From assembly GCF_964204645.1 (NCBI RefSeq), contig NC_134033.1, positions 15,570,655 through 15,634,654 on the forward strand: 64,000 nt of DNA, read 5' to 3'. The stretch comes from Tubulanus polymorphus. Taxonomy: Eukaryota; Animalia; Nemertea. Every line of letters starts with the position of its first letter. The first letter of the stretch is position 1. Shown here one piece after another: positions 1-64,000 of the stretch. A model generated the notes under the pieces. It saw only the letters and a program-made list of their open reading frames with translations, was not told the origin of the DNA and made no database searches. The position numbers and the translations under genes are program-made.

Positions 1-124
1 AATTTCGAATAACTGCAAGCAATATAGAAAAGAAGCATATATTTCAACACAGTTGCGATACTTGAAAATTAAGAATTCTAAAAATTTCGCTCGAAATCTT
101 TTTGGTTTAAAGATATCCGTTCAC

Positions 125-2407
125 CTTTTCTTCATCTGATTGATCTCTTCGCGATGTTGCTCGGCAACTCGAGCCGCCATTTCAGCGGCGAGTTTCGCGC
201 ATTCCAGTTTCGTACGTTCGACGGCTTGTTGTTCCTCGCGTTTCAACTGAGCCTCGAAAATAAAAATACGTCGAATATAAGTAACATTTTCCGCTATGTA
301 TCAGGTTTAACCGAGATTATGTCGGGGGATCGACGTTGGTCTTTACGAAGCATCCGCAAGACCTTTGAACTTTTGAGCGTCCCTTTCATTTAAAGGCACT
401 TGATGCCCAAAAGGGCACAATGTTGTTCGTTAAAATCTAAATGGGGCAATTCATAAAGTATGATATAACTTAGGAAAAAATTTGAATGGTACCACTCCCA
501 GAATAATAAGGAGCCAGGGATTTGTTTGTTTTTGCTTTACGTCGTTTGGATCTTGGTTTACCAAGACCTATTGGATTCTTGATTTAACGTCACAACAGCC
601 TTTGAATCTTTGGCCGCACACTGTCAGCAGGAGCCATCGGGACTGGAACCCGCTTGTCACTTGGCACTAATAGTGAATGCTTATCCCACTGAGCTACAGG
701 AGGGTGTTGATATTGCCCTTATAGTGGCCCCTGGTCCGTACGAGAGATACTAACTGCTTGTTGTCTGAGAGCGTCTGTTAAAGCTTTCTGTTGTTCGGCC
801 GATAGTTCCTCGTATAGTCTTTGTTTCGCGGCTGCTACTGCTGCTTTCACTGCCTCATCTCGTTCCCTACAAATTGAATAGGACACTCACATCATACAGT
901 CGTGTGTCATCAAATGATTTGAATTCAGACTCAAAAATACCAGAGACCAGGGGCTGAAGTTGCTCAAATGTTGGTAAAAGATAACTGGACCCAGTTCCAC
1001 AGTTGTGAATTAAATCTTGGTTCAAATCCTTAAACCCAGTCAAAAATTTTGGAACTATGGAACCGGGTCCTGGATTTTCAGTTAAGTTTGTGAAAGACTC
1101 AAATTCTAACAGACAGCAGTTGAAGAGAGGAGATATTGATATATTTTTCTCAATTACCGAAGCATTTGTTGTTTCTGTAATTCTAAAGCTTCGTCGGTGT
1201 TCTTTTCGTGTTTGCGTTCAAATTCTCGTAGACGTTCTTTCTCCAGACGGTCTCGTTGTTCTTGAACTTTTTCGGCGAGTTTCTTATAGAACTGTAACGA
1301 GTAGAGTCAGTGAGTAAGCGTCCGGGATGTATCCACTGTGGAACTAACTGTGGAATGTATCCACTTCGTAACCAGGTCTGGGATCTGTATCCACAGTGGA
1401 ACAGGATCCAGTTCCACATCTGTCTTAAGAGTTAACTCTTGAGTTAAAAATGAACTCACAACTGTGGAACTGGGTCCTGGAGCGTAGATCTTTCCAGGCC
1501 TGGGATGTATCCGCTGTGGAACTAGGTGTGTATCCCCAATAGAACTCGGTTAGGATGTATCCACTAAGTAACGTGGGATCTGTATCCACAGTGGAACTGG
1601 AGCGTACTTACATCTTTCTGTACATCGACAGCGCGACGTCTGGCGTCTTCTAATTCGATACGTTGTCGTTTTAAAGCGGCCCTCAATTCCCGCGTGGCTC
1701 TCTCCTCGGCCGCCTGTACCGCCTCCGATATCACTTTATCTTTAGAATCCTGTTTAACGTTTTGTATCTGTGCCAACAAACCGGAACCGACATCTTGAAT
1801 TCAAAAAATATGATTCAAGATGTAGAACATGAGAATCTTGTATTTTAAGTCAGATATAGATGTCAGTCTGTAATAAACCTCAAAATCTTGAAATAACTTA
1901 TATATGATAAGGGTTTGTCTCGAGAGTTGAGAGTAAATATTGTAAAACCTGCGGCCATTTGCAAAACTTAAGATACAGATGTTGCTATGTCAGTTTCAAC
2001 TTGCTAACTTTATCCATCTTTTGAGCAACTTGGTTCTGATTTTTCAGAGTCAGAGAGGCTCTACGTAATGCTAAGCGTTAATGTTACAGGCAGCGGCAGA
2101 TCCAGGGGACTTTTGAGACTTGCGCAAGTGTCCATCAAATCTTTTTTTTAGAGTCCTTTTTCAATAAAGATATCTGGTGTACAGTGCAGGTGTACCTAAA
2201 AATGCACTTTTGGGGTGTGATAAGTCTTGCAAAATTGACCCCTGTACTGCTAGCCCACTACTGCTGCTAGATATTATTCTGGCATATTTGCTGCTTACCG
2301 ATGATTTTATCATGGCAAACTCTCTGAGTTGTTAATGTAGTTTTATTCACCATTCGTTCGATGTAATCTAACGAACTTTGACTTCGCCTTAGAACTCTTC
2401 GTGACAT
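125..2407 (-). CDS. C6orf163-like coiled-coil protein, 5' part (continues beyond window start)
   Basis: Minus-strand exons 2407-2299, 1793-1612, 1291-1158, 866-755 and 252-125 all have GT-AG ends and matching phases (1,0,2,0,2). They join to MSRRVLRRSQSSLDYIERMVNKTTLTTQRVCHDKIIDVGSGLLAQIQ...AEERATRELRAALKRQ...FYKKLAEKVQEQRDRLEKERLREFE...AQLKREEQQAVERTKLECAKLAAEMAARVAEQHREEINQMKK, an A/E/K/R/Q-rich coiled coil. HDKIIDVG resembles the HKDILDIG motif I recall from C6orf163; the name is tentative, the gene structure is solid. Confidence 0.75.
519..705 (-). mobile_element. degenerate tRNA-derived SINE
   Basis: Minus strand reads TAGCTCAGTGG (A box) ... GGTTCCAGTCCCG (B box-like), then a non-tRNA body and an AAAC-repeat tail. 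No cloverleaf. Confidence 0.45.
988..1600. mobile_element. GGACCCAGTTCCACAG-TIR MITE copies and tandem end-derived repeats
   Basis: Inverted termini GGACCCAGTTCCACAGTT...GGAACTGGGTCC at 988-1070 and 1404-1480, plus GATGTATCCACTGTGGAACT repeats 1320-1600. The span includes the C6orf163-like exon 1158-1291. The family recurs at 14350-14461, 40474-40585, 41622-41863, 42510-42720, 45893-46036 and 46460-46920. Confidence 0.65.
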
Positions 2408-4278
2408 TGCGCAATCGCGCACCAGTGATCTTCTTGTATCTCCGTAACAAACTTGTATCTGTGGATGCTGTTATTCTTTATGTTTCTATTGTATTGTAAA
2501 TCAACTGATTTGTATTGTTAAATGTTGTTTCAGGCCGAAATAAAATCAATAAATCTTCTGCTAAACTCTATCTTTCTTATGGAGCATCAACTCTTTCACT
2601 TTCATTTCAGTTTCACTTGACTTTTTGCCGAAAAAAATGATTCATTTGATTTCGACAAATAGTGTTCAGTGATGGCTTGATTTTGTTAATTAACAAAGGA
2701 CAAAGAAGCTTTCTGGTCGAATGACTACGTTATCCAGTGATGAGTCTGCTTATTGTAGAATAACACTTGAAAATTGCATCCTATTTGACAGTTCTGCAAA
2801 CCAGGAAGTGTTGCTAGCATAAACAACAATACTGAGCTGTGGATATTTCCTATACCTTAGAAGAGAGTCAATATATTCAAACAGGTTCGAATCCTTATTT
2901 TTAGTGTTGTATTACGCAGTGACGCGCGGGGTGGTCGGTCGCGAATTGTCACTAATTCATTTCAAAACAAAGTAGCTCAACCTAAATTATACATTTATTC
3001 GAAACTCACTCGCATTTGAACTATATTTTTGGATAAAAACAATTTCTACTCGAAGCATAAGGTTTGAACAGTAATTAAGCTACTGTTCCTCTTTTATTCC
3101 CAGAGGGACCACTATGCCGCGACCGTGGTGTCCCATGCTTGGACCCAGTAATTACTGATACGGATTCTGAATGATCCTGATGCTTACTTAGCCTTATTAT
3201 ACATAAAATGCATGATACGACATGATCGCCATCTATTGGAATTTCGCTGAACTGTCAGATTTATGGAATCGCCAATAACGACGATTCGCACTGAACCATA
3301 TTTCACATGCGCCATCTTTTGCTAATGAGGGTCATATCATTTAAGAACGGGGGCGTCCCAGGCTCGAATCCGGCTGATTCCTAGAGCCACCAACTCTTCC
3401 TGATTTTCGGTATTTCGTAACTATTTATGACAAAAAATGCTGTTTTGATTTGTTTGACGAATACAGAAGTATGAAACATGTTACTGAGGGTTTTGGTAAT
3501 TGAGAATTTTCTTTCATATTTCGATAAAACCTTTGAACAAAATTCAATTGTTACTGATAGCACTTTTCGGATGTTGGTACGTGTTACCACAGCATTAAGA
3601 TAGAATTAGCTACAAGTGATGATTAGAATAAAACACATTGTCGTTTTTCTCATGAAATTTCGGTCAACGGACAATGACCTCGGGCTGACACTGATCCCCA
3701 GTTCCAGATCATAGAGGGTGAACGCAGAGGTGTCGTAGATTCGTTATTAATCGTTATATTATTCGTCGATTAATTATCGTTACTGATACCGATTCCAGAG
3801 TGACCCTGACCCGTTGCACACATATTAACTCAAGAAAATTTGCCATATCACATGAGGTAAAGGCATTTCGGCAGATCGGAACTAACTTAATTCACGGATT
3901 CTCATAACGCTAGAGGCCATGCTTAGATAAGCCATCCTCGCTTGCCAGGGTTTGATTGCCGCCCGCCCGAAGTTCACGCCAACACCTCGCCGTAAAATAA
4001 GGCCCTTCATCGGTTTATGCCCGAAGATTTCTTGGGCAGACAGGTTACCGTTTAAGCGGCATTCAGTAAATTCACCTTCAACATTTTCAAATTCATTTCG
4101 CATAAATCATGGTTGTTGTGAAATGTACCGGAAAAGATAACGTTGATTCTATTTGAACGATATAATATATTTTTATCACTGACAGTTTAATCGTTTTTTC
4201 CAAGCTGTGAAATTCTCATCGAAATCGACTCGTCACTCGTTCATTTCGTACATCGCTCCGTCACAGAAAGGCATCATC

Positions 4279-5744
4279 ATGAAAATCAGTGTGACTTTAA
4301 TGTTTTTAGCTTTCATCGGTGTTTCATTAGTGAGTATATCCACATCTTTTTAAAGTTTAGGTCTGCATATGATAATGAAACACCGCACTTGGTGAAACCT
4401 TGGAGTAATCATCATTCAAATGATAAGGTGAAGCCATTGAAACTCTCTTCCGTGATTTAAAGATAATATAAAACCGCACACTAAAGATTATGAAGATACT
4501 GCCTGAAATGTTTCCTCGCTAGTATAAAGTCGAATTTAGTAAACCCTTAACCCGGGACCCTAAACTAGTTCTGTGATTCGGGGTTCTTTCAATTCCGTCT
4601 TTCGTGGGGTGTAGCGTTGCGGTGCTACTAAAATTCTAAACGGTCACGCTGGAATTAAAAAAATTAAGAATTCAAAGCCAAGAGACTCAGGGTCGGTCCT
4701 ATGGTCCATTGATCGCGTGGTGCTCTTGCCGTTGCATCGCACGGGCGCTCCATTCAGAACAATGGAACGTTCTCTTAAAAGTCTTCGGATTTAACGATTT
4801 ATCGCGGTTTTTCGTCCCCCGACCAGTTCGTTGTACTGTTCGAGGTTCCAGTATAATGATGCACACAGTGTGCTGCGAGGTTCCAGTATAATGATGCACA
4901 CAGTGTGCTGCGAGGTTCCAGTATAATGAGGCACACAGTGTGCTGCTAGAAACTGCGGGTGGGCGTTGCCTGCAGAGTGTCTTGATTACTTCAACGACGC
5001 CTATCCCTTAAACGAACCCGCCGAACCCGGTTACACCATCCTCCCCCGGCAGGGATTCGAACCTGATGGCATCGAGATTGCCACGACACGAAACCCTGCC
5101 ATAATCGACCGTGTGCGCAGATACATGCGCAGTTCAGATGATGTGATTTTTAGCCAATCAGAAATCCCGTTTATTTTAGCCCGGGTTTTTCTCATTTAAA
5201 GTTATTTTGAAATTTGCCTCAACGATTATACAACGAGCAATCTGATTGGTGCCGCCAGTTTTCGTTCGGAAAGCTGCGCATGTACCTGCGCACCCGGTCT
5301 ACTGATGCAGGGGTTCGTGCCGTGGCTGAGTGTAGCGATGCCATCAGGTTCGAGTCCCTGCAGAGGGAGGATGGGTTTCACGGGCCTGAATTAATTAGTG
5401 ATGTTTCGATGAATTGTTTGTTGAATAATGAATTAAAGAATTAAAGGGAAATGTCGATTTTAAGTTGAATTGTTTATTTATAGGCGGTGCTCGACAAGGA
5501 ATGTCATTCAGACGACGAATGCGGAATATCGGAATGTTGTATGATGACTGTGGGGGCGCCACATGAGATGCCCGGAATTTGCTTCAACGCTCATTTGAAA
5601 GACGCACCGTGTGACCCGCGACAGTACGAAACCGTCATGGGCAAACATTTGTTCGACTGCCCATGCGCTAAAAACTTGAAATGTGACAAAAATACCGATC
5701 CTGAACATCTCGATTCGAGACCAATGATTTGTCAACCAAAATAG
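4279..5744 (+). CDS. secreted prokineticin/astakine-like (colipase-fold) 10-cysteine peptide, 103 aa
   Basis: Exon 1 4279-4329 encodes signal peptide MKISVTLMFLAFIGVSL, then gtgagt. Exon 2 5484-5744 follows tttatag in phase 0: AVLDKECHSDDECGISECCMMTVGAPHEMPGICFNAHLKDAPCDPRQYETVMGKHLFDCPCAKNLKCDKNTDPEHLDSRPMICQPK*. Cys spacing C-x5-C-x4-CC-x13-C-x9-C-x15-C-P-C-x5-C-x15-C matches the prokineticin/MIT1 framework. Confidence 0.88.
4841..4948. repeat. ~35-bp tandem repeat x3
   Basis: CGAGGTTCCAGTATAATGATGCACACAGTGTGCTG occurs three times. Confidence 0.85.
5036..5374. mobile_element. foldback/MITE element with ~110-bp imperfect inverted arms
   Basis: CCATCCTCCCCCGGCAGGGATTCGAACCTGATGGCATCG... at the left end is the reverse complement of ...CGATGCCATCAGGTTCGAGTCCCTGCAGAGGGAGGATGG at the right end. 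Confidence 0.7.
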
Positions 5745-6037
5745 ATTGTTAATTAAAACATGAATAAGTATCGTATGTACGATTTTTCATTTATTGATGA
5801 TGATTGATGATGATGAAGACAAACGACTATTTCTTGAACTACCCATCCTCGCTTGCCAGGGGTCCGGTATCACTCCCGAACTCGCTTCAACCAGTAGTGG
5901 GTTCGAATCCCTTGACGGGTGAAGATGTGAACTACCCGGCGTGCCGGCCCGCTTTACATTAGTTCGCAGAAATTACGTTAGGGGACCGTATGGTGCTGCC
6001 ACCAAGCTAACCAGCTTGCCGGTCTCTACTTCAGCTA

Positions 6038-6113
6038 TAGACTGGTTGTCGGTCTCTATCTTCAGTTAGACGGCGAATGCAGGTGGCGCAGAATTGGACA
6101 GGCGACCAGTCTA
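6038..6113. mobile_element. small TAGACTGGT...ACCAGTCTA TIR element (copy 1)
   Basis: Inverted termini; a closely similar copy lies at 18659-18724. Confidence 0.6.
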
Positions 6114-7287
6114 TCCAGTTATAGGGATGTCCTGGGTTCGAACCTAGAAATTACTGACGCTGATTGTGAGTGATCTTCCAGGGACTTCCAGGACCAGTAT
6201 CAGTGATCCGTGGATACGGGAGTTGGTCATTTTTATGGACTTTCGCATTCGAAATTTGCTATCGCGAATATTCTTCCTTTGGTACAAATAACTTCCGAAC
6301 GAAGCTTAGTTTCTCTATGCGCTACTAAAACGAAGACCTACTGCACTCATCACTTGGGGCACTATCCGTGTATTTAACCACCTCTGTCAATGAGTGTAGG
6401 CTATACCAGATATAAACAAAGGCATATCAATCATAAATTGGTCGGTTTTCTCGGGTGCATAGTCTTCGTTTTAGAAGTGCTTTGTTTTAGTAACACTTGT
6501 TGCTTAACTAAATGAATGACAAATTTCAAAATCAATCATATTTATTCTCATACAACAATTATACAAAATGCCAGGAGTGCTCGAGGAATTATAACGTAAG
6601 CTCCTCAAACCCGTGGACTTTGAAAAACAGCTAGTCCAACCACGATAGGCGTATAAACTATAAACGAGAGTTTACGCCATGGTCCAACCATAGACTCTAA
6701 AACAAAAAAGTCTATTGCCCTAACCATGGACTCAATTTTCCATGGCCCCCGCACTAAAACCAGAGATACCTGGCCAAACTCTGGAAAGCGTAGGATTAAG
6801 TAATCAATCTGATTTACATTATTTACATCATTCTATTTTCACATTCCGTAACAAATTATTAACGTTTCGCTTATTTTCTCAAATTTTAATAGTGATTTTA
6901 TTTCTATCAATATACGTATGTAATTGTACTAACTTAAAAACCACAATTGTTACATTGGTATTTCGAAGTCTTTATCTACGATACATTTCCACTTCAGCTG
7001 ATTTATACAATTTGCATCAATAGGAAAATAACAAAAATACACAGAGGATTGTAAACTTTGATCCATAAAACACCGAAAATTGAAAATTATGAGTTATTTA
7101 AAAACAGTTCAAAATAAAAACACTAAACCTACAAATTCACTCACTCTGGAAAGCGTAAGGTTAACTCATTGATCAATCTTATTAATTACAAGAAAACTTA
7201 AAACATTTGTCTAATTTTCCTCATCTAAGAGATTTCTTTAAACATTATCAACTACCTTATTTCACAAATGTTACATTTGAAACAAAG

Positions 7288-7536
7288 CAGGGTCCGATCT
7301 AAGCACTGGTCCAATTGCCCGGGACAAGTAGGGCAATATGTAGGTTATCATTATCACTCGTCCACCGGGCTTGTGTAATTCTATGTCTCAAAGCTTTTAT
7401 CCCACTCGATCCAAGGGATGATTGTATCACAATCGGACTGCTCATGTAGGGCAAGTTGATTTTCTAGGGGGCAAGTGATAATACATATATGCTTGCACCA
7501 AGGTCAAGTGGCATTTATTCATTAGATCAAGCCCTG
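7288..7536. mobile_element. hAT-like MITE (CAGGGTCCGATCTAAG TIR), copy 1
   Basis: CAGGGTCCGATCTAAG...TTAGATCAAGCCCTG; homologous, in the opposite orientation, to 63669-63925. Confidence 0.7.
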
Positions 7537-8081
7537 CAAACTATTATAAAGGTTTTTCTTCGTGATATTTTAACATAAATCAAGTATCTTCATATAAGGG
7601 TTTGACTGACAAAGCTACGGTAACTTCTTAATTGTATTATTCGACTTGATACATTTAGTACATCTACAATTCAGTAAATACTTAATATTTGTACGTCAAC
7701 TCTGGCCTAACGTATTCTATGTTTCCTAATTATGTGATATCTACACACACAAATAGCCACATTTGACTATGTTTAACTATGGTAAGTTCGAAGATTAAAC
7801 TCACAATATCATGTTGAAACTATATCTCAGTTTAGGAGTTAACTCAACAGACCTACGAGTTCAAACAAGGCGCTCGACGCGACCATTTACCCCATGTGAC
7901 TACATGAATACAACCATGGATCGAAGACCAATATCGTGAATTAATGGAGCTTAGCTTTTATTAGACTCTCATATTGCATAAAACATTATAAAATAGTTTC
8001 CTCGAAAACACTATATTATCCATCAGACTGGTATGAAAAAGGGTAATAAGTAACAAAAAACAATACTTTACTACAGAAGTC

Positions 8082-8285
8082 CACTATTGTCTTCGCCGCT
8101 CCTGGATTTCAGTGTTTATAACATGCACTATTGTTTATGCTGCTCCTAATAAGATACACTATTGTCTTTGCTGCTTTTAAAACAGCGTTTATCCTGAATC
8201 AGTGTTTATGAGATAATCCCGTAGCTGAATCAGTGTTTATAAGATTCACTATTGTCTCTGCTGCTCCTGATAAAATGTTTTATAG
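8082..8285. repeat. degenerate tandem repeat (CACTATTGTC..GCTGCTCCT / ATCAGTGTTTAT)
   Basis: About four diverged copies are visible. Confidence 0.55.
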
Positions 8286-9870
8286 AAATCAACCACCGAT
8301 TGTAGAAGTATCCATCGTTGAGTGATTAATCCGTTGCTGGCTCCTCAACTTCTCATCTGGGCTTCTTGTGAGTGTCTTCTTCAGACCATTATTTCCGAGA
8401 TGTAGTTTGGCTGAAATAAAGTGAAGCAAAACATTTCAGACAGATTTATCATAATTTACCGGTACATGTCATTTCAAATTACAAGCCACCGTGTTTTTCA
8501 CAAAGTAAAATTCATTGATGTCAATTGCTGATTTAAACCCTAATAATTAACTGCAGTAGTAGGACTAGTTCATCACTGTTTAAGACTAATGAAGATAAAA
8601 GTTTAAAGATAAAAGATCAGCCATGTGGACCGGTAAATAGATTTTGATGATAGTCACTTATCAAATGATATTCATATGAGGCCCGAAATTTCTGCATACC
8701 AGTAATTTCATGTATATCATGTATGTCAACTTACCTTTAAAGATTGCTGGGTTCAGTTCTGGCCTCTTCTGTGTCCTGTGCCAGTTTGTAGATTTGTCGT
8801 GCCAGGTTGTAGATTTTGGACTAGTTGATCTCAAGCAGGGCTTTTTCTTATAGTTGAAATTTAGCTGCAATCATTAAAAGATGGATGTCCTGTTATCACA
8901 AAACATTTCATTTAGAATTAATCGAAATAATCCATGAAAAATCAACTTACATTTCAAGTTTGCTGGGTTCAGTATCGGTTAGAATGTTCTCGGTTTATGC
9001 GTCTGACTTGGATTGTTCTGTGGGCTGAGCTAATCTGTAGATTTTCTGATTAGTAGTTGATCTCAAGCTGGGATTTTTCTTATTGCTGAAATTTAGCTGC
9101 AATGATTAAAAGAAGATATCCTGTAATGACAAAATATTTCATTTAGAATCAATCATAATAATTCCATGGCTATCAAGTTACCTTTTATGATTGCTGGGTT
9201 CATTATCGGCAATTATCTTATTAGTTCGTTGGTTGATAAGTTCAATTCTAGTTGGCCTCATCGGTGTGCTGTTCCAGTTGGTCGATTTTGGACGAGTAGT
9301 TGATCTCAAGCTGGGTTTTTTCTTTTTGAAATTTAGCTGCAATGATTAAAAGAAGATATCCTGTTATCTCGCAAAATTTCATTTAGAATTAATCATAATA
9401 ATTTCCATAAAAATCTGGGTTCAGTATCGGTGACGATCTTTTAGATAGGTTAGATATCAAGCTGGGCCTTTCCAGATAAAGTTTAGCTGAAATGAATAAC
9501 AGAACGATATTCTGTAATTGCAGAATCCTTTCTGCATCATACATTGTAATTTACATTAGTATCAACTTAACTTTCAAGATTGCAGAGTTCAGCAGCGACT
9601 AGGATTTTCTTGACGGTGGTTGAATCTTCAGAATCACTTAATTGTCTTCTTGTCTTCTTCGACGAAGCTACAAATGAATAAAACAACATTCTGTAGTCAC
9701 ACATTACTTCATTACTCCTAATTTACATGTATATCAACTTAACTTTCAAGATTGCCTAGTTCAGTATTCTTTTTTCGGCATCTTCTGTAGTCGCCTTGTT
9801 GCATCTTCGTCTTCAACTTCTTTGGAGTCCTGAAATGAAAAAAAAGAGAAGAGCGATGAAAACCTGGTAC

Positions 9871-10649
9871 GGAACAAAACTAATGTCCGAAAGCTTTTCA
9901 GCTCTCCGTCGCCGGTCACATGCCGAGAACACCAGACAATGAGCCAGCCAGGAATATACTGCCCTCTACACGCCCTCACACAGAACGCGAAAACCAGAAT
10001 GACAACGCCTCACATTCCCCATCTAACTGCAGGATGTACTGGGCGACGTCAGTAACTGACACACCTGTAAAATTGCACGAAACACAAATAGCGCAGTACA
10101 ACCAGCTTGACCGGGTTGAGATTCAGGATCTCAACTAGCACTCAAAAGCGTGACAAGAGACTTCATCCACTGACCGAGGTTGTCACAAGGACACAATGAA
10201 ACTAGCACTCACAAGCCGACAAGAGACTTCATCCACTGACCGGGGTTGTCACAAGGACACAATGAAAACTAGCAATCAAACTAGAAATCAAAGAGCGTGA
10301 CAGTAGAATCATCCCTCAGCCGACTCAGAATACCAGAAACAAAGAGCGTGACAGTAGAATCATCCCTCATCCGGGCGGTCACAAGGACACAATGAATGCT
10401 AGTAGCGTGACAATCCAGTATAACCGCTCCATTTGTATCCCGCGCAATCTCGCAGATATGCCCGTCATTGACATCACTCAGCACACACTTTGTAGATAGG
10501 TGGGGGCGGTGAGGCCTCGTCATCCTGGTTTTCGTGTTCCGTATGAGGGCGTGTAGAAGGCAGCCATTTCCTGTCCGACTCTTTGTCTGACATCCTCGAC
10601 ATGTGACCGGCGAAGGAGAGCCGACGCTTTCGGACATTAGTTTTGTTCC
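9871..10649. repeat. long inverted repeat (two ~235-bp arms) derived from an RTE-type LINE ORF2 3' end
   Basis: Arm 9871-10105 aligns to the reverse complement of 10415-10649; the first 24 nt are identical (GGAACAAAACTAATGTCCGAAAGC). The arms translate as RRLSFAGHMSRMSD...RPH then (frameshift) GTRKPG*...TYLQ, like the C-terminal RRLRFAGH...HGxRxPGR segment of RTE-clade reverse transcriptases. Confidence 0.85.
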
Positions 10650-11651
10650 AGCTAACGTTGAAATTCGACAGAGAAATCGGCCCTGAAAAACATAACGGGT
10701 TAGAAGCTGAAAAATAGAACGGATTAACGAACACGGAACAGTACAGGACAGCACGGAGACGAACGGTAACACATAAAACATAAAGACGTCGTTCCTCAGG
10801 AAGCAGGAACAGGAGCGCAGCGAAGATCGCCAGGAGAATCCACGGAAGCATGTCTGCACAGTGTGAGAGAGCGGAGGTGAATGAGCTCGCCTATGCTTAT
10901 ACACCGTGGTCAGCCGGTGACGTATTCCAATTGTGATTAATAGCGCGTGCGAATGATATCAACAACCCTGAAAAACCGCAATTGTGTCTCTATTGTTGAA
11001 TGGATTTACATTGAGAGCTTATAGAAGGTTCTACTGCCAGGTTGAATACGCGCCAGTAGTCAGCTGAACAATATCGTGGAACTTTGATATAAGGCCATAG
11101 AATAGATTACTTGATCCTCAAAAGCTCCCCTCCGAATTTAAAGCCGCCGCCTGTTTTTTTTTTCTTAACTGTTAGAATAATCTATAAACTATACCGACAA
11201 GTAGCTTTTCAGTTCAAAATTCACACCAACACAGGTCTTCATATCATATAGCTTTTGGGATATTTCATATCATACATACGGTACCGGTATGAAATATAAC
11301 ACTGTCTCCCAGACAATTTTACAACTTCTGACGAGAATCACGTATTTGCTGCTCTATGAAAAATCCCCAAAAGCACCAAGGTTTATCAGCTACTGTAATG
11401 TCGTTACTAAAACTATGCACTACTAAAACGAAGATCGAGAAGGCATGCACACCAGGTTATTTTTGTTAACATCGCATGTATATTCAAAACAATGGATTAT
11501 GATGGCAGTTAAAGACGAGTTGGATGAATACACGTTGAACTAAACTCTTCCAGGGGTCACATTTTAAGCTTGGCTGAGAAACTTGATCGTATGGACGCTA
11601 GCGAGAGGCATCAATGTATAGATTACGATTCATACTGTAACACCCGCCTTA

Positions 11652-11801
11652 GGCTAAAAAAGATTGATACTTAGTTTCTCAGCTCTGCTAAGCTTCAATG
11701 CTGACCCGGCCGGCCGCCTATCTACTGATTATAAATTTTATCCTATTTTACAAAAATGACCTGGCCGCTGCGGAGAAACAAGGTATCATTTTTGTTTAGC
11801 C
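11652..11801. mobile_element. Tourist/Harbinger-like MITE with TTA target duplication
   Basis: TTA|GGCTAAAAAAGATTGATAC...GTATCATTTTTGTTTAGCC|TTA. A second, longer copy lies at ~12330-12548. Confidence 0.75.
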
Positions 11802-13334
11802 TTACAATTACATATTTTACCAGGTGACATGTGGATAGCTTCCTTACATCCTTACATTACAGGAAAGTCCATATTAAGAATTTCGCTTCTTGTTACTGGT
11901 TTCATTCATTCACTATCAATTGTGACAAGTCCCTGCGAGTGATCCCTTGATGTGGAATAGAGGATGAATAGGCAGGCCATTTTATTCTCAGTGCCCACGT
12001 CATAAAACTCTGTCACCAGTATTTAAACCATCAATTGGGGGGTTGGAGATAAAGAACCACTGAAAGAAACTCAGTTACTGTCAAGAATACGAATACAAAT
12101 AAACTGCACTAAAGATACAAGACAAACAATTAAATCATTGATTTTCTGTTTAATTAACAAAAAAATTCCTATAATATATAACAAGCTTTATGGTTTATCG
12201 ATACAAAATACTATTTTTTTCGCAATATTCTTTTATCCTTTTAAACATGCTTCCCATGAGATTCTACCACAAACGGGAAAGGGATCTCGTTTATATACAC
12301 TGCAATAACAAACCTAGTATAACTAATTAAGCTAAAAAGAATTGATAACTAGTTTCTCCTTTCTGCTTAGGTTAAAAGTTGACCCGGCTGGCCGCCTATC
12401 TATCCTGTACATTTCTTTATTTCAAACCATGATTAATTTTACCATAACAGACCCAGCAGCTGTAGAAATAAACTGATTACAAATTCTATTATATTTTACA
12501 AAATGACCCGGCCGCTACGGAGAAACAAGGTATCATTTTTGTTTAGCCTAATAAACCTAGTATAACTCTGTGGTAACCATAATTAGGATTTGAATATTTG
12601 AGACGGATTTTAACATCGACGAATGTTTGAAACACTCACAAATACAAGGGTCAATCAAAATACAAAGTCGACAGTAGCAACAAGTTTTACAAAATCACAA
12701 ATAATCATCGTCACAAATCTAAAATTGATTAAATGATCTACAATGAATGAATATATCTATATAAACATTACTATCAAATGCAACTTATAAATTTCATGGT
12801 TCCTTATATAATAGAATATTGTGGATCAATTTCCACAGTTGTCCGTTTAACTGTTTGAGTCAAGATTAGTTAATTATATCCAATTCATGTAATAGTTTCA
12901 GGCTCAAATTTGAACTGCGGAACAGGGTTCAGATGATTGCGAATTGAAGCCAAATGCAAGTCGAAACCTCTCACTCAGATCTACTGGGCTCAGTTGCAAT
13001 TTATGTCCAAAAGTGGTCTTTAATCTTGAAACCGGTCTTAAGTTGTAAGATTGGCTACCGAACAAAAATGACTGGTTTTACATTAGATTGGTTATCTAAC
13101 ACAAATAAGCTTAACTAGTCACAAGTTGTTAGATTGACTGGCATAGAACCAAAATCAGCTTAGACTGGTCTTAAAAGTTGTTTGATTGTTTTTTTGAACA
13201 CAAATGAGCTTAGACTGCTCTGAAGTTGTCAGATTGGTTATAGAACCAAAATGAGCTTAGACTGGACTTAAATTTAAGCCATGAGTGTGCTAAACCACTA
13301 AACCACATGCCAGTCCTGAACCAATGTACACGTT

Positions 13335-16300
13335 TTAGTGATTGGAAGTTGTGTGGGACGTCAGTAGCCGTTTCGGAATATTACTGACGCAACAATGGAT
13401 GCGTTTCATCATCGTCGAGTCAGCGCGGTTACGAATAGACGGTTTGTGCTTCCAACGCGACGTACCGTCGGCGGCCGAATTATCCAAATAGTAATAGCCG
13501 GTAACACCGGGGGAGCCACTCTCTCCGCTGATCATATACAATGTGTTATTATACTTCACTACACCTAGAAATATAAAGTAAAACATGTTCGACAAACTTC
13601 ATTCAATGTCGGCGATCTATGATTCGACATGTTTGCACTGATGTCTCATTCTTATACAACTTGCACCTCGCCACATTGGGGGGAGGGGTTTTCGACAAAC
13701 TCAGACAAAAACGAAATAATCTACCAATTGCCTAATGGTATTTTAGAATTGTTTTCTCTGAATTATTTCATACCAGCCCCATTTTAACCCTTTCAGTGCT
13801 GACTAATCAATACCCTATAGTGCTGGAGTTAATTTGAAAATTTTGAAAAATTCAACCCTAGTGTGTTGAATAATGGGAATACCGCTATAGTGCATCTACA
13901 CCGCAGCGCGGTGCATCGTTAGTTACTAGTATTTCACTTCACAGTCTTTCAATAGAGATATAAACTAATTACTAATTGAAAATCAATACACCGCAGTGAG
14001 GTGTACTAGCAAAATCCATCACCGATTCATACACCGCACTGCGGTGTATACGCACTGAAAGGGTTAATGAGCAGTTGATGTTATAACAGTTTATTCTGAC
14101 AGTTTCGAATTAATCAGTGATTACAACATAAGCGGCTACTAGTTGCTTTGGCTTTATCATAAGCAATTGGCCCCTTATTTTTAACATGTTATTTTTGTTC
14201 TCTGATGATGAAGTTTAGTCAAAACTGTCAGAATAAATTGTTAAATCATTAACTGTGGGTTTTGCTCATTGACTCTGAAATACCGAGATTACTGAGATTA
14301 ATATCGGTATTTCAGAGTCCCAATGTGTCTGAATAAGGTGTGGTCTTCTGGACCCAGTTCCACAGTTGTGAGTTAGAGTTAAATCTGAGCTAAAGTTGGT
14401 TCATTTTCAGTGATTTAACCCAAAGTTAAATCTTAACTCGGGACTGTGGAACTGGACCCTGCTGATGATTGAACATTATTTATACCGATGACAATGACAT
14501 AATAACTGTTTGTAATCAACCAACTCTAAATGCAGGCGTAAAACCAACAGTGGAGATAATTGCTCAGCGTTAAGGATTTCTTACCCGTGGCACCCATGGG
14601 TTGGGGTAACTCTGGACCGAAGCTCCACGATTCATCAGCAGGGTCGAATACTTCGATTTCCTTCAAATAATCCGAACCGTTTTCATTCCAAGATTTCTTG
14701 CCTCCTGAAAAAAATTGATCGAACTTGCGACATTTTGCTCCAAATCAACGGAGTTTCAAGCAATATTTTTAAAGCATTTTCTGTTTAAAAGGAATTTTCA
14801 AGAAATTCAAGGAGTCGTAGGGACCATGTAGTCACACTAAATGTTGGTTCAGCTGCCGGGATTTTATCCTTACCGCAGATATATATCTTATCCTGAAACA
14901 CGACGGCCGCCGTCAAAATACGACCACTTTTCATCGACGGCAACTTCGTCCAAACATCGAATGCGGGGTCATAGCTGGAAATAAAAAATACCGATTCATT
15001 CTGAAATCGCGGTTTACGAATTGAAATACCCTGAACTCTGTCTACCTAATACCTCTAATTGTAGCAGTTTTGAAAAGAAGTAATTTGATGACCACAAAAG
15101 CAGTTCAAGAGATATCAATATTTTTGGGAGGTGATTATTCAACAAATAGAGTAGAATCTACTCTCAAATATTCGTAGTCATCTCAAGTATTCAACCGTCA
15201 CAATGAAGTCCAACTCACCAGTAAGCGGTATTCATAACTTGCGGTCCGATTTCAAAGCTGTTCGTGTTTTTCGCGACTCCTCCGAATATGTAGAGTTTTC
15301 CTTTGAAGCTGACTCCGGCCATACACGCGAGGCCGACGGGCAGACAGGCGACTCTCGACCACGTGTCGCTCATTGGGTCGTATTTCTCGACGTAATTGTG
15401 AATGGTCGTTACATTGATGCCTCCGATCGCATACATAAACCTTTAAACAACGTAAATATAAAGCTTTAAACAGCGCACGTAATCAGAAAGTTCACATCAA
15501 TCTCGAAAAACAAGCAGCATGATATGACTGAGTAGTGGTCTGAAGCCATTAGCTTTAGAACTGAAATTTACTTAGTCTGGTCTCTAAGCCATTAGAATGG
15601 TTATGGAACCAAAATGATTCTAAACTGGTCTAAAGTTGTTAGATTCCTCATAGAACCAAAATGGGCTTAGACTGGACTTAAGTTGTTAGATTGGCTATGG
15701 AACCAAAATGAGTCTAAACTGGTCTAAAGTTGTTAGATTGGCTACAGAACCAAAATAGGCTTAAACTGGTCGTAAGTTGTTAGATTGGTTATAGAACTAA
15801 AATGATCTTAGACAGGTCTTAAGGTGTTAGATTGGTTATAGAACCAAAATAGGCTTAGACTGGTTTTGCTCGATTATCGAACTAACATAGAGTTTTAAGA
15901 CTGGTCTTAAGTTTTTTGATAGCATACAGATCTTAAATCTATGCCTTAAAAACTTTGATCTGTCCGTTATTTCTTATGTGATTTCCCTCCGTCCTTAGAC
16001 GAGATGTAAGATGTAATTTCGTTACCCCCCCCCCCACTGAGGCAGAACCGACAGACATACCGATCTACGACTACGAGATTGAAGAATGATCGTGGATCTT
16101 TCATGCGTTTCTTCTTCGTGATCGTGCCGGTCATCGAATTGAACGCGTAAACGTGTCGCGAGTCGGTGTTCGAAGGCGCCACCTGGTGCGCGGAGTCGTT
16201 ACTACGACACGTTCGTCCGCCGGCGATATACACCTCGTTATTCATCAGAGCGCAACCTGAAAAAAAAAACACGAAACAATCTGTGAAAACACGAAACGAA

Positions 16301-17862
16301 AAAACCTAAAACATGAAACATGAAAAAATAACCCAAAAACATGAAACATATTGTGATACACAGGGTGGAAACTTTCCAACCATTTACAAATCCAGAGTTT
16401 GCCCTGATTTATCCATGTTATAACACAATATGTTCAAAATGGTTCGATGTTTCTTTTTCCCAATGGGGAGAGACCAGTGAAGAACCTTCGACGAAAAAAC
16501 TCTGTTTGAACCCATAAACCCTGGATTAACGAGACCAGTGGCTTAAACCACTCGGCCACTGCGCCTCTCCACTGAGCCATCATATTAACAATGAGAAACC
16601 ATGGTTATAACTGACAAATTTCGAAATGTTCTGAGGGTCTATAATTTTGCTTCCACATCTATGAAACCAACAGTAGAACACTTACCGGGCATTTTAACGG
16701 TGTCCGGGAGCTGACCGAGAACGTGAGACGTCAATTGTCCGTTGCTGCCGAGCGTTAACAACGTTATATTCTGAACGCGTTCGCGACTCGTAGAGGGCGC
16801 TGTATGCGCCGGCATGCGACTGCCGTACATACCGACGGTGATGATACCGTGCGCGAACTGCATCCCGCGTCGCGGCATCAGATTCAGATCGCTCTCGTGT
16901 CGCCGATTCGGCAGCATGTTGAACGTGCGAACGCTCGCGATCAGCGGCGCGACTCTGTCGTCGTCCGAGAGCAATGCGTTCGTTTCGATCTTATCGTGCA
17001 GATAATACGAGTCGAGCAGCGCGAGTCGCACGTTCGCGAACACGGCGTAGACATTTGCGCGGCGCACGTCCAAACTGTGGTCGATCCATTTCAACGCGGC
17101 GCGAACGACGAACTCCTCGCTCGGGACGTTCAACGCGTCGGACGCGAGCGTTTCGAGCAGCAGGTCAACGGGCATTTCGGCGAACTCGGTCGTGTTCGAA
17201 ATCGCGACGAAATTCGAACAGATCTGCGTCCAACAACGCGTCGCCAAGGTGACGCACAAGTGCGCCTTCGCGAATACGAACATCTCGACGCAGTTACCGA
17301 GGGAAACGTGTCGCACCATGAAATCCTCGCAGATCCGTTTCAGTCCGTCCATTTGTAGCAAGTTGGCCGCCGATAACAAGTCCTGCACGTTATCCGTCGT
17401 GTAGCAACACCAGCCGCCGTATACGTACTCGAGTACGAGGTCGAGCGTGTCCTCGCTCATCGCCATGGTGATGACGCGTTCGCGCGACTCGAGGAAGTCA
17501 TGCGAGAACATCGCGCGGAAAAACGGACTGCTGACGATCAACACGATCTTGTGACACGGGAACTCGCGATCGCCAGCTTTCAATACGACGTCGGTGAACT
17601 CTTTCGAGTCGTACAGTTCGAACAGTCCGTTGAGTAACGCCGTCGATCGATGGCGGTCGTACTCGTGGTCGGGCGCGCGGTCGTCGTCGCCGTCGACAAT
17701 ACTGACCGATTGGTTCGCCTGCGCGAGCACGCGTCGATGAGACTGCAGGTTGTCGCCGTCGGTTGCCATGGCGGCGAGCGGCTGCGCGGGTCGGTGTCTG
17801 TTGTAGAGATGGCCGAATGGAAGACTGAGTTGGGATGAAGTGTCGCTATTATTGTCGGACAT
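13335..17862 (-). CDS. kelch-like BTB-BACK-Kelch protein (CUL3 adaptor family), ~681 aa
   Basis: Exons 17862-16686, 16256-16061, 15440-15219, 14974-14874, 14704-14585 and 13564-13335 join in phase (1,2,2,1,1). BTB: FTDVVLKAGDREFPCHKIVL...SPFFRAMF. BACK: NCVEMFVFAKAH...SEEFVVRAALKWI. Kelch repeats: VYIAGG, MYAIGG...VEKYDPMSDTW, LYIFGG, CYDPAFDVW, IYICGG, LYMISG. A probable non-coding first exon ends at a GTGAGT donor near 18548. Paralog not determinable. Confidence 0.9.
13788..14063. mobile_element. piggyBac-like MITE, copy 1
   Basis: TTAA|CCCTTTCAGTGC...GCACTGAAAGGG|TTAA; second copy at 50623-50849. Confidence 0.85.
15560..15920. repeat. AGACTGGTCTTAAGTTGTTAGATTGG-family tandem repeat (~52-bp units)
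   Basis: Same family as 13020-13280, 30595-30860, 31372-33155, 34230-34630, 39950-40070, 48550-48685 and 60200-60450. Confidence 0.75.
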
Positions 17863-18039
17863 CGAGATGAATCCGAGCGGATTGATCTGTCGAAAAATAA
17901 ATAGTAAACAGGAATTGAACTCACAGCAAGTGATTAACGGATCAACGACACAGGAATTAGTAAAATTAAAATTAGTACTACGCTTCACTGATTATGAGCT
18001 GGGCCCTGAGCCTGAGATCAATCTAAGTACTTGGACTTG

Positions 18040-18280
18040 GAGCGGTGGGGCCCAGTAGCGATCTACTACGATCTGGGAAGCCAGGTTGTGGGTTCGAGCC
18101 TCGTACATTGCCGTAGTGTCCTCGGGCAAGACACTTTTCTTCATTGCCTCTCTCCATCCAGGAGTAGATGGGTACCTGGTCTGATAGATGACTCCTGAGC
18201 GCTTGTAAGCAGCTCGGTGTTATTACTTGGTCAGAGGAATTCGCTACAAAATAGCGCACGAAAAATACATTAAAATTAAA
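18040..18280 (+). mobile_element. tRNA-derived SINE with a CORE-like central domain
   Basis: B box GGGTTCGAGCC followed by GTGTCCTCGGGCAAGACACTTT...CATTGCCTCTCTCCATCCAGGAGTA..ATGGGTACC, a central motif typical of metazoan SINE superfamilies, and an A-rich tail. Confidence 0.55.
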
Positions 18281-18548
18281 TTTGGAAGGATTTCTTCATC
18301 CAAAGAAGGACTTAGAGTCAAAAAGAAGGACAAAGATGATGTAAGCCCAAATATTTTCTAAAAGATGGACAAAGTCAAAGATTGAAGGAAGGACTTGGTT
18401 GGGCCCTTCGTCGTTCGTCGTTGGGGATGGACCGCTGAAAACCCTGCAATAATGTGTTGACCGTCCGAATGTGATTTCATTGACATGGAAGCATTCACAG
18501 ATCACGTCCCACACTTCCTTTTATCTTATCACCTTTAAAAAACTCACA

Positions 18549-18982
18549 TTATTTATGTAGAAATATTCAAGTATTCTGCCGCGGTCATCGCGACTTAATC
18601 AGACGCCATATTGGTTCGCAGTCTATTGGAACCAATTCAATTCAATTCAGTTTACTCCTAGACTGGTTGCCGGTCTCTTGACCGCGAATGCAGGTGGCGC
18701 AGAATTAGACAGGCGACCAGTCTAGTTTACTCTGCCAAACCCTGGCAAGCGAGGATGTAAACAATCGGGACACGAATAACAAATTGGACAAACTAGCCCT
18801 TAATTCGTTGCTATTTTACTATTCGTATCATTTTGATATTTTTTCGTGTAGTTGCATACAGTTTAGATAATTTTTTGCCGCTTATTTTTTTTACATTTTG
18901 AGTCCGGCGGCGCCGTCCGATTTCGAGTCCAGGATTCTAAATCCCCGAAACTATTTCAGATTCTCGGCTCAAATGATCGAAA
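18549..18982. promoter_or_regulatory. bidirectional promoter between the kelch gene (-) and KDM6A (+)
   Basis: Divergent first exons lie less than 450 bp apart. YY1-like CGCCATATT at ~18604, ATTGG/CCAAT boxes 18610-18636, and a CpG-containing segment at 18900-18930. Confidence 0.6.
18659..18724. mobile_element. small TAGACTGGT...ACCAGTCTA TIR element (copy 2) in the promoter
   Basis: Homologous to 6038-6113; flanked by a duplicated GTTTACTC. Confidence 0.6.
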
Positions 18983-21900
18983 ATGCGACAAATAGCGAAG
19001 CTGGAAAACGCTGGCAAACAGCCGTCGCCTGTAGTAGAGGAATGTGTGATTAGCGTTGAAGGAGGACTAACCGCTGAACAGACGAAATTAATTCTAGAAT
19101 TAGACAGGTCAGTCCGACGGTTTAGTTTTGCTATTTACCGAAATATACCGGCCTAGGCGAAGTCGTCGTTTTCTACACTGTTAGATGATGTCAGATGTGC
19201 AGAACTTAAATCGGTTGTTTGTTACTGTAGTATTGTCACTTGTTGAAGTGATAAAAAAAGTTTCCCTTCCTTGAGTGAGTGGACTTTTTCGAATGTAGGT
19301 TACGTCCACGAGAAAGAATGAATGGGATACCATCTTTTACTGGCACCTCTTAGACTAGATTGCGCAACAAATCAATAGATTATTTGTAGTGAAATTCAGT
19401 TTTTTTTCTACAAAATTGCATTTGTTGATATCCTACTGGACACTAGTGGATCCTCGCTTGTCTCAATCAAGTGGAATCCTCTATTGCTGCGGTAGTCGAT
19501 AACCTACTGCACACTAGTGACACCTGGTGGATCCTAACTTGCTACAAATAGAATCCATTGCTGTGGTAGTTGAATAATATTGCACACTAGTGACACCTAG
19601 TGGCCTAGTGGTTCCTCACTTGCCACAGTTGACTGCGAAGTCCTGATTTTTTAATTTCAATTATTTTCAGCCGTCAGTTTGGTTTTATAAAACTGGAAGA
19701 TGGCAAAGAAACAACGAAGAAAGAATTGCTTGAAAAGGTGAGAGGCCGACCTTCTTATTAGGGGGCAGAAAACCCTATTGTTTATATGATTATTCCCTGA
19801 TTATCATTACGACACATTTTTTGCTTTTCTGGACACTTTTTACTGGAAATGAATAGTTTTTCTCACATCATCGCTATTTCCAACAAAATCAATAGATTAT
19901 CCAAGAAAATCAACATATCCTCACGATACTTCAATTGTATTCTGACAAAGACATCTTTTAAAGTGACCGCCTGAGGCCAGTTGTTGAAAAATTAGAGTTT
20001 CCAGCAGATAGTTGACATAGTGACAATTAAAAGTTCATTGTTTCTATGGTATTTATCCACTGGTTATCTTAAACCAAATTTTCAGTAGTTGCAGCCCCTG
20101 GAATTCAGATTTCTAAAGTTCAATATTTATTTGTTTTTTTTTTTTTTTCGTAGGCAATCAAACATTTCGAGGAGATATTGATCGCGAGTCAGAAAGAACG
20201 AGAGGCTGAGGAGATGGAGAAAAAACGGAATAAAACCGAGGTCGCTGCCGAGACCTCGAAAACTGAGGATAATGGACAACAACCGCAGGTGGCGCCACCT
20301 AGTGAGCCGGCGGAGAAAACGAAACAATGCGATAAAACGGACGCTGCGAGGACGGATGATGACGACGAAGAGGATACATCGGAACGGGAAAAACTGAGGA
20401 GGAAAATGGAAGGTCGTATTTACTGTTGTCTCGGTCATCTTCATTTACTGATGGGAAATTATATTAGAGGTAAGAATGATTTCATGATTATGGATAAAAT
20501 TGACTTCAGTTCCACAGTTCAGGACTGGTTCCACAATTCTGGACCAAGTTCCACAGTTCAGGATTCAGTTCCACAGTTCAGGACTGGTTCCACAATTCTG
20601 GACCAAGTTCCACAGTTCAGGATTCATGCCACAGTTCAGGACTGGTTCCACAGTTCCTGACCCAGTTCTACAGTTCAGGATCCAGTTCCACCGTTCAGGA
20701 CTTGGTTCCACAGTCTAGGACTCAGTTCCATAGGTCTGTGCTCAGTTCCACAGTTCTGGACCCTGTTCCACAGTTCTGGATCCAGTTCCACAGTTCAGGA
20801 TCTAGTTCCACTTAGCTTAGGCTTAAAGGTTTAACTTGTTTTGAATTTACGTGTAAGAGCCCTCAGTAGGAAGTGGATTAGATTGTCACAATCATCAATA
20901 TTAAGATATATCTATATCGATATGGTATAAAGGATTTATATGTATTTTTGATGGATTTGGAAATAGGAACACGTGGGGAAAATATGGGTGTAGAGAATGG
21001 GGGGGAGTTGGGTGAAATTGGAGAGTGAGAGGGAGGGAAATAGTGAGAAATGTAAGAGGGACAGAGTAAAGAAAGATGAATAAGTGAGAGGGAGGGAAAT
21101 AGTGAGAAATGTAAGAGGGACAGAGTAAAGAAAGATGAATAAGTGAGAGGGAGGGAAATAGTGAGAAATGTAAGAGGGACAGAGTAAAGAAAGATGGATA
21201 CGAGAGGCGAGTGAGAGTAAGAGAAAGAGGAGGAGTCAGTGAGAGAGTTGGATAAGGATAAGATGTGAGAGAGAAAGGGAGAGGAGAGTGAGAGAGATAG
21301 CAGTGAGAGAAACGTTGAGGAGAGAGCGAAAAAGAGAAAGATGATTATTAAGACAGGTGGAGATTGAGTAGAGGGAAAGAGGTGGACAAGAACGATGGGA
21401 AGAGAGGGAGAGAGAAAGAGAGAGAGAGAGAGGTTGGGGAGTGGGAAAAATAGAAAGATAATTGAGACAGACGTGGAGATTGAGTAGAGTGAGAGAGGCG
21501 GATAAGATGAGAGAGAGGAGGTAGAGAGAGGAGAGAGAGGTTGAGGAGTGAGAAAAATAGAAAGATGATTGAGACAGACGTGGAGATTGAGTAGAGTGAG
21601 AGAGGCGGATAAGGTGGGAGAGAGGAGGTAGAGAGAGGAGAGAGAGGTTGAGGAGTGAGAAAAAGAGAAAGATGAGTAAGACAAGTGGAGAGTGAGAAGA
21701 GTAGGAGTTGGGGATAAGATGGGAGAGAGGAGGTAGAGAGAGGAGAGAGGGAGTAGGTAAAGGAGAGAGAGGAGGTAGAGGAGAGAGAGGAGGTAGAGAG
21801 CTAGTAGTTGTAGGTTAAATGTGTGATGACAGACGGCTGAGTAAACATTAAGTAACAAACGCACGACGCGGACGCGCTGTCACACACACACGTGGGTGTT

Positions 21901-24900
21901 CTACAAACACTGACGACACGCTGTGATCGTAGTAAATATTACTATTGACGTCATAACTGTATCTGATACTACCACTATGCACCTGCGGCAGCAGCAGCAG
22001 CAGTGGCACCAGATAGTAGTCGTGGTTACGTCAGGTCTGCGCTGTATTACATTATAACCCCGAAGCTCCGTGTGCTTGTCGCGCGCGGGTACTTTTTTAT
22101 TGACGTCACCGACGCGATGCGTTTTGTCGTCACGTTTCTATTTCGAGTGGAGATGAATTTCCGATCGAAATTTTTTTACCCGGAAATAAATTAATTTTTT
22201 TACCGAATGATGGTGATGATGATGATGACGGGTATAGTAGGCGACTAGTGAATAGTTGTTTACCGAGCGAGCGATCAGTGAGGGGTGGGGAGAGAGGGTG
22301 TGTCATGAAACGGTTATTTATTCGCGATATGTCCCTATTAGGCAACAACCGATGCGCGTGGATGGCGTATAATTTACCGGTTCTGTTCTGAGTATTCATT
22401 CGCGCGGTCGTCGGTCGTAAAAGGTTGAAGAATTAAGCGACGATTGTTTCTTGAAAATTCTCCTTATTTATTACGGTTGATTCGGTTGAGTTCTACCAGA
22501 CACAACATCAATACCGCACGCAGTAAGAGACAGACACAACACTGTAGAACCTCGTTACAACAAACTTCAGGAGACCTGAATAATCTGTTCGTTATAACTG
22601 ATAGTTCTTTATACAATGGAACCTAGGTACAACAAACTTCAGGAGACCTGAAAAATCTGTTCGTTTTAACTGATAGTTCTATATACAGCGGAACCTCGTT
22701 ACAACGAACTTCAGGAGACCTGAAAATCTGTTTGTTATAACTGTATGGTTCGTTATAGGCCTATTCAGTACTTTTATGAAATTATCAAAATTGTCCTATT
22801 TGGGATGAAAAATTCTAGGTTTGTAAAAACGGATAAATCGTTATATCCAAGGGCGTTGTAACGAGGTTCTGCTGTAATTCACCAATTAGAATTTCGAAGA
22901 TTAAATTTCGATCTTAAGATTGAATTTTAAAAATTTTCAATTTCTCTTCAAGTAATTTCCAATGTGAAATTATATTTCTCAGTATTAGATAACGATATTA
23001 AATGTTTCCAATTTTGTCTCGACGTCGGGGAATTCAATCTCAGTCGAAAACAATTGTTTGGTTTTTAGAATGCCATTTTCGAATATAATTTCATGAATTC
23101 CGGGTGCTGGGAAATTACCGACTATCGTTACTCGTGATAAACGTTTGTTTTTACTTCCCTGATATCAGTTTGTATTCGATATTTCAGCGTTGTACGCTTA
23201 CCAGAAGTTCTACAAGTTAGAGTCCGATCACTGGAAGGTGAGTTCCTCAGCGTTGCGGCTACATAGGCTACCTGGTAATCGGGGAATTTTCTTTTCTTTT
23301 AAAAGTCAGGGAATTGTCTTTTCTTTAAAAATAAGTCGGGAATTGTCTTTTTTTCCAAGTCGGGGAATTTTCTAGAAAAAAAGCTACAAATCAGTGAAAA
23401 GTCAGTGGAATTTATTGAGATCCCCGGTAAAGTCAGAGAATAGTCTAGGAATTTTGTAGAATAGTTATAAATCTAGGAAAAGTCTAGAGAATTTAATTTT
23501 TTTTTTAAAGAGGGTCTCTAAGTTTCTAAAACAGATGATCAGTTGAATCTAGAAAGATTGTGCCTAGAATCGGACAGTTTTTTTCTCGATGTCTTAAGTA
23601 TTTGCCTGTGTAAATTGGATTGGATTCGTTGTCAGGGAATACAACTTACGTAAATACATGTCAGGGGGCAGTAAAATAAAATGTCAAACAATTTCTCAGT
23701 GATGTTGAATTAATTTTGTTTTTTTGTTTTTCATTTTAGGATATTAATTTTCTTTACGGAGTTGGTTTGGTTTACTATCACTACAACGCGTTTCCCTGGT
23801 AAGTCGCAACAGTTTCTTTCATCGTCTAGATTTCCATCTCAGTCTCAGCATTTCGCGACCACAAATAGAACGGAATAATTCGGAAAATTCATGTTAGTCG
23901 TTGTTTTCAGTCGGACATTTTCAAAAAATAGATATATTAGAATAGATTTTAATTACACAAGAAATACTGATTTGATTTACATAGAAATATGAAAGATTTA
24001 ATTGAGGGTCTTATTGTTGATTACTGATTAATTTGAACAGAAATATGAAAGATGTTACTGAGGGTCTTACTGTTGATTACTGATTAATTTGAACATTTTC
24101 TTTCACATTTCAATGAAATGTTACTGAAAAAACTCAATTTGTTACTGATATCACTTTATTGAGGTTGACAGCTTCAACTATTGGAGGCTTAAAGGGTATT
24201 CACAATTAATTACAAAACCAGAAAATTAAAGCATATTTTAAAAAAAAACATGACAGATGTTATTTACATTATTACGCTGTATCTACAATATTTATATACT
24301 ATCGAAGGGTTCTATAAACACTAAGACGTATTTAGATAAATTTAGCCGGTTCTAAAATTGGATCTATAAATACACCCGAAGTACGTGAAATGGTTTTTAA
24401 ATTCGAGTAGTTTTCATCGAATTCAGTTCATGAGTGTACTCTAGGAGGTGGCTCCCTCTACCGGTTGATATTGTAACTATCGATCAGCAGTAGTGTGTGT
24501 AGAGCCGGTGTTTGTGTATGTGTGTGCTGAGGTGAGGAGTGAGAGAGAGAGAGAGAGAGAGGGGAGAAGAGAGAGAAGGTATTGTGTTTGTGTTCAGTGT
24601 TTATTTGGCACGGTGCCTACGCCGGGTGCACGTGTGTATTAGTAAGGGCAGGAGACGAGAGAGAAAGTGTTTTGGAAACGGTTTCGGGGGGGATATACTA
24701 GTTATTTACGAGCGCGAACAGATCGACAGCCGGACGCCGCGATATTTGTCACTTACCAGAGAGGAATAGCTCGGGAATAGCGCGTTGTATTATTGATTAC
24801 TCTCGAACACACACAGTGTATACAGTGTATATTACAGTGTAGAGACTACTCTGCACACATGAACTCATAGACTTACCACCGGTGTAGAAATTAATTAATT

Positions 24901-27900
24901 AATCTATTAATAATCGTTTATTAATTAATTACCGAATTAACGGCGGATTATTATTTCAAGAATTGGATTACGTCGTTCGAGGAGGAATTTTTTGTATCGG
25001 AGAATCGCGTTAAAGTGCAAATAATTTCAACGCTGATTTGATTTGTTTTGAGACATGGACCGGTTACCTGATTTTGTATCGATTTAAATTCGTCGTTTTA
25101 ACCGGGCCGGCGCGGCCGCGGATTTCCGTTTAGAAAAACGTCCCCTCGGAATATAAACGTATCGCATTCACAGGTATGTCATGTCGGTGTATTTATTCAA
25201 AATGTGGTGAATTTCGTCGATTATTTTAGACGCGATATTCGCGAATGTTTTATCGTCTGCAAAAGTCTCAAAAAAATTAAATTTGATTTAATGATGTAGA
25301 AGTGATACCCGGGCTGTAAAAGCCCTTTCATCGAGGTCTACTGTACTAAAGTATGCTGCACTAGAAATTGGTCCGACTATTCACTCGCCCACACTCTCGT
25401 AAATTCTCTATAGTAAACAAAGCTGTTTTAGTTGTTACCGTGTCATTGGACTCTATTTTTTAGAGTCTCGGATGCTTCAACCGAACTATTGAGCCACTGA
25501 CGCGGGGACCGGGCAATTAAGAATCTCGGATTCTTTTTTTGATAACCGACCCAGGGACCAGACTCTCAGGTTTTGAACAACTGACCCGGGGACCAAGCAC
25601 CCGGACTCCTTAGGAATCTCGGATTCTTAAGAAATCTTGCCAACTAATGTCCCCCAGACAATTTGGGGTCGTCCATTCTAGATTGTTATTTTTGATGTCT
25701 GTAATAAATTCTCAATGGTTAGAAAAAAAAGAATCTCAGATTTTGAACAACTGACCCGGGGACCAAGCACCCGGACTCCTTAGGAATCTCGGATTCTTAA
25801 GGAATCTGGCCAACTAATGTCCCCCAGAAAATTTGGGGTCGTCCATTCTAGATTGTTATTTTTGATGTCTGTAATAAATTCTCAATGGTTAGAAAAAAAA
25901 GAATCTCAGATTTTGAACAACTGACCCGGAGACCAGACGTTTTTCACCTTCAGGTCAAATTTGAACTAGATCTGCGCAATGACCTCCTCAATGAGTCCAT
26001 ACAGATATCTATTGTAAATACTACATGTATATATTCTACTATTAAGGGTGTATAGTTAGTGACAGATTTGACCCAGATCTCATTCTGCTCTTATTGCTCT
26101 CACAGTCAGGGTTTGTTATTGATGATCTCCAGGAGTATAGTTTGAATGAACGTGAAGTGTATATTTAGACTAAACGATATCTATAAATACCTAGTGTTTA
26201 TAGTGTCTTTGTGCTCTGAATGTCTGGGGAGTTGAAACGCTGGCCTGGCAGCAGCAGCAGCAGCAGCGGTAGTAAACTGATTGACTGATTAAGTATTTAA
26301 ACGACCGATATTAGATCTAATATCGACCCAAGTGTTTGTAGAAATAATTACTAAGAATTGTAAACATGTCGCCGAGCAGGTTCAAGACAGGGGTGTTGGA
26401 AGCAATTTTTGATTGCCGCGGCAAAATGCCGATTTTGGACAGGTTCTAAATATTGCCGCGGCGAATTTACTTAATTTCTTCAAAAATGTGGTATTCAAAG
26501 AAAAAAAAAACGTCATTCAGTAAATAATTGCCGAACGCCACTGTAAGATGTCCTAATGCATGAGCGCCTCATACTAGAGTCCTAATCTTTCATATCCCTG
26601 CCCGATGGAGTCCCCACATATGGATATTGTCTACAGCCAGTGCGTCTCTATAACTCTTTGATGTAAAGTACAAAACGTTTACTAAAACGCGCGTCTGCTA
26701 AACAGATTCATATGTGTTTATCACGATTAACTGTGTGTTACGAAAAGTTCAGAATGCACCTCTATCTATATCTGTGGTAGTGAAAGCTTTTAGAGGTTGA
26801 GTCTCTCTGGGTGTTGAGGTGGACGGATATCTCCATCTCCATGGCTGCTTAAAGGTTTACTTCTCTGGGTGCTGAGAATAGGAGGTTTACCTCTCTGGGT
26901 GCTGAGAATAGGTGGTTTTACCTCTCTGGGTACTGAGAATAGGTGGTTTTACCTCTCTGGGTGCTGAGAATAGGTGGTTTTACCTCTCTGGGTGCTGAGA
27001 ATAGGTGGTTTTACCTCTCTGTATGCTGAGAATAGGAGGTTTACCTCTCTGGGTGCTGAGAATAGGAGGTTTACCTCTCTGGGTGCTGAGAATAGGTGGT
27101 TTTACCTCTCTGGGTGCTGAGAATAGGTGGTTTTACCTCTCTGGGTGCTGAGAAGGGAGGCTGAGAACAAGAGGTCATACCTCTCTGTATGCTGAGAACA
27201 AGAGGTCATACCTCTCTGGGTGCTGAGAACAAGAGGTCATACCTCTCTGGGTGCTGAGAACAAGAGGTCATACCTCTCTGTATGCTGAGAACAAGAGGTC
27301 ATACCTCTCTGGGTGCTGAGAACAAGAGGTCATACCTCTCTGGGTGCTGAGAACAAGAGGTCATACCTCTCTGTATGCTGAGAACGAGAGGTTGTACTAC
27401 ACGCTCGGAGGTATCAGTAGGTGTTCCGTGTATGAATAGTGCAAGTGAATGGAAGGTCGTATTCGGGTCACCTGTTTTAAGTACAATGACATCAAAGCAA
27501 ATTGACGTGTCATTAACAACTTGTAGCAGGCCCCATGTGGCCCGTGGCCGGCCCGTATTGTGGTGGTGTTCATGGAGCTATAGCTCAATTATTGAAAATC
27601 TGTCCCTAGAAAACTGATGACAACTGCCGAAGTGGGTCTATTCTGATCGAATCGTTTAAACTTTCGGCCGTTAGTCCGACAATAAACAAAGGAATTTTTC
27701 TCCAAATCGGTGGAGCACAGTCACAGAGGCGGATCTAGGGTCTGATTCGAGAGGGTTGCACCCAAAATACGGTGTATCGTTTATAATCAAAAGGGCATCT
27801 CGAATGAAAGCTCATCAGAGATCATTAACTGAGTTTAGGAAATACAGAGGAGAAGCTTATATAATTATTAGGATCAGTTTAACATTTTTCGTTTTCTGAA

Positions 27901-30900
27901 ATATTTCAGGGTATGTTGAGATATTTTGGGGTGGGGGGGTTGTACCCCTGCACCCTCCTCTCGGATGCACGCCCCTGTGTTCGTCAGCTGGTCCGGTCAG
28001 CCAGCCTGTCAGCCTGTCAGCCAGTATACTCTGATACACTGTTTCAGATTTCATATTAATCAAGGCCACTGTGTGTAGTGGATATCGTCTGCTCGCAGCT
28101 GGTGGTAGTTTCCTACGTACATGCCTCGTGTCACGTCACTTCTAGGAATGTACGTCTGATACCTCAGCCGTTATCGCCCGCTGTTGCCGTTAGTTACGGC
28201 GTATATCATTCCGCTGATGAGAACGCACTGGATATCACCCGGTAATTCCCGTCTCTGGAAGCTCGCCGCGATGGGGCGAGTTAATCGAAATTCGCAGAAC
28301 GATATTTTAGGGAAGGGGGTCGATATAAGTCATAGGCACGGGGGGGTGAGGGGTGCAGTCGCTCGAAGGTTCCCCAGTCTCGCTATGTCAACTATCAAAT
28401 ATGCATAGAGATTGTTTATTCAATTTATTCATCATAAAACCTGTACATACAAAGATCGTCAATTTTTTTTTCTTTTAGATTTTTTTTATACAGATTAATT
28501 CGATTTCTATCAAAAATAATATACATAATAATTGATAAGAATTGACATAATAGAAAGCCTATACATCATCTTTATCTGGCAACACGCCACATGAAGAAAG
28601 TCGATGAACAAAGGACGGAATTTTGCCAGTGCGGCTGAAATACTCAAGATAAACAACATTAAGAGAAAGAATGCAAAACGCGTCTTTTTGCAACTATCCA
28701 TTGGTAACTCAACCCGACTTTTGAGCATATGTCGCTAGTGGAATTTAGGAAATGGTTTTTAATGTGGGTTTTAAGTCGAATAAAAGATATTCTATAAACG
28801 ATATAATGAATGGAGGCGCTCCTTTTTCTTCTCGGAAACTTTAAAAGAAAGATTTCTTTAAGATCTACGGTTAACCGCAATCTGTAGTTTATTTATTTCG
28901 CGGATCTCAGATAATGTTCCGCTCTCAGCTGTATAGGTGAGAATTGCCGGAATCTGTTGTTGAGTCGGCATAAAGAATCTGAGAGGAAGCGACTCTTGAA
29001 GTCGTTGAATGACGACGACTCCTGTAGTCAGTAATTACGTGAATGCATTGATAATAATACTGACTGATTCAGTGATTCTCGTTATTATTTGAATCATCTC
29101 GTGTTTACGAGACGTTCAATCGTAAGGTGACGAATTCAATCCAGGTCATGGTACGTCATGAATGGATACCTCATTCTCTCTTCTCCCTCCCTCTTCTCCG
29201 TCCTCTCTTTCTCGTCTCTTCCTCTATATCCCTCTCCTCCTCTGTCCCTTCTTCCTCCCTCCCGCTCTCTATCCCTCTTCTCTCCGCTTTCCCTCTTCTC
29301 CCTCTCCTTTTCATCTTTCCCCCTTTCTCTTTTCTCTCCCTCTTCTCCCTCTCCCTTTCTCCTATCCCTCTTTTCTCTCTCTTCTCTCCCCTCCCTTTCT
29401 TTCTTCTCACCCTCTCCTCTCACTCTCCTCTCTCTCCATTCTGCTCTGTCTCTCTGAGTCTCTATTATGATTATACGAGCCGCTCCTTGGCCTCAGGCAG
29501 CAGATCTCTCACAAACACTCCCTCACTTGCCAGTGCTCGATTGATTCTAATACTGCAGGCTATTGATGAATCATCAAACCCCGATGCTGGATTTATTTCT
29601 ACATCTTGTGTTAAATCATATTCAATCATTCATTGTTCATTTCATTCCGGAACTTAAACCAAAAAATGTGGATCATTCAGAAAAGAAGGGAAGGGAGAAG
29701 AAACAGTTGTACGGTTATGCAGTTGCACAGTTCTTTAATTATGCAGTAGTACGGTTGTACAGTTGCCCAGTTGTTTCGCTATGCAGTAGTACAGTTGCAA
29801 AGTGCACAGTTGTGCATTCGTACAGTTGTGCATTCGTACAGTTGTGCAGTTGTACAATTGTGCAGTAGCACAGTGGTACAGTTACTGCATTTGTACAATT
29901 GTGCAGTAGTACAGTTGTTTGGTTATGCATTAGTACAGTTGCACGGTTGTACAGTTGCAAAGGTGCACAGTTTACAATTGTGCTGTAGTACAGTTGTACA
30001 GTTGCACAGTTGTAGTTGTGCAGTTGCACAGTTGTGCATTTACCATAGAATGATGACAGAGATAATTTTGGGATTTTCTCATAGTTGAAACTGGTCGTTG
30101 TAGTGTTTATTGTATCTGTTCGAGATGAATATCATCATCATTTTCATCATCATCATCATCATTTTCATCATGCGAGTCTCTATAATCATACATACGCATT
30201 AAATCCACATAAAGAAATGAAAACTATTGTGTGATTTGGTTGCTATAGTAACCGCAGTACGCTGCAGTGCTGGCTGCTCTCTGGTATCGCGTGTCAGTCA
30301 GATTGTCACTCTCTCTGTTAGACTGAATCGACCTTCATCTTCGTCATTGGCCCAGTAACCTTTACGAATCATATTTTAGCGTATAATTCGGGGTGATTTG
30401 CACTGATTTGTCTTAAGAAAAATGTTTTGCTGTTTTTGCTGTTAGCTCTCACAACCTTCCTTAAAAGGTGTAAGATTTTCGACTTATGACCGGTATTAGG
30501 ATTTGAGACTACTTTTAGACTACTTTTAGACTACTTAGGACTTCTTTCATGGTTGCACTTGCTGGGACAATGGGGCCGGTTTGAATTATGGCTTAGCTTA
30601 AGCTCATTTTGGTTCTATTTTTAACCAACCTTTACAACTTAAGACCAGTCTAAGCTCATTTTGGTTCTATAGCCAATCTAACAACTTAAGACCAGTCTAT
30701 GCTCATTTTGGTTCTATAACCAATCTAACAACTTAACACCAGTCTAAGCTCATTTTAGTTCTATAACCAATCTAACAGCTTAAGACCCGCGTTTAAGCTG
30801 ATTTTGGTTCTATAACCAATCTTAACAAAGACCAGTCTGAAGATTTAAGGCCACTTTTATCTAATCCCTGTTTTCGTACGTTTGATATTTTTCAGGGCTA

Positions 30901-33900
30901 TAAAAGCGTTTCAGCACGTGTTGTATCAGGACCCGGGTTTCCCGTGCGCCAACGAGATTCACAACCGGCTGGGATTGATCTTCAAACTCAACGGAAACTT
31001 CGAAAGCTCGTTGAAAGTAAGTTCTCTCTCTCCCCCTCTCTCTCTCCCCCCTCTCCCTCTCTTTCTCTTTCCCCCTCTCTCTCTCCTCCCTCCCTCCCTC
31101 ACTCTCTCACTCTCGATTGTGAAACCTTATTCCAGGTCGAAACTAATCTTTCGTTATCAGACATCAAATTATCTGGAGATCTATTTTTAGCATTCGTGGT
31201 CTAGATTTGATTATTCAGTGAACTTGAATGATATCATTTTACAATTAATGCAAATTTTTTTTTTCAGCATTTCAGACAGGCTTTGAACGATTCGAGTCCG
31301 TGTTCGCTGACGAAGGGCGAAGGTACGTTTCAAACAATGATTTACTGGAACCTCGTTGCTACAAACTTCTGGGGCCGGTTGCATAGTCATGACTTAGACT
31401 TAAGACCAGTCTAAGACCAACTTAGTTCTATGGCCAATCTAACAACTTAAGGCCAGTCTAAGACCAGCTTAGTTCTATGACCAATATAACAACTTAAGGC
31501 CAGTCTAAGACCAGCTTAGTTCTATGACCAATATAACAACTTAAGGCCAGTCTAAGACCAGCTTAGTTCTATAGCCAATCTAACAACTTAAGACCAGTCT
31601 AAGACCAACTTAGTTCTATGACCAATCTAACAACTTAAGGCCAGTCTAAGACCAGCTTAGTTCTATAGCCAATCTAACAACTTAAGACCAGTCTAAGACC
31701 AACTTAGTTCTAGGACCAATCTAACAACTTAAGGCCAGTCTAAGACCAGCTTAGTTCTATAGCCAATCTAACAACTTAAGGCCAGTCTAAGACCAGCTTA
31801 GTTCTATGACCAATATAACAACTTAAGGCCAGTCTAAGACCAGCTTAGTTCTATGACCAATCTAACAACTTAAGGCCAGTCTAAGACCAGCTTAGTTCTA
31901 TGACCAATATAACAACTTAAGGCCAGTCTAAGACCAGCTTAGTTCTATGACCAATATAACAACTTAAGGCCAGTCTAAGACCAGCTTAGTTCTATAGCCA
32001 ATCTAACAACTTAAGACCAGTCTAAGACCAACTTAGTTCTATAGCCAATCTAACAACTTAAGGCCAGTCTAAGACCAGCTTAGTTCTATAGCCAATCTAA
32101 CAACTTAAGGCCAGTCTAAGACCAGCTTAGTTCTATGACCAATCTAACAACTTAAGGCCAGTCTAAGACCAGCTTAGTTCTATGACCAATATAACAACTT
32201 AAGGCCAGTCTAAGACCAGCTAAGTTCTATGACCAATATAACAACTTAAGGCCAGTCTAAGACCAGCTTAGTTCTATAGCCAATCTAACAACTTAAGACC
32301 AGTCTAAGACCAACTTAGTTCTATAGCCAATCTAACAACTTAAGGCCAGTCTAAGACCAGCTTAGTTCTATAGCCAATCTAACAACTTAAGGCCAGTCTA
32401 AGACCAGCTTAGTTCTATGACCAATATAACAACTTAAGGCCAGTCTAAGACCAGCTTAGTTCTATAGCCAATCTAACAACTTAAGACCAGTCTAAGACCA
32501 ACTTAGTTCTATAGCCAATCTAACAACTTAAGGCCAGTCTAAGACCAGCTTAGTTCTATAGCCAATCTAACAACTTAAGGCCAGTCTAAGACCAGCTTAG
32601 TTCTATAGCCAATCTAACAACTTAAGGCCAGTCTAAGACCAGCTTAGTTCTATAGCCAATCTAACAACTTAAGGCCAGTCTAAGACCAGCTTAGTTCTAT
32701 AGCCAATCTAACAACTTAAGGCCAGTCTAAGACCAGCTTAGTTCTATGACCAATATAACAACTTAAGGCCAGTCTAAGACCAGCTTAGTTCTATAGCCAA
32801 TCTAACAACTTAAGACCAGTCTAAGACCAACTTAGTTCTATAGCCAATCTAACAACTTAAGGCCAGTCTAAGACCAGCTTAGTTCTATAGCCAATCTAAC
32901 AACTTAAGGCCAGTCTAAGACCAGCTTAGTTCTATAGCCAATCTAACAACTTAAGGCCAGTCTAAGACCAGCTTAGTTCTATAGCCAATCTAACAACTTA
33001 AGGCCAGTCTAAGACCAGCTTAGTTCTATAGCCAATCTAACAACTTAAGGCCAGTCTAAGACCAGCTTAGTTCTATGACCAATATAACAACTTAAGACAA
33101 GTCTTAAGATTCAAGACCACGTTTTGGACTTAAGCCATGACTGTTCAACTGGCCCCTGGGGACCTAAAAATCTGGGGCCGGTTCCTCACAAGTCGGTTTA
33201 GAGTTAACCAGTGGATTGTTGACATAGTGACAATTGAAAGTTCATTGTTACTGCAGATTTTATCCGCCGGTTATCTTCAACTAACTTTTGAGCAACCCGT
33301 TCCAGCTGTTCGTTATAACCGATAGTTACAGCGGAACTTCTAAACCTCCCCCTCCAAACTCCCCCTCCCTGTACGCTAAACCTCCCCCTCAGCACTTCAG
33401 TTCTCTCTATCATCTGTTGTCACGTACGCCAGTTGTTAGTGTGTCGAGGTCATTGACTAGTGGCAGCACTGTCTACTCAACTAATACCAACACACCTTAG
33501 TTCATAAGTTCAACTGTAGATGGCAGCACACTTCGACTTCTGCCACAATAGTCACAGACGATGAGCAGAAGACTGAGTTCCTGCAGTTGAACAGGGTCCC
33601 TACGACTCCTTGATTCCTTGTAAACTCCTTCGAAACCAAAAATGTTTTTCAAACTCCTTGAATACCCTTGAATTTGAATAAAATGCCCAAAAGTCCTAGA
33701 AAACTCCTTGAAATCAAGAATGACTGATTTGTAGGGACCCTGGAGCAACTCCCATCTTTTAGATTAAACTTATTAATATTACAATTGAGTTTGAGAGTAA
33801 ATTTCATAATTATTCTTTCGATTTAGCTGGTTTTTCTTAAACATGGATACTAACCGGAGACCCTTCGATGAATGTATAATTATTTTGTGTGTTTTTCAGT

Positions 33901-36900
33901 TCGGTTTCATATCGGACACCTGTTCGAAGTTGAAGGTCGCGTGAAGCAGGCGAAGGAATCGTACGAACAACTCGTGCAAATCGACAACATAACGAACACG
34001 GTTAAGGCGAACGCGTTACGACAACTAGGTACGTATAGTAAATATATCATTGTTTCATCGTAAAATCATTCAGTTTTAATTTTCATCGCGCGTTAAGTTA
34101 GATTTAGAAAAGAAAAAAATACAATTTCATCGAAATTTGATGAGAAATTTTAATTAGTTAATATGAAACTTCTTTGAATTTAAATATTTGTTCTCTAAAT
34201 CTGGCCTAGCATCCTATTTTATAAGAACTGGACTGGTTGCATAGTCATGGCTTTGACTTAAGACCAGTCTAAGACCAACTTAATTCTATAGCCAATCTAA
34301 CAACTTAAGACCAGTCTTAAGATTTAAGGCCACTTTTGGACTTAAGTCACGACTGCAACAGGCCCCTGGGGTTAGTTGCGCAGTCTTAGCTTGCTTCTAT
34401 AGCCGATCTAACAACTTAAGCCCGGCCTTACGATTAAAGACAATTTTTTGACTGACAGTAGGCCACTGGGCCCTGATTCAGGTTAACTTAACACACCTGG
34501 CTTATAGTTAGTCCAAAATGTGGTCTTAAGTCTTAGAATTGGTCTTAGATTGTCCCTAGAACTAAGATGGTCTTAGACTGTTGTTAGATTGGTTATAGAA
34601 CCAAAATGAGCTTGGACTGGCTTAAATCTGAGGTATCGCTGCAACCAGATTGTCGAAGATTTTCACATTCTGATGATTCAATGATTATTTTTCGTTTTGA
34701 AGGTTGGTTATATTTTACGTGTGATCAATTGGGCGAGAAAACCACACGCGAGACAGCCGCCGTTCTACACCTTCAGAAATCATTAGACGTCGATCCATCT
34801 AGTGGACAATCGTGGTACTATCTCGGCAGGTACGTACGCGCGCATAATACTACTAGTAACGCCCTCTACTGGCTGTAATCTGTATCGTATTTTGAAGAAG
34901 TAACGTTTTATTGTTTTATTTCGCTCAGATGTTTTTCGAGTTCTGGTAAAGTGCACGATGCGTTCGTCTCCTATCGGCATTCAATCGATAAAACAGAGGC
35001 TAGTGCTGACACCTGGTGCTCCATAGGGTAACTATCTTTTGAACAATGCCGTAAAATTATGATTAGTTACTGATAACGACCATATCATTCTCAATGACTT
35101 CAATGATTCAGTAAAATTACAATTGCCAGACCTTCTCATTCTCGATGACTTCAACAATTCAGTGAAATTATGATGCCTTCTCATTCTCAATGACTTCAAC
35201 AATTCAGTAAAATTATGATTCCTTCTCATTCTCAATGACTTCAACAATTCAGCAAAATGATGATGCCTTCTCATTCTTAATAACTTTCAACGATTCAGTG
35301 AAATAATGAAATGTGATGATTAGTGATGATGTATTGTATTTTGTAGAGTTCTATATCAGCAGCAGAATCAGCCTATGGATGCATTGCAGGCGTATATATG
35401 TGCCGTACAGTTAGATAAATCACATGTCGCCGCTTGGACCGACCTCGGAATTTTATACGAAAATTGTAACCAACCTAAAGATGCTTTGACTTGTTACGTT
35501 AATGCTGCCAATAACAATGGTAACTATTCTGATATTCTAAGTCAAAGACGTTCATAAAGATCGGAGGGAAAATCAGGCAATCTTGGATTTATTTGTCCCT
35601 GCAGGGAAAATTAGGGAATTCTGACTTTTTTTAAAAATCAGGGAAAGGTCAGGGAATTTTGTTGTCTTGTTGTTCTTGCTGGTGATGAGTGGCACAAGGA
35701 ACCTCTTGATAAGAAACAGCCCCCACTGAGGATATCTTATAATTCAATCAGGGAATTTGAATTTTTGGTGCCTTGTTGTTCTTGCTGGTGACGAGTGGCA
35801 CGAGGAACCTCTTGATAAGAAACAGCCCCCACTGAGGATATCTTATAATTCAATCAGGGAATATTTGGTCAAGGGTCAGGGAAATATCAGGGAATTTTGG
35901 ATTTATTTTTCTGTTCAGGGAAAATCAGAGAAATCTGACTCCTCTTGAAAATCAGGGAATTTTGAATTTTTGGCGTCTTGTGCTTGCTGGTGACGAGTGC
36001 CACAAAAGGAATCTCTCCATAACAAACAGCCCCCACTGAGAATATCTTATAATTTAATCGGGGATTGGTCAAGGGTCGGGAAATTAGGATATCTTGATCC
36101 GTATCGACGCCGCCCTTTTCAGACCATAAACTATAGTATTTCAACAATTGAATATTTTTCAGATTCTATCAATCCGAATTTGATAACTCGAATTCAGTTC
36201 TTACAGAAACAGTTGAGTCAAATTCCGATACAACACTTTCAAAACAAGTAAGTCACAGTTAAACATTTATTCACGCTGTTTATTCAATGTTTTCAAGGGG
36301 ATTTTTTGCCGTCGGTCTCCTGGCGGTTTTCTCACAAAGGAAGCACGATTCTTATTTTGATTCCGTTTGCTGATTTTATGCTGTGGAATTTTGTACGAAT
36401 CGCACAAACCCTCTAGACCACTTAGCCAGCCTGGCATGTTCTAATAATGATCATCAATCCACAAAGTTGGTCATCTTCCTATGAAACGCTTGAAGATAAA
36501 TGAAAAATGATGAATTAAAATCGATACCGAAAGGAAAATATTATTTGTTTCACGAAAGCAGTTATGATTATGGCGAAAACTTTTTCCCTAGTTTAACTTA
36601 TTTCTGCTGAGGTGGATTTGTTACTTAATGGTTATTTTCAATTTCTTGTTTTATATTTGAGGATAAACCTTCACGAACAAACCCTCTAGACCACTGAGCC
36701 AGTTAGGCACGTTCTATTAACGATAAACGCAGCTATCTCGTAGCTGTTAAGAGTTAAGTGACGGGTGTATACCACAGTACGCTCGTGATCTCCTCAGTTG
36801 AATATGGAACTGTACTTTCAGTCACCTCCCCTTGCAGACTGATTGTACTTGCAAACATTCCCTCCCTGCACATTTACAGGATACTTATTCGGTCATCTCC

Positions 36901-39900
36901 CTGTTCGCCTTGCAGACTGATTGTATCCTTACATTATCCCCCATTTCCATCTCTAGAGGATAGGTCTCTTAGTCAGCTCCTCCGCCCTTGCGGACTGATT
37001 GAACAAACCCCTCCCTCATTGGTGGATAGTTCTCTCAATCAGCCCCTCCACCCTTGCAGACTGATTGAACAAACCCCTTCCCTAATCGCTGGATAGTTCT
37101 CTCAATCAGCCCCTCCACCCTTGCAGACTGATTGAACAAACCCCTTCCCTAATCGCTGGATAGTTCTCTCAATCAGCCCCTCCACCCTTGCAGACTGATT
37201 GAACAAACCCCTTCCCTAATCGCTGGATAGTTCCCTCTATCAGCCCCTCTACCCTTGCAGACTGATTGAACAAACCCCTCCCCCAATCGCTGGATAGTTC
37301 CCTCTATCAGCCCCTCCACCCTTGCAGACTGATTGAACAAACCCCTTCCCTAATCGCTGGATAGTTCTCTCAATCAGCCCCTCCACCCTTGCAGACTGAT
37401 TGAACAAACCCCTTCCCTAATCGCTGGATAGTTCTCTCAATCAGCCCCTCCACCCTTGTAGACTGATTGAACAAACCCCTCTCCTAATCGCTGGATAGTT
37501 CCCTCTATCAGCCCCTCCACCCTTGCAGACTGATTGAAAATATATCTTAAAACTTTGGGCCCAGTTACACAAAAATAATTTCAGCCTAAATCTATTTACG
37601 ACAAACTGAATTAACAAAGAAATTGAATGGATTAAAAGGTAAAACATTCTTGTGAAACTGGACTCTGTTCGCGCGGTTTCTCATTATTTGTCGAACATTC
37701 GAATAAATTTCCAGTGAATACTTGTTTAACAGACGTCTTTTATCGATATTGCAGAACGAAGACATTGCCGGACATCGAGCAGGCGTGGTCGCTGCCGATT
37801 CCGGCCGAGTTGACCTCGCGTCAGGCCAGAATGGTCAATTCCAACGAGAAATCGTCACCGGCAACCGTTCAACAGATCAACGCCTCCGCGAGTCCTCAAC
37901 AGATGGAGCCGCCGTTCGGCGATGAACCGTCCCCGAAACGACGCAAGACTTCGGCGAAAAAGAAGGTGAATTTATTTTTTTTTAATTTTTATTTTATCCG
38001 TCAGAAATACTTGCGGAAAAATTTGCAAATTTTGAATTCATGTAAAAATGTGGAAACCGCGTAATTATCCACGGTGTTAACTTATGTACGATCGTTGTGT
38101 ATTCAAGGATGGAACTATCTCTCCGACGACGCAGCATCCGGCAGTCGTCAGCACCGGTCCAGCCGCTCTCACTCCTCAACAGATGCAGATGTTGCAGTAT
38201 CTGCAGCAGAATCAGGCTACGTTGAATCCGCAGCAGATGGCGCTGTTGCAGCAGCTACAGCAGCAGCACTTCCTCAACCAGCAACACAAAATACAACAGG
38301 CTCAGCGTCAACAGCTGCAACAGGTAAAATTAACAACCGATAATCAGTTTGACAAAAACTCAGTTATTTTGATTTCAAAAGTTCTGATCAGGTTAAGTCA
38401 GGATTGATTTATACCTGCAGGGAATTTGAATTTTTGGTGTCTTGTTGTTCTTGCTGGTGACGAGTGGCACAAGGAACCTCTTGATAAGAAACAGCCCTCA
38501 CTGAGGATATCTTGTAATTTAATCAGGGAATTTGAATTTTTGGTGTCTTGTTATTCTTGCTGGTGACGAGTGGCACAAAGTACCTCTTGATAAGAAACAG
38601 CCCTCACTGAGAATATCTTATAATTCAATCAGGGAATTTTTGGTGTCTTGTTGTTCTTGCTGGAGACAAGTGACACAAGGAACCTCTTGATAAGAAACAG
38701 CCCTCACTGAGAATATCTTATGATTCAATCAGGGAATTTTTGGTGTCTTGTTGTTCTTGCTAGTGACAAGTGACACAAGGAACCTCTGGATAAGAATTAG
38801 CCCCCACTGAGGATATCTTATAATTCAATCAGGGAAATATCAGGGAATTTTAGATTTTTCGGGAAACCTTCAGTTCGAATCTTGTTTCAGGAAGCCTCTG
38901 TGACATTTTTCAGTTTTTGAAAATGGATTTTCTTCTTTTTTAGGGGTCGCCTGGAGGCCTCGGGTCGCAGACGTCCCCCGGGCAGTTTCCGAGCCCGCGT
39001 GGACCTCTACCGCCCGTCAGTTCGCCGCAGCAACAAGGCGGTAAATCAGCGCAATTCCGCCAGATGGCACCACTAGAGGTGCCTTACACAACGCAGCAAC
39101 AACAACAACAAAGATCAACAGAGCTACCTCAACAACAACAACCGCAACAGCAGCAGGCGGGCGTCCCGTTACAACAACCATCTAAACATTCCTCATTACA
39201 CGCCAACTATCACCAAACAGCTCCCCCTAGTGGCAGCGGTGGTAGTAACGCGGGCGAGATCGGAGCGTTAAGCGATCTCGGACTCGGCGCGTTGTCGAAG
39301 GACCCGACGTCGATGAGTGATCAGGAACTAACGGCGTTGCTATCTCAGAAAGACATCGCCACTTCGCTCGCCGAGGATCTGTTGGCGCACTTCGAGCAGG
39401 AGCCCGCGAAATCGGACGCCGGCGAGTTATCGGCGGCGCCACCAGGTGGCGCCGGCACCACGACGTCGACGTCCGTTTCTAGTCAGACAGCCGGCGATCG
39501 GACTACGCAGCTGAAAGAATCGGTTCACATGAACAGCGGATTATTGTTCTATAAACAATTCAGTCGTAAACAGGAATTATCAAATTTGTTTCCGAAATTG
39601 TCGACGAAAATGTCGTCGCGCGAGATTCTAGACGTTTGTAAAGGATTCGGTAAGTGACGACGAATTTCGTTTTCTCTGTGAACCAATGTCTATTTCAAAT
39701 TAGCTCGAGAAAACGTTGGGTGGTCTAGTTCTGTCAGTTTTAGTAGTACATTGCTGATATAGGTCCTGAGAGCACCAGGGCAGACATAACAGATGGGCAG
39801 CTGAACTTAAACATCGATTTTTAATCCATTTTACGCCGTATTGAAGGATTGCAAAAAAGTCTTTAAATGCAGTAGAATAGATAAAAGTGACTCCATAATT

Positions 39901-42900
39901 TGAATATGTAACAATATGTTTCCATGCCTACAAGCCACGGGTCCAGGGGCCGGTTCCTCAGTTTAGACTTAAGTCCAAAAATGGTCTTAAATTTTAAGAC
40001 TGGTCTTAAGTTGTTAGATTGGCTATAGAACTAAGATGGTCTTAAATTGGCCATGACTATGGAACTGGGCCCTGGATTGCAAACTTGTTGAAATGAGTTC
40101 ATTTTCAGTAATTTTCGTCGTATTCAAGATGGCCGCCAGGCAGCGTTATAGCGTATTGATTATTCTATTTCAGTTCGGAGTCGATCGTGTCGCAATAACT
40201 GTATCATACCGGATCACATGTCTCCTCCGACTCCTCCTTCAATTCCAAAAACCGTCCTCACCAAAGAACAACTCTATCCTCCAACTCCAAGCGTTTATGT
40301 AAGTGAAATGTTAAAATGAGGGGTTGGTATCAGATTTATAGGTAGGTGCTGTAAAAATAATAATCTGTTTATTCAGTGTCTACACATGAATATATGAAAT
40401 AGCAAATTCTATATGAAAGGTATTATATAAACACAGGATTAACAGATTATCGTTTTTACACTGCCTACAACTCTGGACCTAGTTCCAGAGTTCTGAGTTG
40501 AATTTGACTCTTAGAGTTGAAACATAGAAAATGAACTAATTTTAACTTGGAGTTAACTCTAATTCACAACTGTGCAACTGGTCCTACAGTAATAGGTTAG
40601 ATCGGTTAAAGCCCCGAAATTATCTCAGAATGAAGAGGATTGTCTCCTAAAAAGATTAACTGAATTTAGAAAAAACATTTATTCTATTGAAGCGCTTTAA
40701 AAACTTCTTTGTTAACCCCTATGCAGTGTAGATTTCGATTTTCAGTTTTTTAATTTTGCGATGTTTAATTTTTCAGCTCGAAAGCAAACGCGATGCGTTT
40801 TCACCGGAGTTAATGCATTACTGTTTGTCGCAACCGATCGCCGTAATCAGAGGTTTAGCGGGTGCTCTTAAACTAGGTCAGTGTCTCCGCCTATTAACTG
40901 TTCGGGAAATGAAGCGTAAACGGATCTTCAGAAACGCGAATGATTTTTTTCTTTTTACGATTTTAGATCTCGGATTATTTTCGACGAAGACCCTCGTCGA
41001 AGCGAATTCAGAACACAGAGTTGAAGTTCGAACTCAGGTATTTCACTTAACTATTTCATACTTTCAAAGGATTTGAATATGAAAAGACGATTTTATAGAT
41101 CAGGTATCAAAGTTACCCCCAGGGGCAAATCCTCAATCTTGGCCTGGTTTCGTAGACCGTGTATCAAAGTTACCCCTAAGGATAAAATATTTATGGCTCA
41201 TCAAAATTAAGTTGTTCTTATTTATTCTTTACAAAATTTACGTAGTTATCATATATTTACTTTTAATGTTGAAAATGCCGTTAGAGTAGTCAGGGTTAGG
41301 GAATATTGTATTAATGATGATAACAGGGATAACAATTTTTGAATGTATTTCTGTGCGTAGAGACAACAGGCGCCCGACGATAACCTGGATCAGTTCGGGA
41401 ATCAAGTGTGGAAATGCGAAAGCAGCCGATCTCATACGACGATAGCCAAATACGCTCAATACCAGGCGCTTTCGTTCCAAGAATCTCTGAAAGAAGAGAA
41501 CGACCGTTTGAAAGGGATTCATCGCGAGGCGAGTGATAGCGATTCAAACAGTTCGTCCGCTCTGTTTAAAGGGTAAGTCTGCGTCGTTTTATTTTCTGCG
41601 TCGAGTTTTCGCTGTTTCTTGATCCCAGTTCCACAGTTAAGATAAAAAACACAGTTGAGTTAAGATTTGACTCTGAGTAAACTCATCGAAAATGAACTAA
41701 TTTTAACTCAAGAGTTAACTCTAGTAACTCAGGACCCAGTTCCACAGTCGTGAGTTAAGATTTGACTCTGAGTTAAAACATTGAAAATGAACTAATCTTA
41801 ACTCAGAGTTAACTCTAACTCAGAACTGCGGAACTGGATCCCGAAATGTGGAACTGGATCCAGTGAATTCCGGCTCTTTCTTTCTTTTCTTGAAATTCAG
41901 GGAATTTCGAGGTGGCCACTTACCTGAAAATCAGGGAAAAGTCTGGGAATTTCCTTTTCTCTATAAAAGTCAGGGAACGGTCTGGGAATTTTGTAAAAAA
42001 AAAATCTAAAAGTCAGTGAAAAGTCAGAGAAATATATTGAGATTGCTGGGTCGCGCGTAAAATCAAACAGTTTCAAAGTTGTACGTACTTGACTGTGTTA
42101 AAATTGATTGGATTCTCAGCAGATCTAGTCACGGAAAACAACGTGCATGTCAGGGAATAGTCCAGGAGAAAGCTAGTCAAATAATGAAAGTTTACGGCAC
42201 TGAATTTTAATTTTTGGTCGATATCGTATTTCAGGTTGAAGAAGAAAGGCTACAAAGTGATACGAATGGGAACAAACGTCGATTTGTCGGACGAGAAAAA
42301 ATGGAAACCGCAATTACAAGAATTACAGAAGCTTCCGGCTTTCTGTCGAGTGAGTTGAAAACGGAAATTCTTAATTCCCTTTTTGGTCTAGTTTTCATTG
42401 ATAATTGATTACGGTAACTCAAAGAGAACATAAGTTGTTTCGATTTCAACAGAAACATAGAGGAAATTGAAGTGCAGATGACTTGAGTAACACTACTAGT
42501 GACATCTAGTCCAGTTCAACAGTTGTGAGTTAGAGTTAACTCCGAGTTAAAGTTAGTTCATTTTCAATGAGTTAAACTCATAAGAGTCAAATTTAACTCC
42601 ACAGTTGTGAGTTAAGATTTGACTGAGTTAACTCATTGAAAATGAACTAATTTTAACTCAGAGTTAACCCTAACTCACAACTGTGGAACTGGATCCTGAA
42701 CTGTGGAAGTGGGTCCTGGTGGATCCTCACTCCTCGTTCCCTGTTGCGAATTCTCTATTTCGAAATCGTAATTTTCAATGATATCTTCTTCCTTGAACAG
42801 GTTGTCTCCGCGTGTAACATGTTAAGCCACGTCGGACACACGATCCTCGGAATGAACTCCGTACAGTTATACATGAAAGTACCCGGCTCGCGGACGCCCG

Positions 42901-45900
42901 GACACCAGGAGAACAACAACTTCTGTTCGGTGAATATAAACATCGGTCCCGGTGATTGCGAGTGGTTCGGAGTTCCCGACGAGTACTGGGGCGTGCTGCA
43001 TCGACTCTGCGAACGGTTAGTACATCGATTCCCCCTATGACATCATCTACATTATCTATAGACCTATTGAGAAAACAATGCTTCTTCGATGAATCCCCCT
43101 ATGACATCATCTACATTATCTATAGACCTATTGAGAAAATGATAAGGTTACCTTGATGAATCCCCCTATGACATCATCTACATTATCTATAGACCCATTG
43201 AGAAAATAATACAGCCATCTAGACATCATCCAATGACAAGTAAAGCGTAGTCTCATCGAGAAATTAATGGCCACCTTCATGAGTCCCCCCTATGACATCA
43301 TCATTTTGCTTAATGACTTCCAGAAAAAATCGCTATTCCATCCTCCTATGATATCATCGAATCGGCTTTTGATTCGATCTATTGATTCTTAACAGAAAAC
43401 AATTACGGTCTTCATAGATCCCCCTATGACATCATTGAATTCTTTTGTGCGGCTATCGAAGTTGATATCTTTGATGAATCCCCCTTTGACATCATCGAAA
43501 CGCCGAGTCGGTATCAATCTATTTATCACCTGTTAAGAAATGAAATTGAATTGTGGTTGTTGATTATTTTTGTAGACACAATATCCAGTATTTAACCGGC
43601 TCGTGGTGGCCTCTCGTCGATGATATGTTTGAAGCCGGTATTCCGTTGTATAGATTTGTACAGAAACCCGGTGATTTAGTGTGGGTTAACGCCGGTACTG
43701 TGCACTGGGTTCAAGCTATCGTAAGTATTTCACGGTCTCTACGACGGTGCTTTAATTCCTTAAAAACTCCTAAACAGAAAATACATATGAAGACACTCGA
43801 AACTCCTTTAAAACTCGTTCAATTTTGAGAAATTGTCCATTAGAAATGTTTGTAGTTGTACAGTAAACTACACCTAAGTCGATACAGTTGGGACCAGGAT
43901 TTGTATCCTGGATCCTGAGTTCAGAGTACCTCTAACTCTCAGAACTGTGGAACTGGATCCTTATATCTAAGAATGACTGATCCGTAGGGACCCTGTATTT
44001 GGTTCTAGAGTCACGAGATGAAAATGCAGTCGATCTTACATAGTGTCGAAAAAGAATTAAATTTTTTTTCAAAAATCCGATTGCAGGGTTGGTGCAATAA
44101 TATAGCGTGGAACGTCGGCCCGGTGAATTATAGACAATACGAACTGAGTGTACAACGCTACGAATTCAACAAGCTACAAGGATTCAAATCGATCGTTCCC
44201 ATGGTGCATCTGTCCTGGAATCTGGCGCGAAATTTGAAATTAACCGATTCGAAACTAGTCAATTTAATACGGTACAAAAAATTGTTTATATTCCGGCAAT
44301 ATAATCATATTAATAATAACAATAATAATAATAATAATTTATTTTCATTTAACCGTGTTATGAGATGAGGTTATTTTGAAAATTTGAAATAAATAAAAGA
44401 TTTTGTTAATCCAGGGAATGCTTTTCAGGGCTGAACTTACAAATTGCCAGGCGCTGGACCTACGCGCAAATATTTAATTTTCACGCGCAAAATAAATCAC
44501 AAATTCAAAATTTTCGAGAATTGTTCTAATCGTATTCTATTTTGTTTTGCAGACACTGTTTAATGAAAACTCTCAGTTATTGTAAGATGACGTTGAATTT
44601 TCTGGATAGCATCGAGAAGGACGTGAAATGGCACGGACGCAGTAAGAACGAGGCCGCGCATTACTGTAACGAGTGTGAGGTCAGTATCGACCCGTTCTAT
44701 GGTTTCCTCCGTAAATTCCCCTTATGACATCATCGGTATATCGCTGGGATTGTTGCCTAAGATCATTCCCAAAAACATTGTCTACGTACCTCTAGAAATC
44801 CAAACTATGTCATCATCAGATATCGCCAGGATTGTATCTTAAGATCCTTCTAAAAAGATGTCTACCTCCATTGATCCCCTTATGACATCATCCAATGTCG
44901 CCAGGTTAATTATAATATATAATTCTAACTTAATATCTTAAGATCCTTCAAAAAAGATGTCCACCTTCATAAATCCCCCAAATGACATCATCTTGTATCT
45001 GGAAACCCTTTCGCCCCGAGTATATGGCTACGTTCATAAATCCCCCTATGACATCATCAAATTGTCAATCGATTAATTGTTATCTATAAACCTTCTTGAG
45101 AAGGTTTATTTCAATTCTTCAATCCCCCTATGCTATCATCAAAGGAATTGTCTACTGATTAATCCATTGACCCTCGTGAGATTCGACCTGAATTTTGATT
45201 GAAATGTTTCATCTTTTCGCAGGTTGAAGTTTTCAATTTCCTGTTCGTGACGGAGCAAGAGAAGAAGTTCGTCGTGCACTGTCAGGACTGCGCGTTGAGA
45301 ATCAGCTCGAAACTCGAGAACTTCGTCGTTCTGAACCAATACAAAATGGAGGAGCTGGTTTCGATTTACGATAACTTCCAAGTACATCAGGTAAAATCTT
45401 AGAGAAAAATCGATACCATCATTTCAGCTTCATTTCTAGCTTGCAACTAACAAAATATATCCAACAGGGTCCCCACGATTCCTTATAAAACTTCTGCTTA
45501 ATGGAAAATGCTTCCAAAAGTGCTTGAAATTGCTTTAATTTGCGTCAGAAAGCGCCTGAAACTCCTTCAAAAACTCGTTCAATTTTGAGAAATAGGCAAT
45601 AGAGAAATGTTTGTAGTTGTACAGTAGACTGCGCCTGAATCGATACAGTTTGGATCAGGATTTGTTTTCACCCAATTAGGCGGTTACCGATTTAGAAACT
45701 GAGTTTAGTGGTGTAAAGGGTAAAAGATATTTACAAAACCACTGAATTAAGGGTTTACCGAGATAAACAGTACCGATTTAGGAGGAGTCTACTGTAATTG
45801 GGATTAGATGAAAGTGATGCAGACGCTTTCTCTAAATTTAGAATTTTCTTGAAAACTCCTTATATCCAGAAACGACTGATCTGTTGGGACCCTGGATCTA

Positions 45901-46346
45901 GTTCCACAGTAATGAATTAGAGTTAACTCAGAGCTTGAAGTGTCTGATTACTCCAAGCTCTGAGTTAGAATTAGTTCATTTTCAGTGAGTTAACTCCGAG
46001 TCAAATCTTAACACACAACTGTGGAACTGGGTCCTGATGTCTAAAACTTGCGCATTCATAATCTGAGAATGTTGAGGTGGCTTTGCAAGGATTTCTTTTC
46101 CCTGGCTGCGGGGGTCAATTTCACAGTCATGGCTTCGACTATAGACCGGGCAAACACCATCTTAGTTCAATAGCAACCGGTGGCCCTGTTATATAGATAG
46201 GCTCTCATCTTATAGAATGCTCTTCTTCGGTATAATATCTCTCTAACTCTCTCACTCTGTCCGTCTCTTTCTTGTATCTCGTACTAAAACTATGCTATTG
46301 ATTTTGCTTGCAGCCTCTTCCTGCGGTGGAAACTAATAAACTATAA
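18983..46346 (+). CDS. KDM6A: lysine-specific demethylase 6A / UTX (TPR + JmjC + Zn-binding), ~1344 aa, 26 exons
   Basis: Exons 18983-19107, 19671-19737, 20154-20469, 23188-23237, 23740-23798, 30896-31016, 31268-31322, 33900-34028, 34703-34829, 34929-35027, 35347-35519, 36163-36247, 37755-37965, 38108-38323, 38944-39649, 40174-40298, 40777-40876, 40967-41037, 41361-41572, 42235-42349, 42801-43015, 43576-43720, 44087-44271, 44553-44679, 45223-45390, 46314-46346. All are GT-AG and phase-consistent (4035 nt). Motifs: [113 protein letters not shown]...HCQDCA. The Fe ligands H-x-E...H are intact. Confidence 0.97.
20506..20812. repeat. ~20-bp tandem repeat (CAGTTCCACAGTTCAGGA)
   Basis: About 15 copies of the terminal motif of the GGACCCAGTTCCACAG MITE family. 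Confidence 0.85.
20960..21810. repeat. GA-rich low-complexity / degenerate minisatellite
   Basis: Purine-rich on the + strand with 59-bp and longer internal duplications; accounts for the spurious L/S-rich ORF 20878-21864. Confidence 0.85.
22541..22877. mobile_element. Tc1/pogo-like MITE (CAGCGGAACCTCGTTA TIR) with a triplicated left end
   Basis: TACAGCGGAACCTCGTTACAAC...GTTGTAACGAGGTTCTGCTGTA with TA flanks. Another copy at ~48315-48488 and a fragment split at 31345/33160. Confidence 0.65.
25571..25935. repeat. 170-bp tandem duplication (x2)
   Basis: TTTTGAACAACTGACCCGG at 25571, 25741 and 25911. Confidence 0.9.
26855..27392. repeat. 30-31-bp minisatellite (~17 copies, two variant blocks)
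   Basis: CTCTCTGGGTGCTGAGAATAGGTGGTTTTAC, then CTCTCTGGGTGCTGAGAACAAGAGGTCATAC. Confidence 0.9.
29176..29455. repeat. CT-rich polypyrimidine tract
   Basis: Almost purely C/T; source of several low-complexity ORFs. Confidence 0.85.
29700..30040. repeat. short-period CAGTTGT(A/G) degenerate repeat
   Basis: Repeated CAGTTGTA/CAGTTGCA/CAGTTGTG units. Confidence 0.8.
31372..33155. mobile_element. Harbinger-like MITE (GGGCC TIR, CTG TSD) with an internal 47-bp satellite expanded to ~36 copies
   Basis: CTG|GGGCCGGTTGCATAGTCATG...CATGACTGTTCAACTGGCCC|CTG. Unit AAGACCAGTCTAAGACCAACTTAGTTCTATAGCCAATCTAACAACTT (47 bp). Short one-unit versions at 34230-34367, 39947-40072 and 48548-48684. Confidence 0.85.
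33592..33742. mobile_element. CAGGGTCCCTAC-TIR MITE
   Basis: CAGGGTCCCTAC...GTAGGGACCCTG. Related longer copies at ~43735-43995, 45465-45895 and 47410-47830. Confidence 0.6.
35040..35305. repeat. ~46-bp tandem repeat x5
   Basis: CCTTCTCATTCTCAATGACTTCAACAATTCAGT units. Confidence 0.8.
35640..36090. repeat. ~100-bp TCAGGGAA-associated repeat (related array at 38420-38860)
   Basis: TCTTGTTGTTCTTGCTGGTGACGAGTGGCACAAGGAACCTCTTGATAAGAAACAGCCCCCACTGAG occurs in two different KDM6A introns. Confidence 0.75.
36975..37537. repeat. 67-bp minisatellite x~8
   Basis: CAGCCCCTCCACCCTTGCAGACTGATTGAACAAACCCCTTCCCTAATCGCTGGATAGTTCTCTCAAT, period 67. Confidence 0.9.
43030..43500. repeat. ATCCCCCTATGACATCATC degenerate repeat (also 44720-45140)
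   Basis: The motif recurs every ~60-70 bp in two introns. Confidence 0.7.
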
Positions 46347-46459
46347 TACATCATACCTATATCTAATACACACTGGTAGGTTTTAATATATACATATAAC
46401 CAAGGTTGAAGAATAACCGACAATTGAAAAGAGAGAACTGTAAAACTGGCTACGGGATT

Positions 46460-46920
46460 TAGTTCCACAGTTGTGAGTGTAAGTTAACTGTCAACTCAGG
46501 TTCCAATTCCACAGTTGTGTCAGATAGAGTTAACTCCAAACTCAGGATCCAATTCCACGGTTGTGTCAGATAGAGTTAACTCCAAACCCAGGTTCCAATT
46601 CCACAGGTGTGTCAGATAGAGTTAACTCCAAACTCAGGATCGAATTCCACAGTTGTGTCAGATAGAGTTAACTCCAAACCCAGGTTCCAATTCCACAGGT
46701 GTGTCAGATAGAGTTAACTCCAAACTCAGGATCCAATTCCACAGTTATGTAAGTTAGAGTTACTGTCAACTCAGGATCCAGTCCTACAGTTGTGGGTGTT
46801 AAGAGTTAACTCCAAACTCAGGATCCATTTCCATGTGAGTTAGAGTTAACTCTTACGTAACTCAGGATCCATTTCCGCAGTTGTGTGAGTTAACTTTGTA
46901 TTGAAATCAGTGCGAGTTAA
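46460..46920. repeat. ~42-bp tandem repeat from the MITE end, in the KDM6A 3' region
   Basis: CAATTCCACAGTTGTGTCAGATAGAGTTAACTCCAAACTCAGGAT-type units, about 10 copies. Confidence 0.8.
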
Positions 46921-49900
46921 CTCTTAATAAGAATATCTAGATTACCCGCAATAGTTTAGAAAAATTTTTCAAGCTGTTCTTTCGATTGTCGGTTTTTCTT
47001 TCAACGTAACGGACAGTTACGACTCGTTTATGATGAATTTCATTTTCCTTTTACCTTCATTTCTATTCACGTTGGGTCTGACTCAACCTCGACCCGCGTA
47101 CGATCGGCTCGTTTCACAACTCAAAACGCCGTTAACCGTATTTGAATTCGTTTCGTTTCAGATACCGACCAACTCGTATTCGCGTTAAAAACGCTCGACA
47201 TAAACAACAATGAAAAATACTGCTGCTGCTGCTGTCGTTACGGTTACCACCAGTATTTCAGTCGAAATCGTTGCATTTAAACTGGCGGCGTATTTTACGA
47301 CGCGTCGCCGCGGAGATGGCGTTCTACGTCGACGCTATCTCGTCATCGACGGATGACGACCGACGAAAAAAAAAAAGTAAAACGTTATAGAAAATCGATC
47401 GAAGAACAGGCTACCTACAACTCGTTGATTCCTAAAAAAAACTCCTAAACAGAAAATGCTTTTGAAGGTGATTGAAACTCCCTTAATTTGAGCAAAATGC
47501 CCAAAACTCCTTTAAAACTCCTTCAATTTTGAGAAATAGGCGATTAGAAATGTTTGTAGTTTTACAGAAAACTTCGCCTAAATCAGTACAGTTGTGACCA
47601 GGATTTTTTCTTACTCAATTTTGACGTATCTGAATTATGAACCGAGTTTATTAGTGTAAAGGATAGAAATTTGCTTTCAAAACCACTGAATTACCGGTTT
47701 ACCGAGATAAACAGAACCAATTTAGGAGGAGTCTACTGTAATTGGGCTGTGAAAGTGATGCAGACACTTTCCTTGAAATTTTCTCCCATGAAAACTGTTT
47801 ATATCCAGAAACAACCGATCTGTAGTGAGCCTGAAGAAACAAACTGTGATAAAACCATCTGTCATAGTTACCGTATTACATGGCCACAAGTAACTAGCTA
47901 GCCGGCCAGATGGCGTTAGTAAAACAAGCATTGTGATATATTTACATCTGAAATCACAAAGGTGCTCTGTTGAATAATAATTATAGAATGAACTTCTAAC
48001 CTCGCCTGAGAAAACAAGGGTTCCCCCCTCAGTAGATACTGTAGATTATTTGCATGAGGGGCTGCAGTTGCTCAAAAGAACTGGAAGATCAATGCTATGG
48101 TTACGATACAATTTTGATTATCACTTTGTTAACTATCCACTGGTTAAAGCCCAACGCACACGGCACTGAAAAAAAGGTTTTCGCTGTTTTTTGTTATGCC
48201 GTGTGCGGGGGAGGCAAAACAAAAAACCCCAAACTGAAAGACGTTTTTTACGAGCAAAAAACGTTTTCTGAAAAACGTGTCAGCAACTGACCGTTAATTA
48301 TGAGAAAAATTTTTCAGTGGAACCTCGTTAAAACGAATTTCAGGAGACCAGAAAATCTGTTCGTTGCAACCAATCGTTTGTTATATCCAGTATGAAAATA
48401 TTGAAATTATCCTGTTATTTGGGATGAAATTCTAGGTTTGTGATAACCGATAAATCTGAGTTCATTTATATAACGAGGTTCCGCTGTATATTCCGCAGGA
48501 AACGCGACAAAAAGTCTTTATTTCTACGGGGTTGACGTACACCGGGCGCCGGTTCCATAGACAGGACTTAGAATTAACACCGGTCTAAGACCAACTTAGT
48601 TCTATAGCCAATCTAACAACTTAAGACCAGTCTTAAGGTTTAAGACCACTTTTGGTCTTAAGTCTTGACTATGGAACCGGCCCCTGTATAACGCGTCTCC
48701 TGTATAGACAAGGATACGAACGAACCCTTGAACTCGGGCGTCGGAAAAGTTTCATCTTTTACGTACGGTGCAAATATATAATATCGTGGAAATAATGATA
48801 AAAGCGCGAGGAAGTATGAACTAATGATATCAGGGATTGATCGATCCATCCTCTCAATACACTAAATCGATTGTTCTAGTGAACTCAAATATTTGTTGTT
48901 TGATGTGTGGGACCAACAACAACAACAAACAGGGGCCGATCTACGGGCGGTAGGTTCCGGGGGTCCGGACTCCTTCATTCCTGGCGTTGAGGCTGCCGAC
49001 ACTTTCATTTTGTCATTTCCGTCGCGGCTGCCGACGGACACTCATCGTAGAGATAACGTTAACCCTATACCTGCCATAATTTGACCCCAAACTGCCGCAA
49101 GTTACGATAAAAAAATGACTTAAAAATACTGGCGGTGAAAGGGTTAAAACCTGCGTCGAATTCGACGACATTGATCTGCTCGGAAATTGAATCTTTTCAG
49201 ATGTATTTCTTGAAAAATTCCGAGGCGACCCCAATTGCGGCCTTTTTTGCGGCTGCTGTTTCTGAGGAATGACCTTTCTTTACTTTTGGACTCCTGTTTC
49301 CTATTTACCTCGATCCGGCCCCTGATTGAAGCACGCGTGTTTATTGTTGTGAGTGTGATTCAAAAAGAAAAAAACACAATTTGTTATACTTTTTTATAAA
49401 CATTGAATTAATGGATGCACGGCCAGTCGAAACGTACCGTAATTAATTATCGATATTACGATGATTATTATTACGATTTATATTAATATCGCTGTATAAG
49501 TTACGTATCAGGGAATTCGCGGGCGTTGTAAGTAACCGGCTGATAATTCAGTGCGCACGCGATTCGGATTCGAGGTCAGAAAAGTAACGTTGAAAAGTAT
49601 TACGTTACTTTTGCTATTGAAAATTTGAAGCTAAAATTATCAAAAGCGTACGAAAAACCAGCCGGTGATTGAAACAACGCCCTCCGGTGGTTCAGCTGAG
49701 AACTACACTAGAATCCGCTTAATTCGGATTATTTGGTACCAACCATAGTCATCTGGTTTATAAGAAATCTGGATTAAAATTTACTTGTATATTAATGAAC
49801 AAATGGACCGTAGATATTGTCCGGATTGGACCAAAATCCGGTTTTAGTCGGTTTGACTAGTTTTGGGGTATGTGCTGATTTTGAACGAACGCTTCTTAGT

Positions 49901-50622
49901 ATACGAAATACAACGCCCCCTGGTTGTTCACCTGAGAATTAATGTAGATATCGAAACGTCACGCTGATAACAAGCGGCCAGTATAGTTGATATTGTTGAG
50001 TATGAAACTGTTGAGCACAAATTATTACGCGCGTAGATATATGATTGGCAGCTAAAGCAGTCGACGCGCGTGAATGAGGTACCTCCGGCCCACACCAGAT
50101 GGCGCAACGATACACTCGGGTTATACTCAGTGGATGAAAGTTCGTTTTTCATGAACTTCGAACCAGATTTTTAGACTTAAAAACCCGAATATTAATGAAA
50201 ATGTCGTCGAATAGATATAAGATCGGCTTTATACGTATGATCATATAGTAAGAATTATTCTACTAATTCGAAAAGCTGATTCGAGATGTAGAAGAATTCG
50301 AATCCCGATTAGTATCCGCTAGTGACACCTGGTGGCTCACCCGCCCGCCGCAGCAACGGTACCTCATCGCGCGTTGGTTTATCAAAAAATCGAGTTATAG
50401 TAGTAGCACAAATTATTGTCGAACGTTAGACGTTGATTAGGATTTCCTGATGAAAAGAGTTTATTCAGGTTTTACTCTCTAGTTGTACATACTACACTCC
50501 TCACCTGGTGTTACATAGTTAACGGTAAATCTCGTCTCTTTTTATGTTTCTGTGCGCACTATAAATCTAGAAACTAAACTTATCAGTTCGCGTTACGAAG
50601 AATTAGTTTAGTCTCGTCTTAA

Positions 50623-50849
50623 CCCTTTCAGTGTTGGCTAATTAATACCCTATAGTGCTGGAGATAATTTGAAAATTTTGAAAAATTCCACTCTAGTGTG
50701 TTGAATAACGGGAATAGCACTATAGTGCGTCTACACCACAGTGCGATGTATCGTTAGTTACTAATATTTCACTATGTTTAACAGGTGCTGCCATCTTTCA
50801 ACAGAGATAATTAGTAATTACTAATTAAATCAATACACCGCACAAAGGG
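50623..50849. mobile_element. piggyBac-like MITE, copy 2
   Basis: TTAA|CCCTTTCAGTG...CACAAAGGG|TTAA; homologous to 13788-14063. Confidence 0.8.
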
Positions 50850-52522
50850 TTAAGAACCAAGACCAGTCTTGGACTGTCTTAGTTAAAGATAGAAATTCCC
50901 TTCGCATATGATATGTGGCGATGCGGATATTAATTCGGAATTCTAGGTCACATAACCTATGTCCAGTTAGACCCAGTTGTTTTAGAGAAGGCGATCTTGA
51001 CGAAAGTTTGTGAGAGACAAAATGAGAGAATTGAGCTGATTAAGTGTAAATATTGTCCGTTCTGTGTATATTGTATTTCTGAAAATATTTCGCGTAAATG
51101 TTCTCGTCGTTTCTACTCTTTTTTTCGATCGTTTCATTTTTTGTGTGTAATTTATTTATGTACATTGTTTGCAAAGTGTAAAATAGTCAGAAACTAAAAT
51201 TGCTTTCAGGGCTTTATTATTAATTTATGTGTAATCACGAAAAATACCAATTGTCGGTTCTTGTCTCTGAGAGGGGAGGGAAAATTCTCGTATTCTTAAC
51301 ACTTGAATTATAGAACTTCTTAGTTAACTTAAAGACTGCATATTTTGGTTCTAGGTTTGGGATTCGGTTATTTCAGCTTCCGGGTATTTATAGAATATGC
51401 TACTGGTTCCTGTTGCGCTGCGAGTGATCCACAATTTAGGATTAACCCGTCGGTTTAAAGTAAAAACCCGGGCTCCGGCCCTCCTTTATCGTGTAGTTTA
51501 AATGTTTGCGTCATATCAGGGAGGATACCCTGGCAATTGGGGTTTTGTAATTTGTACATAGAAGTATCGAATATTGTGAAAGAAAGGCACAATTTTTCAT
51601 GATTGTCTAGACAAGTTTTTGCTGTAACGTGTTTCTGTAATAACTATGTGTAAAACATACGAACATAATTTTTGTTACAATTCAGCAATAAATAAAGTCA
51701 AATAATTTCAGATATTTGATTGTTTTAGTTTGTGGTGAACTGTTTCTTGTGAAGGACTGTATTTTATATTGGAATGAAGAGAAGGGATTTGAATTTGACT
51801 GCAGTGAACTGATATAAATCTCAGTGTAGTGTTAACGAATAAAAAAAACCCACAGTATCTGTAGAAAGTTAATTTCCTTAAAGTTTCAAGGTTAAAACTA
51901 AACCTCATCTTCGTTGTACTTTTTGTTCATCTGAAGATGAGATTTTGTTTTAACCTCGTAACTGTAAGGAAATAAACTGTTTCTACGGGTACTGCGGGTT
52001 TTCCATATGGATTTGAATATTTTTAAGCGAAGTTTCAGGTTTGGGAAAGCAACTCTAAACCCTTTTTGTTCGCCTAAGTTAATTCTCGTATTCACCGCCA
52101 ATGATATTCATGGGGGCAGCACGAGCCGGTCAACAGGTGATAGCTCGTTATTTATACTGTGGCACGCGAGTAACAAATTTAGTTTACGTATTCGCCGTCC
52201 AAGCCATAGTGGTAGCACGTGACGGTCAATATTTGACAAAGCTCAATATTCTAACTGCGGCATGCGAGTAAATTCAAACTTTATTCAGTTCGGAATAGTT
52301 CTATGGTTAAAACATTTACAACGCTTGCACCCGATATGAAATTTACACAAATGGCTATCTGAAAAAAAGACAGGGAAGGACATAAAACACAAAGTTACAT
52401 TCGGGTTGATTTAATTGCGTTCGTAGTTCGCGTGTTCCCCGTCTATATGTATATTGGTGGCAGCACCTGACGGTACATACTCGACTCCCGCAACAAGGAA
52501 GTCAGCCATTTAGGTCTGTCTG

Positions 52523-55311
52523 CAGAGTTTCCAGAACCTGTCATGTCAGGGCCCAAGACCTGACATGACAGGTGGGACCTCAGGTGACAGGTCGATTTGC
52601 TAAAATGAAAATCGTTATGACTGAACCGATGATAGGCGATTAGAAGATATGATAGGCGCGGATTTAAAACAAATGATAGCCGATAAGAAACAAAAAGAAC
52701 ATATCTTAGTGCTTTCTGAATATATTATTCAAAAACAAAAAACAAACTATGATGTGTTATGAATTCATTTAAGAATTTATGTTTGCCTTGTAAAGATGCA
52801 ATGATTGTGAATTATTTGAGAACATTGAAAGAAATTTTTACAATTAATTTATTTTTTTGTAACATGAAACATGAAAATATCAAGATTAGGCAATGATACT
52901 AGTAGTGCCTTATGTAATCATAATCAGCATTAATAACAATCATTATACTCACTATGATTAGGCCCTATATTATTATATATTATTATTAATTACTCGCAAT
53001 ATAATTAATTCACCAAGTGCACATACAATTTAAAAACATTTCAGTCCAAGCTTATAAGTTGACATAGATAAATTAGACATAACACTGATTAATTAGTGAG
53101 ACCTCACACGGCAACGCGCGCCATTTTGCAGAGCTTCTCGAGACCTGTGGTGACAGGTCTGCATTAAAACTGATGAAATGAAGGAAAACATTAATTTTTA
53201 TAGTCTCTTTATAGTAAAGAGTATAATATAAATTGCTAACCATGGATAGAATTAATCTAAAGTTACTATAAAACAATAATTATGAAGCGAGACCTGACAC
53301 GGCAGCTCGCGCCATTTTGCAGAGCTTCTCGGGACCTGTGGTGACAGGTCTGCACTAAAACTGATGAAATTGAAAAAACTTTACTTTTTATAACCTTTAT
53401 ATAGTAAAGAGTATAATATAAATTGCTAACCATGGATAGAGTTAATCTTAAGTTACTATAAAACAATAATTATGAAGCGAGACCTCACACGGCAGCTCGC
53501 GCCATTTTGCAGAGCTTCTCGGGACCTGTGGTGACAGGTCTGCTTGAAAACTGATGAAATGGAAAAAACTTTACTTTTTATGGTCTCTTTATAGTAAAGA
53601 GTATAATATAAATTGCTAACCATGGATAGAGTTAATCTTAAGTTACTATAAAACAATAATTATGAAGCGAGACCTCACACGGCAGCTCGCGCCATTTTGC
53701 AGAGCTTCTCGAGACCTGTGGTGACAGGTCTGCATTAAAACTGATGAAATGAAGGAAAACATTAATTTTTATAGTCTCTTTATAGTAAAGAGTATAATAT
53801 AAATTGCTAACCATGGATAGAATTAATCTAAAGTTACTATAAAACAATAATTATGAAGCGAGACCTGACACGGCAGCTCGCGCCATTTTGCAGAGCTTCT
53901 CGGGACCTGTGGTGACAGGTCTGCACTAAAACTGATGAAATTGAAAAAACTTTACTTTTTATAACCTTTATATAGTAAAGAGTATAATATAAATTGCTAA
54001 CCATAGATAGAGTTAATCTTATGTTACTATAAAACAATAATTTTGAAGCGAGACCTCACACGGAAGCTCGCGCCATTTTGCAGAGCTTCTCGAGACCTGT
54101 GGTGACAGGTCTGCATTAAAACTGATGAAATGAAGGAAAACATTAATTTTTATAGTCTCTTTATAGTAAAGAGTATAATATAAATTGCTAACCATGGATA
54201 GAATTAATCTAAAGTTACTATAAAACAATAATTATGAAGCGAGACCTGACACGGCAGCTCGCGCCATTTTGCAGAGCTTCTCGAGACCTGTGGTGACAGG
54301 TCTGCACTAAAACTGATGAAATTGAAAAAATTTTACTTTTTATAACCTTTATATAGTAAAGAGTATAATATAAATTGCTAACCATGGATAGAGTTAATCT
54401 TAAGTTACTATAAAACAATAATTATGAAGCGAGACCTCACACGGCAGCTCGCGCCATTTTGCAGAGCTTTTCGGGACCTGTGGTGACAGGTCTGCATTAA
54501 AACTGATGAAATGAAGGAAAACATTAATTCTTATGGTCTCTTTATAGCAAAGAGTATAATATCAATTGCTAATCATGGATAGAATTAATCTAAAGTTACT
54601 ATAAAACAGAAATTATGAAGCGAGACCTCACACGGCAGCTCGCGCCATTTTACAGAGCTTCTCGGGACCTGTGGTGACAGGTCTGCATTAAAACTGATAT
54701 AAGAAAAAAACTTCATGCTTTAAATTGATGAGTTGATTTAAAATCAGTCTCAATAAAATCAGTCTCTATATTGCATTCGGCTCTTTTACATGTACATCAT
54801 AAAGACAATGAATATAAATAGTGAGACTTCAGGACTTCAGGACAGTGAGGAGTGTTGCCGAACTGTGATAGTGAGCAGATAATTTTCAGTGTCTTATTGC
54901 GGAAACGAAATATCAAGACCTCGATTCATCTAGCGAAAATATTCTCTTATAATGTGCTCTTATTTCTACATTAATTAATTCATCTATGCCTGAAACTTAT
55001 TTTTTACCTTTAATACAGAAATAAGTCATAGTTTACACATAAATATTTTCTTCTTATAAATCAACCTTTCAAATGAATTATTTGTCAGAACATTTTCCTT
55101 ATCGTTATTGTTGAATCATTTTCGATATTAACGACGGGTCAGAATATTCATTCAACTCAAAATGTTCTTCCATTCGTCTAACACATGCCTAGATATTTCG
55201 CCGTTTCGTCAAATATTGTCATGAGTTTGGGTTTTTTCGGGACCTGACATGACAGGTCAGACCTGTCATGTCAGGTCTTAAGACCTGACATGACAGGTTC
55301 TGGAAACTCTG
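52523..55311. mobile_element. 2.8-kb non-autonomous TIR transposon (hAT-like CAG terminus) carrying a 190-bp satellite
   Basis: Left end CAGAGTTTCCAGAACCTGTCATGTCAGG...GACCTGACATGACAGG; right end ...CCTGACATGACAGGTTCTGGAAACTCTG. Subterminal GACCTGACATGACAGG motifs at both ends. No transposase ORF. Confidence 0.85.
53098..54698. repeat. 190/191-bp satellite, ~8.5 copies with alternating A/B variants
   Basis: Repeated ORF starts at 53276, 53466, 53656, 53847, 54037, 54228 and 54418 (spacing 190/191). Each unit contains GACCTGTGGTGACAGGTC. Confidence 0.95.
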
Positions 55312-55418
55312 CAGACAGACATCAATCAAGTCAGCGCCATTTCCTGACAGTAAATATTATTATTGTGTAACTGCGACTGAAGTTTTTGCCACCACCCACC
55401 GTCACCCCTCGCAGAGAG

Positions 55419-58400
55419 ATGACTATTTATAAGACGCCAGTGACCGAGAAGAAGCCGGAGGAGGACGGCAAGCTACCACCAGTTGTTATACCGGTAAGTA
55501 TAGATCGGGGAATCTACGTCGTCAAAAATGAAACGAACGAACAAATGAAATAATTGATCGGTATTTCCCCTCCTCCAGATTTTTATCCTTTTCTGACCCT
55601 GTTGATAACTAACTGCGTCGGAATGTTGCGATATGAAACGCCTGATTTTTGTGATACCCGATGAAAAGTTACTTTTAATCAAACAATTAAAATGGTTGAT
55701 TGAAGAAGTTCATTTCAATTTTTGTGCGATTGTGCCATCTATCAAGTTTAAAAGTTGAGTCCTCCTTTTATTACCGAGATGACGTAATTTACTGAGATCA
55801 ACCGAGATGACATGAAATATAACATATTTATTTATTCCTTATCGATTTTTAAACTTGAAATCATATCAGTAATAAATACCTGCTTGAATCATATTTTACA
55901 TATTTTCATCTATCAGCGATAGTTTACCGAAAATAGGCTCGCGTAAGTCAAAACGGCCTCCGCGAGCGTATGCCGAATAAAAACTATCATCGATTAATGA
56001 AAACACGAATCCCTTAATTTCAATAGTATCGTTGTTTCTCAATAGGTGGCAGCAGCGACCGAGTCGGAATCGACAGACGAAGCTCACGATAATTTCGTGA
56101 ATGTCTCGGTGAGACGATACGAGCGCCGACCTCAACGCACGACGAACGTCTGTATTTGTTTGGCCGCCTTGATCGTATTGATAATGGGTATCGTGGGAGG
56201 TATATACCTCTATAGACACCTCACTCATAAGGTAAGTACCTCATCGTCTGAGATAGGCAGAGATCAAGGGGCAGATCGGGGTAAACTGATTACCTTTTGA
56301 CAACAAAAAAATATCATTTATTTCGCGGGGCGTCTGACAAAAGTGTGCCTTAGTTTTATGCTATACAACATGCCCTTTTTAGATTTCTTGAATTTGATAT
56401 TTAGCATAAGACATTTATTAAGTGCCCTTGAATAAACAGACCTAATTAGGCCTATAACTGAAGGTAGTTTCTACTCTTTAAGAAATTCATCTCTCAAAAT
56501 TCGAATAGTTTTTTTAGTTCACTTTCGATGAAACCACTATTTTTCATTCATGTCAATTGTTCGAATTTTGATGAAAACTCCAAAATTATAGATATCTGAG
56601 TTATAGTCAGATCTGATTAGAGAGTCGGTTGATTGAGTTTGTTTAAACAGTCGTTGATGAAAAATTGATTTTTGGCGAAACCCATTGCAAGAGGTACCGA
56701 GTACCGATCTGATTGGTGGTTGATATGTAAGTGGTATTTTACGCGGATGTTTCTCATTTATGGTTGATATTTAAGGGGTGTTTAATGCGGATGACTGTTC
56801 TGATTGGTGGTCGATATTTATGGGACGTGTCTCGTTTCTATTTCAGACGTATCGTGCTATTTGCGATCTGCGTTACATCGACGACATGATGGTCGGCGAC
56901 GAACCGCACGCCGGATTCCTGCGCGAACACGTCGAGATCGACGAGTCTCAGAAAGCTCTCTCGCGAATCGAGGTGCCGAAATTCGATGAGTGTTCCAGCG
57001 CCGTCATACTTCACGCATTCTCTGTCGTAAGTTTCACCCTATGACGTCATCGAAATTAAACGCCCGCGAACTACGAGGTATTCCACCGGATGGTGCTTGT
57101 AACTAATGTCTATTTCAACCTGACTTGAGAGCCTGACTAGCTCAGTCAGTTTTAGTAGTACATACCTGACAAAGGTCTCAATAGGACCAGAAAGGACGGG
57201 CAGTCGACCTAAATCATCATTTTTAAATCCATTTTAAAATGTATTGAAGGATATCCAAAAAGTCTGCATTGAGAGGGGTTCCTGAGAGAAAAGATCCCTC
57301 CATGATTTGAAAGTTTAACAATATGTTTCCATGCCTACGTACCAAACTTCAGTTGGTAGGCATAGAGACATATTGTTTAACTTTATTTAAGCTCAAATTT
57401 TTGTATTCATGACATCATTCATAGAATTTGAGAAATTTTGGATAGATATCAATTGTATCTCAGAGAAAAAATCAGGCATCGCCGCCACGTGGGTCCTCGC
57501 TCACAAGTGGAATCTTCGCAAGATTATTGAACTGCGTCGTCCCTCAGTCGACTCAGGATTCGTCATTTCCTTGTAATTGAAACTGCTGGTTGCGGGCGGA
57601 TATTGAAAGCGTTTCGTGTTTTTTTTTTTTAAACAGAATTTGACGGCTATCGTTGACAACGACAACAGACGATGTTTCGTTTTACCGCTCGACAGGAAAC
57701 ACGTGATCCCTCCCAGAGACTTCTGGGATATGCTCGTCAAATTGAGGGTACGTACTAAAAACGGTATAAAAAAAAATACACTTAAGGGTCATCGATGAAA
57801 GCATAGCTAGAATGGGTTAATTTTTTGCTCCCATCTCTCATGGATGGGAGCATAGTTTATAAATGACCAGTGGCTGGTCATATTGATAGTGAATTCATCT
57901 CTATTTTTAGGGACAACTTGTATTTCTAATTCAATCTACTAACCTCATTATGATCGTCCCACCTACAACAAGACTTTTTAGACTGGTGACTTAGACTCAA
58001 GTCTTTTTAGACTGGCTTCTGAGACTGAGTCTTTTTGGACAGGACTCTAAGGCTCGGTCTTTTTAGACTGGCTTCTAAGACTCAAGTCATTTTACACTGG
58101 CTTCTATCACTCTTTTTTTGATACTGATAATAAATTGTTTATATTTTCAGACTGGTTATTACGTTCCGAGTTCACGTGTGATCAGAGAACACTATCGTAT
58201 TATAAAGCCACCGATCCGTAATAAAGCCGTACTGGGACCGTACATCGCTCTTGACTGTGAATTCTACGATACTTACAGACTGAAGAAAATCAACTACGGA
58301 CGAGTTCGAATCGGTGAGTCGGTCTATTCGGTCTCTGGCTAGAGGGAGGGTAGCATCGATGAGTCTAATTGGTCTCTCGCTGGAGGGTGGGAAGCATCGA

Positions 58401-58914
58401 TGAGTCTAATCGGTCTCTGGCTAGAGGGTGGGAAGCATGGATGAGTCTAATCGGTCTCTTGCTAGAGGGTGGGAAGCATCGATGAGTCTAATCGGTCTCT
58501 GGCTAGAGGGTGGGAAGCATCGATGAGTCTAATCGGTCTCTCGCTAGAGGGTGGGAAGCATCGATGAGTCTAATCGGTCTCTCGCTCGAGGGAGGGAAGC
58601 ATCGCTGAGTCTAATATGTCTCAGAGGGGTAGACGTTTGTACGTTGGGAGGAAGAGAGGAGTCTGCTCTCGCCTCCTAGGGCAGCTTAGTCGAGCAGCGC
58701 GTGGTAAGGATTTTTCAAATGCCAATTGAAATCCCTGTTAAAACAACTAACTGTTGCCGTCATTCTTCCCACAGGTAAACATCACCACCACAAGCACAGC
58801 TCGCACCGCCATCGCCGCGACGCCGAACAACAATCAGACAAAGAATCGACGATCTCGTTCGGCGAATACGCCGGCCGCGGTCCGCTGACAAAGCTCGTCG
58901 TCCACCTGAAATAA
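55419..58914 (+). CDS. ITM2: integral membrane protein 2 (ITM2/BRI family, BRICHOS domain), ~284 aa
   Basis: Exons 55419-55493, 56046-56231, 56847-57026, 57637-57747, 58151-58313 and 58775-58914, phase-consistent (855 nt). Type II TM segment VCICLAALIVLIMGIVGGIYLY. BRICHOS region RIEVPKF...ILHAF..NLTAIVDNDNRRCFVLPLDRKHVIPPRDFWDML...GYYVP...LGPYIALDC...TYRL. Furin site RHRR before a C-terminal peptide. Confidence 0.93.
58319..58615. repeat. 41-bp minisatellite x~7
   Basis: TCGGTCTCTGGCTAGAGGGTGGGAAGCATCGATGAGTCTAA, starting immediately after the exon 5 donor. Confidence 0.9.
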
Positions 58915-61674
58915 GAGATACCGAGAGATACTTTGACGCGCGAAATCGGGAGAATGATTAATTCCGATATTAATACGAATATAACTTGTGATCACGTCTA
59001 TTTCCAGGGTTTTCCCCGCGATTTTTTCATCGACGGCCGCAACGCGAATAGAAATCGAGGCAAATCTTTTTTTAACGAAATTTCAAAACAAATTTACGTA
59101 TCGTGGCCACCCGTGTCGGGTTGGGGAGATTTTTTTTTAGTTTTTTCGTTGGTGTTTAAAGTTATTTTATGATTTCACAAACCGATGATTTTGTTGTATA
59201 TATATATCTAAAGAAAAAAGTAAATTTGTTTCAGTAAAGTACGGCCGAATTTTAATGGCGAATCTAAATAGTTTTGAATACGGCGCAAAAGATGGAAATT
59301 TTTGTAGTGTACACGATGGAACCTCGAAGAAATTGTCAATGATTACATTGTAACCAGGATTTTTAAGTTTTCAATGTATTTCTCTCTCAAGTTCTCACTG
59401 TATTTCAATATCCAAGCAGCTGTCTGGTTTACCGCAATTACTAAGAGATTATGAAATTAGCGAAATCGCGATTTTTTTTGAATAGGGTCTCAAGTTGGCA
59501 GGACTACGTATGTATAGTAAACTCTTGATTATCCACCGCTGTTGAGATATGTTTTTTGTTAGGGGACAATCCAAGATGGCCGATGAATGAACAACTTGTT
59601 TATGAAGACAATGAACTGGATTTGTGTAACTAGGGCTCAGTTGTGCAGTCGTGTTTGACTATGGAACTAAGTTTGTCTTAGACTGGCCTTGACTGTAAAC
59701 CAAGACTGTGCAACTGTGGTCCCGCGGGTTTGAAATTTGGGCTGAAAACCGGAAGTTCGAGCGTACATGTTTGGGTCATACATTTTTATTACGTATGCAT
59801 TAGGGGGGAGGACTCAGTGCAATTATGTACTGTAATGCTTAATGGATATGAAAAAAATGGCCGCTTTGCGTACAGAGGGTGAGGGGGGGTTGAAAGAGTC
59901 AAATTTTATGCGTACGTTAAATTTAATGAATGAAACCTTATTGAATGGTCCCCTAAACAGGAAAGTTGCCAGCCAGCTCGAGATCGCATTCCACAGGTCA
60001 TGCTTGCGGCGGGTTGGTCATGTCTATCACTGATTCAAACTGATCGTGACTTTGTTTGATTGTCATATGCATAAAAACAACCAATCACAGCATGGCTTAT
60101 ATTATAGCCAGCATGCATTATCTCAGATGATCATTATTAGGCCTGCGGTCACTTGCTTATAGTCAACTTTCTTCTGGAACCATTCAAGCAATTTTGAAAA
60201 CCGAGCTCATTTCATTTCTATAGTCAATCTATTAACTTAAGACCAGTGTAAGCTCATTTTAGTTCATATAAACAACCTGACAACTTAAGACCAGTGTAAG
60301 CTCATTTTATTTCTGTAGTCAATCTATTAACTCAAGACCAGTTTAAGCTCATTCTGGTTCTCAACTTAAAGACCAGTCTAAGCTCATTTTAGTTCTGTAA
60401 CCTATCTAACGAAGGCCACCTTTGGGCTTGTATCGACTGTGTAACTGGCCCGTACAGTTTACAGACGGCAACTAAGCTTCTTTTGTAGGAACATTGTAAT
60501 AGAGTTAAATAAACAATTGCTGTAAAACTGCACCACGTAATTAGATGCCGGGTATGAAACTGAAAAAATGTTACATGTTCCTGTGATTTTGCTCTTGTCT
60601 ATTGAAATAGAGGTCCTACTTGACTTATTGCTTCTGTATTGATAAACATGTATCTATCTATCTATTGTATTGTGTAATCGTTACAGGATTTAAACCACAT
60701 TTTTATGGAAAGGTTTGATAGCATTCGGGCCTCCGATTGCCGTGATTAGTGATGTCATAGGAGGAGATGATTCCTGGAAGGTGTTACCAGTACTGGCAGG
60801 GTTTGTTGTAACGAGTCTGACGAAATTCTGAACAAGAAAACTAACTTGAATAAAGTTTATCGTTGGTTTTAACAGTGTCGAAAAATTATTACTACTTGTG
60901 AGAAAATTTAGGATAATTTTCCGGTTAAATCTTGAAAGAGCTGAAAAATAAGCCTACTTATTGTTTGGACGGGCATTTTCTACTGAAAAATTCTTTGCGC
61001 GAATTCGACTTAAGAAAAATCCTGTGAACTCATCTTTGGATTCCGGTAAAATGGCCGACTTTAGCTTCAGTCCTTCTGCTACAAACCCCGCCCGGTTCGA
61101 GTTCGTTTTTGGCCGACGATGAACAATTCGATTTTGATAATGCGGTCGATGGCGCCTGGCTCCCTGTTGGGTTATCCTTATCCGAGGGTATCGATAAGAT
61201 TTTTAAGGAGATTAGTTATGCTTGTAAAATGTCTTGCTGCAGTCAGTGTCTATCCCCCCCCCCTGCGTGGCTTACCTATTGTCAATTTATAATAGTAAGT
61301 TAGATATTGTATATATATACATAAATGTACAAAGTCTATGAAAACTTGAAAAAAATGATGCAAATTTTTCCAGTCGAAAATCGACCAATTTTGAGTTGAA
61401 GATAATGTCTTTGGTTTTGAAAAGGTAGGCCCAATCCCGATACATCGATACTGCAATAGACACTTTGTAATTTTATTGTGCGTGGAATTTTGTAATTATT
61501 GATCTTGACGAGGCGTTTAATGATTGAAGCACTACTGTATACATTGCATATTATTATTATTAATATTAATACTGGTTTATCAATAAATATTCATGTTAAA
61601 AATTGTATATGTAAAAAGCTGTTTTGAAGCTTCTTTAATGGTTTCATCTCTGGATCTACCATCGTCATCGTAGG

Positions 61675-61920
61675 ATCTTTCAGCAGAGTTCAAGGGAATC
61701 AGAAGATATGACAAGCGCAGAGCATCTTTCAGCTGAGTTCAAGGGAATCAGAAGATATGACAAGCGCAGAGCATCTTTCAGCTGAGTTCAAGGGAATCAG
61801 AAGATATGACAAGCGCAGAGCATCTTTCAGCAGAGTTCAAGGGAAACAGAAGATATGACAAGCGCAGAGCATCTTTCAGCAGAGTTCAAGGGAATCAGAA
61901 GATATGACAAGCACAGAGCA
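61675..61920. repeat. 49-bp tandem repeat x5
   Basis: ATCTTTCAGCAGAGTTCAAGGGAATCAGAAGATATGACAAGCGCAGAGC. Confidence 0.9.
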
Positions 61921-62346
61921 CAACGGGGGTATTTCTATGAAAAAGAATTTCTTTAGTAAAATTCCTTTATTATATTAAGATGTTCGGACACAAGCTGAAT
62001 CTTCGGAGTGGAACCAATAATTTTCTGAATTTGGAAAGCGGGAATTTTTACCAAAACGCACCTGCTACAATAATTAAGAAAAGTAGACAACACATTACCA
62101 ACTTTATTTCTTTACCTAACAAATGAACCCAGTTGATCATTAAGAATTATTATATTTTTTCTAGCATAACACGACGAAAAAATTATATTCATAGGACTTT
62201 GTCAGGTCTTTGTGGCTGCGGGCCAGAAATAAGTACTTCATAATGAGTTATTGAGCGTTCAAATTAGGAATTAACCCGTTTTTTAATCCTGGAAAACAAA
62301 CGACCAGGCGGTGCTGCCACCTCTTGTCACTGTTCTCTCGGACAAA

Positions 62347-62362
62347 ATGGCTTCTAGGCAAG
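62347..62362 (+). CDS. possible first coding exon (MASRQ) of a downstream gene
   Basis: AAAATGGC (strong start context, YY1-like) followed by a CAAG|GTCAGT donor. No confirming downstream exon in the window. Confidence 0.3.
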
Positions 62363-63668
62363 GTCAGTGATTTATCTAAAATTATCGCTTCTGATTTGAG
62401 TTTTAATTGACTTCCCGCGGTACGACACCCGTCAATTTTACACCGACCGACCGTCGATATCCAGTTCTATCATTGGCAGCAGTTCGGCAATTTCTACTTT
62501 CATATATTGCCGAGAAAACGAACGTAGAACATGGAAGACCGAGAGATATGTCAAGTCAGTCGAGTCTGTCTTACGAGAAATCAGAAAGTACTTCCATGTT
62601 CAATTGGCATTTTGATAGTTTTGGGGGTCTGTATGTCGTACTGAGTGGCTTAAATAAAACAAAGTGTACTGTCTAGTATAGGCCTAAATTTAGAAGAACA
62701 TTGGAGACTTGAGACTGGTTTCCTGAATCCTGGCTTGATTTTTTAGCAGCAACAAAAAATCAAAATGTCTTAATCTGCTTATCTCTGCTCTGTTGTTGAA
62801 ACTGATAATTATTACAGAACCAGTCTTAAGTAGGCCTACTACAATCAAACTGAAGTGTTTATTTGATATTTGACATTTTGATATCAGTGTTGTTATAGAC
62901 CTATCCTCCAAAAAACAGGACTGACTGACACTAAAACACAGCCCCCACAAGGTCATCATCGCGTAAAAAATGAGATTGACCAAAAAACCTGTTACAATAT
63001 TTCAGTTTTCAGTCTTTTCACGGTATATGCCAGGGGTCGTTATAGACTAACTGTATTGATTATTAATGGTTGTATTTTTTCTCCAGTCTAGCATGATCCG
63101 GTCTAGTCTAGTCTTTCCCGAACAGCTGTCGTTCTCAATAACAATCATTTCTCTCTTATTACAATTTATTGACTTTACAACAATTAAATAGAGCAGTTTT
63201 ATGTGGAATGGCTTAGGCCTATGTTATTAATTCTATCCTCGTCGATAAATCTTTGAATTAGGTCCAGTTTCGTTCAAATAGGGAGCCATTACCTACCTGG
63301 GGTTAGAGGTAAAAATACCCAATTCTTCAAAGTAGGTAAACCCCCCTCACTTTTGAATGCGCAAGTAGTACAATGTTATGGTCAATTTATTCATATCAGA
63401 TCTTTAATGACAAAGACATTATAACAAGTTAATACAGATTATACTAATTATACAGATTCATGCGGACGTATATTCAATGTATTCATATCTATCATGAGGA
63501 AGACAAGTTATTGTACAGTTTGAACTAAAAAATACTAGAAATTAACTTAAGGTTTTTACAGCTCAGATTTAGGCCTAGGCCTATTTATCACTAGATAAAA
63601 TGAGTTCATCGCACAGTTCAAATATATTACAGTGTAGACTGGGTATCCCCCAATTCAGGGCCTATACG

Positions 63669-63925
63669 CAGGGTCCGATCTAAGGAATGAAAGCCACTTG
63701 CCCGGGGGACAAGCATATCTGAAATTTCGCTTGCCCCCTCCAAAAGCTACTTGCCCTACACAGGCGGTCCGATTAATGGCACTATCATCCGTTGTATCGA
63801 GTTGGAAAAAAACTTTGTGACATAAAATTGCACTAGCCTGGGGGACAATTGATAATGATAACCTACTTGCCCTGATGAGAATATACTTGTCCCGGCAATC
63901 GGACAAGTGCTTAGATCGCACCCTG
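63669..63925. mobile_element. hAT-like MITE with 8-bp TSD, copy 2
   Basis: CCTATACG|CAGGGTCCGATCTAAG...CTTAGATCGCACCCTG|CCTATATG (TSD with one mismatch). Confidence 0.8.
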
Positions 63926-64000
63926 CCTATATGTAGGGATAAACCCGATAATCTGGACCCTGTTTGATATGTACTTTAAAACTTTATTGTCAAGGTATTA

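Follow-up and report, generated by a model that had tools for sequence, protein, structure and literature searches.

Why the two arms of an inverted duplication should differ in just the way that spares pairing in the RNA of one strand is the question raised by a fold-back in the genome of the ribbon worm Tubulanus polymorphus. A first-pass annotation had proposed a host hairpin-RNA locus, in which a fragment of an RTE-clade LINE had been turned into a maintained source of double-stranded RNA against RTE elements. We analyzed the fold-back in its window, the whole 64,000-nt stretch of contig NC_134033.1 (positions 15,570,655 to 15,634,654, forward strand) to which the coordinates below refer, and compared it with other copies in the same genome.

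Architecture and folding of the inverted repeat

An inverted duplication was found at the coordinates originally claimed for its arms, with an identity of about 76 to 78% instead of the roughly 75% first reported (Table 1). The whole fold-back measures 779 bp and its stem about 235 bp. A repeat search of the window recovered a 134-nt core pair (9898-10031 with 10491-10624, 79% complementary) and, outside it, the perfect 24-nt pair that forms a clamp at the base of the stem. At 76% identity, 24 straight matches would arise by chance with a probability of about 0.0014. The arms were compared by global alignment of 9871-10115 with the reverse complement of 10406-10649, which gave 183 matches and, besides transitions, 19 transversions and 7 gap columns. 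In the window copy, 32 transitions leave G:U pairs on the minus strand (20 A>G and 12 C>T) and 7 leave A-C mismatches (4 G>A and 3 T>C), a bias with a two-sided binomial p of 7e-5. The earlier hand count was therefore exact for the G:U pairs and slightly too high for the A-C mismatches, which it had put at about nine.

Table 1. Features of the fold-back and of the repeat that carries it, in window coordinates
Feature	Position	Strand	Remarks
Left arm (3' arm of the minus-strand hairpin)	9871..10105	-	Plus strand A+C-rich; most invariant arm among copies
Loop/centre	10106..10414	-	66-bp tandem unit x2.2 (10133-10280); 51-bp unit x2 (10286-10373)
Right arm (5' arm of the minus-strand hairpin)	10415..10649	-	Varies more among copies than the left arm
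24-bp clamp at the stem base	9871..9894		Perfect pairing with 10626-10649
24-bp clamp partner	10626..10649		From the repeat search
TATAAG, promoter-like only	10896..10901	-	In conserved sequence, some 45 nt 5' of the ATG
ATG-started 125-aa frame, hydrophobic N-terminus	10474..10851	-	Enters the right arm; most copies retain an open frame of about 150 aa; probably not coding
Polypyrimidine tract ending in CAG, acceptor-like	9830..9870	-	Highly conserved; immediately follows the hairpin
Exon-like unit, followed by GTTAAGT	9744..9829	-	First in a series of related units
Window copy of the dispersed repeat	6347..11269	-	Shortened; colinear with 7.5-11 kb copies elsewhere

The prediction that the minus strand would prove much more stable was borne out by folding. 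As RNA, the minus strand gave -443.5 kcal/mol (z -29) and the plus strand -328.5 kcal/mol (z -17), whereas single-stranded DNA folds gave -188.3 and -164.5, respectively, so that the gap between the strands amounts to 115 kcal/mol as RNA and merely 24 as DNA. Since the gap is far larger as RNA, RNA is a better fit than DNA for any structural role that the bias may have. The stem on the minus strand contains many unbroken helices of 18 to 31 bp, and the loop alone folded at -98 (z -2.8) on the minus strand and at -60.8 (z +1.1) on the plus strand. Within one transcript, the inverted repeat is thus predicted to be long enough to form an extended hairpin, as is required of an hpRNA/endo-siRNA locus.

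Two independent LINE insertions were considered as an origin of the arms and ruled out: in all 30 copies fetched from the genome, the arms have the same end points, the same perfect 24-bp clamp and the same layout. On this point the first-pass annotation, which had named insertions of different LINE subfamilies as an alternative that would overturn it, was sound, and judging from these shared features the arms are a single inverted duplication.

A module within a dispersed repeat family

A search of the same genome (268 Mb in 77 contigs) with the left arm gave at least 316 candidate matches, 40 of which were scored; all 40 are 98 to 100% identical and they lie on 10 contigs. Every one of the 30 copies that were fetched also carries the same loop and wobble bias, with homologous flanks on both sides. 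The peptide translated from 10477-10698 (minus strand, comprising the right arm and the stretch just outside it) gave at least 395 candidates in the genome. The 150 of these that were scored hold open frames of about 70 to 200 aa, none of them LINE-sized, and diverged family members exist, since places only 52 to 67% identical are among the matches listed, for example on contigs 1, 6, 7 and 8.

When 20 kb around each of eight copies was compared with the window, homology was colinear from about 6347 to 11250-11270, apart from interruptions by variable arrays whose unit measures about 235 bp. Among themselves, the eight copies share 7.5 to 11 kb. They have their left end, beginning GTGAAATGGGGG, in common, and likewise their right end, which lies about 1600 bp from the start of the left arm. 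An insertion at about 9556-9725 is private to the window copy, whose right end is unlike that of the other copies beyond about 11250. Many copies with a common interior and unrelated outer flanks, as found here, are what defines a dispersed repeat or transposable-element family. These comparisons show the 779-bp fold-back to be the best-conserved internal module of a gene-like, apparently non-coding dispersed repeat of about 5 to 11 kb; all large contigs carry copies of it, a few hundred altogether. The supposed single host locus is one of a few hundred near-identical copies of this module.

Within the repeat unit we detected neither LTRs nor long terminal inverted repeats, no ORF over about 155 aa, no tRNA and no Rfam match, whether at the gathering score or at E<=1. 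At the two ends of the repeat we saw neither a poly(A) nor a LINE-like tail, and we found no target-site duplication. The 779-bp unit was also considered as a mobile unit in its own right, that is, as a foldback element or MITE, with which it has in common two long inverted arms and perfectly matching outer ends. Unlike such elements, however, it never occurs alone, both flanks being homologous in 30 of 30 copies, and this candidate was rejected.

The arms had been thought to encode the C-terminus of an RTE-clade LINE ORF2, and the motifs RRLxFAGH and YTPSxGxRKPG are indeed visible by eye in two frames per arm. Pfam searches at E<=10 with all open pieces of both arms gave no match, phmmer against 1.84 billion proteins returned just one spurious repeat protein, and a word search for LINE similarity of the arms found none. 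The Atlas gave a lead, scoring 0.81, to an "endonuclease-reverse transcriptase" cluster, with nothing that identified the arms as LINE. All scored genome matches to the arms, among the matches listed, are copies of the same module, with no LINE-sized frame or trans target, and the RTE targets that the genome was expected to contain did not appear among the 150 scored peptide matches. The RTE-clade identity, read by eye from short motifs, is unconfirmed. Beside another copy, at 3840-6400 (plus strand) of locus L045, lies a frameshifted non-LTR retrotransposon with an RVT_1 domain, a cysteine-rich C-terminus and a (TA)n tail. This LINE, the only one found, was considered as a parent of the arms and discarded, as it is of a different kind and unrelated to them.

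The candidate TATA-like box, splice-like sites and poly(A) signal described for the minus strand can all be read in the sequence, the AATAAA motifs lying far downstream (7957, 7514, 6897 and 6541). The putative TATAAG, ATG and splice-like signals are on the folding strand and within conserved islands. Exon-like units related to one another occupy 8725-9790, each with a terminal GT-donor-like motif on the minus strand, and polypyrimidine-CAG sites occur on that strand twice before the stem and once right after it. With a GT 7 nt before its start and an AG 41 nt beyond its end, the hairpin could be intronic, although this is speculation. A search of sequencing runs brought up none registered as RNA that contains the stretch. 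Four runs compared with 6300-11500 (5,201 nt) consist of short contigs that look like DNA, cover exon-like and other parts to the same degree and have no splice-type joints at the proposed sites.

Origin of the wobble bias

The majority states of the 30 copies resolve the stem into 237 pairs, comprising 181 Watson-Crick pairs, 33 G:U pairs on the minus strand, 8 A-C mismatches and 15 transversion mismatches, so that 23 mismatches are still present. Because this family majority carries the same bias as the window copy (33 against 8, p = 1.1e-4), the bias must have arisen once, in the founder, before amplification. Transitions in the flanks, taken from the same family alignment, are strand-symmetric (71 of the minus type against 65), so the asymmetry is not common to the unpaired flanks over the period that the family records, which was the background check asked of it at the outset. 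Nor is there a strand bias (46 against 42 in sum) among the further inverted repeats of 224 kb, comprising the window and 160 kb from other loci. The ratio of transitions to transversions is also unlike that of its surroundings, at 41:15 in the stem against 88:91, or about 1, in other local inverted repeats. With the 15 transversions and a local ratio of about 1 as the yardstick, some 7 to 8 transitions of the G:U type are expected, and the 33 observed represent an approximately four-fold excess, whereas the 8 of the A-C type equal the neutral expectation. With the G:U type in excess and the A-C type undepleted, the pattern speaks for a directional gain and not for purging alone. Strand-specific deamination would produce such an excess, and so would positive selection for changes that disrupt the palindrome in DNA but leave the RNA helix intact.

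Variants among the present copies were classified in the same way. Singleton changes from Watson-Crick pairs yielded G:U on the minus strand in 14 cases and on the plus strand in 14, and shared variants from such pairs were 5 of the minus type and 6 of the plus type. RNAalifold applied to 26 copies gave a covariation term of -0.48 and compensatory changes in 1 of 307 pairs, a test that is not strong because the copies are too alike. The symmetry of recent changes and of the flanks, together with the lack of covariation, therefore suggests that individual copies decay neutrally. As far as these variants tell, the bias is neither renewed nor protected in the present copies, and the pairing is not maintained as had been supposed.

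Mean pairwise divergence among eight copies was 1.3% in the left arm, a value biased downward since this arm was the search query, and 2.1% in the centre and 3.4% in the right arm, which were not queries. It was 5.6 to 6.4% just outside the hairpin and 12 to 19% further out, with 5 to 25% over the flanks generally. A profile of 30 copies had the same conservation pattern, and in it two further islands were conserved, the acceptor-like tract (9830-9870) and the surroundings of the ATG at 10851. The density of singletons is lowest in the centre, and divergence grows with distance from the centre in both directions. The low divergence of the hairpin could reflect selection on the lineages that were active; gene conversion beginning at the palindrome could also account for it, and so could a recent mosaic origin.

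Individual copies differ in a few further respects. The right arm of the window copy has private indels at 10482-3 and 10564. In three other copies (L006, L017 and L018), the hairpin is 1004 to 1050 nt long, against about 776, through extra 66-bp units in the centre, which varies in unit number and hardly in sequence. Within 39 nt of the right arm (window-equivalent 10473-10511), two more (L002 and L030) have in common a patch of 7 changes, 4 of which restore Watson-Crick pairs. This patch could be a conversion tract from the other arm or the mark of an older subfamily.

The sequence context of the wobble sites bears on how they arose. At CpG steps, there are 7 cases of TpG opposite an intact CpG and 1 of CpA (p = 0.07). 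Decay of CpG is expected to be equal on both strands, and the 7:1 ratio hints at filtering on the minus strand. Given these seven TpG/CpG steps, C>T on the minus strand is the best reading of at least 7 wobble pairs, which makes an origin by A-to-I change only unlikely. Of the 32 wobble G residues, 10 have G as their 5' neighbor and just 2 have A, and no neighbor context fitting ADAR or APOBEC (TC/CC) was found at the wobble sites. G+T skew on the minus strand is 0.22 in the loop and 0.15 in the right flank, against -0.03 and -0.15 in the presumed downstream transcribed part. The direction of change as judged from composition was the opposite of that from a motif argument, and neither was relied on. 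An RTE-like C-terminus that could have polarized the arm differences was found neither in the window nor in the 224 kb of fetched loci.

We consider a constraint on the minus-strand RNA fold at the founder stage to be the best explanation, which we hold tentatively and at a little less than an even chance. The founder lineage would have been expressed as a minus-strand RNA, and its arms would have diverged while transitions leaving G:U in that RNA were tolerated or even favored. Such transitions would break the DNA palindrome and spare the RNA helix, and other changes would not have been favored. The hairpin would then be a working RNA element of the repeat, either as a cis-acting structure or as a source of dsRNA. 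A constraint is plausible because the hairpin is the least diverged part of the repeat, because the clamp is perfect and because of the uneven CpG steps, and the bias can be called specific to the stem and to one strand because neither the flanks nor the other inverted repeats have it. Against a founder constraint stand the lack of covariation, the symmetry of recent variants, the 23 mismatches that persist in the stem, the possibility that conversion or a mosaic origin lowered the divergence of the hairpin, and the form of the bias itself, which appears as an excess of the G:U type rather than as a deficit of the A-C type and which directional mutation would give as well.

Directional mutation is the main rival, and a serious one, even if we think it somewhat unlikely. 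After the inverted duplication, the minus strand of the founder or master copy would have undergone strand-specific deamination, mainly C>T, while exposed as the non-template strand of a transcribed unit or in a single-stranded intermediate of transposition or replication, and the hairpin would have no function. Any strand bias of this kind generates G:U or G:T wobbles in an inverted repeat automatically. Deamination would account for the surplus of G:U-type transitions over transversions at a neutral number of A-C changes, for the seven or more C>T changes at CpG, for the G+T-rich loop and right flank on the minus strand, and for recent variants with neither covariation nor a pairing-preserving bias. 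It is harder to reconcile with the strand symmetry of the family flanks, with a presumed downstream transcribed part whose skew is absent or opposite, with nearby inverted repeats that are unbiased and with the missing APOBEC-like context, and it leaves both the perfect clamp and the lowest divergence of the hairpin unexplained.

A more specific form of founder constraint would make the module a natural counterpart of engineered G:U hairpins, in which C-to-T changes in one arm break the DNA inverted repeat and the RNA still folds (PMC9263138). The stem would be a repeat-borne helix foldable on one strand, its DNA palindrome eroded by transitions, and it would be expressed, from many copies of an undescribed ribbon-worm element family, as a structured RNA or as a source of dsRNA/siRNA. 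We regard this full reading as rather unlikely. As in the engineered transgenes, transitions in the arms leave G:U pairs, so that the DNA palindrome is lost and the RNA helix persists, and G:U makes up about 14% of pairs here and 18 to 21% in two endogenous-gene constructs (PMC9263138). The engineered changes, however, are designed and confined to the sense arm, whereas those of the module are natural and apparently in both arms.

The original proposal, extended to many copies, would have a fragment of an RTE LINE kept as a host source of hairpin RNA (endo-siRNA) that silences RTE elements, and we find it improbable. Uninterrupted helices of the length present on the minus strand would suit it, as would the left arm, which would be antisense to the putative LINE frame and is the more invariant of the two, and the resemblance by eye to LINE ORF2 C-terminal motifs; long inverted repeats are, moreover, known as a source of hpRNA/siRNA (PMC8728187, PMC10317233). 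Yet the module is not a single locus, its LINE origin is unconfirmed, no target is among the 150 scored matches and the copies seem to decay neutrally. Whether the bias reflects selection or mutation, the reading as a unique host hpRNA gene should be dropped.

Editing by ADAR is less probable still. In that case, the dsRNA stem of a retrotransposed element would have been hyper-edited (A-to-I, read as G) and copied back, converting A:U to G:U on the sense strand only. The resulting footprint would be confined to the stem and to one strand, as seen here, and would be in keeping with a repeat that has neither LTRs nor terminal inverted repeats. However, the wobble pairs best read as C>T at CpG do not fit it, the neighbors 5' of the wobble G are unlike the preference of ADAR, and the repeat has no poly(A) or LINE-like tail at its ends and no identified reverse transcriptase partner.

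Hardly credible, finally, is a real small protein gene (125 to 150 aa) holding the right arm, with the left arm as a copy of its coding end in the 3' UTR and the bias as a by-product of coding: frames of about 135 to 190 aa are open in most of the 150 scored genome matches, the 52-67% identical ones included, and the ATG region is conserved, but variants of the 125-aa frame fall evenly on codon positions (19/15/19, with a synonymous share of 0.30 against 0.28 expected), it has no homologue by phmmer in a set of 1.84 billion proteins and no match to a Pfam family, copies differ in which of two frames is open, and coding constraint on one arm predicts no G:U pairing.

Known hairpin systems and neighboring features

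Inverted repeats carried by repeats are common and ordinary in themselves. What is unusual here is that a strong one-strand bias limited to the stem was fixed in the founder of a large family, that the 24-bp clamp is perfect and that no part of the element has diverged less than the stem. The module resembles the hpRNA loci of Drosophila (PMC10317233, PMC10292708) in its long inverted repeat, its stem of a few hundred bp and the gene-like signals on the folding strand. Those loci, however, are host genes of single or few copies with known targets and sequenced small RNAs, whereas the module exists in a few hundred copies within a dispersed repeat and has arms just 76% alike and no target among the matches scored. 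It also resembles long inverted repeats borne by transposons (LIRBase, PMC8728187; TE-derived endo-siRNAs of mosquitoes, PMC4423592), which are likewise carried by repeats and whose many copies could give dsRNA. Two features of the module we did not find described for transposon-borne siRNA sources: the strong wobble bias on one strand that was already fixed in the family founder, and the conservation of the stem, which exceeds that of the rest of the element.

If the bias is due to selection, the module would be a natural case of an RNA helix kept while the DNA palindrome was broken. It would also be a new structured-RNA module, carried by a mobile element in a phylum that has been little studied. 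If mutation is the cause, the inverted repeats of this genome could record strand-specific deamination in the life cycles of its elements.

Several features near the window copy and near other copies were also recorded. At the left boundary of the repeat copy lies a unit of about 190 bp (6305-6494) with 32-nt inverted ends (GTTACTAAAAC...CTACTAAAACGAAGAC). One of these ends recurs just right of the copy (11403-11434), and the same sequence opens the left end of other copies. The unit may be a MITE-like element or part of the repeat terminus.

A unit of about 47 bp is repeated in a long tandem array at 30639-33130, and an inverted copy of this unit lies 1.4 kb away (34510-34632); the differences between the two are without strand bias. 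The segment 20001-22000 is very strongly skewed in composition (GC skew +0.43, AT skew +0.23) and holds a 328-aa frame with no Pfam match. A 271-aa frame with two dsRNA-binding (dsrm) motifs (locus L046, 3146-3958, plus strand) and the right arm of a further copy of the module lie about 2.3 kb apart, a proximity that is probably a coincidence. Lastly, about 6 kb from the repeat in the window, an intron-less frame of 449 aa (16639-17988, minus strand) encodes BTB and BACK domains of the Kelch-like family and is apparently a normal host gene.
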